In this document: positions 1-64,000 of the stretch, piece after piece
How the letters are laid out: the number at the start of each line of letters is the position of its first letter
How positions within the stretch are numbered: the stretch's first letter is position 1
From: Bugula neritina
Lineage: Eukaryota; Animalia; Bryozoa
Direction: 5' to 3'
NCBI GenBank assembly: GCA_964035545.1
Contig: OZ037767.1
Location: 26,428,628-26,492,627 of the forward strand
Length of the DNA stretch: 64,000 nt
Notes under the pieces: model-generated
What the model was told of the DNA's origin: nothing
The model's database searches: none
Seen by the model: the letters and a program-made list of their open reading frames with translations, nothing else
Program-made: the position numbers and the translations under genes

Positions 1-133
1 AGTGTGACACATATACTGTAGTGCGACACTTATATACTGCAATGTGACACCTATATGTTGTAGTGTGACACATATACTGTAGTGTGACACCTATATACTG
101 TAGTGTGACACCTATATACTGTAGTGCGATACT
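1..133. repeat. Minisatellite, 19-23 bp unit (TAGTGTGACACCTATATACTG), truncated by the window edge
   Basis: About 6 imperfect tandem copies read directly. Confidence 0.85.
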
Positions 134-957
134 TAATGTATACATATAATGAAAGGTTGTGTATTGTATGATATTTGTATTCTTTAATGGAATATCAACC
201 AGTATGCTGCTTGTACAATTTCAGAGTTGTGTGTCTAAAGAAATTAATTTTATATATATAATCCCAATTAGTAGATCTGCTCCATTATTATGTTGTCATT
301 TCTATACAATACACAACTTATTATAGCATAGTATTGTAGCCTATATATTTAAATACCCACTTAAGTAACTATATAGATAACAGATTATAGCAGTTGTGTT
401 GCTCTTCTCATTTAACTAAAAAAGGATCAGCTATATTTTGATTGCTAGAAGGTATTTTTAGTCACTAAACTTGTAGAAACTGATGTGTATATTTGCCGAA
501 AGATGAGGTGGTGTGTTCGACTTTCCCAGTTTCAATTTTTTAGCTGCCAGATATTAGTGAATTCTTCCAGCAGTACTATAGCTTTAAAAATATGAAACTT
601 ATCAATTATTCAATTCCTGTAACAAATTGTATTTGACTTTTCCACAGCTCAAAGATGACATGTGTCTTGGTAAGCGTTTGTGCTATATGTTCCCGCTATA
701 AAATAAAAAGTAATATTATATTGTATTTCTATACTGCATTTCTCAGATTCCGATATTTAGGTATTTATTTATTATAGCTAACATCAAACACAAAGCTTAA
801 AAACACAAACAAAACCAAGTAGAGATTAGCTGTGTTCATTAAATATATAATCATTATTCCAAAGCAAACAATGCCAGAGGGACAACTCTAAAGTGACAAC
901 ACAGTTTTTATGACAAATAAATCAAGATAGCCAATCGGGTGATGGTTTCTTAACTGT

Positions 958-1914
958 TTAACTGGCATCAGGTTGGACCTGATTAGAGCATCTATCAATT
1001 CTTAAAATACTCTTTATTTTAGTGACATATTTTGGATGAAAATAAGCAAATAAAACTACATTGGCTATACCATAAAGGTTGACACTAAGTGTAGCAACAA
1101 TCTCTACTATGAATATGAAAGTTGAAAAGATTGAAAATTGGAGCACTACCAAAATTGCTAACAAAGAGTTCAATAGTTGATGCATCACGTATATCCATAT
1201 GATGTATTTACTTGCAGCCAACAATTTTTTATTGCGTTGTCTACCAATCGGATTCTTTATCATAATTCTTAACTTTCTCCAGACTTTCACCAGAAGAACC
1301 GTGATAACCACAGATGTGCTACAGATCGGTATCGCTAGCAAAACAGATGCTAGTATTGAAGATTTGCCGGAAACAGACATAACCTTTAGCTGTGACCAGC
1401 AAAGCTCTGGTAAGTGTGTTGCCCAAGTAGTAAATGAATATATAAATGTCAAAGCCATTGCGAATCCAAAACATATCTTTATCTTCCTGACAATGTAGTT
1501 TGTTTTGTAGTCGTGTGGTTTGCAAACAGCAACGTATCTTTCTATGCTTGCTATTAATAGCACAGAATACCTAGAAATCACTGCAAATCTCATCAAGATT
1601 TGAACAGCAAGAAATAGCGAGTATGTGGCAAAGGAGGAAAGTTTGAAAATGGCTACACGGAGTTCGTAGCTGAAATACAACATAGTAATGACACTGTTTA
1701 CGATATCAGATAGAGTTATATTTACTAGAATCCAGGAATACTTTGTCGCTTTCAACTCCACTATTTGACACAGTACAAGCAGATGTAGGATATTTAAAAT
1801 GAAAGAAACCGAGTTTATAGCATTGTTAGCCTGGTTGAACGGCTGGTAACATGTCTCTGTATCATTCTGAACGCATGGTAAGACTTCAAAGTTAGTAGAA
1901 ATGTAGTTTCCCAT
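958..1914 (-). CDS. Intronless rhodopsin-family (class A) 7TM GPCR, orphan/chemoreceptor-like, copy A
   Basis: 318-aa ORF with seven hydrophobic segments, TM1 N (ILNILHL), TM2 NITLSD, TM3 ASIERYVAVCKP (DRY-type motif) and an N-terminal NDT sequon. Confidence 0.9.
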   Translation of the reverse strand: MGNYISTNFEVLPCVQNDTETCYQPFNQANNAINSVSFILNILHLLVLCQIVELKATKYSWILVNITLSDIVNSVITMLYFSYELRVAIFKLSSFATYSLFLAVQILMRFAVISRYSVLLIASIERYVAVCKPHDYKTNYIVRKIKICFGFAMALTFIYSFTTWATHLPELCWSQLKVMSVSGKSSILASVLLAIPICSTSVVITVLLVKVWRKLRIMIKNPIGRQRNKKLLAASKYIIWIYVMHQLLNSLLAILVVLQFSIFSTFIFIVEIVATLSVNLYGIANVVLFAYFHPKYVTKIKSILRIDRCSNQVQPDAS

Positions 1915-3028
1915 GGTTGTCTGCTATCTAGCTACAAAGTGTCGACTGTATATATTTGAAATATCAGTTACTTGAGCTCTGATGTAAGAGGTATATTTAC
2001 TAGCGGCTACCCTTTCCTAAGTGTGGATACCACAAAGACACTCAACCATTTGAACAGTTTGAGATTGAAAAATAGCTATTATATGTTTTATATAATGATA
2101 TATTATCTTCTATAAGTATAGATTTTTAACAGTGAAATTAAATCATTTCTTTTGAGATGTTCAAATTAATTGAGAAACTCGTTTCTTATTTTCCAGTAAG
2201 ATGCTATTGAAAGGAAATACAGTGCTATGCATCACATACATTTATTGTGAAATAGCTGAATATACTAAATTAATTTGAAGCACACTTAGAACAGTGTGGT
2301 AGCTGTACAACTACATTAGTTTCTCAAAAATCAATGGAAATGGAATTATTGCCTTTACAGCTCATGCGAGTGCCATCTCTCCAATTGATATTAGTTCTTT
2401 TAATTGACTCTCATCAACACTGCACATTGACTTCACCTACATCTTGTAGTTTTTGTAATCTATTCATATGTCGACACTGCACACTGACATATAAAATAAC
2501 TGCTGCAAATATTGTGGCTAATAATACCAATTGTAAGACTGCTGATCTCGCTTCATTTATTCAGTATTAAATTATTCACATATATCTGAGCTATTATCTA
2601 TAGACTGCTTGGGAGTTGTATGCTCAAACAATTTGGTTTTATAATGAATTTCGTGCTCATGCCAATGACATTTTCATTAGGCTAAGGAGTTCATATGCAG
2701 TATTATGAAACTGATACCAATTCTTGCTGACTGTCAGGGCATGCTATGCTTAACTGCTAAAACACACTAAGTTGACTTAGAAGTAAAGATTAAGCTTTAG
2801 ATGAAATTAGTGTATTTTTAAAACATTTTTGTTACATAGAATATTATAATAAAACATGTAATACGAACTTGGCTTGTGTCTACAAACCTTCCTCTAATAC
2901 ATTTAGCCTACCAATATATAATCATTATACCAGAGCAAACAATACCAGAGGGACAACTCCAAAGTGACAACACTGCTCTTACAACAAATAAATTAAGATA
3001 GTCCATCAGATAATGATCTCTTAACTGT

Positions 3029-3985
3029 TCAACTGTCATCAGGTTGAACCTGATTGGAGCATCTATCAATTCTTAAAATACTCTTTATTTTGCTGACATA
3101 TTTTGGATGGAAATAAGCAAATAGCATTACATTTGCTATGCCATACAAATTGACACAAAACGTAGCAACAATCTCTAATATGAAAGTGAAAGTCGAGAAG
3201 TTCGTAAACTGCAGCACCATTAAAGTTGTCAGCAAAAAGTTTGATATTTGATGCATCACGTATATCCATATGATGAATTTACTTGCAGTCAACAATGTTT
3301 TATCGCTTTGTCTACTAATCGGCTTCTTTATCATAATTCTCAACTTTCTCCAGACTTTCACCAGAAGAATTATGATCACCAGTGACTCGGCACCAACTGG
3401 TATGGTTAATAAAGCAGATGCTAATATCTGGGGCTTGCCAAAAGCATACATGACTTTAAGCTGTGACCAACAAAGCTTTGGCAAGTAAACCACACAAATA
3501 AGACAGGAGTATAAGAATCCTAAAGCTAGTGCAAATCCAAAACATCTCTTGATCTTCCTTACAATGTAGTTTGTTTTGTAGTTGTGTGGTCTGCAAACAG
3601 CAACGTATCTTTCTATGCTTGCTATAAATAACACGGAATACCTGGAAATCACAGCAAATCCTATCAAGGCTTGAGCTGTGAAAAATAGTGAGTATGCCAC
3701 AATAGAAGAAAGTTTAAAAATGGCGACACGAAGTTTGCAGCTGAAATACAAAAAATTAATGATGCAGATTATGGTATCAGTAATAGTTATGTTTACTACA
3801 ATCCAGAAATACTTTGTATTTTTAAATTCCTTTATCTGACGCAGTACAAGCAGATGTAGGATATTCAAAACGAAAGATGCCAAGTTCATAGCATTGTTAG
3901 TCTGGTTGAACGGCTGATAACACGTCTCTGTATCATTCTGAACGCATGGTAAGACTTCAAAGTTAGTAGAGCCATAGTTTCCCAT
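3029..3985 (-). CDS. Intronless rhodopsin-family GPCR, tandem paralogue, copy B
   Basis: 318-aa ORF colinear with copy A (ASIERYVAVCRP). Flanking DNA is also duplicated (841-905 vs 2913-2975), giving a ~2.07 kb period. Confidence 0.9.
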   Translation of the reverse strand: MGNYGSTNFEVLPCVQNDTETCYQPFNQTNNAMNLASFVLNILHLLVLRQIKEFKNTKYFWIVVNITITDTIICIINFLYFSCKLRVAIFKLSSIVAYSLFFTAQALIGFAVISRYSVLFIASIERYVAVCRPHNYKTNYIVRKIKRCFGFALALGFLYSCLICVVYLPKLCWSQLKVMYAFGKPQILASALLTIPVGAESLVIIILLVKVWRKLRIMIKKPISRQSDKTLLTASKFIIWIYVMHQISNFLLTTLMVLQFTNFSTFTFILEIVATFCVNLYGIANVMLFAYFHPKYVSKIKSILRIDRCSNQVQPDDS

Positions 3986-5949
3986 AATTCTCTGTTAACC
4001 AGCCAAGAAATGTCAACTATATATGATATATCAGCTGCTTGAGCTTTTGTATAAGAGGTACACTCACCAGTAGCGTATCTTTTCGTATGTATAGGCAACA
4101 CATATACTGTCGACTATATAGAAGTAATTTCAAATTGCAAAATAATGGAGTTCTGATTTATGCTATGGTAATGCAATATCTGTTATAAAATAAACTGCAA
4201 AGTTATTAGTTTAAAATATACACTATACTTAGGAAGCTTGTTTCCTATTCTTGGAGAGATTTCATTAGAAGTAGATTGTTAATTACTTTTCTAATTATGA
4301 TATCATAATACAGTACATATATGTATATGTTCTATATAATGTTTACTGTGAAATATAAGCTTTGCATAATAACTATGTTGAAAACCAAGAAATCTAAGAA
4401 GTATACATGTAATCATTTCATTTTCATAAAAATCAATGACTCTATAACATATCAGGCAGGCCTAAGTTCTTTATAAAATATAATGTTTGGTTTGATCTTT
4501 TTCAAATTATGCATTAAAATAAGTTTGTCTGACTGCAGGCAGTTCAATCTTATGCCAGGTTTTTTCACTATTCTTTGTAGTAGACTTACACAGCTACACT
4601 AAGCACTGAGCCTGGCAATCTATAAAACTAATTTTGCAAATGTTTTAGATAATGTCTGGGATCTGTATAAACTGCAAAAAAACAGATAGTTACAGAAACA
4701 AGAAATTAGGGTGGTTTTTCTAGCAGTTATATGTTTCAATTGTTGTCTGAGCAAATAAATATGCCAACAGCATAATATGCACCCAAATGGGTGTATTTGT
4801 GAAAGCAGTTTTATCCCATATAGAACTAAATATAAAAATATAAGGCTGCACTAATATAGAATACTAATCATTTCGTGCTGCCTACAGCTAGCTAGTAAAT
4901 TTGCATTCGCAGATATTTGATAACTAAAATTAGGTCAACTCTTGGATCTCTCTTTCTCTACTGAATAATACTGGAAGAGAAGGTAAACATAAATATAGAG
5001 ACTCATAGTATGATATAATAATATACTCATGTCAATTTTTGGGAGGGCTATTTTAGCCCTATCATAAAAGACTAGCTTTCATAATATTTTGAAAGTTTCT
5101 AATCATTTCAACTCATGCATTCGAGCGCACACACATGTATCATATATCATAATAATCTTAATATTTTCAAAATAGGCCTATACTGTTTTGTATTTTTGAG
5201 CAATTATATGAAATGTTAAAATATTTCAGTAAAATATTCAACAAGAAAAAGGACATATTAAGCACATTATTCATAATCTTTGCTTTGTTTTGCTTTTCTC
5301 AAGACCAATGTTATAGATTTCTCCCTGCATAAAGACGTGGAAATGCAAAATTATGCAAGTATGTATCAGTACATGGTTTGTAAAGAGGAAAGTTGATTTG
5401 ACAGCGTGAGATTGACAAAATAAGTTTAATATTAGTGTAAGCACTTGAAACTTCAACATACTTCTACTGTTCAACAGCTTATGGGCAGTAAACATAATAT
5501 TTAGAATATGTTATTATAGTCGCTGCTTAGTTTATGCTGGAGTCATAAACTTTTAACGTATAACTTAACAGCATAGCGATATGCAAGCTGCATTAATTTT
5601 CAATAATTTTCAACATTTATGGAGTTGTCCCATTTATTTGTGTGGTGTAATCAGATTAGTAATAATAATTTGTACCAAAGAGTCATCTTTCCTGCTTTTT
5701 ATTCCGCGAAGCATCAAGGTATGTAGAACACAGGATAAGCTCGCTTCGCTACAAGTAGTAGTAGTACATTCTGGATATTCATAATAATTCATATTCCTAC
5801 TAGTACTGTACTATCAATATTCGTATCTTTTGGCGTTGAAATTTACAGTTTTTCAAGTTAAAATCATTTGTTTTGGAAATGTCATGAGCCAGTGTTTAAT
5901 ACTAATTATTAATATTTGTGCGTGAAAAGAAAACCGACTGGGAATCATT

Positions 5950-6600
5950 AATAATATTAATATTAAGTTTAACGTTGGTGATTACAATTACATTAGTATT
6001 ACTGATTAGAATTATTATTACATTTAGTTTTACTTGAACTTCACGTGGAACCGGACTGCCACTGGTGGGTAATACTTATCCTTATACTCATGCTAATACT
6101 AATAGTAATAGTAATACTAATAGCTATTGTAATACTTACAGTTAATGTTATACTAATACTAATACTAAATCAAATGTAATACTCATACTGATAGTAATAC
6201 TTATACTAACACTAACAGTAACGGTAATACTTGTACTATAAGTATAAGTATAACTATAAGTATAAGTATTACCATCACTGTTAGTGTTAGTTATAGTTAT
6301 ACTAATACTAACTCGAACTGTAAGTGTAAGACCCAAGTCTAATAGTAATACTAATACTAATACTAATAGTAATACTAATACTAATACTAATAGTAAATGC
6401 AATACTAATTAATACTAATAGTAATAGTGATACTTAAAGTTAAACTTGAAGTTATTGTAATTGTTGATCTTACTAAGTTAATGTTATACTTACACTAATA
6501 TTTACTAATTGGTAATTACTAATAGTAATACTATTACTATTAGTATTACTATTTTTAAAAATAATTAGTAATTTAAATTACTAATAATGATATTAATACC
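5950..6600. repeat. Low-complexity hexamer tract (TAATAC/TAGTAA/AGTATA) upstream of SPEN
   Basis: Visible 6-nt periodicity; generates the spurious LV-rich ORF 6148-6402. Confidence 0.75.
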
Positions 6601-7204
6601 AACAGTAATTAAAAACTAAAAGTAAATTACTGTAATTAGTAGTAAATACAATAATATAACATACAGCTGCATCTACGAACGTAGTGGCTGTCCTAGAACT
6701 TTGCACATTCAGTTTCACGTTCCCATTGTTTTTATGTCCATCTTTTAGCCTTATGCTACTAGTTTGAATACTAGTATAATTGAAGAGAATTTTGTGATTT
6801 CTTCGCATATTTTCATTCCATAAATGGTAGTACTAATGGCTACTAAGAATTTATAAATGTGGACAACTCAAACTGTAGTTTTGATTGATATAGTTTTGGA
6901 CATGTTTTTGTTTTAGCTGTTCAATATGATGGATTTTGTATATTTTCTGCAGAAAGAAAATAATTTGGGATCATCAGATAATAAGGAGAACTATAGTTAC
7001 CTGAATATCACCAGCTGCAACTTTCAAATTTCAAGTTACTCATCGTATCTCTGATAGTTACCTCTTGTTCATCACGAATGAGATGTTTATGGATGAAGTA
7101 AAGTCTTGCACATTGTTACAATTATACACTTTGCAAAAATTTCACTCATTGAAAGTTGCTGCCAATTGTGGTATTGGACAGACTCCTGACTAACTCCCTA
7201 CGTG

Positions 7205-10200
7205 ATGGTCAGAGAATCACGGTATATTAAAGTTGGACAAATTCCTATCGGGATTTCAGATGACAAAGTCGCTGATCACTTTAGAAAGTATGTTCTATAA
7301 ATTCCTATTAATTTTAGCAAAAATTAGAATCTAGAATATTACTCAGATTAGTTCTTTTAAGCTACTAGGGTTAGAACAGTTGAAATGTCTCTGCTCATAT
7401 TCGTAGTGAAATTTGTCCCCAAATACAATGGCGATATTCATTGCCATCCAACACAGCATGACATTTTGCCAGCGTTATACGTGGTTTTGTACGGCTAAAC
7501 ATAACTTTGCAATTCCCCAGCAATTATTCTAGCTACCATAATATAGTTGAAATGCTCAATAAGTTCTAAAAGCAAATGAGCTAAGTGTAAGTTAATGATT
7601 GATTACTTTAACTAGTTATCAAACTGCCTGCTAGTAGCTGGTAGCCATGTTGCGCATATCAAATTTCACCTTCAACTAGGATATAAGTGAACTAGGTTGT
7701 TTTTCTGAACGCGTAACCACAATGCTCTTTTAATTCCCTGATTAATTTAGCTTGGAGTGATTATTAGAAGGGCTGTGGCCCTGTCGAACTGTTAGTAATA
7801 TAAATGATAGCGTTTTCTGATAATTTTGCGGTTAGAGGCAAACCGCACTATATTCTATATGCTTGGTTAGCTTGCAGTATTTGCGGTTTATCATTATCAC
7901 AAGAATAATTCAATGGCATTCACCTATTGTCATAGCAATAAAGCCCCCCAGAAGCTACGGTGTGGCTCCACAAAGTATCATTATTGTGAAAGCAAGTTGG
8001 AATAAGAGCCCTTATCTGCGTTTAAGTTTCTAGTCTATTGAATACGCTCCACCATGTTGAATGAATTCACTTAGAACTAGAAATTCTTGAAAGGATCATT
8101 TCATTAAAATCTATTTAGGGATTAGTTTGTTTTGCAGACGAACTATTGAGCTATAGAAAACCTGTGCAGGTTTTGAGATCGGAGCTCTTTGTTTAAAACC
8201 AGACATTATTCTATTGATTGAGCTCACGCAGCCTAATATCAGCAGATAATAAGTTTGTACGCCTTTTGTGTTATTCAGTAAAGCTTGGCTACACACAATG
8301 CAGTACTAACCAACTGATGGAAATCAATACATCATGTGATGTTGAATCAAAATGCTGGGTATGGGCTTATAATAGCTCAATATGCCTAGCCGCCTCCTGT
8401 TATCGCTATTGCTTGCCAGTTTTCTATTAGCTAGTTATCAGCTATCCTACGCAGTAACAGGCTTGTACAGCCGTGTACAGCTGCACACTAATCAATACAG
8501 AATGCAAGGCAAATATCATAGTGGCTGAAAATCGTAGGATTGAAAGGCAACCCTTATGTGTCATGTTGCTGATGTTGAGCAGCAAGTTGATGTATGGTGG
8601 TTTGTTTTAGATATGGTAAAGTGCATTCTGTAAGACTTGAGGACCAGGCAGACTGCCTTGAAGCTGTAGTTGCCTTCACCGACATCAAGGCAGCTAGTCA
8701 AGCATACAACGAGGATCAGCTACTTAATGGTGCTTGCCCCTTATCTATTGCCTTCTGTGATGCTACCGGTACAACTCAGAGTGAAGCCCGATGTCCAACA
8801 CATTCAGTTGAGAAGTTGGATGGTGGTTGCACACCCACCCATACTGATGGAACTTTAAATGGACCTTTGTCTGTTGTGGGAGATAAGGAGGGGTAAGAGA
8901 CAGATGAGTGGTGATGATCTAGTTAATACAAACACTATAACTCTTGTTTCCACTTTTTCGGCAGTGCACATGCAATGCAGCAGCAGCGTACTAAATTCAT
9001 GTCTAGCAAAGCTGATAATATTGACTTGCTGTCAGTCCCAGTAGACGCTCAGCTAGGATAAAAATGGTAACATATAAACCCAAGGATTACATTATTTCCC
9101 GACCCATTCAGTAATTTCACATGCTCTACTTTCAGCCCTCTCTTCCTCAAACTCCTAGTGCTATAAGAATGGCATTAAAATACTGATTTTATGAATCATC
9201 GCCTACACATTAACTATGTGTATAATGTAGTATTAATATTGTACTAGCTTAGTATTAGTTATAGCTGCAACCATCCACCTGGCTCTTTCATAACCAACTG
9301 CTACAAATCTTGAACTCTTGCTTTCACACTCTTTTCCTCCTCCCTTCAAACGGATTAGTAAAGCTACCATCTTATGGATTATATCTATCCTATGGATTAC
9401 ATCTATCCTATGGATTATACATTTGCCAACCCCTTTGGATTATATATATTTTCTTTGGATTATATGCCATTTCTAACATCCAAGTTGGATTACAAAATTT
9501 CTGTCGGATTATTGTTACTGGCAAAATGGTAAGTCACTACATTATTTTCATAATATTTCATGTGAATTCTCAATATTTCAATTATTGATAGTGCTATGGC
9601 TGCTTTAACCACTGCAATGATTACTTGATTTTCTTATTATTGCAGCTTGGATATCATAAACTGCCCAGACATCTTCCATCTCCAACTTGGATTATTTCTC
9701 CTGGAACTGTGCATTGGATTAATGTAATGCCGGAGTGCATCTACCCAACTGGGTTATCTGGGAATGGATTAGAAAGAGGCCAACCGAGGATATTGTATTA
9801 TAAACTGCTCGTACTAACTGACGTGGCACAGCCTTCTCATTTCAATTACAACTGCCGGCCCTCCATTATTTAATCTACTAGCTGCAATAACACTTCGCTT
9901 TCCAAGATAATGCAGTAACTAGAGCGTCGCTTGTTGACCCAAAGCCTTTGGAACGGTGCCAACTATCTATGTAAATAGGATGGCTTAGCCTATGTGGTAT
10001 ATAGCGTGTTGGAGCTCTCGCACTTGCGCTCCTAAATTGTTTAGAAGCCATGGATTTAAGGCTGACATGTTTGACTTGATGTACGTCTGAATTCTGCCAC
10101 TGTTGATCATGGCTGTAACGTTCGAGAGCTGTTGTTGATGTGCTGGTGATGGTTGTACTACTGGGACCACCATTAACTATATTATTAGTGAGTTAGTCTA

Positions 10201-12623
10201 TGGCCACATAACCCAGCAACGTACTAGACTGGCGCTGGGTACTAATTGCTACTGGAGTATGATTACTAAACTTTCTGAACTAGTCTTGTGAAATTCCAGT
10301 TTAGTTGTAGTGCAGTTCATGATAATTCCATGTACCCAGTTCTCGCTATAAAAGCTTAGTACGGCATCATCACGGAATTCCTCGATTCACACTGATGTTA
10401 TCAGTTGATCAGAACTGACTGTAAATCAAGTTTCTCAAATTCTGGCAAAATCTTTAATGCTCAATTTGTGATGAACTATATGTAAACTTGAAGCTATCTT
10501 TCCATGATTATATTATATTGTGTTATTTATAAAACAAATAAAACATCCTCTTGTAGGCGATAAAGAATGTTTTTGTTGTTCAAGCCTTGTTTCTAAATGC
10601 AGTTATTTTAAAGCTGTGTAGGTGTTCCAGGTCTATTTTATCAGGGTTACCATAATCTGGTTGTAATAATAAGCTAGATATAATAGTGACCATCGTAGTA
10701 GTGGTGCCACTGTAAATGGTAAATGTATTGGAAGTATTGGCAACAGTAATGTTGATAGTGGTAAGAGTATTGATGAAACTAGTAATTTTGTTCCAGTAAA
10801 AGTAATGATTATAATGGTAATAGACTGTAACTATGGTAATGATAGTGCTAATAGTGGTGGTGGTAGTAGTAATAATGATAGTAGTAGTAATAGTAGTAGT
10901 CGCAGTAGCAGTATAATAGTAGTAGTAGTAGTAGCAGTATAGTAGTTAACTCACTCACTCATAGTAGTAGTAGTAATAATAATAGTGGTGGTAGTAGTAG
11001 CAGCAGTATAGTAGTAGTAGCAGTAGTAGTAGTAACAACAGTAGTAGTAGGGATAGTAGCGATTGGCAGGGTTGGAAATGTATTACTACCACTGTTTAAT
11101 TATGTTTATATCTAGCATAGCAATATTTATTTAATTAGCAGTTTGCTGTTCATCCCCATATATACTATACTCGGGTTACTTATTTCTTACTAATGGCAAG
11201 ATCAGTTTGCCTAGCTCCTACAAGGCTTGCCTTTGTGCTGGTAATCTGTAATACTGTCGGACTGCATGCAAGTCAACCTATAATGTTCATTTCGTTCTAT
11301 ATTATATTGATTATAAATGAATAATACTCCAGGGAATTTCAAATTTCAAGCTGTTCATGTATTATAGTCATTTAATAGTCTACTGGGCTGTTAACAAAAA
11401 ACTACTGGTAGCCAGTTGCCTGCTTAGCTGTGTAGGCTATTTTTAAAAGCTGACAAATTGGAATAAATATAATGCATACACTTTTCTTACTCAATTGGCT
11501 GAATACTGAAAGTTGGATGATTAGAAGAATCCACAGTGATGTTTTTTATTTTGTATTTAAGGCATCGCCAGTTCAATCGATCCGATATATTTGATTATGA
11601 ACTTGATTTTATAATGGTGCAATTTTAAGTTATTTTTGGTTAGTGAGATAGTGTGGCATGTTAGATGAGATTCATTATAGCTCTCGACTTAATTTAGTCC
11701 CTTTCTTACAGAGCCACCACTTCTCCAGAAAGGAATAAAGAAAAAAGAAAATCCAAGTCACCTTCTAGAAATAAGGGACATTCTAAATCTCCTCCTAATA
11801 GTAGATCGAGATCTCGGTCTAACTCAACTGGCAGCTCTAAAAGGTTAGTTGAGTTTGAGTATATGCACAGCTGGTGTATCATCTACTACTTCATTTCTAG
11901 TACCACCAGATTGTGCTGTACAGCATAGCAGATTGTATATTATTTTCCATTGTAGTGATAATAACTTGAAGTGCTTTAGTTTTTACCATCAATTTGCTAT
12001 TCTATAATACTTATCATTTCCATCTCTAAGTAGGCTGGTACAACCTTTGTATTTAGTACTTGCTAAGCAGATGTTCGAAACCATTCCTGGCACATGCCCA
12101 AGTCTACCAAAGCATATCATTTATAATCAACTAACTGAATGTTGCAACAACAATCAATAATGGGTTGGTTACCATACTCTGTATGTATACCAGCCTACAG
12201 CCAGCCAGAGCTTTGAACAAGGTTGTGTATAGTTGGTAGAGTACTTAGCCTGGGCTAAATAGTCATTATAAGTCTAGTTGGGAGAGAGGAAAATATTTCA
12301 TGTTTTCAGCTTATAGGCTGAGATCAAGTGTCAAGTATCACATCCTGATGGTAGTGTTATAGTATGACACTCTCAAAATAGAATTCAGTAGTGTTTGCAG
12401 GTGCTTCCCGCTGTGAATGTAATGTTTATAACCTAGGATGTTATGCTGTTAGTACTGCCACTACTACTAGTACCACTAGTAATATTACTACTACAGTTAA
12501 TACTAATAATATATTGTTAGTACTAATTATGTACTATTAGTAGCGCTATCGCTACTACTACTACCACTGCTACTACCTCTACTACCACCACCACCACTAC
12601 TACTACCACTACTACTGCTACTA

Positions 12624-12666
<43 letters not shown>

Positions 12667-15600
12667 CACTACTACTACCACTACTACTGCTACTAATACC
12701 ACAACTTGTCTGCTGTGTCTACTGACTATGATGTATTACATTGTAGCAGCCGGACAAGAAAATCCGACACTACCTCTAAATCAAGCACTGCCGGTGACAC
12801 TATCAGAGTTAATCTTGGCGTGAGAATAACACATTTACCCTCACGCTCTTCAGGTAATACCTGTCAACTCTACTGTTCTTTGACAGTCATAGCTTATTAT
12901 CTTTGTTATAATATATGATCACATTGTGTGTGACTTCGTGCACCTAGTGCAAGTTATGTAATATAGTTAGTTACAGGTGTGTTGCAGTAATTTTAATTGT
13001 AGTGCTTGAGTATGAATTTAAATAATTTGTAGTTTCAAAGCATATATTTTTCTAACTGGTATTTGGTTTTCCCAATCCACTTCAAATCAAGAGATATGGA
13101 TCTATTGCAGCAAATCACATAACTTTAGCGCTGGCAATATCCTGTTATACAATGCTATCACTCTGTGTTTAGGTTCTTTCGTCCCAAGAATGAGTAGAAT
13201 TAAGCTCTACATTCATTTCAGAAACTAAGAACTCATTTCATAATGGTAGCTATTATGCACAAATGTTTCTAATGTCATTTTTATGGGAGACAGTAATAAC
13301 AAAAACCAGACTATGGTTTTGCCATTGCTCTTTAGCATTTAAATTAGAATCAAAACTTCGTTCAAACAAGCAACCCTTATAAATAAAGTATAGTATAGGG
13401 GCGGTGAACATTTACCATTTACGCACACGCTACCAACCATGCGGCAGGACCTCAAGGAACAGCAACTCCGAAATGTGCAGTACATGCTCTGTAAAAGAGG
13501 ACAACTTCTAATTACTCAGCATAGTGTATTACGGCATCTAGTAGTATGACAACTCCAAATATAACTCTTCGTTTTTTGTTATTAGATACAAGTCTGCGAG
13601 ATGGCTTGTTTCATGAGTATAAGAAGCATGGTAAGGTAACTGGCGTAGTGATAGAAGGCAAAGAAGCATCACGATCTGCTATTGTCAGTTTTAAAAAGTA
13701 TGTTTGTTTACCCTACCCATCCTTATCTACCCAACCTCTGCTGGTTATGTTTTCATTCTGCATATAAAATTGATTTGAAATAATTTGCTTAGCATAATTT
13801 TTAATTGGTAGTTTCAAAAAAATTCTGGTACTCTTTTAAATTTTAGTTGGAGTGTTCTGCCTTGGCATGCAAGCTTCACTATAGTGGTTACAATAAATTC
13901 AAAATGGTTTTTATAGAAATTTCGCTGTCATATTTTTTGTGTACCTTGATATGTCATGAATCTGTTTGTATTACTTGACTCACTCAACAGACCTTTCAGC
14001 ATATGTAATATTCTAGAATGTTCTCTTCACTGATTTTGGTATTGTAGACCTGAAGAAGCAGAGAAAGCTCTGGAAGCTTCTCGAGAAAAAAGCTTCTTTG
14101 GTTCTCAGATAGTTGTTGAAGCTCACGCAGGATTCGTGAGTGAGTCAGCCGAGGAAGAGAGCGACGAGCCAGAGTTTGACGAGTATCATGTCAAGGCCAC
14201 CAGGACGCTGTTTTGCGGCAACCTGGAGCCGCACACTAGCAGCAGTACGCTTCGTGAAACATTTAAGAAGTTCGGAGAGATTGTGGTATGTGCTTATTAA
14301 TCTGAGTCGGTGGTGGCTATACACTGTGTTACCAATGCTTTGAATTATGTGAATGTATGCTGGTCAGGATGAATTTGTGGTTGCTTGCGGTTTCATTTGA
14401 TGCAACTGTTTCCAAACATCAGATGAAAAATCTATGCACATGATGCTAAGCTGGGAAACGTAGAGATAGATATGTCTATGTGGTTTCGTTTTACAAAAGG
14501 CTATTCGATAAAATTTCTTGCTGGTGAATAAAATCTGAAATGACCTTGGAATGTGTTAGCTGCAGGTCAAGGACTAATGCATCTGTTGAATGATTCATTA
14601 CAGGATATAGAGATTAAGAAGCAAGGCGCTGCCTCATCCTACGCCTTTGTCCAGTTCTCTGATATCAAATCCGTCGTGCAGGCACTGAAGAAAAAAGATG
14701 GAACTCATTTGGGTATCAACAAAATCAAACTTGGCTTCGGGAAAAGCATGCCTACAAACTGCGTATGGATAGACGAGCTGCCAGACAACATAACTGAGAG
14801 CCTTATTAGGCGTGCGTTAGGAAGGTAAACAGTTAATTTAAGCTTCAATAAGTAGTGCAAGTCTACACCTGCATTAAATTCAAATTCATAGAATGAGTGT
14901 ATAATAGTTGTTTCTCCTTTATTTCTAATGACTATTTCATATGTAACCCTACATCATGCCAAACAGGATGCTGTGTATAGCTGTGAGATTTCATATGTAG
15001 CCCTAATGGAGTTTTCGCTCCCTGTGATATTTCATGAGTTGCTTGACTTTATAGACACGGTCTCATAACTGACGTAGTATTGGACAAGGAGGCTATGAGA
15101 GCACTTGTATCATTCCAGGCTACTGACCAAGCTGTAGCCGCTTTAAGTGATCTCAAACAGCGACCTCTAATGATGACCAAGAAGCTCATGGTGAGCCCTT
15201 CACACGTCAATGTTTTATTATATATGGTAAAGCTAGAAGTTAGAGCGGCTTGGTGCATCACTTTTTTTTCAGCAATTGAATTTAATTTTAGAGCAAATAG
15301 TTAAATAAATAAATTACAAATAAAAAAATGTAAAACTGCCACAAAGCATCTTTACAACACACTTCCGAGATGTAAAAACTGTTTTTGCTAAAGTAAATTG
15401 TATGTTATAACATTTTTTTATATAGCTCTAATATTGAACTTGTACGAACTATAGGTGGACTTTGCTAGCTGGGACTTTCAAGATAAATACAGAGAAAAAT
15501 TAGGGCTGCCAGCACCACCCACCCTACCTCCTCGAAGAGTTGGGGACAATGACAGATACCCTGCAAGGGGAGGGGCCATGGAGGTTAATGACAGGGGACC

Positions 15601-18600
15601 AATGATGCGTGGCCGTGGTGATGATAGGTTGGCTAATGATAATATTCAATTGAGTAATAAAAATGTGAAAAAATTTGAAGCATTTATATTTAAGATTAAT
15701 TGTTTTTTACCATTAAACTTTTTATTACTTACTGCTTATTAGGAATGGAAATCAACTATGTTATACTACGCAGTCTCTAGGTGTACATGTAGTTTCTATT
15801 CTCAGATATGGTGGCAACTTCAACGACAGAGGAGCTGGTTCCAGTCAGAGATATGGTAGGTCGGGTCCAGGACCAGGTGGAGATTATGGACTGAGAGGAG
15901 GAGAGTCACATCCTCGGTGGAATGACGCAGGTAGCATCTCACCTCTGGATCAGAGACGAGACAAGGTGTCCAGGGGGATTAGGTCAGATTTCCGGGGATA
16001 TGATTCACCAGGTAGGTTGGTTATGCTGTCAGCTTTTGGTGTATTATGTAATAAACAGCTGGTATATTGTTACCTTGTCAACAATGAGTGAGTGGATAAA
16101 CAATGCCCATGTTCTATCGTCACGGTATGTTTTTTATACTCTGTTAGGAAGTCGGTCCGGATTTGATGATTATTACAAGGGCAGACGAAGGTCAATATCT
16201 CCTGGAAGTAGTAGACTGAGCAGAAGGTCCCCTAGTCCAGGAAGTAGGACTGCCAGACATTATAGATTCAGTAGATCTCCTCCTAACCATTCGTAAGTTT
16301 GTAGCTTCAGTTGTGATATCTGTAATATCTCTTTTTAGTATTAAACTGCTGATGAATCAGTTCCGAGCTTAATATAGAGCTATACATTACTATACTATAT
16401 TACAGGTCACGTGGCCGAAGCATATACAGTAGAAGTCCTCCCAGTTTAACCAGTTCTGGCTTACCACGATCTCCACGGTCTCCGCACAAGTCCGTAACAT
16501 CTCAATCAACTCCTACAAGAGACGAGACTCGAGGTGTCACTCCCCCTAGTGACCGGAGTGGTAGAGGTTAGTTGAAATATATCACTAGGTTACTATGTTG
16601 TACAGTTAGATGATTATTAAAATATTATACGCATAAGCACAGCCAGAAAGATACCTTGGTGTAGAATCATTTAAACCGTTTCAGTCATGCTTGCAGATAG
16701 TGAAAGGAGGAGTCGTAGAGATGACTTTAACAGAAGGTCAGCTGCATCTCGAGGTGTAGTAAAGCTCTCTGCTGCCAACACTCCACTGAGCAGTAGAGAC
16801 AGCGATGCCGATTCTATCTGCAGCACTGGTGACCACCTGGATGACCTCCAGAGAAAAAGAAATGAACTGCTCTCTCAACTAAAGGTACTAGCTATACTAT
16901 TAAAGTTTGAGTATTAGGAATTGTGTCACCAACACCTGAAGTTCTCTTAGTTTTATAGAGAAGCTCAAAATATACTTAATTTCTGCATGTAATTGTCAGA
17001 TAAATTATATTGAGAGTTTTCAATATATAATTCACCAATGAGAATTAATTTATAGCCCGAGGTATATACAGTAACTGTATTGTTTGATGCACCACTGTAT
17101 ATTCAGAGTACAGAAATACCTTTACAGAGAGCACAACTCTTTATTAGATATGTTGTGTAAAAAATTAGTTGCATAATCTGGAGCTTTGTAATGCTACTGG
17201 GCAGCTTTTTTGTATAGAATCTTTGCTCATTGATAGCTTTATATTGTGGTCATGAATCATTAATGGTGTTTTAACAGCCACAATGAAGATGGATATAATA
17301 TAATGTAGTCTAATAGAAGTTATATGTAATATAGCTCTTTTACCTGGACTTTTAGCTAATTTGGCTGATAATTATTTTTTTAAGTAACTGTTAGCCACGC
17401 TGCACTACATTAGGTGACAGCAACCTATTTCTCTTTTATTGATATACTTTTTATGTTGCGCCATTATAGTTTATCTTTGTGCTGCTACTTTTATCTGCTC
17501 TTCCTTTATTTTCCCTGCTACAGGTAATAATTTCTGTTGTAAAGATCTTTTTGGCATTACTTAGTCGCAGTAAGCTATTTTAATTCTGCGCTATGTTTTA
17601 AATCCTGCTTCACAATTCGGTGCTCATTTGTGATAGTGATAGTATTCTATTTTCTCTGACTCAGAGTCTTAAATAGTTTGTGATATTTCAGGGTCTAGAT
17701 AATGACAGCCCTACCCCAGACTCTTCTACAAATATCAAGTGGGATACAGATACTTTGCCTCAGAGTCTACCTGATAAGCCAGATAACAGTTGGAGTGGCC
17801 CACAATCAACCCGAACTGCGGAACTCAATGATAAGACCCCATCTAATCCTTCAGTGAGAATTTATGTTATTATATTTTCATAGCAACATTTCAGGTTCAT
17901 TGACTGGTTGTCTTTTGATTATTATTGGTTTGTCTTAGATTTTTATATTGACTGAAATTAGTAGAACCCTTATTTATGGATAGGTTAAAGACTTGTTGAA
18001 ATCATGTAAAGCTCTATGATGATGGTTGAAATATGTTCTAATACTTAGTTATTGGTAAAAGCTTTTACTGAAATCACATTCATACCAACTATCATGTATT
18101 ATTTGTACATTTATTTTCACTCAATAGAATAATCAATAATTTAACAATACAAGTTAGATATTTTATAATTATTGCATGTCTATTGCATCTTTTTTACAAT
18201 CACAATGCTGAAACTAGTAATTTCTGATTCATAAAGGTGGACATAAAAGAGACAACAATAGACAGTAGACTAAGTATACGAGAGCAGTTTGAGAATATGA
18301 GACGTCAAAGTGAGCTCTCTAATTCCTCACTCAGTTCTACTCTAGGATCTCAGTTGATGAAGAAGTCTGTTGAAAAGACTCTATCTACCTCCCCTAAATC
18401 TGAATCCAGCAACTCGGCTGCTGTTTCTGCTACTTTCAAGAAACGAAAAGACAAAGACCGGTATACTTTCATATTTATTAACTTATTGTTTCACTTGATT
18501 GGGATCATTTAGTTATCATTTCTAATTTCTAGACTGTTCAGTTATAAAATTGCTTCATTTTATGCTTTCTTATTTACTTGACATCTTAAACATTGACATA

Positions 18601-21600
18601 ATAAAGTCACATTTGTGGAGTTCTTGTGCAAGAATAGCCAAAAAACTTCAATGTAATCTCGTATCTATTTTGGACATGATTTCAGATCGTACCGTAAACC
18701 AAGCAGCAAAGGACTGGAAGAAATACCATTGGATGGTGTCGGCCCACCACGAGAGCATGTGCTCGATCTCTGGGGTAAGTCTTTCATACCGTGTGCATTT
18801 CCTTGTTGCTCATTGTACTTTAAGTGAATTGTCCAATTATGCTGTGATAGTCTTATGGTTACGAGATGTATAGAGAACTGAATGTGAAAAAAATTTTTGT
18901 TTATAGATGCACTGAAGCAAAGACAATGCATGCAGCTGACCAAACCATGTGACCTAGCTCTGCCTAAGTTTGCTATGACTCAGTTACAATCTCCCAGAAG
19001 TCCGGGTGCTCAGGCTAAACGACTCTCCATGGACTCCCCTCTGAGTAGCCCCGCCCTCCCTTCCACTTTCTCTACAGAAAGAATTCCTATTATTAAAACT
19101 GGTACTTCTCTATAATTAATATACTGATAGAGATGGAATAATGGCATTTATAGTTTACTTCATGCATCAGTATTTGTGTATCTAAAATATTGCTTACTTG
19201 GGCATCAACTCTATTAAAGAGGTTGTTTGTTGTAAGAAGAATGTGGATGCTGTCTTAATGGAAGTCTTAATAGACTGTAAGCAATTCAATTATAACACGC
19301 GATCCTAATTGTAGACACTAATGATGATGATTTGGATGACGGGGAGGGTAGTCTTTCCCCTAATTCTAGAGATATAGCCGAGAGGATCCGTAAGCTAAAC
19401 GAAAGACTGTGCATTGCTGATAAAGCCATGTCTCAGGCTCCAAAGGAGATTCGTCCTTCCATTGACCTCAGCAAGTACAAGATTGTCAGGAAGTAAGTGG
19501 AAAATATTGTGAAACATTTTTTGTAGTTTTCATAATTTTTACATTTTTGCTTGAATTTTCTTTTACTAAACTTACTTACTTTTGACAGCCACTTTATCAG
19601 GGTTTTAGCTCCATCATATAATGTAAGTATTGGAATAACTTTTATGCTTTCATATAACAGCAAGGTGTGTTTGTACCAATTGCTAAAATTTTATATTTGT
19701 AGGCCCAAGACTGATGTTTTGGCAGTTAATCCTACAGCTAATTCTGGCAGCACCAACTCTTCTGGAAGCGCTTCTACAACGCCGGCAGCACAGAATGTCT
19801 GGACGAGAACCAGTATATTTGATCAAGACTGTGAGAGACTAGCCGCTGCCTCTGCCCCCACTCTGTCTACACCACTACTAGCCCCCCTGACTGCGCCAGT
19901 CTCTGCCCCCACTTTGTCTACACCACTACTAACCCCTCTGACTGCGCCAGTCTCGCTCTCTGTCAACAATGCTTCTCCTGTATCTGATGTCACAGGTGTA
20001 GTTCCATCAGACTCGGCTATGGAGTCTTCTACATTGCCGTTGGTGAGTCACCAGTCTTCTCATTTAATCTAGAATATTCTTTATTTGGGTTGCCAAACTC
20101 TTAGAAACTTGAATATACTTTTAATTTTAATGCAGTTTTGTTACTCCTGAGTAATTTAAATGCACATCGGCCTATATTTTCAATCATTAAGTTCTACTTG
20201 GTTGTTTAATCATAATGTATGGCCAAATGATGCTCCTCAGATTTCATTATATTTTAATTTATTCTGTCTATCCTTCATTCAAAATCAAAATGTCATATTT
20301 GTTTTTCTGACTACAGCGTGAGAAAGCGCCATGTGGAAGTACCCTTTCAGCTAAAAGCTCTGTGTATAAGGACATTGGCCCTATATCTCCAAACCCACCT
20401 GGCAACTCATCAGCTGACAGACCTCTAGGGGAGTTATCAGCCCCGTCAGCGCCGGTCAAGAGCATACTGCGCCGAACCAGCAGCTCTGATGGTGGCCGAA
20501 AGACATCATGGCCGCTGACCGATTCTCGGGCTCAACCCTTACAAGATAACCGTTCCTCACAAGACGCGAGAATTGTAGCCGAAGTCAAGCCTCTAGAAGT
20601 CAAACAAGAGAAAGAGTTGTCTGAATCACTCCCCTTCATAAAGAAGGTAAGGTATTGCACTCTACAGAGGAATTCGAATTTAAAAGTTGAAGTTGATATT
20701 TTGTAAATCTCTGAAATTTGGTGCAGTTATAATTTTGATTAACAAATCCGATATATTGAAAAACCTGTTTTTTTGTAAATGAATTTATGTATATCAGGTA
20801 GATTGATTATCTATTTTGCTCTTCAATTAACTAAGTTGAAATAAATATTTTCTCTTGGAGCTTGAAGCTCATAACCATGTTGATATTAAAAAATCTGATG
20901 TAATTGATGTTACAGATAAGGCAATGGGTGTGGAGAAATGCGTTTAAATTAAAAATTTCATATTTTAAATGTTATTTTGTAATGATTGGTTTTATTTTAG
21001 TTTTTAAATTTTTAAAAATATTTTTTACAATCTTGCAGGAGCCAGTATCCAGCCGATACGATTACCCACTTCCTGTAAAGCAAGAGAGACCGGAACACAC
21101 GGCTTATAAATCCTCGTTTGGCCGCCAAACAGAAATAAAACATGAGTCTAAGCCAATGACTACCTCATCAACTAAGCGCAGTAAACATGACTTTAAGCCA
21201 CATCTTGATCTTTTCAAGCCTGATGATGACGCCATCATCAGCACCAGTGGGGCTGAAAGAAAAAAACATTCTTCCAATACGGCTGTCCGTATTTCTGGGA
21301 GCAATGAATCTTCTCACTCCAAAGAGTTCACGGCTAATGAAAAGAGCAAAAAGTCTCATAAAGAGAAAAAGCCGGAGAAAAGGTCCAAGTCTGATCATAA
21401 AACAAAATCGGAGAAAATTGAAATTAAATCAGAGAAAAGCGATCATTCTAATCGCAACAAGTCAATTGATAACTTGAAAAGTGATAAACACGAAAAGCAT
21501 CACAAAAAGAAAGATAAAAATAAAGAAAAAGAACGGGAAAAAGAATTAGAAGTAGAAAGACAAAGGATGAAAGAGGAAGAAGAACGGCAGAAGTTACTGG

Positions 21601-24600
21601 CATTGGAGCAGAAAAAGGAACATGAACGCCAAGAAGAGCTGAAGCGGCAGCAAGAGATGCGTCAAAAGGAAATTGAACGACAAAAAGAAATTGAACGTCA
21701 AAAGGAAATTGAGCGTCAAAAAGAAATTGAACGACAAAAGGAAATTGAACGTCAAAAAGAGTTGAACCGTCAAAGAGAATTGGAAAAGCAAAGAGAGCAG
21801 GAAAGGCAAAAAAGATTAGAAATTGAGAAAGAGACTGAGCGTAAGAAGCAGAAGGCAGCTGCTCATCAACGTAGTCTAGATAATGAAAGGCACTCTGACA
21901 CTAAGGATGAGGACAGCTCGGAATCTGACATAGAAACTAAACCGTCCAAATATAAAAATAAAGTCAAATCCAAAGCTGCAACCTCTAACAAAAGTAGCAA
22001 GAAAAGTGGTAAAGAAACTGTACCAGTGAATAAAGCATCTAAAAAGTCTGCAAAACAAGAAAAGAGTTCACCTAAGAAGCAGCCAAAAAGGCGTAAAGGT
22101 GAGATAACTTATGTACTTTTTTTTTTAATTCAAAATTACATATATTAACACTACCTGCTGCCATTTTCTTTTTTGGACACTGCACAGTTTTCTTGCAAGT
22201 AGTTTCATTATGAAAATCTAATTATTTTCCAGCAATGATCATCAAGAACCGCTTGTAAAATTAATTCCAAGTTGAACTTTTTATGTGTATTTTTTAGTAA
22301 GTAGAGTAGTGGAATCTGCCACCTCTTCAGGTGAGGATGAGGTTGAAGATAAGACTCACACGAATGTTCCTTCTGAAGCCGAACATTCTCCGACTCTGAT
22401 AGAAGATGTCGTGGAGGAAGTAGTTGACCAGACAGACGAAGTTGTTGACAATCGAGAGCGAGAGAAGACTGAGGAAGAAAAAGCTAACTGGATGCTGGAG
22501 TATGCCCCATTTTTTGAGTCCATGTATGACAAGGTGAAGCGAAAGAGAACGGCTGCTAAGAAAGCTGCCGAAAAAACACAGAGAGCTAAAAAAGCAGTGG
22601 AAAAGGCAAAAGCAAGAAAGTGAGGAAAATCGCAAGCATATGTGTGGCCTACTGTATAAATATGTAGTAAAATGAAGTACATGTTTGTGCAGTGTAACTT
22701 AAGTTTAGAAGAACTTGGTAATACTGGTCTAATAATAATCATTCTTGTCTTGAGGATATAAGGCAAAGGTCAGTTGAGTATAATGGTGATTCTGTTGTAG
22801 CAAAGAAACAGATTCTGATGATAGCGATAGTGACTCTGAAGAGGTTGAGGAGTCGCCATTGTCTTCTCCTGTGAGAAACAAGGCTAAACAATCTAGTGGA
22901 AAGAAAAGTGTGCTGGTCACATCGGAGAGTGAAGACATGTCTCCTCAGAGATTTATATCTAAAGAGAGGAAGAGTGGCTCGGCCCACAAAACCTCGCACA
23001 AACAGAAGAAACTAGAGGCTATAAAATTATCCAACAAGCCTCAAAAGCAGTCAACTGTCAAAAAGAAGGTAAGCTTCCCCCCCCCCCCCCGGTGGTTTTT
23101 AGAGAATAGTTCTCTGCTTTTTCATGAATTTGTTTTGATGCCCAATGTCAAATTTTACCATTACAAGGTTGAGGGTCGCTTGTTTTAGGCCAACAAATAT
23201 TAACATTCACTGTGAAAATATATTCTATAATATTGAATGGCAGAGGTACTATGCAGGGCTATGTTTTATATTGTACATTCATGGGATATGATGATTCTGT
23301 TATATTATAATTCTGTTTTCCATCAAATGAATGTTTATGTCAGCATAGGTTTGGTGAAACAAAAAGCTTTTTGAAAACTATTCAAGTGACTACGAATTAT
23401 TTTCAAGTTTTTCATAAAAGACTAATTATTATTATTGTTGATGGTTTTGTTGATGGTTACGGCTATACACTTACTGTTTGACCTTGTTGCAGAAGCCGAG
23501 CACGCCATCGAAACACTCGGCTCTCTCGGCAGCTACAACTCAGCTGTCGGACTCGGAAAGCGAGAGCGAGGTGGACACCGTGAAGAGCAACGAGGTCAAG
23601 AAGAGGGTTTTGAATAACGTGTGGAGGAGAAACCCCAACGAGGCGAATAAGAAGAAAGCAACTCCTGTATCTAAAGGGAAGAAGCAGCAGAACCCTGCTA
23701 AACGAAAGGTAGGGAATGCCATGGTTCTCACTGCTTGCAAGAGTAGCAGAGTCGGGTGGTTACTGAGCCAGCCTCAAAGCTCTAATGTCAGCTAAACATA
23801 GCATAGCAAGGTTGCTAAACTGCATTCTGTTAAATGCAACATTATTAGAAATTCCAATTGTCCATCGTATTATCAACTTGTCTACTTTCTTGTTTGTGTC
23901 TCTTGATTAATTTGATGCTGACCTTATTATGCAGTTTGATGAGGCAATGTAACTCACAGTAATGGTATGTTATCCAACTAAATGTGCAATTTTATCTGAC
24001 CAATGCTTATTTTGCTGGAGTTTTATAATATATAGATAGCTAATAGATGAAATAAGGTACACAATGCAAAATAAAGGTTAGTTAGCTACTTCAGCATTCA
24101 AGTTTCTTCATAAGCTTCTGTCAACTGTGCCTATTACTTTCATTTACTTTTATGTAAGTTAGGAAACTTTTGTATCCTAGTCTGATTGTATTTTGTTGGA
24201 TTATGGATCCTAAACAGTTTGAAATAGACTGAGGTCTATTGTCTTGTTTGCAGACAAGTGCAAAGGCTTCTGCTCCACCCCCTACTACATCTGAGCAGAG
24301 CTCTTCAGATGAGAGTGATAGCGAGACTGAAACAGAACCCGTATCTCCTGTTGCTCCAGCATCTCCACCAGCACCGGCATCTCCACCTGCACCAGCGTCT
24401 CCACCTGCACCAGCGTCTCCACCTGCACCAGCATCTCCACCAGCACCAGCATCTCCACCAACACCAGCATCTCCGCCAGTTCCAGCTGCTAGTAAAAAGA
24501 GAAAGCAGTCTGCACCAACTCCAAGCAAAGTAGCTCCTAAGCGCCAGGTTTGTATCTTCTGTGTTGTATTTGGCAGGGTTGGGGTCAATTACATGTAAAT

Positions 24601-27600
24601 GTAATTAATTACAATTACAATTACATGAAGATTTGTCAATTACAATTACAATTATAATTACAGTTGAAAATAAATGTAATTAATTACAATTACAATTACA
24701 TGGCAATGTAATTAATTACAATTACAATTACTTTTGTTCTCGCAAGGAATAAATAGAAGTTACTTCTAGGGTCCAACTACCAGCGGCAATGGTGAACCTC
24801 TTTTGTTTTCTACAGTGATACTATTATGTCATTCCATACCAAATCAACCAACTTTCAAGGAGTCCCACATCTTTGTGTCTCAGATTTTGCTCATATTTAC
24901 ACTAAATGGACCTACACATGTTCAGATTACCACTCGTGAATATTTCTGGCCTGACACAAAAACATTTTGAGAAATTACTACTTTGGTGAACAAAGGTTGG
25001 AAAATTTGTGATTTATACTTTTAGACCAATTTATATGTAATTTAAAATTTGATTAGGCGAGTATTTGAAATTTTTCAAAATTTACAAAGATTTGTTCATA
25101 TTCAATGATTTTGCATATATGCACACAAAGTATTCTGTAGTATGTGTTGCTACTAGTGCAAATTGTTGGGTATTATCAAATCACAGCAAATTTAAGGCTC
25201 AGTCTGGAAAATTGATTGAGATATAGACGTTTATAGATTAGTCTAAAAATAGAAATCACAAATTTTCCTCAAAATGTTTCTCAACTTTTGTCCACAAAAG
25301 TAGTCAGTTCTCAAAAAAAATTTGTGTCAGGTCAGAAATACTGAAGAAGAGTACTTGAGGTATGTGTAGGTCTATTTGGTGTAAACATTAACAAAATCTG
25401 AGACGCAAATAGACGCGGGCAATTCGGTGAGCTGGCATGGAATGACCCTACTATATAGACCTAACTATCTGAACTTGTTATTTAACAGTAGGCATTGTAG
25501 AAAAAGGAGTTTTTTAAGATTTAAAAGTTTGAAGTAATTGACATGTAATTATAAAGTAATTGTAAAAATCAATTACATTAGATATGTAATTAATTACAAT
25601 TACAATTACAATTACATTTTTAAACCTCAATTACAAATTACATTCAATTACTTGAAAAAATGTAATTAATTACAGCCAATTACAATTACAAATTACAATT
25701 ACCCCAACCCTGGTATTTGGACAGTTGTTGAAGGTTATAGTGCAATAGCAGGTAATAACATAGTTGAGATATTATTATAATATAATGTATTATGTTTTAG
25801 AAGAGGCAGTCTAGCGTGGCTGAGGATACAGCCGAGCAAACCGCTAACTCTGCACCGGCTTCTAAAACTTCACAACCTGTCAGACAAATAAAACCTACAA
25901 CTAAATTAGTCAAACCTAAGTCGGCCTCTAGTAAGGCCGTGGCTGCTGCTCGTAGCAAGCAATTAAAGGCAGCAAATAATCGAAGTCAGAGCAGTGGCAG
26001 CAGCAGCAGTAGCTCATCAAGCTCATCTAGCAGCAGCTCTGGTTCAAGCAGCAGCAGTAGCAGCGACAGCGAGTCTGGGAGTAGCCGCAGTGCTAGTCCG
26101 GAGGCATCACCTACAAAGGTAAGTTATGTGGTGGATGTGTGATGAATTCCCTGCTCAGCCAGCTGTGAATGAAACGCTCTCATTATGGACCTAACATCAC
26201 TATCACTTATTATTATCCTGTATGTTTTAGGCTGAGCCACCCAAACAGACTGGAAAAGCTGCTATATCCTCCAAATCATCAACAGTTGAGGTAGTGTATG
26301 CCATATGTATGTGCATTTATTTACCTAGCATATTTACTTATAATGCATTTGTTGCGTACTATTCAAAACATGAATATATAAGTAGAAGCTAATTAGAGGA
26401 TAAAAGTATGAAGTAGTTTTTGCTAAAATTAACATCCGTTCTGATAGAGTTTCAGTTTTAGGGAGAAACAAGTGTATAGTTGAAACAGTTATTATGTAAT
26501 TAAATTAAGAGTTCAACTAAAGGTTTTGCTGGCGAACCTGTATCCTGTTGCTGGTTTCTTGTGGGGCTGTTGCTCTGCTTTTTGTTGAAAGGCTTATTCA
26601 AGTTTGGTTGGCGGATACATTTTAAGAATTGCAGATGATTTCGTAACCCTATTGGTGCCTCATATTTACCAGCTGAATATGAATATGGCTGAAAGTGAAG
26701 GCCAAGGAAAGAAAGCCAAGTCTAGCAGTGAGAGAGAGACTGCGACTAGCGACACGAGGAAAGAGACTTCATACATGGAGGTTGAGAGCACGACTGTGGG
26801 CGTCTTGTCTACTATGAATGACGACGAAGATTCTCTCCTTCCGGGACTAGTCATCGAGGAGTCGGTACCCGAGCATCTGACTGAAGAGAACTCAGCTGCC
26901 GTTGCGTCTCTCAGATCTTACACGGCTGAGGAGGTGTGTGCTGCATACAATACTGCTTACAATACTGCATGCAATACTGCTTACAATACTGCTTACAATA
27001 CTGCATACAATACTGCTTGCAATACTGCTTACAATACTGCTTGCAATACTGCTTACAATACTGCTTACAATACTGCATGCAATGCTGCTTACAATACTGC
27101 TTGCGATACTGCTTGCAATACTGCTTACAGTACTGCATGCAATGCTGCTTACAATACTGCTTACAGTACTGCTTGCGATACTGCTTGCAATACTGCTTAC
27201 AGTACTGCTTACAATGCTGTAATGTGATGTGTGAGATGTGTAAAAATGTTCCGGAAAATGAACACGGTGAAGTGTGGGGCACGTTTATTGTATAATAAAA
27301 AATAATTGCCCACTATGGGAGGGGGTGGGGGGGTCTAAAGCCTTGCCTAACATCGTAATGTGAATCCCCCTGTTGTGTTACCAGAACACAGCTGTATGAT
27401 GAGCTGACAAATCTGTGCTAAAATATTGTATCATATAATGTAAGTTATGCGGAAACAGCTTTTGACTAACTCATTAAGTGTTGATTCTGCTGCAAGAGGT
27501 GACAAGTCTTCTATATTATTATATGCTGTTGTAGACCATGAGTGACTATATAACGCCTAATCATGCAGCATCTTCTCCACCTGAGAACAAAATGGAAATT

Positions 27601-30600
27601 ATTAAAGCTTCGCCAAAAAGTGAAATTTTACCATCCGAGTCTAAAATGGAGATTATAAAATCTCCACCAGTTAAACAAGAAGCAGCTGACAGTTATGAAA
27701 TTCCCACTACCACCTTGAACTATAAGAAAGTTGGCGGTGGCTCCGACACCAAAGTTAAAGGTATTATCCATCGTGTCTGCTTGAATAGATGGTAAATTTT
27801 TTAGAATATGATTTAACGTTTTGGTTAATGTTTTTATATTTTATAAAATGTAGCCCAAAAGACTATAAAGCCTGAAGTTGCTAGACATATAGATGAGGTC
27901 ATAGAGGCTGTGGTGCGGGGCGAGTTTACAGCGAGAAGCTGGTCTCCACCCTCGCCCACGTCGCCCCCTGTGACAGCTAAGGCTAGGAAAAGGCAGATGA
28001 CCTCATCTTCATCTGACTCGATGGTTGGAGGGAAGAGATCTGCCCCCGCCACTCCGCAGAGTACCCAGGACCTAAGGAGTCCGCCACTATCCGCGTCTGC
28101 TGCTGAGCCTCCTTTTCACCCCTTTCACATGTCTGCTTCAGGTAACTGATTTGTGACTTGAGTTCTACTTGAATCTAAATTCTGCTGCATTTCATAAAAA
28201 TTGAGTCCTCACCTTACCTACATCATTGAACTTAATAGTCTGTGCCTTGTGCACATTTCCTTTACGTGAAGGAGCAGGATTTAATTTCTCTTTGGCGTTT
28301 TGTAGATGCCCCGTCAGATAGTTCAACAATGTCCTCACAACTTCACTCCCCTCCCCTCCCTGCTTTCTCCTCATCTTCTCAAATGTCCATCACTTCAACT
28401 ACTGTGACTGGCAATGCACCAGGTAGTCCGAATGTGCCCACTACGTTCATTGTCTCCTCTCCAGTACACCCTAGCTCCGGACCCAGTGGTGCCGCACCCG
28501 GTGAACCCCTTCTCCCTGCTTCTGTTACGGATATCAATCAGCATGAGTTGTATGCTTCTAAGCCAAAAGGTATCGAATTTAACTCATGTTAGCATACTGT
28601 AGCAACTCTTGCTGTTTCACTAATTTACTTCATGTTTATTCTGAGGTATCAGACAATCTGTGTGACTAATACTTTTAATTATCACTCAATAGTATAATAT
28701 GTAAATAATAAACTAATAAGTATATGGCTTATAACTATGCTACTTTCTCAAAGTAACTAAACTCGGAAAGTTTTAAAATAACTTAAAACTTATGTGAACA
28801 AAGAAATCAGGAATGCTGGAATAATTAAGTAATGAAAGAATAAAATGTAAAGATATATTTTATTGAAAGTGATTATTATTCATAAAACTTTCCTATACAA
28901 CTATTTTAATTTGAAGAACTGCATTGTTGGACATAATGGAAATACTTAGTCAAATATTACAAATTTATTTTATTTTTTATTGAATAATTTAAATTTATAT
29001 AATATTCTAAATAACTGTTAAGTTGGCACAAACCCTAAATACAACATTCTATGGTTGAGATATAATCACGTCTTGGTAATACTATTTTATATTCGTAGTA
29101 ACTGTAGCACCAAACAACAGTGTGCCAGTTATAGTGGACACGATAACTAGCAGTAGTTGTGGAAAGCATCTCACTCAACAATCAGTTACGCCATTGCGCA
29201 GTGACAATAAGACTAACTACACGCATCAGCAACAGAGGAAGGAGTTGCACGAGCCTCCAGGTCATCAGTCTATGTCGATACATGCACAGGTGAATATAGC
29301 TCTTTCCCAGCTGGTATTGTGGGTAGCTGGTAGTTTGCTACTAGTTTGTGTATTACTGCGTAGTGTCAAGATTGAATTTTATTTGCTTTAACATTTTTTT
29401 TATGAAATTGAATATTTCTGAGGCCTTTTCAACTTTAAGTATTTATATTCTAACTTTTCATTAGTAGATTCAACTGAATCGGATAATTCAGAAGTTTTTA
29501 GTTTAACAATTTACACAGATTAGATGATTTGCATGAGCTGAAATATTTTGGTAGTTGTGGTTTCATTTCAAGACTAGAAAGTAACGATATACACCACATG
29601 TTAGTCTACTAATAACTGATTCTCACCTTGTTGGTAAATATTTATTCAAACTTTGTGTGTATTTGTGTAGAGCTCCACCAGAGATTCTACAGATCTACAC
29701 AGTTCCGCTAGCAACCAATCTGTGCGAGTTCCGTTCACCATGCAGCAGCAGTCCGGTTATGTGTCGACTAGTAACACCAGCTTACCCTCCCCGCACCAGT
29801 CTAATAGCTTAACATCAGGTTCTGGAGCTAACGGCAGCAGTAGCAGCGGCCAACTAAGTGGCAGGCCTCAAGTCGATGGGGCTGGCAAGTCTTGGGATCA
29901 AGCTGTAGACACACATATTCAGAAATCTTTGATAAAAGTAAGTAAAAAGAGATAAAAAGCAACATTTTCTTACTTAGTCTAAACACTAGTTGTTTTTGGA
30001 ATTATCTACTCTTTAGAACAGAAGCCCGTAACTCCAAACTAATGTTTTTACCAAAGCGTATTTAAAATGTGTGCTAATCTAAACTAGAATGCCCAAAGAG
30101 TTACAAGCCTTGTATAATGTAAACAGTTTGATATAGCAGCTGTGTTGTGAGTGCTCAATCACGAAATACCTATTTCTGGGTATAATGTGAGAGCATTATA
30201 ACTCAACTGTGTGACTGTTAGCTGTGGAGGTGTGGGTGTGGCGATTATTACTATAATAGCATACGAATCACTGGTGCCATGTTGAAGCTCACTTACACTC
30301 CTGTGTTATTAAATTCAGTGTGGGCAATATCATTACTACCTTTGGGTTACTGTTCTTGTTTTGTAGAAAGACTATGCAACACCGCATTCTGAAATGATGG
30401 TTATGGGTCCTCACGGTAAGATGCCATTAAAATTGATTAATAAGTTCTGATATTTTGGTGGTTCTAATAATTTTCTAGTATTACTTAATTGACCTTTAAT
30501 CTGATACATCTTTATGCTCATTGAAGGTATAAGAATGGCCATGAATGCTCCACGGCAGCAGCGTAGTCCAGGTGCTGCCGGAGCCAGATCCATGCAGCAA

Positions 30601-32801
30601 GCTTTGGTGAGTGTGCATCACTAGATTAGGCTAATTACTGTGGCATGTATCAGGAGTAGTCTCTTCATGGATTAGCAACGTAAATATATTTGAATGATTA
30701 CCACGTACTACAATATGGTCATTTTCCGCACATTCTAGCACTCTCCTGGAGGTATCAGTTCGACATCGTCTGGTCATCTCACAATGCCACATCCAATAAC
30801 GCCGACAGACATGATGTTTCCTGCCTTCCACCACGCTGCCGGAGGGGACCACATGGCCCGAGGGTCAACCGGTCACTACCCTGGGTATGGCGCTACTCCG
30901 TGGGGCCAACCGCACGGTGAGATGTCCAGATACATGATGCATCCACAGCACCTGATGCAGTACCAGATGCACCTGGCACACCAGCAAGCAGTGGCAGCAG
31001 CGGCAGCGCAGCAGGTAAAACTCTTCTTGCATCGCGTGGAATAGTTTAATCTGTTTCTATCACATGGTAATCTCCGCAGTATTGCTGGTTGTCTTGTTAG
31101 ATCTTTCTTATATTAAGTAATATTAGTTATTCAGCTGTCTATCTATGTTATAGCTGGTTGTTGTGTTGTTGTTGCTAAACAGTGTGTTTACAGTCAAAAT
31201 AGATGCTATCAATAAATTGACATGCTTAGAAAATAGTTTAATATCAATATAGTTGTTTAAAAAATTAATACTGCAGCATTTTACTTGTTATTTTTGTGGT
31301 GTGTTGATAGAGCCCCTTGAATAGCCCCCTGCCCCCTCACGCCATGCCAATGATGCAGCCACACCTTCAGCCACTCCCACACCAAGCAGATGACCGAAAA
31401 CCTAGCGCTCAGCAAAACCCTCTCACTTCTGTACCTCCACAGTCACAAGAGCTTTCTGCCAGCTACACTTCACATGAAGAGCAACTGAGAAGGACAATGA
31501 GTCGGTGCCCTGTAGTGTGGCAAGGTACTTAGTCTATTTACTCTGTATCATATCTCTACTTGCGTCTACTATGTATCACATCTCTACTCTGTATCACATC
31601 TCTACTCTGTATCACATCTCTACTCTGTATCATATCTCTACTTACATCTACTCTGTATCATACAGGCACGCTAGCCCTAAAGACAGACACAGCAGGTGTA
31701 GAAATGTTTTACCTGTGCGGTAATCAGGCTCTACCTGACCTAGCTCTACCTGCAGAGGAAGGTGGCCTCTGTCTGCTCAAAATATCGCAGAGAATGAAAT
31801 TGGAGAAACCTCAGTTGGAAGGATTAGATTGGAAAATTAAAGTGAGTCACCTTGCTGGTATACTTGAACTTGGGGTGATTCTTGTTTTTCAGCAAAAATA
31901 TCATTCTGCTGTTGCATAATGGATGCATTTTTAACCTAGTGTAGTGGTTAGTTTTGGAACAGAATATTTGTATTGCCATGTTTGACTGTTTTTATCATTA
32001 TTAATTGATACACTTTTAGAAAACTTTCATGCAATAACTTAAAATTTCAACATAAAATTAAGTATTTGGGCTCGTGGTCTATATTCTTGCATAACAAATT
32101 TTCGGCATCATTAAATTTTTATTTTCATTACTTTAAACCGTTTTTAGTTTAGTTTTTCTAAGAAAGAAAACAGCTCATTATTTCAAGAAAAATATTTTCA
32201 GAAAACTGTTAAAACATTGTGCTGATATTTTCACTGCGTCAGAGGAAAAAGTTGTATTCGTTTTACTATGCATGTCATATCGCATTATGAATTCGCTGTT
32301 TTGAAAGCTCAGCTTTTCGATAATAATTTGGCTATCTAGCTGACTAGATTGTCCCAGTGTGACCTTCTAACTATTACCTGGTTATTTACAGATGAAAGAC
32401 GATTTCTGTCTACTGCTAGCGCTGCCATCAGCTGACAGCAAGCTTATGGATACTCACCAAACTAGCTGCTTACAGACCGGTTTCATAGACTATCTGAGTG
32501 AGAAGGGAGCAGCTGGCATTATCAATGTGCCCAAACCTGGTGAACATGAGGTAGGCCTGCCGATTCTTTAATCAGCTAGTTGAGAATGTATGCTTGTTTT
32601 AATAGCATGCGGTTTTGTGTGCGAAAATTTTGTACTATTTTTATATACGTGTGTTTGAATTTATATTTTTAGCCTTCCTACGTTGTCCACGTCTTCCATC
32701 CGTGTGAATTCTCTATGCAGAAAATCGACGAATTAAAACCGGACCTCAGTCAAATGGCCAGGGAGGTGGCCCATCTGGTCATCATTATAGCTACTGTTTG
32801 A
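7205..32801 (+). CDS. SPEN: Split ends / SHARP / MINT transcriptional co-repressor (4 RRM + SPOC), about 40 coding exons
   Basis: Exon 7205-7287 MVRESRYIKVGQIP..HFRK splices in phase to 8611-8892 YGKVHSV (RRM1). Next are 11712-11843 (RS-rich) and 12747-12853, 13586-13697 (DTSLRDGLFHEYKKHGKVT), 14048-14285 (KATRTLFCGNLE), 14604-14824 (KLGFGKSMPTNCVW), 15055-15190 and 15455- (VDFA), covering RRM2-4. A long low-complexity middle contains the Spen-like islands SIFDQDCERL and SMYDKVK. SPOC is in 31311-31524, 31666-31841, 32392-32550 and 32673-32801, ending HLVIIIATV* (human SPEN ends HLMIVIASV*). Confidence 0.96.
9084..9771 (+). promoter_or_regulatory. Cluster of 12 same-orientation GGATTA hexamers in SPEN intron 2 (candidate RNA cis-element or K50 homeodomain-site cluster)
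   Basis: Exact GGATTA at 9084, 9352, 9376, 9394, 9412, 9437, 9457, 9487, 9506, 9689, 9716 and 9766; function is inferred. Confidence 0.6.
10840..11060 (+). repeat. Imperfect (AGT/GGT/AGC)n trinucleotide tract, SPEN intron 2
   Basis: Direct reading. Confidence 0.9.
12450..12700 (+). repeat. Imperfect (ACT/ACC)n trinucleotide tract, SPEN intron 3
   Basis: Direct reading; it is the reverse-complement class of the 10840-11060 tract. Confidence 0.9.
21660..21790 (+). repeat. Coding 18-bp repeat in SPEN encoding (RQKEIE)n
   Basis: Five EIERQK copies plus degenerate ones in the exon 21038-22098. Confidence 0.9.
24340..24487 (+). repeat. Coding 18-bp repeat in SPEN encoding (APASPP)n
   Basis: About 7 copies in the exon 24254-24547. 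Confidence 0.9.
24574..25712. mobile_element. Non-autonomous hAT-type DNA transposon (MITE) in a SPEN intron
   Basis: TIRs CAGGGTTGGGGT...ACCCCAACCCTG, a perfect 8-bp TSD GTATTTGG (24566-24573 and 25713-25720), subterminal (AATTAC)n arrays at both ends and no transposase ORF. Confidence 0.92.
24826..25448. mobile_element. Foldback element with ~210-bp imperfect inverted arms, nested in the hAT MITE
   Basis: GTCATTCCAT..GTCTCAGATTTTG..GACCTACACAT..CCTGACACAAA..GAAAATTTGTGATTT (24828-25035) recurs as the reverse complement at ~25230-25448; superfamily not determined. Confidence 0.8.
26940..27220. repeat. 12-bp minisatellite (AATACTGCTTAC) at the start of a SPEN intron
   Basis: About 23 copies beginning just after the donor GAG|GTGTGT at 26934. 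Confidence 0.92.
31535..31662. repeat. 18-bp minisatellite (TCTACTCTGTATCACATC) filling the intron inside the SPOC-coding region
   Basis: About 6 imperfect copies. Confidence 0.85.
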
Positions 32802-34247
32802 TATCACATTTCTCCTTCATCACTCAACTTCTATCAGTATTTGGACAGCTCCAATGCTTAGGCTCAGTCTAAGTCATTGAATCGAAGAAAGCAAAGTGAT
32901 TGTATTACACATACCTGAGGAGTATTTTATATGCACTATACTTTCAGGTTTCTGAAAGCAGAATTTCACGAGTTCTTAGCCGACCTAAATTGTAAATTAC
33001 TGCGATGGCCTACGAGTGTTTTGCTTCATTTAGTCTAGCCTTTCTGTTGAACTAAAGCATTTTGCTAATGCAATAATTAGGGTTGTTTTGGTTTTGATTT
33101 TTATATTTCCATGGTGGTTGCAATGCCCTTTAAGACAATGACAGCCCATCATTCTTTGAAGTGAGGGCTGTGCTTGAATCTTGATTTTTTTTCCATTAAT
33201 GAAAGCCCTGTAACGTGGGAGTTGTCACATTACAATAGTTGATCTCAGCATTGTAATTACCGCACTATTTTATCACCCAGACTGCTTGTTATATAGCTTA
33301 GATTTGATTTGCTGTGAATACTTTTATCTCCATTCAATTGTCTTTAAGTTTCCTTTGATCTCATTTAGTTTGAAGATGTAAATTTAGTTAGCTTAAAATT
33401 TGATAGATGCTCTCACCCGAATTAGGGGTGGAGCAAGTGGCCCGATGTAACTCTCTACATAATTTCATCTATCTATAGATACCTCAATGCTCAATAAGAT
33501 GTTATTTTTCTACTTTTTTGCCAATTTTCACTTACATCATCAAGTGTAATATTCCAGTTTCAATATTTACCAGTGAAAGTTTGTCTTTGATTTGTCAATG
33601 CTTATGTAACAACTTTAATTATAACCTGGTAGATGATGTATGACATTTTTTTATTTTGTTGTAAATTAGCTAATTCTGTACAAATTGTAAGTATTGTAGG
33701 TATAGTTTTTTTTCAGCATGCAATTTTTAAATTAAAACAGCATCATTTCTATGACCTACCAACACCACTACCTAGTACATACTACTATGCTTCACATTAA
33801 TAGCTCTTAATAAAACAGTGAAACATAATGCAGATGTTCAGTTTATTAAATAATTCAAGAAACGTAAACTAACTAACTGCTCAATGAAAGCTTTGACTAG
33901 GACAGTTGCACAAAATTCTCATAACTATGCCTAATTTGCAAGAAGCATTTAATAATTATAACTACATTTGCCATCTGAGAAATCAACAGCAAGCCAACTT
34001 GGAGAGCCTTCATGGTTTATTATAAGAGGCTATATAAAAAGTTATATAAAATGAATAATTATTGAAAAAATAGCAGACAAATTCAACAATGATATTTAAA
34101 TAATGTATTTTTGTAAATAAAGTTTTTTAAATAATATTTTTGGGTGAGTATAAATCCAGAGCGGCCAAAGTAAGAAAATAACTACTTGGAGACTTGTTTG
34201 AAATATTAAAGTTAGTAGATGACAAGCCCGTGTGTTGAGTAATGAGT

Positions 34248-37200
34248 CTATAAGAGCCAGGGGCTATCTAGAGATGAGGTGCCTCTACCTAAATCCCCTT
34301 CATTCTTATATCTTTGTTTAGACCTGAGCAAGAATCCAGCACCTTCATTCATCACAATATTTCCATCACACCTGTAGAGAATAGCATACTACACATACCA
34401 TATGCCTAACACTAAGTTTTTTTACATTTAGTCACCATTTACGTTCAAATACAAAAATAAAATCGCCGATAATTCTTTCTAGTAATTAAGGCGTAAACTA
34501 AACATTTTCTAAGGAATCATCCATATAACTAAACAATGAAAGTAAAATTATACTAGTGGCTATGAAATGTAACCTCTTCAAGACATGAACATAAACTCAT
34601 ATAGCCATGTTTAATCGAACTGGTCATGAACTGCTTATTGCAAATTTAAAGTTATTTTCACTTTTTATAGAAAATGAATGCCAACTGTTTAAAACAAATA
34701 AATAAATAAAACATAGAAGGCAACCTACGCAACTAATGCACCAAATGTGCTCATTTCACTGATTATTTCCGTGAGATCTGGAACCTCACCACCGCTGACA
34801 ATGTAGTTCTGGTTGGTTGGAGGTAGAATCTTTTCCATCAAAGTATATGCAGCAAGTTGATCTTCAGAAAGTGCTTCTAACTTAGTCGGTATGTCATCAC
34901 CAAAAGTATTGTTACCTAAAAGATTAGCAACAGTTTTTAAAGTTCCTAATAAAATATATTCAACTTCAATAGTAAAAAGTGAACATGCAATGAACAGCAT
35001 GCATTAAAATTAGCCCTCATCTTCACACGAAAATGTAGGAGATTAAAAAAATGATTTAATTAATGAGTTCAGTTCGTGTTTATGTCTAACAGCTTTGTGT
35101 GGCCATATTCACATGCAGTACAGTTATTGGTGTTTCAACAAACAATTATTAAGACTGCCTAGCTTCTAGAATCTAGAAAATAAATTTTAAATTGATTCTA
35201 TAAAAATCCAAATGACTTCCAGTTGCTCTGGTTTTAAAACTGATGTAGCACCAAGCATAAGTATAGATATTCAAAACTTGTTTAGATATAAACAGAGTCA
35301 GTAAAGTTAACATGGTGATAAACACCTAGAATAAATAATCAAACATATCATACTTTCAAGCAATAAGTAATGTGAAACTACAATAAATAAGACTGTAAAA
35401 GTAGCAGTTACCTCCCCCTTCCCGTTGAGGTTTCATAACATAGTTCTGTGGGTTTTTCTTTGCCAGCTCAACTGTTTCCAAGCCTCCTTCTTCCTGTTCA
35501 AATGAAATACAATATCATTACCTCAGGAGTCCACGCCATAACACTGACTATTATCTACATGTATGTATGTCTATATGTATGACTATAGTGGCAGCTCTTT
35601 ACCGTATATAATAAAGGAAACCAAAGGTGAAAACGGGAACACAAACCATAGTTTTCTGATTTCAACCATTAGTTTAAGAATATTATATTAGAGTATGTGA
35701 ACAGGAACTACTACATGGGCTACAGTGAAGACTTGATTACCAGGTAGGCAAACTCAAGTAAATGGGCTCTAAACTTCCAAGCTTGTCATTTTAAAACTCA
35801 TGACCTGACAATCTGACACTTAGTATCTAAAAATCTGTGACTAAAACCAACCTTGACAAAAGAGTGATGGGCCATAAACGTTTCTCTTAAAAGTGCACAT
35901 GATTCCTCATCCAGGTATTTCTCTAGAACACCCGGTTTACACAACGTCTCCTGAATCTTTTTAGTCCCGGCCAACACATAACCAATGGTGGGGCATTTCA
36001 CAGCCAATGACCTCTCAATATTATACCTCACTGTCCATAACTACAAGCAATACGACACATCAACATAACTCTCAACCTATTTGTGAGAAATTGTCTTTCG
36101 GCAAGTTTACTCTTCGTCTCATAGCAATTAGTAAGGATTGTTCTATAAGCAGCTTTGAGTTGGGGGTGAAGGACATTTGTAGTTTAAGGGTCTCAAGCTT
36201 GGAGTTATGTCCCCAACTCCAAACTTGAGACCCGTAAACTAAACTCGTCCTTCACCCCCAACTCAAAGCTGCTTATAGATCAATTCAATCAGCAATGCTA
36301 AATCTTTTTCACTTTTTAAAAATATTCTGCTGCAATTGTAGCTAAAATAGAGTTTACTTGTTTGACTCCGGGTGAAGGTCTTGTACACAGATATACGTAT
36401 GGTGAGCTTTTACAATGGAATGCTCTGAGATTTAATAGAAGTACTACGAGTGACTGACTCATAGAATGTCTTACCTCTTCTTTGTCTATGTAGTGTTTAG
36501 GGGAATATCCATATCTATAATAGGCCACTGCCACTTCTTTCCCATGTCTGTTATTACAGAAACATTCACTTATATTACATTACGTACCAAATAATATAAT
36601 ATAATGCATTCAAACCAACTAAAACAACAATAAAATTGACAAAATAATTAAGTATTGATAACTGGCAATACTTACATAAATAACCTGCGGTCTTTGTCTA
36701 AAGTCATGGAGGTTGGAAGGGTACTAAATACTACCCTCATAAATGGAATTCGAGGATTCAACTTGAGAAGCTCATACTGTATAGAGCGTTGGTCGGCTAA
36801 GTTAAACTCATCAGTGTTGTGTATAAGTACTATGGCTGCCCTGTACAAATATATTACCAACTAAACCTGTTCCAGTTGGCTAGACTTCATAACTGATAGC
36901 TAGTAGACTAATGAGGAGGCTTACTGTTCATTGCCGTACTGCTGCCATGCTTGGATAAGACCTCGAGCTAAGAGGGAAGTAGCTGTGTGCTCAGGAATGT
37001 GAGAGTTGTCAAGTGCTAGCAAGGTGCCCGTCAGGTACCTGCAACATATTTCAAGTTACTCACAGTTAGGGTAAACAATTTTATTAAAAGTTGCAATTAT
37101 AGCATTGATATAGCACCATCATAGCATTGATATAGCACTAGTATAGCGCTTGTATAGCAATGGTATAGTACTAGTATAGCACTAGTAGCGCCTATCCCTA

Positions 37201-38955
37201 CATGACTGTGGAAAGACTTGTATATGACAAATCAACAAAGACGTTTACTACAGATATTTTGTGCTGACTGAAACCTACCGATGCCAGAGAGCAGCCCGGC
37301 CAACGACACCGGCAGCACCAGATGCCATTGTGTTGAACTCGACTTGCTTGATGACATCGCTGTCAAGGTGACACATGTAATCAGATCTGTTGATAGCCAG
37401 GTATATTCGCTAAAAGACAAAAAACAGCCATCTTTTGTACTGCTTTGTGGCATTTTGTGATACAAAAACAATCAAATAGAAATGCTGGTGTAAACTATGA
37501 CATTAGTTTTAAATTATTTACAAGATATTAGTAGGAATGCTTGATAAGGCAGTAACACTGTGGACTAAGCAATGTTGTTATTGTGACACACTATGACCCT
37601 AACACGTGACCAGCAGAAACAACTAGAAGCAACACTGAGTTAGGGGTAACTGAAAGCAGAGTTTGCGTAGCCGTCTTTGCTGACTTCAAACTAACTCAAA
37701 CTAATGCACTCAGTGACCACCCACTAGGCGCTGCTTCTGGTTGTAGATCTGTAGAAAGATGGATGCGTGGAAAGACAGTGATTGTCTATTCAGATGGCAT
37801 CACATTCTCAGCCAACTCTAAAGAAATAGATCATGTCTTTTCCAAGGACACCGACCAGATGTTGACAGACACACTTGATTAATCAATCAATTATTATTAC
37901 ATTCTTTTAAATAAATGTTAGAGCTTATTGTCATTTAGTTAGGCACTGTTATTTCAAGCTAAGTACTACAGTTTATGTGGTCTGATTTCGAAATGGGGTC
38001 AGCTACAGTGTTACTATAAGAATCATACCAAAACCACCAATATTGTGAGGTAACAAATAACACTTTATATTAGTGAACAGACTTAGACAATAACTAGGAG
38101 TTGCTTTCTCACAGATATGGATTATGAACCTACCTCAGATATGCCTTCACTGTGTACCTTGTTATAGATGTCTAAATACCTTTTCATAAAGTCATCAAGG
38201 TCAGCTAAACTGAAAATATGGCAGATAAATGTTTCTATCAACAGATTTCTGAATAAGAGTTTAAAAATGGATAAGTACCATAATAACATTTTACTGCATA
38301 GTATAACTTCATTATATTATAGTATAATTATTTTAGTTTATATTTGGTAAAATGACATAGAGAAAAACAAAACAAAAAATGTGATGTGGTTACAGATGCA
38401 CTATTGTAGGATTAAACCAATGCAATGGTTTCTATTGGGAAAGAGTTAGACTTACCCTTGCAGGGTATGTATAAGGAAATCTCGGTCTGTGGCTACTGAA
38501 TGGTAGAGTTTGTTGAATATTGGTTGAATAGCCAGTGCTCTTTCATATGCCAGCTTAGAATAAGGGGTGGGTACAAGTGCCGTACTGCTGGTGTGAGCTA
38601 TGTGAGGATTAGTCTCTGGCTTAGTGTGAATCTTCATCTGATTGCCTTTAAAGTATTTAAACATTCCATAAAAACAAGCTACTTAGTAAATTTGTGCAAA
38701 TACACAAGTTGGTAAATTCAGAAACTGTTATTAAATCATAACATATGCAAGTCTTTCATATACTATAACCATTATTTAAAATAAATATATTTTTTTACAT
38801 AGATAACCAGTAAAATGAAACAAACAACAAACCTCACCATGAAATAAAGAGTAATCCCAAAATTCATGAAGGAGTTGCACGAAATCTCTTTCCTTCATTT
38901 CTTTAACTTCATCTATAGGCAGTGTGTGGGACGATAATTTGGAGTTGTCTGCCAT
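34248..38955 (-). CDS. GSS: Eukaryotic glutathione synthetase family protein (ATP-grasp), multi-exon, with divergent substrate loops
   Basis: Starts MADNSKLS at 38955. Exons encode NRSDYM..KQVEFNT (~37408-37277), EFNLADQR, YYRYGYSP, ERSLAVKCPTIGYVLAGTKKIQE, YVMKPQREGGGNN and LMEKI..SEMSTFG. The last exon reads GFLLRSK..LDSPWLL* (stop 34250-34248). Orthologue versus specialised paralogue is unresolved. Confidence 0.92.
36143..36278. mobile_element. Short near-perfect palindrome (hairpin MITE-like) in a GSS intron
   Basis: CTATAAGCAGCTTTGAGTTGGGGGTGAAGGAC...GTCCTTCACCCCCAACTCAAAGCTGCTTATAG, with pairing that continues almost to the centre. Confidence 0.7.
37097..37187. repeat. 11-bp minisatellite (TATAGCAYTRG-like)
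   Basis: About 8 imperfect copies. Confidence 0.75.
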
Positions 38956-41900
38956 ATTTGGGCTAATTTGGTTCTATAAAATATTGGCTATTATATTCAT
39001 ACAAGTACATTCCAATACCAATTCCAATGTTCGACAATTTTGAAATACATGAAATTTGCATAACTTTCTGAATTCGGCATCACAGAAAGATAATTGGCGA
39101 GTGATTGACCCCAGGTTTTAATCAAGTTATACTGAATAGTTTCAGGTTAAACAGCCTATATACAAAGAATGCCTGGTTTATACACCATTTTAATAAATTT
39201 AGATAAAACAATAAAACAATGCAAAATACTCAATCGCACAGTAATCTATGAAAGAAGTACATTCACTACCAAACACTTTTCCTTTTTCTAGTAATGAATG
39301 TAATGGTTCACTGCACATTAACATGCTGGCAAATTATTCCAACATAAACCAATAACATACGAATGTTATCATTCTGATGACTATTGGGATTAGAGCTTGG
39401 AATTCAAACAATTTAGCAAACGAGTAGAACCAAGCTCAGTATTAAAATTGAGATACTAAAAACTATCATCTAATAACATAAACGAAACTAATTACAGAGT
39501 ACTAAAGTTAGTGTGAAAAATAGTAATATCAAGAACTAATCACTGGAAGTTATAATAGTCACAAATAGTTGTGTCAATAAAACTCACCAGTTTTAAATAT
39601 GCAAGTTGTGTAGTGAAACTAAGGGAAGCTAGATACTGATTAGCAAATTAGTACTAGTTTGACTGCAACCTAGTACTTATTGCGGCCTATCTGACCTAAA
39701 GGGTATCATAAACTCCTGCTTATCATTTCACAGTTGCTGCATATAGCTAAGAGATAATAGTGCAAGCCTCTCCTAGGAGCTAGCTTGACAGCTAGTAGCT
39801 ATTGTACTGCTTTTAAAGCATCAGTAGCAAATAAACTTCAAGTATAATAATTACTATACAGTAAAACGCAAGTTGTAACATATAGGTTTACTCTAAACTC
39901 ATATTCAGATAAAATATGTTTGGAACTGAAATAAAACCAGAAAATTACTCCGATGTACATATATGATAAATTATTCAGTCTAACATATGGGTATAGCCAA
40001 TGCTGCAATTACTATGGACTTATTATTATATGAATACTAATTCATGGATATTGGAAAAGTGATTTTATAAAGTGCCTAGTGATGTTATTTGATTCGACTA
40101 TTCACTAAGATTGTGCTGAGCTTTATGCTGTCACATTATTACATTAGCACACTTTCTATGTAGCAATGTTAGTTCCATCTATAGATAGCATAATAGTACA
40201 GTGTAATCTATGTCTGCATCAAATGAAAAGAAAGATTTCTTCAATACACTTTCAACAATTAGACTCATTCAAGTTTGAAGAACTATTTAGAAGTATTAAG
40301 GATGTTCTAAAGTTCAGTGCAATAGAAAATTATTTTAACCCAGTTTACTTTACTTATGGAGCTATCTCTAGCACAGACCAGTGAATTCAAACTGAAAAAG
40401 TTTTACACTCTATATGGAGTAGAAATGGAAAAATTTTGAATAAACTTGATTTGATTTGTCAGTAAATGATAGCAGAGTCTAAAATAATTTTCCTAAGAAA
40501 GTAGGACATTTATGGTGAAGCTATTAAACAGCTTATAAGAACTTGGGGTGAATGCGGGTTCACTAATTGGTTAAAGCAATACACCAACAAAAGATGCAGG
40601 TCTATTGGCCGGACCTTGAATAAAATGCAAAAGAGCTAAGCAGAACAATTTACTTTTATCTAAGGAATTCCAAAAGGAGTGTATGCTGTTTCAAAGTGCC
40701 ATTGAAAAGCAAACAAGTGAACACTAATAAAATCAACCATTTTAATGACTAAAGTAACTATGCAAAATGTATTTGGCTTGAAATGAATGCTACTAAGAAA
40801 GACTGTAGCTATCACAAACTGTATCAGACTATAACTATAGCAGAGCAGTTCTGTTTCTCTCAATGAGATCAAAGAAATACTAGGTGCTGAATGGGGCCAG
40901 CAAGTATTAATTAAAATGCTGAAAACTAGTGTTACTCCCAAAACCGATATTGTAGTAGACAGCTCAATAGTGCTGAATCCTTGCTGTGAATTTGTTGTGG
41001 CTTTGTAGATAGTTTTTAGTACAAGCCAACAGTGTAGACCATGTAAATGTAGTTAGTATATGCAGTTAGTATATGTAGTTACTGTTAGTGTTAGTAAATG
41101 TAGTAAGTCAACCTGAATCATTCACTTACTGATAATTTATATATACAATCAAAGCTCATGGCGATAGATGTGCTGCCGAATGCAATAGTGCTATTGTTTT
41201 TAGTAATAAGTTTTCTATAATTTTCAGTGTCTAGGCAGAGTATGACAAGGAGTGACATGGAGTTTTGAACTGTATCACAAGCTCTTTAATATCAATGCCC
41301 CAGAAGTAACATCACAAGTTGAAGTTGAAGCAGATAACCATGCTGTGATTGACTGATAGTGAAACTTCTATAAGGTCATTGCTCATTGGGGGACAAGTAT
41401 AAGATCATGTGACCATAATTGCTCGAGGACTAGCATCAGTATGACATTCAAAACAGCATGCCAAGTTGACATTATGATCATGGTGTAAGTGAAAATTTCA
41501 GAGTTAGCCTAAAACTAAAATCGACTTCAACGTTATCTACTGAGGTTGTGTCTATAACTAAACTAAAAGTATTTAAGAGTGATTCTAGAAGCAAGCTAAA
41601 TAACTATACGTATAAATACCACTCTAAAACTTAAAAGGTAATACTAGTAAAACTAAATGTAATAAGTATAGTACAAGTATGTGGAGAGCCAAAATTAAAA
41701 TTAGAAAAAATTTAGTTTTGATGGTAAAGTTTAAGTTTAATATCATCATCTAGTACTCTAGTCACTGTTGGCAAAGCAATAATAGTAATACTGTTATTGT
41801 TATTATTACCATTAGTATTACTTTTAATGAGCTTTACTATTAGTAACATAAATAAACTTATAAAATAATACTATAAGTATAAGTGTAAGACTAAGTGTAT

Positions 41901-42905
41901 AATATTAGTAATAGTATCACTATCAGTATCACAATAAAATTAGCCGTTAATGTTGAAGGTGATATCGAACTCAAACTGAAACTAAAAGTAAGACACCGAG
42001 AGCCAGGTGCACATTGGCGTAGCCTCACACTTTACAGTTAGTGTTACTCAATGTTACTCCGTACTGTTACTAGTACTACTAGTACTACGTCTACTACTAG
42101 TATTATTACTACTACTAGTACTGTAGTAGTAGTACTTACTAACTTAGAGTATAGAGTTAGACTTAGAGCTTTAAGAAAAAGTTTAGGTTTAGGTATTTAA
42201 AATATTTTAATTTCAACTTTCTAAAATTTAACATTTATTCAACGAGTATAACCACTGAGCTAGAAATAAAATAAAAATGATATAAAATATAAATTCAAAA
42301 GTATTTTTAAGTAAGTTCATTGACTTTGAGTATAACAATAAGTATAACTTTAACTAGAGCCTGAACTAGAACTAGAAGTAGAAGTATTAGTATAACACTA
42401 ACACTAGCAGTAACACTAACACAAACAATAACATTAACAACTAACACTGAACACCAAATAAATTTGTAATACTAATAGTAATAGTATAGTTTACTTATTG
42501 ATCTTTTTTATATTGGTTACCTCTAATATTGACTCTGACTCCGTTGTTTCTATTCAAATTCAATATTAAAAAAGTCCTTCAGCGCCTTTGGTATAAGCAC
42601 CACGTTGCTCTACAATAACAATTGCAATAACAATAAAATCTATGTTCATAATGGGCGTTTTAAGATGAACAGCACAGACATATTACTAAAGTCGCGTTTA
42701 AAATTATTGTTTCGGGCATGGTTTCTATATTTGGCTTTGATTGGATAAAAATTATTTCCTCTTCTTGGTTTTTTCCATGTAGAAAAAACCACGTGCTCAT
42801 AATTATAACACTTCAATGCACGGCTTTTTCAGAGCAGAGTTGCGCGATATTTGTTTGTAAATTGAGCGCTACGAATAATCAAATAAAACTGAGAGATCAA
42901 TGAAA

Positions 42906-42917
42906 AAGATGGCGGCC
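42906..42917 (+). promoter_or_regulatory. YY1-type motif AAGATGGCGGCC overlapping the MRPS2 start codon
   Basis: Exact match to the AAGATGGCGGC consensus often found at housekeeping-gene starts; binding not shown. Confidence 0.5.
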
Positions 42918-45900
42918 TCCACAAAATTCCAAAGGCTCACTTCACATTTGACTTCGTCGTTGACCAGAAATTTTTGTTGCACCAACACAAGTAAATTTAT
43001 CAATTTGTTTTCACTATTTTTGTGACAATGGTTTATAGTTATTTTAGTCTGTTTTGAATTACTGATCTCTGTAATTATAAATTCGAGCAAGTAGGGAAAT
43101 GTGAAAGTCTTAAATTGCAAATTGAAATTGAAAATAAAATTGTGAAATTTAAGCGAAAAGTTAACGGAAATTTTATTCATTTAAAGTAAATATAAATTGC
43201 TAAGACTAGGCCTAATGGGTAATAAGAGTAATGACTAAGTGTTATGAGTAATGCCAATAGGATTTGGCTAATGTCTATCACAATCACCATGACCATGACT
43301 GATTCAATCATCAATGAGTTTGAGTATGACTAGCCTATCAGACACTCAGTATCACTATAAGTATTACTGTTAGTATTAGTATGTATATGATCATTACTCA
43401 GTTTTAGTTAAATCACTAAAAGTAAATCTAATCAGTAAATTTAATCAGTATCAATATAAATATATAAATCGTAATTATTTAATAGTAATACTGATACTAA
43501 TGCTAATGGAGTAATACTAATAGTAATAGTAAATTTAATGCGTTGCCCTTATACTAATACTTATAATTATAGTTATACTTATAGTAATTCTAATCTTGAT
43601 AGTAATTGTAAATTCAAAACTTAAAGTTAAATTCAACTCTAATTGGAATTGAACTTTAGCTAGGCTTAGGTATACCATATGTGTTTTCTTACCATTTAGG
43701 CCTTAGGCTTATAGTTATAATTGTAAGTGTAACTATTAACACTACTATTAGCATAAACTGTCAAAACTAGTACAATAACTAAAATCCAATTTAAAATTAT
43801 CAATATAAGAGTTATAATGCTATGTTGCCATTTTATACTTCTTGATACTAATGATGAGCATTAACCAATTGAAACCAAAATTAAAATCCTGAAAAATTTA
43901 ACAGTTTTCTTAGAAATGGTGCAATTTTGATTTGAATATTTGGAAACAATTTAATTACTACAACAGTAGTAACTTGTCTAATTTTATATGTTTTTGTAAC
44001 AGTTAAATTCAACATAAATAGATCAACTACCCATATCATAGTAGCATTCAGTAATTTTTATAATCTTAAGTTGGTCGTATTGTTTTCGAAACTCTAAAAA
44101 ATGTTTCTATTTTCAATTAAGGTATTATCAATGAACTGATTGTTGTTTTGTTTTCAATAATATAAGTAGTTAGTAAAAACTAATTGTTTTTTTAACTATT
44201 AAATAATGACTAAATTTTGATTTTTACCTCAACTATGGTTATTTTCAAAACCAAAATATTTCAGGGTTTGTAATCACCCAACACTTCTTGCATTATTCTG
44301 CATAATGATCTGCACATCAAAAAATATACTTCTTGAATATAGGGATACCGAATACCCTACAAATACGTTTCATTCAACCTTACACTATGCATTCAAATGA
44401 TAGTTTTGCTTTCTAATAAAATATAATTGATTTCCTAGTTGCATCTTTTTTTATGCAAAATAAATTTCAAGCTCTAAGTAATATAAAGGCAACAGATGGT
44501 AGGAGGTCTTTGAGATACAATCTGAATAATCATGTTTGAAGTGAAAATAATGCAGTAAATATTAGTTACAGTACCAATTATAAATTGTAGATATTTAATT
44601 ATTTGTAAAAAAAAGGTTGATAAGTGGCATCCAGCATTTATTAATTTAGCTATCTTGCAAATAATTGGTATGGCGTGTGTAATCGTTTCATGCAAAAAAT
44701 TATTTTAGTAATTTTAAGATTGAATAGCTCAGTGTTACACTAAACTATCTATTTTTATTTTACAATGAGTGTGTTTTTGTACAAAATGCAGCTCTTAGTT
44801 ATTTACAACTCTTCCAATACTTTGTACTTAAGGATGATGAGTGTTACTTTTGATACAGGTAGTATTCAGGCCGGTGCCTCTGCAACTCCAGAAGTTGTTA
44901 AAAATGTGCACACTGAAGATTTGGAAGCAGCCAGTTTGAAACATGAGGTATTATCAGTCGTAAAGCTTTCATAAGCAAATTTCGAAATTTATATCTGAAG
45001 AAATTCCTTTCTCTGTGAATTTTTTATGAAATATTTTTTTGATCAATTTTGTGATTCTTATTTTAAATTTTGTTTTCAACTTATTCTGGGTTATGAATTA
45101 TAAAGTGGTCTGTATGGTTCGATAGCCAATTCTTCAGACTAGAACATGGCCAAAATGTTCGAGAGTTTACAAATGTGATTATTTTACTTAGTTTTATAAA
45201 ATTGTACACGGTTTAGCTATTCGAATGTTCTCAAGAGCTATCTTCAATAAATGTCTGATATTGCAGGACTATTTTGGTGTCAGAGAGATGTTCACAGTGT
45301 CTGATCTGTTCAAGGCACGAGTACATCTCGGTCATAAGCAGGGACTGAGACACGAGCACATGACTCCATATATATACGGTCGGTTTCTTGTTGCACTAAC
45401 CTTTCTTGACTTCTATTACTCTCCATTTCACTCTTCACTAGCATGATAGTTACCAGATGTGTGCAATATGTTTTGCGTTCCTACATCATAGTTCAGTAAA
45501 TTGTTGCATTCAACAACATCGTGTACTGCACAACTAGATGACTACTTTTATCGTCAAGCGTTATGTGTCGCATGAAGACTATCATTAGTGCCTATAAGTC
45601 TATTATAAACTTTAGGCATCAATTTTGATTGTCTGCTAATGTGTTAGAAGGAGCATGCTGTTGTAATACTACAACATCTGTTCTGTTCACCACTTTGCAG
45701 GCAGCAGGTTAGGTCAGGATATTATTGATCTTGATCAGACAGCCGAACATCTGAGTTTAGCATTGAATGTGGTGGCGCACCTCGCCTACCGCCATGGTAT
45801 ACTCCTCTTTATGTGTCGTAACAGACAGAACGCCATCTTGGTAGAGGAAGCTGCCAAGTCTTGTGGAGAGTTCGCTCATTGCAGGTTTTTACTTGCCATT

Positions 45901-47090
45901 CCTAGTATAATTAGCTAGTGTTATCTTTATAACGAGAGTACAGTTTTCTCCTTTTATGCAAGTGATTTATAATATATTTACACTTACACTGACAGTACAT
46001 CACTAGAAGTACTGTACTATATATAATACTGTCACTAGAAGTACTATACTGTATATTATACCATCACTAGGAGTATTATACTGTATATTATACTATCACT
46101 AGAAGTATTATGCTGGGTTTGCAGATATTGGAGTGGAGGTTTATTTACCAACTCAACCCTCCAGTATAGGTCTGTAACACGTCTGCCAGATGCCTGTATA
46201 TTCTTTGGCACTCAGAACAATGTATTCTCTCAGCACAAAGCTGTGACTGAAGCTGCTAAAATGCAGGTACTCTCTATTGGAGTTGTCGACACCAACTCTG
46301 ACCCTCGTCTCATCTCGTATCCTATTCCTGGGAATGATGACTCCTTGTCTGCTGTCAAACTCTACACAGACCTCTTCAAGGTCAGCATATTTCCTGTTCT
46401 TTAATAGTTGAAATTTTTTCTACATCTTAGTTTTAGTTTATTTGCTTTTTTAACCTGAGCTTTAGTTTTCAATTTTAACTCATAATTATTTTACATGCCA
46501 ACAGCAAACAACATGACAGATAGAGCTGGCTTACAATTCTAAAGTATTTTTTCTGAGTTATTTACTTAGTAGTTCTATTGTATCAATGGGTTAGCTCCGC
46601 TTGTAGTAGTGTTAAAGTAGGAATTGTCTCCCCATCAGTAGAAATGATGTTAATGAATGCTGCTCCACACCCTTATCTAATATGCTGTGTTGGTATTCAA
46701 AAAATCAATGTTAACTGTTGGATATAAAGTATGAGCTGACTGCTGTCAACACTTTATTGTCTCATTCTCACTAGCTTATTAATGAGAGGTAACTGTATTT
46801 TAGTAGTTGTCTGCTCATATATATTTGTAAAATGCTATAAGTCGCAGCTCTGTGGCATCTCATCATCTAACAATTTAGAAAACTTCTAAATAACAGAAAG
46901 TTAAAGGAGAGCCTACTGCATAAGGTCATAAGGTCGCTATTTAGTGTCAGACAAAATATATTTTATTGTATCAACCTCATCTATAACATTGTTTAACATA
47001 AAAGTTGCATCTTTCTAACAATTGTAATTGTAGAAAGCTGTACTGGCTGGCAAAGAGAGAAGAATCAAAGATGAATCTGAGTGGAGGTGA
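42909..47090 (+). CDS. MRPS2: Mitochondrial small-subunit ribosomal protein uS2m, 6 coding exons
   Basis: Exons 42909-42990 (Ser/Thr/Arg-rich transit-like peptide), 44859-44947, 45267-45378 ([18 protein letters not shown]), 45701-45884 ([19 protein letters not shown]), 46124-46380 ([35 protein letters not shown]) and 47034-47090; all phases compatible. An in-frame alternative ATG lies at 42900. Confidence 0.95.
45995..46112. repeat. ~28-30 bp minisatellite (CACTAGAAGTACTATACTGTATATTATAC) just upstream of a MRPS2 acceptor
   Basis: Four imperfect copies. Confidence 0.8.
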
Positions 47091-50000
47091 TACCTGGCTG
47101 ATACAAATTAATTATAATGGCAGTTGTTTCCATTCAGGAAAAACTGTGGTTTCTGTATACTACAGCTGACTTATTCAGTCTATATAAGTATGTTTTTTGT
47201 TTTGATTTTATACTTGTTGTTATTGGCTTTACAGTTGTTACCATGACAACATGATGTTATCAAACATAATATATAGACATACAAGAGAGGTTTGAGTAGT
47301 TGTAAGAGAAAGAGCAGAGGTTGTTGAATAAACATCTTATTAACCAAATTATTGTATTGTGCCGTATGTCTTATGATTTGTAATAACTTTTTTCTTTTTA
47401 GTATTGTTTTGATTGGGTTTTTAATAAAGATAGCTACAAATCAACGAAACAATTTAGTATTGTGGTCTTTCTGATACTCAGCTTTTATATAAAAGCAATC
47501 TTGTGTTATTGCTTTCTCTTGGATGAGATGCAACCAATCAGTTAATTGGTGTGTTTCTGTAGATAAGGTTACACTCCAACTCAGTGAAGTTATTAATAGA
47601 TAACATTTTTGTATGATTCTTAAGTTTTCCTGCCGTTTTCATTGCCACCAGAAAGAATTTATTATAATAGTACTTGATTTTGAAAAGAGCAGCCAATGAC
47701 TGCTTTACATTCACGTTTAGACATGATAATTGCTAGCTAATGGTGTCTTCTTACGTAAATTAAACTACTGTCTTAGCACCTCATACTAATATGCTTCCTA
47801 AATACAAAGGCGTTTCACAAGAGGATGCAGCTAATGCTACTGTCATACTTATCATTCATCACCAGATTTCCTCTCGGCTTATCTGTTAGTACCCTAGCCA
47901 AAGTTTTACATTTTAGCAGAGAAAGGGTTACTTGTTCAGAGCCCCATCTTTCTACAGGACATATACTCAATAACCACATGCTACTGACTAAATGACAGTC
48001 TATTAAAGAACACAGTAAAAGTGTGCCTTATGTCATGATTCTAGAGCAGGTGTGTGATTGGTTGGCTTTTGATGTACATTTTTTGACTAAACTTCCCGTT
48101 ATTGAGAATCTTTTACTAGGAAATAGATGGGATTTGCCAATTTTTAGACAAAGTCATCCACATCTATTTAACTAATGGCATAAGCTTCAACTTTCTTGTT
48201 TATATGTTCATCTCAAATGGATTAGCTAACAAAACCACATTGTTTGCTGTTCCCAGCCATTTTAAAAAGTAGCAGTAGCTTTTTTACTGCCTACAACCAT
48301 TGGTATGTAGTTTATCAAAACTTAGGATCAAAGTCCTTTACTCACAATTTTTTTGCAAATAATCACTTATTTAATGGACAACAGTGTTGCATGCCGTACA
48401 TGGGTAGTGTTAATCCACTTTATACAATGCCATGGAGTTTTTTGCAGGTTTTATTTTACTGCATTATGGCCTTAATAATAAGCCATTTCAGTGTAACGTT
48501 CATAACTTATGCTTCAAATATAAAAACATGATAAACATGGTTAACAGCAATTTTCAATGACAAACAGTTTTTGTAGATTACCAACTAAAAAATTTCCACC
48601 AACTGTCTAGTAAAATTACAAGTCAAGTAATGTTATTAAGCACGTTAGTCAGCAAAGATTAGAAACAATGTGTCTTGCATCTTGTAGTTCAGTTATGCAG
48701 CTGTCACTTCACATACTTGCAGTTTGCCAGTAGCTATGACTCTGGTCATGATATAACATTGAAGTAATATTATATTTAAAGATATTAGATGTGGTTAATT
48801 ACTTCTTTTTTGAGCAAATTACTAACAGTATAAGCTACTATAATGTGAAATTACTGTGATAGCCTAAAACATTGAAAAAATTATTTTTGACAGCTAGTGT
48901 TTGTAAAGAAGTAGAAAGCAAGTTATGCTAGCTCTCTGCACTGAGTGTACAGAGTTTTGGCTGTGTAAAAGAAAGCGGCAAATTTTCTCAGAAATGCCAA
49001 GGTTATCAAAGATAATCCAGTAGTAGTAATATAACGAAACAATGAAACTGTAATAATATATTATTGTAATATTATTGAGTTGTCATTGAAAGAAACCTGG
49101 CTAAATCATGCATTGTCACCTGATTCAGCAATACACTGGGTATTATTACTTTATGAATAATATAGTTGCATTATAACTACATTTTAAATAATGCAATTGC
49201 ATTATAATTACATTTTAAATAATGCAATGAAATTTTTCATTATGTAAATCTTCAGAAAACAAAGAAAGGTAATCCTCTATAAGACATAAGTTACTGCCTG
49301 CTCTGTAATCTATCTAATCCAGCTATGAAAAGGTCATACTATGTATGTGTCTTCTGCTGTAACAAAATTTTCTTGCTTAAACTGTGTGACAATGTTTATT
49401 CTTTTTATCAAATACATTTTTATATTAATTTTTAATTAGTTGTAAATTCTATTGAAGCACAACCAATTTAAATACCACAAAATTTAAAAATTATCTGAAG
49501 AGTCAGCTATGAAAGTTTTAGCTCACCAAGTAACGGTTGAAAAACAACAGCTATTTCAGGGTTTGCCCCCTTATCAGCACCCAGCAGAGTGTCATGGTCC
49601 ACAGCTTAGAAACAGAAAATACTTATATATATTTACCAAAGCATATTTAAAAAGTTTTTTATAACACACATGCACACCAGCGCTTATGAATTATGTAAAG
49701 CAGTTTGACGTACGTGTACAAGGAAACTGCGTTTACGGCTAGAAATTATTTTGCTTATACTTGTCTTACCAAAAAATCTATACAGTGTGACATAGAAATA
49801 GGCTAATTATTGGCGATGCCTGTTCGCAGAAACTAACAGTTTATATGCTTTGGTAAATAATTACTAAACATTATATAAGTTTAACAGCTTGTGCATTTTC
49901 TGGAATGGCTATAGTTGCTTCTTCAGCATATTTGTTTTGTTGTTATCTTTCATAAGTACTATAATAAAGTATAAAAGAGTGGAAGCTGTCTATTATTTTG

Positions 50001-50120
50001 CATTACATATTTTCTAATTTCCTAACCTGGATTTCCTACTATATCACAAAATAACAACATGCTTAGCTTAAACTCTGTAGCCAATGGCAACATCTAAATG
50101 ACACACCCAAAAAATTCTTC

Positions 50121-50127
50121 TATAAAA
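50121..50127 (+). promoter_or_regulatory. Candidate TATA box of the MMP gene
   Basis: TATAAAA ending 44 bp before the ATG; AT-rich context lowers specificity. Confidence 0.45.
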
Positions 50128-50170
50128 ATAGAGTTGGAAAAAGTAGGAGGTTATACTTTTTGCAAGAAAG

Positions 50171-53100
50171 ATGAAAGGTGAAGGCATAATCCTGATACTT
50201 CTGCTTTCGCTAGTTATTGAGATAATAGAAGGTAAACCAATCACCACTAGAGAAAAATCTGAAGGTAGACTTAGAGGAGACAGATTAGATTATGCTGTTA
50301 CAGAGGAAAAATTGCTTTATGTTGCCAAATTTTTAAAAAAGTTTGGATATATTAAGAAAAACAAGAGTTTGGAAAACTTATCAGAAGAAAAATTAAAAGC
50401 CATTATAAAGTTGCCATTACAAAACTATCAGGAGTTTAGTGGGTTATATGTTACAGGTGAGTGCAACTTCTATTTTATGAAGAGGACTACAAACTTTTAT
50501 TTGGTCAGGATTTAGCAGTTTATTTTCTAAGAAATGATAAAATAACATGGAAATACTTTATTCATGAAGAAATAAATAGCGCTATACTATTGAAAAATCT
50601 TTGCTCAAAATTAGACAAGTTCCCAGTTAATATGTAAGAGAAACTATTGCTTTTGATTGGTCATTTGCTATAGTTTTGTATTTGTTTCAGCTTAAGGCCT
50701 TTTATTATACATATTTCATGCCGTTTTCAACTGATGAAACAACTTTTTGCACTTGCATTTTTAATGTTGACAGACCAACTGTTGATATAAGTCTGTTTAT
50801 ATAATTATATTGTATAATTTGTGCTGAGAGTTTAGAATCTTAAATGCCACCATAAAACTGTGTAAAACCAAAATTTCTGGGGAATGAGTTTCTATAGCCT
50901 ATGCCCCTAATACCCTCAGGGCACTTGAAAAAAATTGAATGTGTGTTCTGTTACTTTAAAATGTTGCTTTACATTACATACCATATGCTAGTATTTAATG
51001 TATTAGTTCACTACATCATGTAGATTAATAGATATATATTATTCTATATTAATGCTATAATATAATGTATAGACATAATAAAAGTTATATGCTAAACTCT
51101 CGGCAAAATGAAAAGAGTACATACTATCTTACAGTATTGGTTATTTTTTTAATTCTTTTCAACAGTATTTCAACTTCTCTGGTAGGTACTAAACTATACA
51201 GTACTCATTAACCTCTATTTTGGTGTGACCACTAATCTAGGCATTGCTGATGAAGCCACAGTAAGCCATATACTACTGCCTCGCTGTTCAGATGTGGATC
51301 ATGAAAATAGTGAAGAAAGTGAATTGGAGCAAACTTTAACTACTAACAATTCTAATGAAGAGCAATATGTTGAGCTAAAAGGTAATATAAATTGACTTAA
51401 TTTTATATTTATGTTTCATTATCTAATCTGTAAAACATATTTTATGTCTTTTTTTAGAAATTTGCATTAGATTTAATGTAATGTTTAGATAATTACCATA
51501 TTTTCTAAGGTCATGCTGTTCTATTTTCTTAATCTAGCAGCTCCCAACTCTCCAGTGTCCTTCAGAAAATGGCAAAAGAAGCTGTTAACATTCAGGGTGT
51601 CTGATATTCCATCAAAGTTTGACTCTCAAAAAGTTATTGAAAGGATGAAAGCTGCTGCTAAAGTATGTCATGTAGTTGGATGATCTTTATTTATATCATA
51701 TAATGTATTTATATATATTTATATTTATATGTTATATTCATATATGTTTATATTATATTATATATATATATATATACACACATCATATGTACACAATATA
51801 TAATTATATATATATAATGTATTATATTTATGTATATTTATATTCTATATTATATTTATATTACAACATATTCTATTTATATATAGTACGATATATCTAT
51901 ATATAAGTTATATAACATATTACAATTATATATAGACAATAAAGCTACTGAGGGGCAGCTTGTTTGCCTGCTGTGTATTCTATATACTGGAAGTAGATTG
52001 CTTTTTGTGGTTTTGAATGGCTTTATGCATACATAATGATGAAATGCAGTATTTACCTAAATATTATTATATTTAAACAATAAAACAAGGCAAGTTGTAC
52101 TGTTGCTCTAGATTCCTCAATATACGCAAGCAATAAACAAATACTGCCAAACCTCCAAACTAACACTTTACTGAGCTGCTACATTTGGTTCTATATAATT
52201 ATTTTTAGTATATTATTTTAAACTATCTGAGATTTGCTTTGATTTACTGGTATACATTTTTATTATAATATTGTATTATACTATATTATTTTTGTGTAAT
52301 ATAATATACATTAAATTATGTATTTTTATTATATTACTTTTTGTTGCAGCAATGGGAAGATGCTTCCGGATTAACTTTGAATTATGTTGCGCCACCACAA
52401 CATGCTGACATTGACATTAGCTTTCAACCTATTGATGATAGAATGAATATATTGGGCCGGGCACTTTACCCTCCTAGTGGCAAAATTGTGTTTGATTCTC
52501 ATGAAAACTGGGATTTTAGTGAGGGTAATAAAAGAGTAGCTAACAGAGGTAATTATTCTAGTACTAAAATATTTATTATTTTGCTTTTATTCAAATTTAG
52601 ACTTGCTTTTGCATATGTAATTTGAAAAAATTGACATATATTGTTTTTATTCAATTTTAGGACCCAAGTTTCTAAATGTAGCCACGCATGAGTTTGGGCA
52701 CGCTCTAGGCATACGCCATCTACCAAACAGAAACTCAATCATGTTCCCAACTTATCTAAGCTCAAAGCCATTTGGACTTGCTAGAGACGATATAAGTGCT
52801 ATTAGACTTTTGTTTGGCCCAAGTAAAAGATTAGCCGACAAGAAACCAACAGTAGAAGTGCCAAGAGCTGAGACTACACAGAGAAGACAGGAAGTGGAGA
52901 GACCAAAGACAGTAGAACCAGCTAGTGAAGAGAGGAAGGTAACACCAGTTGAGGAAATAAAAAACCATAACAATGCTGAGAGATCACAACCAGTAGCAGA
53001 AGATCGAGGTGGAAGAAAAAACAAAAATAAAAGGAAAGTAAAAAAGCAAAAAAAGAGCAAAGAGGTTATTCCGGAGAATAATGCAGGCAATGAGCAGGGT

Positions 53101-56100
53101 GGAATTCTGGGATTAATCAACGACATAGTGAATAGAATTCCGGTAGTGCGGGAGACAAACCGAGCTGGTAGTGATGCGGGAAAGAGTGGCAGTAGGGAGG
53201 TAGCAGTAGAAGGCAGAGAGAATGTCAATGTAGAAACTATTATACGAAGAGTTAGTGGCAGTGAAAGCTCTCAAGTTATTGTGAATGGACAAGTCGTAAA
53301 TGGTAAGCAGAAAGATGAGATACTAAACAGGATGTCTTCATTAGATGGACAAAACGAATTACAACCAGCTGCAGAGAAAGAAAGTGAAGAGCAAGAGACC
53401 ACAACTAGCGCTGTCACTGAAGCTACTACAAGCAGTGCCAGTGTTGATTCTACGACTGTAAATGATGATGTCACAGCTTCATCTTCTACTTCAGCTGATG
53501 ATGTCACAAAACCTACGACTACCACTGTTACGTCACAGTCTAGTGTTGGAACTTCAGGTATTCCTCAGGAAAGTAGAACGCCGAGTGCTTCTAATAAAAA
53601 TAGAAGTCCCAACACAAATACTCGTGAAATAGAACATGTGAAAGATGCAGCTGTACCAACTGGTGTTCCTCTCATGGTGAAAGGCATTTCATTGGTTAAT
53701 TTAAAAGGACATGCTGAATTGTTGGATTGGAATGGAGAGTTAGCCTGGTTTCCCTCGGAGTTTAGCTTCAACAAACAGCTAGTTTTGGGTGTACAGAATG
53801 GACTAAAGGTAGTTGATGTCAATTCAATGAGCCCTTTTTCTTTCTTTACAGGTAAGTTATCTGCTGTCACTATAGTACATAATAGGGAGTATTGATTGTA
53901 TCTTTTTTTATAAACAATTATTTTCTATGATGTGCATGATGATTATTTTAATAAATTTAATTATTTAATGTGAAGTTTCTATCTTTGCAAGTTGTCAGAC
54001 GAAATGTTTGTTAATTATCAATGTTCGCTTGTATTTTAGATAGAAACAGCCAATTCAAAGAAGTGTTTGAACAAAATGGTAAGAATTGAGAAATGTGTTA
54101 CAATAAAATATTCACGCAAGTCTAAGTTTTTTATGTTTAAACAAATTTAATCACCAATGAAACAACTACGGACTTAGTCTAAATCATTATTTTATTTTAG
54201 CAAAAGACTTATTACCCAATGGGCCAGGAAAAATGGTAACACATGGAAACCATATTTATATTATAAGCAAAGGACAGCATTGTCTTTTGGCAGTGAACAA
54301 CATGGGTAAGTACAGTCAGCTGTATTGTTGATTGTGAAAGCTAGATCACATGCTTAGTGTGTGAATAAAGCGCTATTTAATTAATCTTATATAATTATTC
54401 TGTGACAGGCTTTTAAATTATTGATGTCCATAATAAAATTATCAATTATACAAAAATTTAGTTTTTTTAATGAAGGATATTTGAATTCAATAGAACAGTA
54501 AGCAAAACTCAACAAGAATATGTCTAAGCTTAACAATAAAGTTTTACTCTGATAAATTAGGCAATCAATATATAGCTAGTGCTAATTTACAGATATTTCG
54601 GTGTTGGCTGGAAGGTGTGGAGCCCCTGGCTATCGTAATGCCGCCAGAGTAGCTGCCAAGTTCAATAACCCTACAGATATGTGTCTTGGTCCTTCAGGTA
54701 GGCATTGCATTTCTATACCTCCTATGAAGTTAATCTTTAATAAAACGAATAAAATTATAAGAATACTACTTTATTTAATTACACATTAGTAGTAATATAT
54801 GCAATATACATGTAATTTTGTAGTAAGATTTTTCTTATTATACCTTATTATGCCTTTTTATACCTTTTCACAAACAGAACTTCTTGTTAACAATTAATCA
54901 GCAAATTTTGAAGTGTTAAAGCATGAAGTGACTCAAAATTTTAAAACTTAGCCAATATCACTTTTCGAATTTAATAGCAAATATATCGAATCCAGCACAC
55001 AATGTAGGGCCTGTGTAAGCATTTCAGCATATTCTCAGTCACACTGGATTCCTAAACAAACATCATGTTGTATTATGTTATCATCTCTATGTTTCTATGT
55101 GTAACTAAATTTAGAATTTACTAGCTTTTATTGTGTTCTGCAGGGAGTCTTTACATACTTGATAGAGGTAACTCTAAGATCAGACTTCTCTCTCTTTACA
55201 ATGGGACTGTCTCAACTTTCTACAACCTACCAAAGGATGTAAAATTTGAGTCTCTAGACTGTGTTGGTCACAAGATATACTTGTCAGGAAATGATCCACT
55301 AAGCTCATATGTTTATAAAGTAAGTTTAATGTAGAGACATCAGTCTGTCTGTAATGAGATTTAGAGTGTTGGAGATCATGGAATTTAAATACTTAATATC
55401 AGATGTAATTCCAAGAGTCTTGGATGGCAGCCAATGACATTTCATAAAACTTTCTGTCATTTACCGCAAACTACAGAAATAGCTACAGATTATAATATCT
55501 CTCAGCAAGTAGTCACTTACCAAATTCTATTTTAATGATTTGTCATCTGCAACGTTGCGCTTTTTGTTGGTATTATTAAGCTTCATAGTTCCACCTCTGA
55601 AATATGTGATTCGTGGGAGTTTTGTCAGATTGAAAGTTTGTACATATTGCTTATAAGCTGATCTTCATAATCATGAGCACCACTCACAGCCACAGATGTA
55701 GTGTTGAGTTTATCTAGTGACTCCTGTGGTGTAGTGGTTAGCATGTCCTTTCCAAGCTTGATGTCTTGGGTTAGAATCCTAGTGAGGGCAAATATTTTAT
55801 AGTAAATTCTAAGAAAAGAACGGAAATAATAATGTATTGAATTTCTGTTTTAGTTGACTATAGCCAGAGCAGGGCCTGTCCTGGAAAGGCTAGTCAACTT
55901 AGCGAAAGGTGATGGGTCTAGTGGCAGCATCCTAGCAAGGTCAGCTACAGCCCGAGGTCAATTCAAACACATCATTGAAATAAATGGCCACTTAGTTATA
56001 AATGATGGAGGGTTACTGAGGGAGCTCAACTTTCAAGAAGGCAGTATTTACACTCTTTGTCACCAGAGGAAGCAAACTAAAGGTAAGATTAACTTATGCA

Positions 56101-56897
56101 ATACTTTAGAAAAGAGGAAATCTTTATTATGTAGGTTTGAGAATATTTGTCGGATTAGCGAAGGATATAATAATTTAGCTAAAGACTTTTTGATTGCTAG
56201 CTAAGAACACTGATAATGTTGGGAATAAACAGTGTGGTAGACATTTGTCTAAAGACTTACATTTGCAGCATTATAAGTATTAGCTGCTCGCAGTTTGTGA
56301 GATAAAAGTATAAATAATGCATTGTGAGACACAAAACACCCATAAAGACATTCATATCGCTATTTTCACTAATCTCATGTTTATATTTTGCAAATGAAAC
56401 TGGCTATCTTAAACTATTATAAGTGTTATTATTCTTCAAAAAGTTATTTTAATTATTATTTATTGCTGTACTTTTAGTTGCAGGAAATTGCACTCAACAT
56501 ATTAATGCTATCTGCATGCTTTTGTATTTATTTTAGCATATCATCATCTTTACAATGTGTAGGATAAAATGATATGTAGAATGTGCATCTATGCTAAAAT
56601 ATCATCATGAAATTATATATTATTATGTTTCTTTAGTGTGGCTATACATTGTTATTTTTATTTTTATTATTATGTTATGTTTATTATTATTATTATGTTA
56701 TGTTTATTATTATTATTATTATTATTATGTTATTATTATTATTATTATTATGTTATGTTGCAGATGGCTCATCAGGCTCTTGCGAGATTTCTCATTTGAA
56801 GAGTCTGCACCGATTTGGAAGTGATATATACGGCCTTGACATTGCTCAGAAGAAGCTGCTTAGACTAATTAATTCTTCTGGAAGATTATTCTTCTAA
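50171..56897 (+). CDS. Secreted matrix metalloproteinase (M10A matrixin) with a long S/T/E-rich linker and a C-terminal NHL-like beta-propeller, 11 exons
   Basis: Exon 50171-50457 gives the signal peptide and FLKKFGY..YQEFSGLYVTG prodomain. 51241-51381 has the cysteine switch PRCSDVD. 51538-51662 and 52350-52548 follow. 52661-53851 has HEFGHALGIRH, the Met-turn SIMFP and DDISAIRLLFG. Then in-phase exons 54040-54078, 54201-54305, 54593-54697, 55144-55319, 55854-~56082 and 56764-56897. Confidence 0.88.
51690..51935. repeat. AT low-complexity / degenerate (TA)n tract in an MMP intron
   Basis: Direct reading. Confidence 0.85.
55719..55790 (+). pseudogene. tRNA-derived relic (tRNA pseudogene or SINE head, loosely Gly-TCC-like)
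   Basis: A box TGGTGTAGTGGTTAGCA, B-box-like GGTTAGAATCC in a T stem, and a TTTCCAA loop; acceptor and anticodon stems are broken. Confidence 0.65.
56655..56755. repeat. (ATT)n microsatellite before the last MMP exon
   Basis: Direct reading. Confidence 0.9.
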
Positions 56898-59222
56898 AGT
56901 ATTAACTCCATAACTTTGATAATTTTAGCGTTTTATTATAGTTCATGGCAATCAATTTGTTGTTGAGAAAAATGTTGTGTTCATAATTATAGTTTAAAGA
57001 TCTTATGTTGTGTATTCTATTTTTGTAATTGTTGGTTATATTTGTTAATGTACTATCTGTTTTATCATTTATTTGTTTTGCAATAAAATATATTCAAAGT
57101 ACAATTATGAGTTGCAGAGTTATCTCTCCATCTGCTAACAGGATGTGGAAGATTGATTAGTTCTCATCTCAATACCAATTATAATTATCAACTCTAAATG
57201 TAATTGTAACAAGGGTGGTTGACACACAAAAATTCATTTACTCCTATTATTTTATTATTCCATAATGTGCTGCTATGGTCAACAAACTGATATATAACAC
57301 AGCAACTTCGTGACAGCAATTTAGACAAGAGAGTACAATTACAACAAATATGACATATATGACATATAGAGGCGTAAAAACAAGCTATATAGTATGGAAT
57401 AACTAAATGCTAATTACATGAGAAAAATTAGTTATTTGAAAGACTTACTTAGTCTATCTATCAGTAATTTATGTATAACTTGACTTTCTTTATTAACTGA
57501 CTTATTATTAATATGGTGAAATTTTTGAGCTGGTTAAGCTCAGTCTTATAACTTCTTCATCTATATAGAGTGCACTATTAGCTAACATGGTTGGCATAGT
57601 TCTCTGTTGTATTTATTATAAACTAGTTTGCACTATCATGCTTATAATATTATTTTCCATTACTACAAAATATTTATAGTAGTAAAATACAAGCAATTTG
57701 TTGGCCTTGTTATAATAAGCCATCAAAATCATGGAAATTGTGATGCTTTAATATCAGAAATGAGATACATCTATTCTTGTGTGCTTGCCGCAATGTAATT
57801 TGAGCTTAATATATTATATAGTAAAGTAGTCCCCAGTTATATTTGCTTTTTCCTCAGTAGTCTTTTTCAAGACCAGCTCGCATCTATCTTACAGTTGAAC
57901 AAAGCTCAAGATTTCAACCTAACAAGTTGCATAAACCTTATATTCATTGTACTTCCATGAGAAGTTAATTCCATAAAGATTATTAGTATTAACTATAAAA
58001 AATACTTGAGTTAATTTACATCCTTTACAACTCTATTTACTCATTACCAAAATATGTTAAAATTTATTATGTTTGCAGAAATGTAACAAAAATGTCTAAT
58101 AGCAAAAAGATTAAGCTACAGAAGTCTGACAAATGACAAATTAGCCGGATGTAAATATTGATATTAGCAGCTTTTAGCTGTACCAAGGATGTATTTCCAT
58201 AATTATATAGTTTGTTAACAGAGTTGGAAACTCATTTATGGCATAATTATTTATAATACCAACAAATACATGTTCTATATTATAATTCGTTAAAATTACT
58301 CAACAATGAGAAGTAATAACACAGGCAGTGACCGTTTCCTTCTCAAACATGGGAGGCAGGATGACCCAGCAGTAAATTCTTCCTCGGTGTTGCAGCAGCC
58401 ATGCATACGAAACTTTGTCAACATCACCTCTAAAGGATATGACATCATCTCTTAAAACAAAATACACCAGAGCAGGAGATTTCACCTTCGACCTTCAGCA
58501 GGTGATATATCCTGGAAAAAAGCACATATTGCATTATATTACATAGCTTTTATAGCTTTCTTTCTGACCTGTTACATAGTAGCTAATAAAATTGCTGATG
58601 GCTACAATACTTTAAGACAATTGCGTTCATGCAACCTTTGATATACTGATAACATTTTAAAATAAATTCATAGGTTCACTCTGTAGGAGTCGTCATACTA
58701 TTTTACAAAAATGCCTGCCTAATTATTTACTAAGCAACTTTTTCAAAAATTACAGATTCATTATTTGTAATAATTTACGTTTATGTGATATTGCTTTAGA
58801 GTTTAGAACAATTTAAATTGATATTTATCCACTTGCTCATTCCAAAGCATATAGTAAAAGCATAAATGAAAGTTTAAAATACGACTACTGGCTAATATTG
58901 ACTCAAGAAAAGTTGTAAATGTCTACAGATAATTAAAAATTGATTGAGTCTTTTTAAAAATGCAACTGGTTGACCAAATATGAAGATACTACTCCAACGA
59001 CAAAATGTACTAAAATTTCACAAAAGTATGAGATAACTTAATATTCTTATTGCACCAACATGAACGATTGTAAAGAAAAGCCAATGGCAATTTAACTGCG
59101 ATATATTGATTTTTATGCTCACAAGCTACAACTTGATTGTCTTATTCTGAATCAAACTATTTAGAAAACAAGACAGAACTATTATAAAATGTTGGTGATT
59201 ATCTGCCCTCTGTTTGATTATT

Positions 59223-59982
59223 TTATCTGCTTGAGAAGATAATTTCAGATGGATTGGAAGTATTTACTAGAAACGAATATTTTTTAGGTTTATCTGTAAC
59301 AGTAAAGTCCCTCAGAAATTTTAATATCAAATATTTGTAGAAAAGTAAAAAAGAATAAAAAAATTCCATTTTAGCCAAGCCTTCTTCTAGACAAGCCCTT
59401 CGACCTACAACAAATATAATTCTATTAACTAATTGGTTGTCCGTTGCCAAAAAACTCAGCAGTGAAACCATTTTTTACAGCAGCACCATGTTATAGAATG
59501 AAAATATAGTATGTTCAACAATTTCTTTGTTTTTTTGTATGTCAATTTATTCACATTTTTCTCAAATTTGTAAACTGGCTGCTGTAGCTCAATAAAAGAC
59601 TAGGAACCCTAGTGTAAAACTGAATGTTTGTTACACAATTTTAAGGCTACCAAAATAAATACATGTACAAGCATATACACTTATTAGTTATGAAATACAG
59701 ACCTTTAAAAGTTAGTCTCTTAAATTGTGTTTCAATAAATTTAAAGTGAAAATAACATACTTTTCCAAACTTTTGACGGTTTGACTCTATAAATTTAGCC
59801 AATGATCCAGACAGCAATATCTGAGGAGAATTTCCAATAATAGGAAAAGCAAAAGGTCCAGGAGGATATTTGTCATTGGTTTTTCTCATCAGATAAATGA
59901 ATAATAGTGCTGTGACAGTTCCAGCCAATGAGAGGCTTATAACTAAAGAGAAGTCTAACTCCATCATTCTCCCAAAAAACAT
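59223..59982 (-). pseudogene. Cytochrome P450 pseudogene retaining only exon 1 (59982-59761) and a damaged last exon (59404-59223)
   Basis: Exon 1 is nearly identical to 62232-62453. The second piece reads G-RRACLEEGLAKME (heme Cys motif with CLGE changed to CLEE), followed by an apparent frameshift. The exon phases (0 vs 1) are incompatible. Confidence 0.85.
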
Positions 59983-60582
59983 CAAGAAATACTATTTTAT
60001 GAAACTGTTGATGCTATGGAAAAAATAAATCAAAAGTTGAAGATGAAAACTGCTTACTCAAATACAGAGCAGATAGGCCTACTAAAAAAATTCAACGTTA
60101 TTGGAGTTATTTTCTATATTGAGTGAAATAATGCTGATGCACAGGTTGTAGCAAATGAACAGCAAGAATAATCAGTAAAGTTTCAAAGATAAATCTTTTT
60201 AGAATAAGCATTTTGACAAAAATAGTTGTGTTTTGTAAAAAGAACTCAGCTTGCTTCAAGTTATTGAATTATTACATAGTATGTCTATAGGCCTACTACA
60301 AATCTGATAATGTGTAACTCTTGTACATCTCCATAACCTGGCACAGAATAGAGGAGCATATCAACTTATCAGTAACTATAAGCTAGGTTAATACTCCATA
60401 GGTTGTAACTGAGAAACAAGTAGAGGCTTGCAATTGTGATTAGGCCATAAACTAAAATACTTTTTGCTTGCAGCTTACACCTGAGTGATGTGACATCCAT
60501 CACTATATAATTAGAATATGCTATAGTTATTGGTTGGTTAAACTACTACATATGCACTTTTAAAGGGTGCCATTCCAGTTAT

Positions 60583-60584
<2 letters not shown>

Positions 60585-60657
<73 letters not shown>

Positions 60658-60745
60658 CTGAAGATGGGTACAGTGGTACCCGAAATATCAGTGTAATTAC
60701 TTTACCTAATAAAGTAATAAATAACAATGTTTCTCGTATACCTAT

Positions 60746-60830
<85 letters not shown>

Positions 60831-60832
60831 AT

Positions 60833-60898
<66 letters not shown>
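60585..60898. repeat. Three (TA)n microsatellite blocks interrupted by a ~100-bp insert and a duplicated CCTATTTATAA spacer
   Basis: Direct reading. Confidence 0.95.
60654..60693 (+). ncRNA. Minimal type I hammerhead ribozyme motif, probably the 3' remnant of a Penelope-like element
   Basis: TACT-CTGAAGA-T-GGGTAC(AGTG)GTACCC-GAAA-TA-TC-AGTG: both core boxes, a perfect 6-bp stem II, a 4-bp stem I and a palindromic ATAT stem III. Confidence 0.7.
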
Positions 60899-60900
<2 letters not shown>

Positions 60901-62231
60901 AACTAATATTATGATATACAAATTCAGGTGCAAAAACAGCTATAAGTTTGTACAAATCATACTTGGAGAAAAGGGGTGGTTATTGGGAACCCTCATCTTG
61001 CTGGAAAGATGATGCTAAACTTGTCAGCACGTAATAGATTGCAAGTTTAGTACCATAGGTTTAACTTGTAGTCTGAAAGCAGCTAGCTGATGTGATGATT
61101 GATTGATATATTATTGTGGTGAAAGGGTACCGAGCTGTATGCATCCATTGTGACTAAATCTTTCACAAAGCAAAAGCTGAAAGCCCATTGCTAGTATTTA
61201 TTCAGTCATTGATACTCACAATGTAGTTATTACTTATTATGCAAGTGACAGACTGCAAGCGTGATGCAAATTGAATGATTAATTATTTACACTGCAAGTT
61301 CAGTGCTAGCTTGCATCACCATTGCAGTACTCATTGGAAATGCATACGAAACAGTTTAACTCGGCGACAGTATATAATATATATAATAGCATTCTAGTTA
61401 CACTCTCTTATCATTATAATCTGTGACGGATGTGATACCACGCATGAGTAAGCTGCAAGCACAGGGTATTTCAGCATATCAACTACTCACAGCTGCAAGA
61501 TCCTACTAGTTTACAACATATTACAAGCTATTGGATGTTTACCTGATAATTACAGGTAAGTTGACATTCTCCATTCTTTACCAGGTTATTAGGATAGGCA
61601 ATGGTTGCACATAATCATGTGTATGGTAGATATATAACTATATGATACCTATTAGTATTATACAATGGTCCAAAGTAGCAGGCAGTAGCTGTTTAGGCCT
61701 CATCAATGTAGTTATAGGCACTGTTGTTCACACAATAGCAATGAATTACGTATTTTCAAACCGTACCAATACTGCTAACACGTGCTGTGCTAAAACTGAG
61801 AATTTTGGTAGCAAACCTGGCACTATACAACTTTATATAACCTGTTCAAACAATGTATCTAACTAAAGGCTTTCCATCAGATCTGAACACAGATTGCAAG
61901 GAAGTTCTACCTAATCTGAGGTATTCTCACTTTACCTTCGTTGCACACGTATAGTTTTACCCTCATGTCATCTTGAAAGAATCAGTACTCAATTTCTTAT
62001 AGGCTACATTGTTTTGGTGTGATGTTAACCTTCTATCATACCAAAACAATAATACTGATACCTTTGCCTAGAAGCTTGCTTGCTATTAGTAAGCAGTATG
62101 ACTGTATTTAAACCAATGTCAGGTGTCCGATGCATTTATTCTGTCTTAGAGTTTGCATAAGTTTTCGGCTTTAATTTTCTCTTTGTTTTTCAGCAAGAAA
62201 CTATAGCAATAGCAGTATTATAATTTATAAT

Positions 62232-64000
62232 ATGTTTTTAGGGAGAATGATGGAGTTAGACTTCTCTTCAGCTACAAGCCTCTTATTGGCTGGAACTGTC
62301 ACAGCACTACTATTCATTTATCTGATGAGAAAAACCAGTAACAAATATCCCCCTGGACCTTTTGCTTTTCCTATTATTGGAAATTCTCCTCAGATTCTGC
62401 TGTCCGGATCATTGGCTAAATTTATAGAGTCAAACCGTCAACAGTTTGGAAATGTATGTTATTTTCACTAATTTATATTTTCTCAATGCAGTTTCAGAAA
62501 CTTAATTTATGCAAGTCTACATTCTGTAACTAAAAGGTGTATAATATGTTCATACATTGATTTTAGTAACCTTTAAGCTATACGACAAACGCCTATTTTT
62601 TATCACCCAGGTTCCTGCTCTTTCTTAAAATTCGCAACTAACATCTTGATTACATTAATATACAAAAAAGCATTGTTGAACCCTTGAATATGTAACATTT
62701 CCCCCATACAACAAGGTGTTGTTGTAAAATTTAATTACACTGCTGATATTTTGTTAACAGCAAACAACAAAATAGTGTTTAATTTTATATAATTTCAGGT
62801 GTTCACTTTTGTATCAGGAGGTAGTAAGCGAGTAGTAGTATCAGGATATGATGCAATCTACAGACTGTTGGTCAAGAATGCAGATCACACTAGTACAAGA
62901 TCAACTGCCTCCATGACACAGACTATAAAAATGGCAGCACAAAAAACTCCTGGTAGTATTTCATACACTTGTGTAACTTTTGGTATCACAATTTTATCAT
63001 CCGACTAAAGTCATTCTGAGAATTTTAATTAAGTAAGCTTTAACAAGAGTGTAGCCATTCAAATACATTCTTTACAATCAGCTTAGTAATGATTATTTGA
63101 GTAAAAACTAAGCACACCAGTTTCAAATCATAAGTCTAAACTTTAAAATAATCTTAGAAGCAACTAGTTACTAAAGAATTGTAGGCTTTTAGTTGTAGGC
63201 TGTAGCCAGTATTGAAAACCCTCTGCCATAATATCTTGCAGTGCCGTTATTTGTACAAATGATTTTATTCTCCAGTGTTAGCTCGACGGGAACTGTAAAC
63301 TATGAGGCTTACTGCAAATTGCAAGACGTTTACAACTTACCATTATTGCAACAAAATAGGTGTTTACAGTGCCTACAATTATACTTGTAATAGATTAAGT
63401 GTGTTACGACTATATTTTTGTCAAGTTCTTGTAGCCTGTTCTTCTTTCTTTGCAAACAGTTGTCATAATTTTGCTGCTACTAGTTAAAGAATGATTGATA
63501 CATGAAATAATGAAATTGTGCTTCTATTATCTAATTTTAGGTGTTATTTGGGCTCCATATCCACTTTGGAAGGACTTGAGATCATTTTCCATCAGTTCAA
63601 TGAGAGACGAGGGTATGGGGAAATCTACTTTAGAGCCACAGCTTATAGAAGAACTTGAACTATTCATTGCACATTTTATTGAACCAAACTTGAATAAACC
63701 AATAGACATGACACTTGGACTGAGTCAGGCTACTAATAACATGATCTCTCAAATGATGTTTCGTCGGCGATTTGATTATGAGGATGAGGCTTTCAAAACA
63801 AGAATCGAATCTATCGATGAATCGCTTTCAATTAGTCTTAAAATCTCAATGGTTGAGAATTTGCCATTTGGAAAATATTTTATAAAATCAGCTATTGAGA
63901 GAGATAATTACATATCTTATACTATCCTGTTGCCTGCATTACAACATCTCATTGATGAGCACAAAGATGACCTGGACGAGCATGACCCCAGAGATATTAT
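62232..64000 (+). CDS. Cytochrome P450, CYP2 clan, 5' part (continues beyond the window)
   Basis: Exon 62232-62453 has the membrane anchor and YPPGPFAFPIIGN. Exon 62799-62952 reads VVVSGYDAI. The exon from 63541 has WKDLR (WxxxR), GMGK, RRFDYED and DPRD. Phases are compatible. Confidence 0.93.

Follow-up and report, generated by a model that had tools for sequence, protein, structure and literature searches.

A conserved sense-strand GGATTA array with embedded splice-like signals in a spen intron of Bugula neritina and eight further taxa

Poison exons, which serve autoregulation through unproductive splicing, occur in genes of RNA-binding proteins such as the SR and hnRNP genes and Tra2-beta, whose exon 2 carries several Tra2 enhancers. 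In the USSE of the U11-48K and U11/U12-65K genes, tandem repeats of a U12-type 5' splice site recruit U11 and activate an upstream non-productive 3' splice site. Homotypic arrays of protein-binding sites set splicing by dose in dsx, where Tra/Tra2 read 13-nt repeats, and in intron VI of C. elegans xol-1, where FOX-1 reads GCAUG/GCACG clusters. At the DNA level, Bicoid, Otx and Pitx enhancers are homotypic clusters in which about 6-12 K50 homeodomain sites are packed into a few hundred bp. The established core of such sites is TAATCC, and K50 factors favour a Y ahead of it and a C behind it.

SPEN, a repressor of deep conservation, acts in Notch and nuclear-receptor signalling as well as in X inactivation, yet neither its RNA specificity nor the control of its own expression is well defined. 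In mouse, the Spen protein binds the mRNA that encodes it and keeps its own output down; Spen mRNA rises when the protein is lost (PMC7282817). Here we present a GGATTA array found in a spen intron of the bryozoan Bugula neritina, within a 64-kb stretch of genomic DNA (the window), together with its occurrence in related taxa, its embedded splice-like signals and the readings that may account for it.

Like the poison exons, the array is a conserved non-coding module in the gene of an RNA-binding protein, with putative cryptic splice sites that would bring in stops and a short motif repeated within or beside a candidate cryptic exon. Unlike them, it conserves motif count and layout rather than an alignable ultraconserved block and is split into two sub-clusters by a putative internal intron. 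With the USSE it shares deep conservation and the repetition, on the sense strand, of a short RNA signal within an RNA-processing-factor gene's intron, as well as, in the proposed reading, a use in feedback; the USSE, however, consists of two splice-site copies read by an snRNP, whereas the bryozoan array has about 12 copies, for which no resemblance to an snRNA target was identified. The dsx and xol-1 arrays are similar in their many same-sense copies with variable spacers, in a copy number that is kept as sites turn over between species and, as proposed for the bryozoan array, in a splice choice as output; there the binders are known and the effects shown, whereas the bryozoan array lies in a different gene and phylum and has a different motif. 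The K50 clusters share the TAATCC core, the number of sites and their extent, whereas the bryozoan array has a single orientation, non-preferred flanks and positions locked to those of splice sites.

The spen intron and its array

The features of the locus are as follows (all on the + strand; positions are those of the window).

7205 (ATG) to 7287, +: first coding exon of spen
8611..8892, +: RRM1b exon of spen (C-terminal half of RRM1), donor GG/GTAAGA
8893..11711, +: intron of spen that holds the module, 2819 nt, read by eye
9084..9089, +: single GGATTA upstream of the clusters; in the other taxa 0-3 such lone copies precede cluster A
9320..9351, +: tract rich in pyrimidines that abuts cluster A on its 5' side and may belong to the 3' splice site of a putative exon A
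9352..9511, +: cluster A, 8 copies of (U)GGAUUA with 18-30-nt spacing
9528..9534, +: internal 5' splice site consensus G/GTAAGT; the exon would end at 9528
9529..9645, +: putative internal intron, 117 nt, motif-free, ending in ttcttattattgcag
9646..9771, +: cluster B, 3 GGATTA (9689, 9716, 9766) plus GGATAT variants
9818..9827, +: CTGACGTGGC box, overlapping TACTAAC (9812-9818) and followed by CAG (9829-9831)
11712..11843, +: next constitutive spen exon, RS-rich, 132 nt, phase-preserving, translation checked by hand

The first-pass annotation had placed the array in SPEN, next to an RRM1 exon and between phase-2 flanks; this was right, as exon and intron coordinates, Pfam and the Watersipora orthologue agree. 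Pfam matches comprise RRM_1 and, further along the gene, a partial SPOC, and the Watersipora orthologue carries the NCBI name msx2-interacting protein-like. The open reading frame of the RRM1b exon has 17 homologues, this W. subatra protein included, and the exon is single-copy in the genome of Bugula neritina itself. The acceptor of the RS exon (AG 11710-11711), read by eye, is the partner of the RRM1b donor, and both junctions of the intron fall after codon position 2. Left unspliced, the RRM1b frame reads GGG TAA, an immediate stop at the second codon.

Twelve exact sense copies of GGATTA start at 9084, 9352, 9376, 9394, 9412, 9437, 9457, 9487, 9506, 9689, 9716 and 9766 and span 9084-9771, with none antisense within 9050-9875. 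At the background rate of the other 22 sites of the window, 0.12 copies are expected on one strand in 690 nt (Poisson P(>=12) = 1.6e-20), in agreement with the earlier estimate of well under one by chance. The enrichment is local: over the full window the motif shows no excess over shuffled sequence (34 matches vs 32.7). Not all copies are independent: positions 9369-9419 form a young tandem repeat (18-nt unit, 2.8 copies, 90% identity) and positions 9433-9474 another (20-nt unit, 2.1 copies). Outside these two repeats the spacers are unrelated. The 18-nt repeat has one unit more than in the near-identical JGI contig L010, and in a relative about 4% diverged from the window every shared motif is intact.

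The young repeat, with its copy number varying between close relatives, is what a neutral reading would build on, namely that the segment is a decaying minisatellite or a transposon fragment with chance GGATTA. We regard this as extremely improbable and have excluded it: only 9369-9419 and 9433-9474 qualify as head-to-tail units, and a search of the 216-Mb genome returned the segment itself as its sole match, which also shows that it is not a multicopy repeat. Furthermore, the hexamer is exact in 115 copies over nine taxa whose introns cannot be aligned and whose spacers are unrelated, while the other triple-motif matches in the genome are exact satellites with fixed units. The single other non-satellite GGATTA triple in the genome, L002, has three copies beside a FEN1-like exon and is too small to interpret.

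A coding reading of the array was rejected, as the motif spacings are not multiples of 3. As to a miRNA sponge, we know of no conserved miRNA seed that fits the motif. Rfam gave no match at gathering score within the window.

Conservation and strand of the motif

Nine taxa, bryozoan or presumed bryozoan, were compared (the window plus eight). The lack of a cluster in orthologous introns had been set beforehand as the refutation test, and the cluster is present in all eight further taxa, Watersipora subatra among them, where it likewise occupies the spen intron that directly follows the RRM1b exon. The layout of the array is kept in nine taxa, in an intron that has otherwise diverged beyond alignment (column identity 46%), and its strand, copy number and embedded splice-site consensus sequences are conserved. 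An exon identity of 57-84% among the contigs excludes their origin from the same species. Two further related taxa, presumed to be bryozoans, came from a scan of metagenomes, which yielded none from another phylum, and a HMMER search of the exon peptide against 1.84 billion representatives returned only the same bryozoan fragments and one unrelated multi-RRM protein. Exons were queried singly, and the protein databases contained no match derived from a transcript.

Each taxon has 11-17 sense copies, in total 115 sense vs 1 antisense over the nine taxa and 84:0 in a seven-taxon subset. In a five-taxon subset GGATTA is the top 6-mer (59 copies vs 1.6 expected, with 11-12 in each taxon and none of the reverse complement), TGGATTA occurs 45 times vs 0.7 expected, and the variant GGATAT is enriched as well (14 vs 1.9). 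The consensus is U-GGAUUA-(U/A): position -1 is U in 77% of sites (A 6, C 12, G 1 and T 65 over 84 sites), positions +6 and +7 are U/A, the flanks contain little G, and no two copies are closer than 12 nt. In the window nine copies precede the internal donor, 8 of which belong to cluster A, and three follow the acceptor, while L014 has 4+8; the steady total of 11-17 with a shifting split between clusters fits selection on valency.

Beyond the motif, CT-rich 5-mers are enriched in five taxa, and tracts like that at 9320-9351 were seen by eye in other taxa. CT-rich words aside, the CTGACGTGGC box is the sole shared 8-10-mer outside the motif copies; exact copies of GACGTGGC occur in 6 taxa, those of CTGACGTGGC in 4. 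The box could be a branch-point or 3' splice-site-like signal, or equally a CRE/UPRE-like DNA site.

The strand of the motif bears directly on a DNA-level reading, in which about 12 TAATCC sites, read antisense, would serve a K50 paired-like factor (Otx, Pitx, Gsc), perhaps with a CRE/UPRE-like TGACGTGGC box, as a homotypic enhancer driving or tuning spen transcription from within the intron. The TAATCC core with 11-17 sites per taxon within a few hundred bp is in its favour, as is the second conserved DNA-like box nearby; homotypic clustering, a conserved count with turnover and the 12-bp minimum spacing suit a transcription-factor cluster equally well. The first-pass annotation had held that the strand bias favours an RNA element. 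The ratio of 115:1 does count against an enhancer, as an orientation-independent enhancer is expected to show mixed orientations and the palindromic or head-to-head pairs common for paired-like homeodomains, which the array lacks. Taken alone, however, the bias is insufficient against an enhancer, because small tandem duplications visibly make copies that keep their orientation: a bias of this origin can persist without selection, a single orientation can be inherited in this way, and the 18-nt repeat shows such duplication. Other observations speak against an enhancer: most sites are flanked as A-TAATCC-A, the enriched GGATAT variant has no TAAT core, and an enhancer accounts neither for the fixed distances that separate the motifs from a conserved 5' splice site and a conserved acceptor nor for the motif-free internal intron. 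The enhancer, the main rival reading, appears unlikely.

Splice-like signals within the array

The splice-like signals reported earlier were all located in the window, namely a GT at 9067, G/GTAAGT at 9528/9529, AG ends at 9135 and 9645, TACTAAC at 9812-9818 and the CAG at 9829-9831. Three of them are conserved across taxa: the 9529 donor, the 9645 acceptor and the TACTAAC/CAG region, which proves to be the CTGACGTGGC box. The 9067 donor and the 9135 acceptor have no conserved counterpart. An exon module acting at the RNA level is favoured over chance because the array recurs in orthologous introns, is single-copy and retains these three signals.

As in poison exons, the putative cryptic exon would end at a conserved 5' splice site consensus: G/GTRAGT occurs in 7 of 8 taxa, always between the sub-clusters (with two copies in L023), where 0.10-0.19 are expected per 1.7-kb region. 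Taxon L025 has only a weakened donor, GTGGGT. The donor lies 23-30 nt past cluster A in 5 of 7 taxa, and in the window 23 nt past the start of the last cluster-A motif. The interval from donor to acceptor (91-292 nt) is motif-free in all 7 taxa. The acceptor before cluster B, a pyrimidine tract plus AG, is good in 7 taxa and precedes the first cluster-B motif by 40-51 nt in 5 of 7 (44 nt in the window). The acceptor of exon A is not conserved in position, though all taxa have a pyrimidine tract, and the end of exon B shows no conserved donor or poly(A) signal across taxa. Inclusion would interrupt the frame, as in poison exons, by the TAA at codon 2 and by stops within 9136-9528, a stretch with stops in all three frames.

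A mirtron or hairpin reading of the internal intron was rejected (fold z-scores of -2.3, -0.4, 0.1 and 0.7 in four taxa). By predicted accessibility the motifs look more paired than composition-matched 6-mers, a difference that is gone against GG-starting controls (P = 0.78), so that accessibility carries no information here.

A conserved donor without a conserved upstream acceptor would also suit an alternative first exon or a separate non-coding transcript: an internal promoter would produce a first exon with cluster A that ends at the conserved donor, giving either an RRM1-less spen isoform spliced to the RS exon or an independent lncRNA, and the array would belong to a 5' leader or to that lncRNA. 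The NCBI model of W. subatra indeed has a 206-aa product whose start ATG lies 5 nt ahead of the internal donor. In the window, however, the corresponding ATG/GT joined to the RS exon yields a 9-codon reading frame, and three other taxa have no ATG. An RRM1-less protein from this site is not a conserved outcome, because the ATG at the internal donor is in phase only in Watersipora. The conserved acceptor and cluster B past the donor are left unexplained as well, and we consider this origin quite improbable.

Another NCBI product of W. subatra, of 119 aa, is just what an intronic termination switch predicts. Here the array and GGATTAAAAAC, which contains ATTAAA and lies 40-64 nt before the strong donor, would control premature cleavage/polyadenylation or intron retention, with a stable RRM1-only protein of about 120 aa as the result. 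All taxa have the read-through stop one codon past the exon, and GGATTAAAAAC is common to 5 taxa as the penultimate A motif. The immediate stop, however, follows automatically from a GTAAG donor at such a codon phase, the window copy reads GGATTACAAAAT and lacks ATTAAA, no conserved AATAAA lies past cluster B, and the NCBI model may be an artefact of a locus split into three genes. The termination switch is hardly likely.

A possible splicing switch and its candidate binders

Because nine lineages keep its layout, the array is probably an RNA-level switch on spen output. Judging from the compared sequences, we place moderate confidence in the reading that it is a multivalent protein-binding array controlling a non-productive exon or an alternative donor in spen. 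About 12 single-stranded U-GGAUUA-(U/A) sites, all borne by the transcribed strand, would together offer a multivalent landing platform to a single sequence-specific RNA-binding protein. The sites would span two short pseudo-exonic stretches, of which A ends at the strong internal 5' splice site and that of cluster B starts past a short internal intron with a good acceptor. Use of the internal donor, be it in a cassette exon or in an extension of RRM1b, would bring stops into the spen frame, in the extension through the TAA directly past the normal donor. Occupancy of the array may then decide how much of the spen mRNA is productive and how much is not, and the non-productive form could be subject to NMD decay, be truncated to RRM1 only or be retained in the nucleus. 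Action of the sites as RNA, use of the cryptic splice sites and the direction of regulation are presumed here.

Since the genome holds essentially no second array of this kind and the present one lies inside the gene of an RNA-binding protein, the simplest guess, though a doubtful one, is that SPEN regulates itself through it. In its full form, which we find speculative and on balance unlikely, the RRMs of bryozoan SPEN would bind UGGAUUA multivalently on their own nascent pre-mRNA, and about a dozen filled sites would lead to the embedded non-productive exon. The self-repression of mouse Spen, the one indirect support for binding by SPEN, is alike in that the protein binds the transcript of its own gene and reduces the RNA made from it, and differs in concerning a mammal and in that no defined cis-element, motif array or splicing mechanism was described (PMC7282817). 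Published preferences of SPEN RRM2-4 are for U-rich spacers and structured RNA, not UGGAUUA. A literature search for a SPEN poison exon found nothing; for GGAUUA and longer forms of it, the literature gave siRNA sequences, the MS2 hairpin and an Hrp48 site, but no RNA-binding protein documented to prefer UGGAUUA.

An hnRNP A/B or DAZAP1/Hrp48-type protein is another candidate. Sites of Hrp48, a Drosophila hnRNP A/B protein and DAZAP1 orthologue, are UAGGAUUAAG in the msl-2 3' UTR and UAGGUUAAG at the P-element pseudo-5' splice site (bioRxiv 10.1101/2024.03.26.586676). They share the GGAUUA core, and the P-element copy acts beside a 5' splice site. UAGGAUUAAG, however, needs UA before GG, whereas position -1 of the bryozoan array is U in 77% and A in 7%; the UA 5' and AG 3' of GGAUUA typical of Hrp48/DAZAP1-type sites do not characterise the array.

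The array is a gene-specific cis-element, essentially unique in the genome, with a precise 7-nt motif at fixed distances to cryptic splice sites, and its presence shows that conservation of motif count without alignment can reveal regulatory modules in non-model phyla. We offer dose-sensitive feedback on spen as a hypothesis for its role. If SPEN were indeed the sensor, the array would provide the first defined high-affinity linear RNA motif for SPEN and the first cis-element for its self-control, and would open a way to search for its equivalents in other animals.

The spen locus and its intronic GGATTA array

The + strand of the window carries a spen/SHARP/MINT-like gene, for which the following exon model was read by eye; exons were analysed one at a time.

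7205, + strand: start codon
7205-7287, + strand: first coding exon, N-terminal half of RRM1
8611-8892, + strand: RRM1b exon, C-terminal half of RRM1, with the donor GG/GTAAGA
8893-11711, + strand: intron with the GGATTA array
11712-11843, + strand: RS-rich exon, followed by more RRM exons

In Pfam, RRM_1 scored over the cut-off in the exon at 14553, and a partial SPOC was found in a single exon near 31.6 kb (21.8 bits, under the 25-bit cut-off). For the RRM1b exon, the closest homologue with a name is the Watersipora subatra protein 'msx2-interacting protein-like'; the NCBI taxonomy assigns this species to the Bryozoa, Cheilostomatida. The long coding exons contain in-frame (PAPAS)n repeats at ~24.3-24.5 kb (24239-24598) and an (AYNT)n-like in-frame run at ~26.9-27.2 kb (26900-27230). 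Upstream of spen, on the - strand, lie two tandem intronless 318-aa ORFs (958-1914 and 3029-3985), clear paralogues with a GPCR-like seven-helix appearance, in place of which other bryozoan contigs have an ankyrin-repeat gene. An (AGT/GGT)n microsatellite at 10827-11085 is the reverse complement of an (ACT/ACC)n microsatellite at 12441-12702, with arms of up to 86 nt and 79-89% complementarity. The two lie on either side of the 132-nt, frame-preserving RS-rich exon, and their pairing in the pre-mRNA could loop out this exon and lead to skipping or back-splicing.

The GGATTA cluster reported in the first-pass annotation is real: 12 exact copies occur on the sense strand at 9084-9771, where ~0.12 are expected (P ~1.6e-20), 8 of them within 9352-9511 (cluster A), and none on the antisense strand. 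The excess is local, since the whole window is without enrichment (34 copies versus 32.7 in shuffles). Cluster A is partly a young tandem repeat (18-nt unit, 2.8 copies, 9369-9419), followed by a second one (20-nt unit, 2.1 copies, 9433-9474), so that not all copies are independent events; the spacers outside these two repeats are unrelated to each other. The 826-nt array segment has no second match anywhere in the 216-Mb genome, which sets aside a multicopy repeat, and no Rfam family reached its gathering score in the window. Among 100 of 130 matches listed, GGATTA triples within 45 nt elsewhere in the genome are exact fixed-unit satellites, and the sole other non-satellite triple is on a different chromosome. 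Transposon and satellite families are both excluded as the source. This three-copy TGGATTA site (G000:C2:21516295-21516346 of the same genome) is followed after ~150 nt by an exon similar by eye to the FEN1 C-terminus, and is too small for interpretation.

Comparison across bryozoan taxa

With the RRM1b exon ORF as query, 17 homologous exon ORFs were obtained, and their contigs were fetched, together with one metagenome scan. Orthologous introns of eight further taxa came from the contigs L010/L011 (~4% diverged from the window), L012/L018 (Watersipora subatra), L013, L014/L015, L016/L017, L019, L020, L023/L024 and L025. Contigs other than those of Watersipora were assigned to the Bryozoa on the strength of 57-84% exon identity with the window. 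The comparison of spen orthologues, proposed in the first-pass annotation across phyla and covering this bryozoan set, recovered the array in every further taxon, with 11-17 sense copies in the first ~1.5 kb past the equivalent RRM1b donor.

Sense GGATTA copies past the RRM1b donor
Window: 12
L012 (Watersipora subatra): 11
L013: 12
L014: 12
L016: 12
L019: 14
L020 (contig ends inside the array): 11
L023: 17
L025: 14

Over these nine clearly diverged taxa (window included, L010 left out) the sum is 115 sense versus 1 antisense. When k-mers were counted without bias in five taxa, GGATTA ranked first among the 6-mers (59 observed versus 1.6 expected, reverse complement 0), with TGGATTA (45 versus 0.7), GGATAT (14 versus 1.9) and CT-rich words also enriched. 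MAFFT gave 46% column identity for these introns, which makes them essentially unalignable; conservation thus concerns the motif itself, its strand, its copy number and its layout, and not the intervening sequence. In the 4%-diverged contig every motif shared with the window is intact, and the number of 18-nt units is off by one. Neutral sequence is hardly credible as an explanation, with the hexamer exact, at ~12 copies, on one strand and at the same intron position in nine such lineages; since a neutral minisatellite or repeat fragment cannot keep this pattern, the array is a predicted binding platform for some factor, as RNA or as DNA. The division of the copies by an internal intron ranges from 9+3 in the window, where cluster A holds 8 of the 9, to 4+8 in L014, and the narrow total together with the varying split suggests that selection acts on valency and not on individual sites.

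Splice-type layout and proposed mode of action

The logo of 84 sites consists of U at -1 (77%), GGAUUA, U/A at +6 and +7, and G-poor flanks, with a minimum spacing of 12 nt and a usual spacing of 15-26 nt; as the spacings do not keep to a period of three, a coding role was rejected. Predicted accessibility of the motifs did not differ from that of GG-starting control 6-mers (P = 0.78). The copies form two sub-clusters with splice-type signals between them.

9528/9529, + strand: putative internal donor, G/GTRAGT consensus
9529-9645, + strand: putative internal intron, from donor to pyrimidine tract and AG
From 9689, + strand: cluster B, GGATTA copies
9818-9827, + strand: GACGTGGC/CTGACGTGGC box

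G/GTRAGT, expected by chance 0.10-0.19 times per 1.7-kb region, is present in 7/8 taxa with coverage, always between the clusters (twice in L023; GTGGGT at the homologous place in L025), and in 5/7 taxa lies 23-30 nt past the point where the last motif of cluster A begins. The internal intron behind it measures 91-292 nt, is free of motifs in every taxon and closes with a pyrimidine tract and AG, with cluster B beginning 40-51 nt past this AG in 5/7 taxa. A hairpin reading of this intron was rejected by folding analysis in four taxa. All taxa possess a pyrimidine-rich tract ahead of cluster A, and no positionally conserved acceptor was found there among the taxa compared. Outside the motif copies, and CT-rich words aside, the sole common 8-10-mer reads GACGTGGC in six taxa or CTGACGTGGC in four, ~50-450 nt 3' of cluster B, single-copy and exact in the window, L012, L013, L014, L023 and L025; it resembles either a DNA site of the CRE/UPRE type or a CTGAC branch point near an AG. 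Among the splice signals named in the first-pass annotation, the donor at 9529, the AG at 9645 and the TACTAAC/CAG area, whose TACTAAC the box overlaps ahead of the CAG, coincide with conserved features, whereas the GT at 9067 and the AG at 9135 are not conserved across the taxa.

We lean towards an array that would act at the RNA level as a splicing-control module, and the putative regulatory exon module of the first-pass annotation is the best-supported reading, with an RRM1-less protein as a merely conjectural product. The RNA reading is favored by the fixed distances that separate the motifs from a conserved acceptor and 5' splice site, an internal intron devoid of motifs, the strand ratio of 115:1, flanks that are poor in G on the sense strand, and the location in an RNA-binding-protein gene directly 3' of a donor where read-through would meet a stop one codon on. 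TAATCC, the reverse complement of GGATTA, is the core of K50 homeodomain sites, and an enhancer acting as DNA could have inherited its single orientation from tandem duplication of new copies, with CTGACGTGGC resembling a CRE/UPRE-type site; however, A-TAATCC-A is not known to be among the K50-preferred flanks and the enriched GGATAT variant is without TAAT, and we regard such an enhancer as unlikely.

At the Watersipora subatra locus (L012:10001-22427, OY755166), NCBI annotates three separate genes, with products of 119, 206 and 2454 aa. The 119-aa model terminates at the in-frame TAA that the RRM1b donor supplies when unspliced, and the 206-aa model opens with an ATG located 5 nt ahead of the internal donor (~L012:12994), an in-phase ATG that is not conserved across taxa. 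Transcripts entering the intron, and splicing from the internal donor, would be compatible with this split, which may equally be a modelling artefact. Two further readings also assume action as RNA: a first exon or lncRNA from an internal promoter, which is distinctly unlikely, and, less probable again, an intronic termination switch yielding an RRM1-only product.

Candidate binders and placement of the element

The sole documented protein site with a GGAUUA core found in the literature is the Drosophila Hrp48 site UAGGAUUAAG, which requires UA before GG, whereas U precedes GG in the bryozoan array. The literature search found no paper tying SPEN RRMs to a UGGAUUA-type motif; published SPEN RNA work describes U-rich spacers, structured RNA and recruitment via SR proteins. 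SPEN itself would be a rather doubtful binder, considered here because mouse Spen binds the Spen mRNA and acts as a repressor of its own output (PMC7282817) and a genome-unique array in spen suits an autoregulatory sensor. The array element is real and conserved and, as far as the literature searched shows, has no earlier description. The putative spen module would belong to a known class, the motif-array-controlled unproductive splicing in RNA-binding-protein genes.
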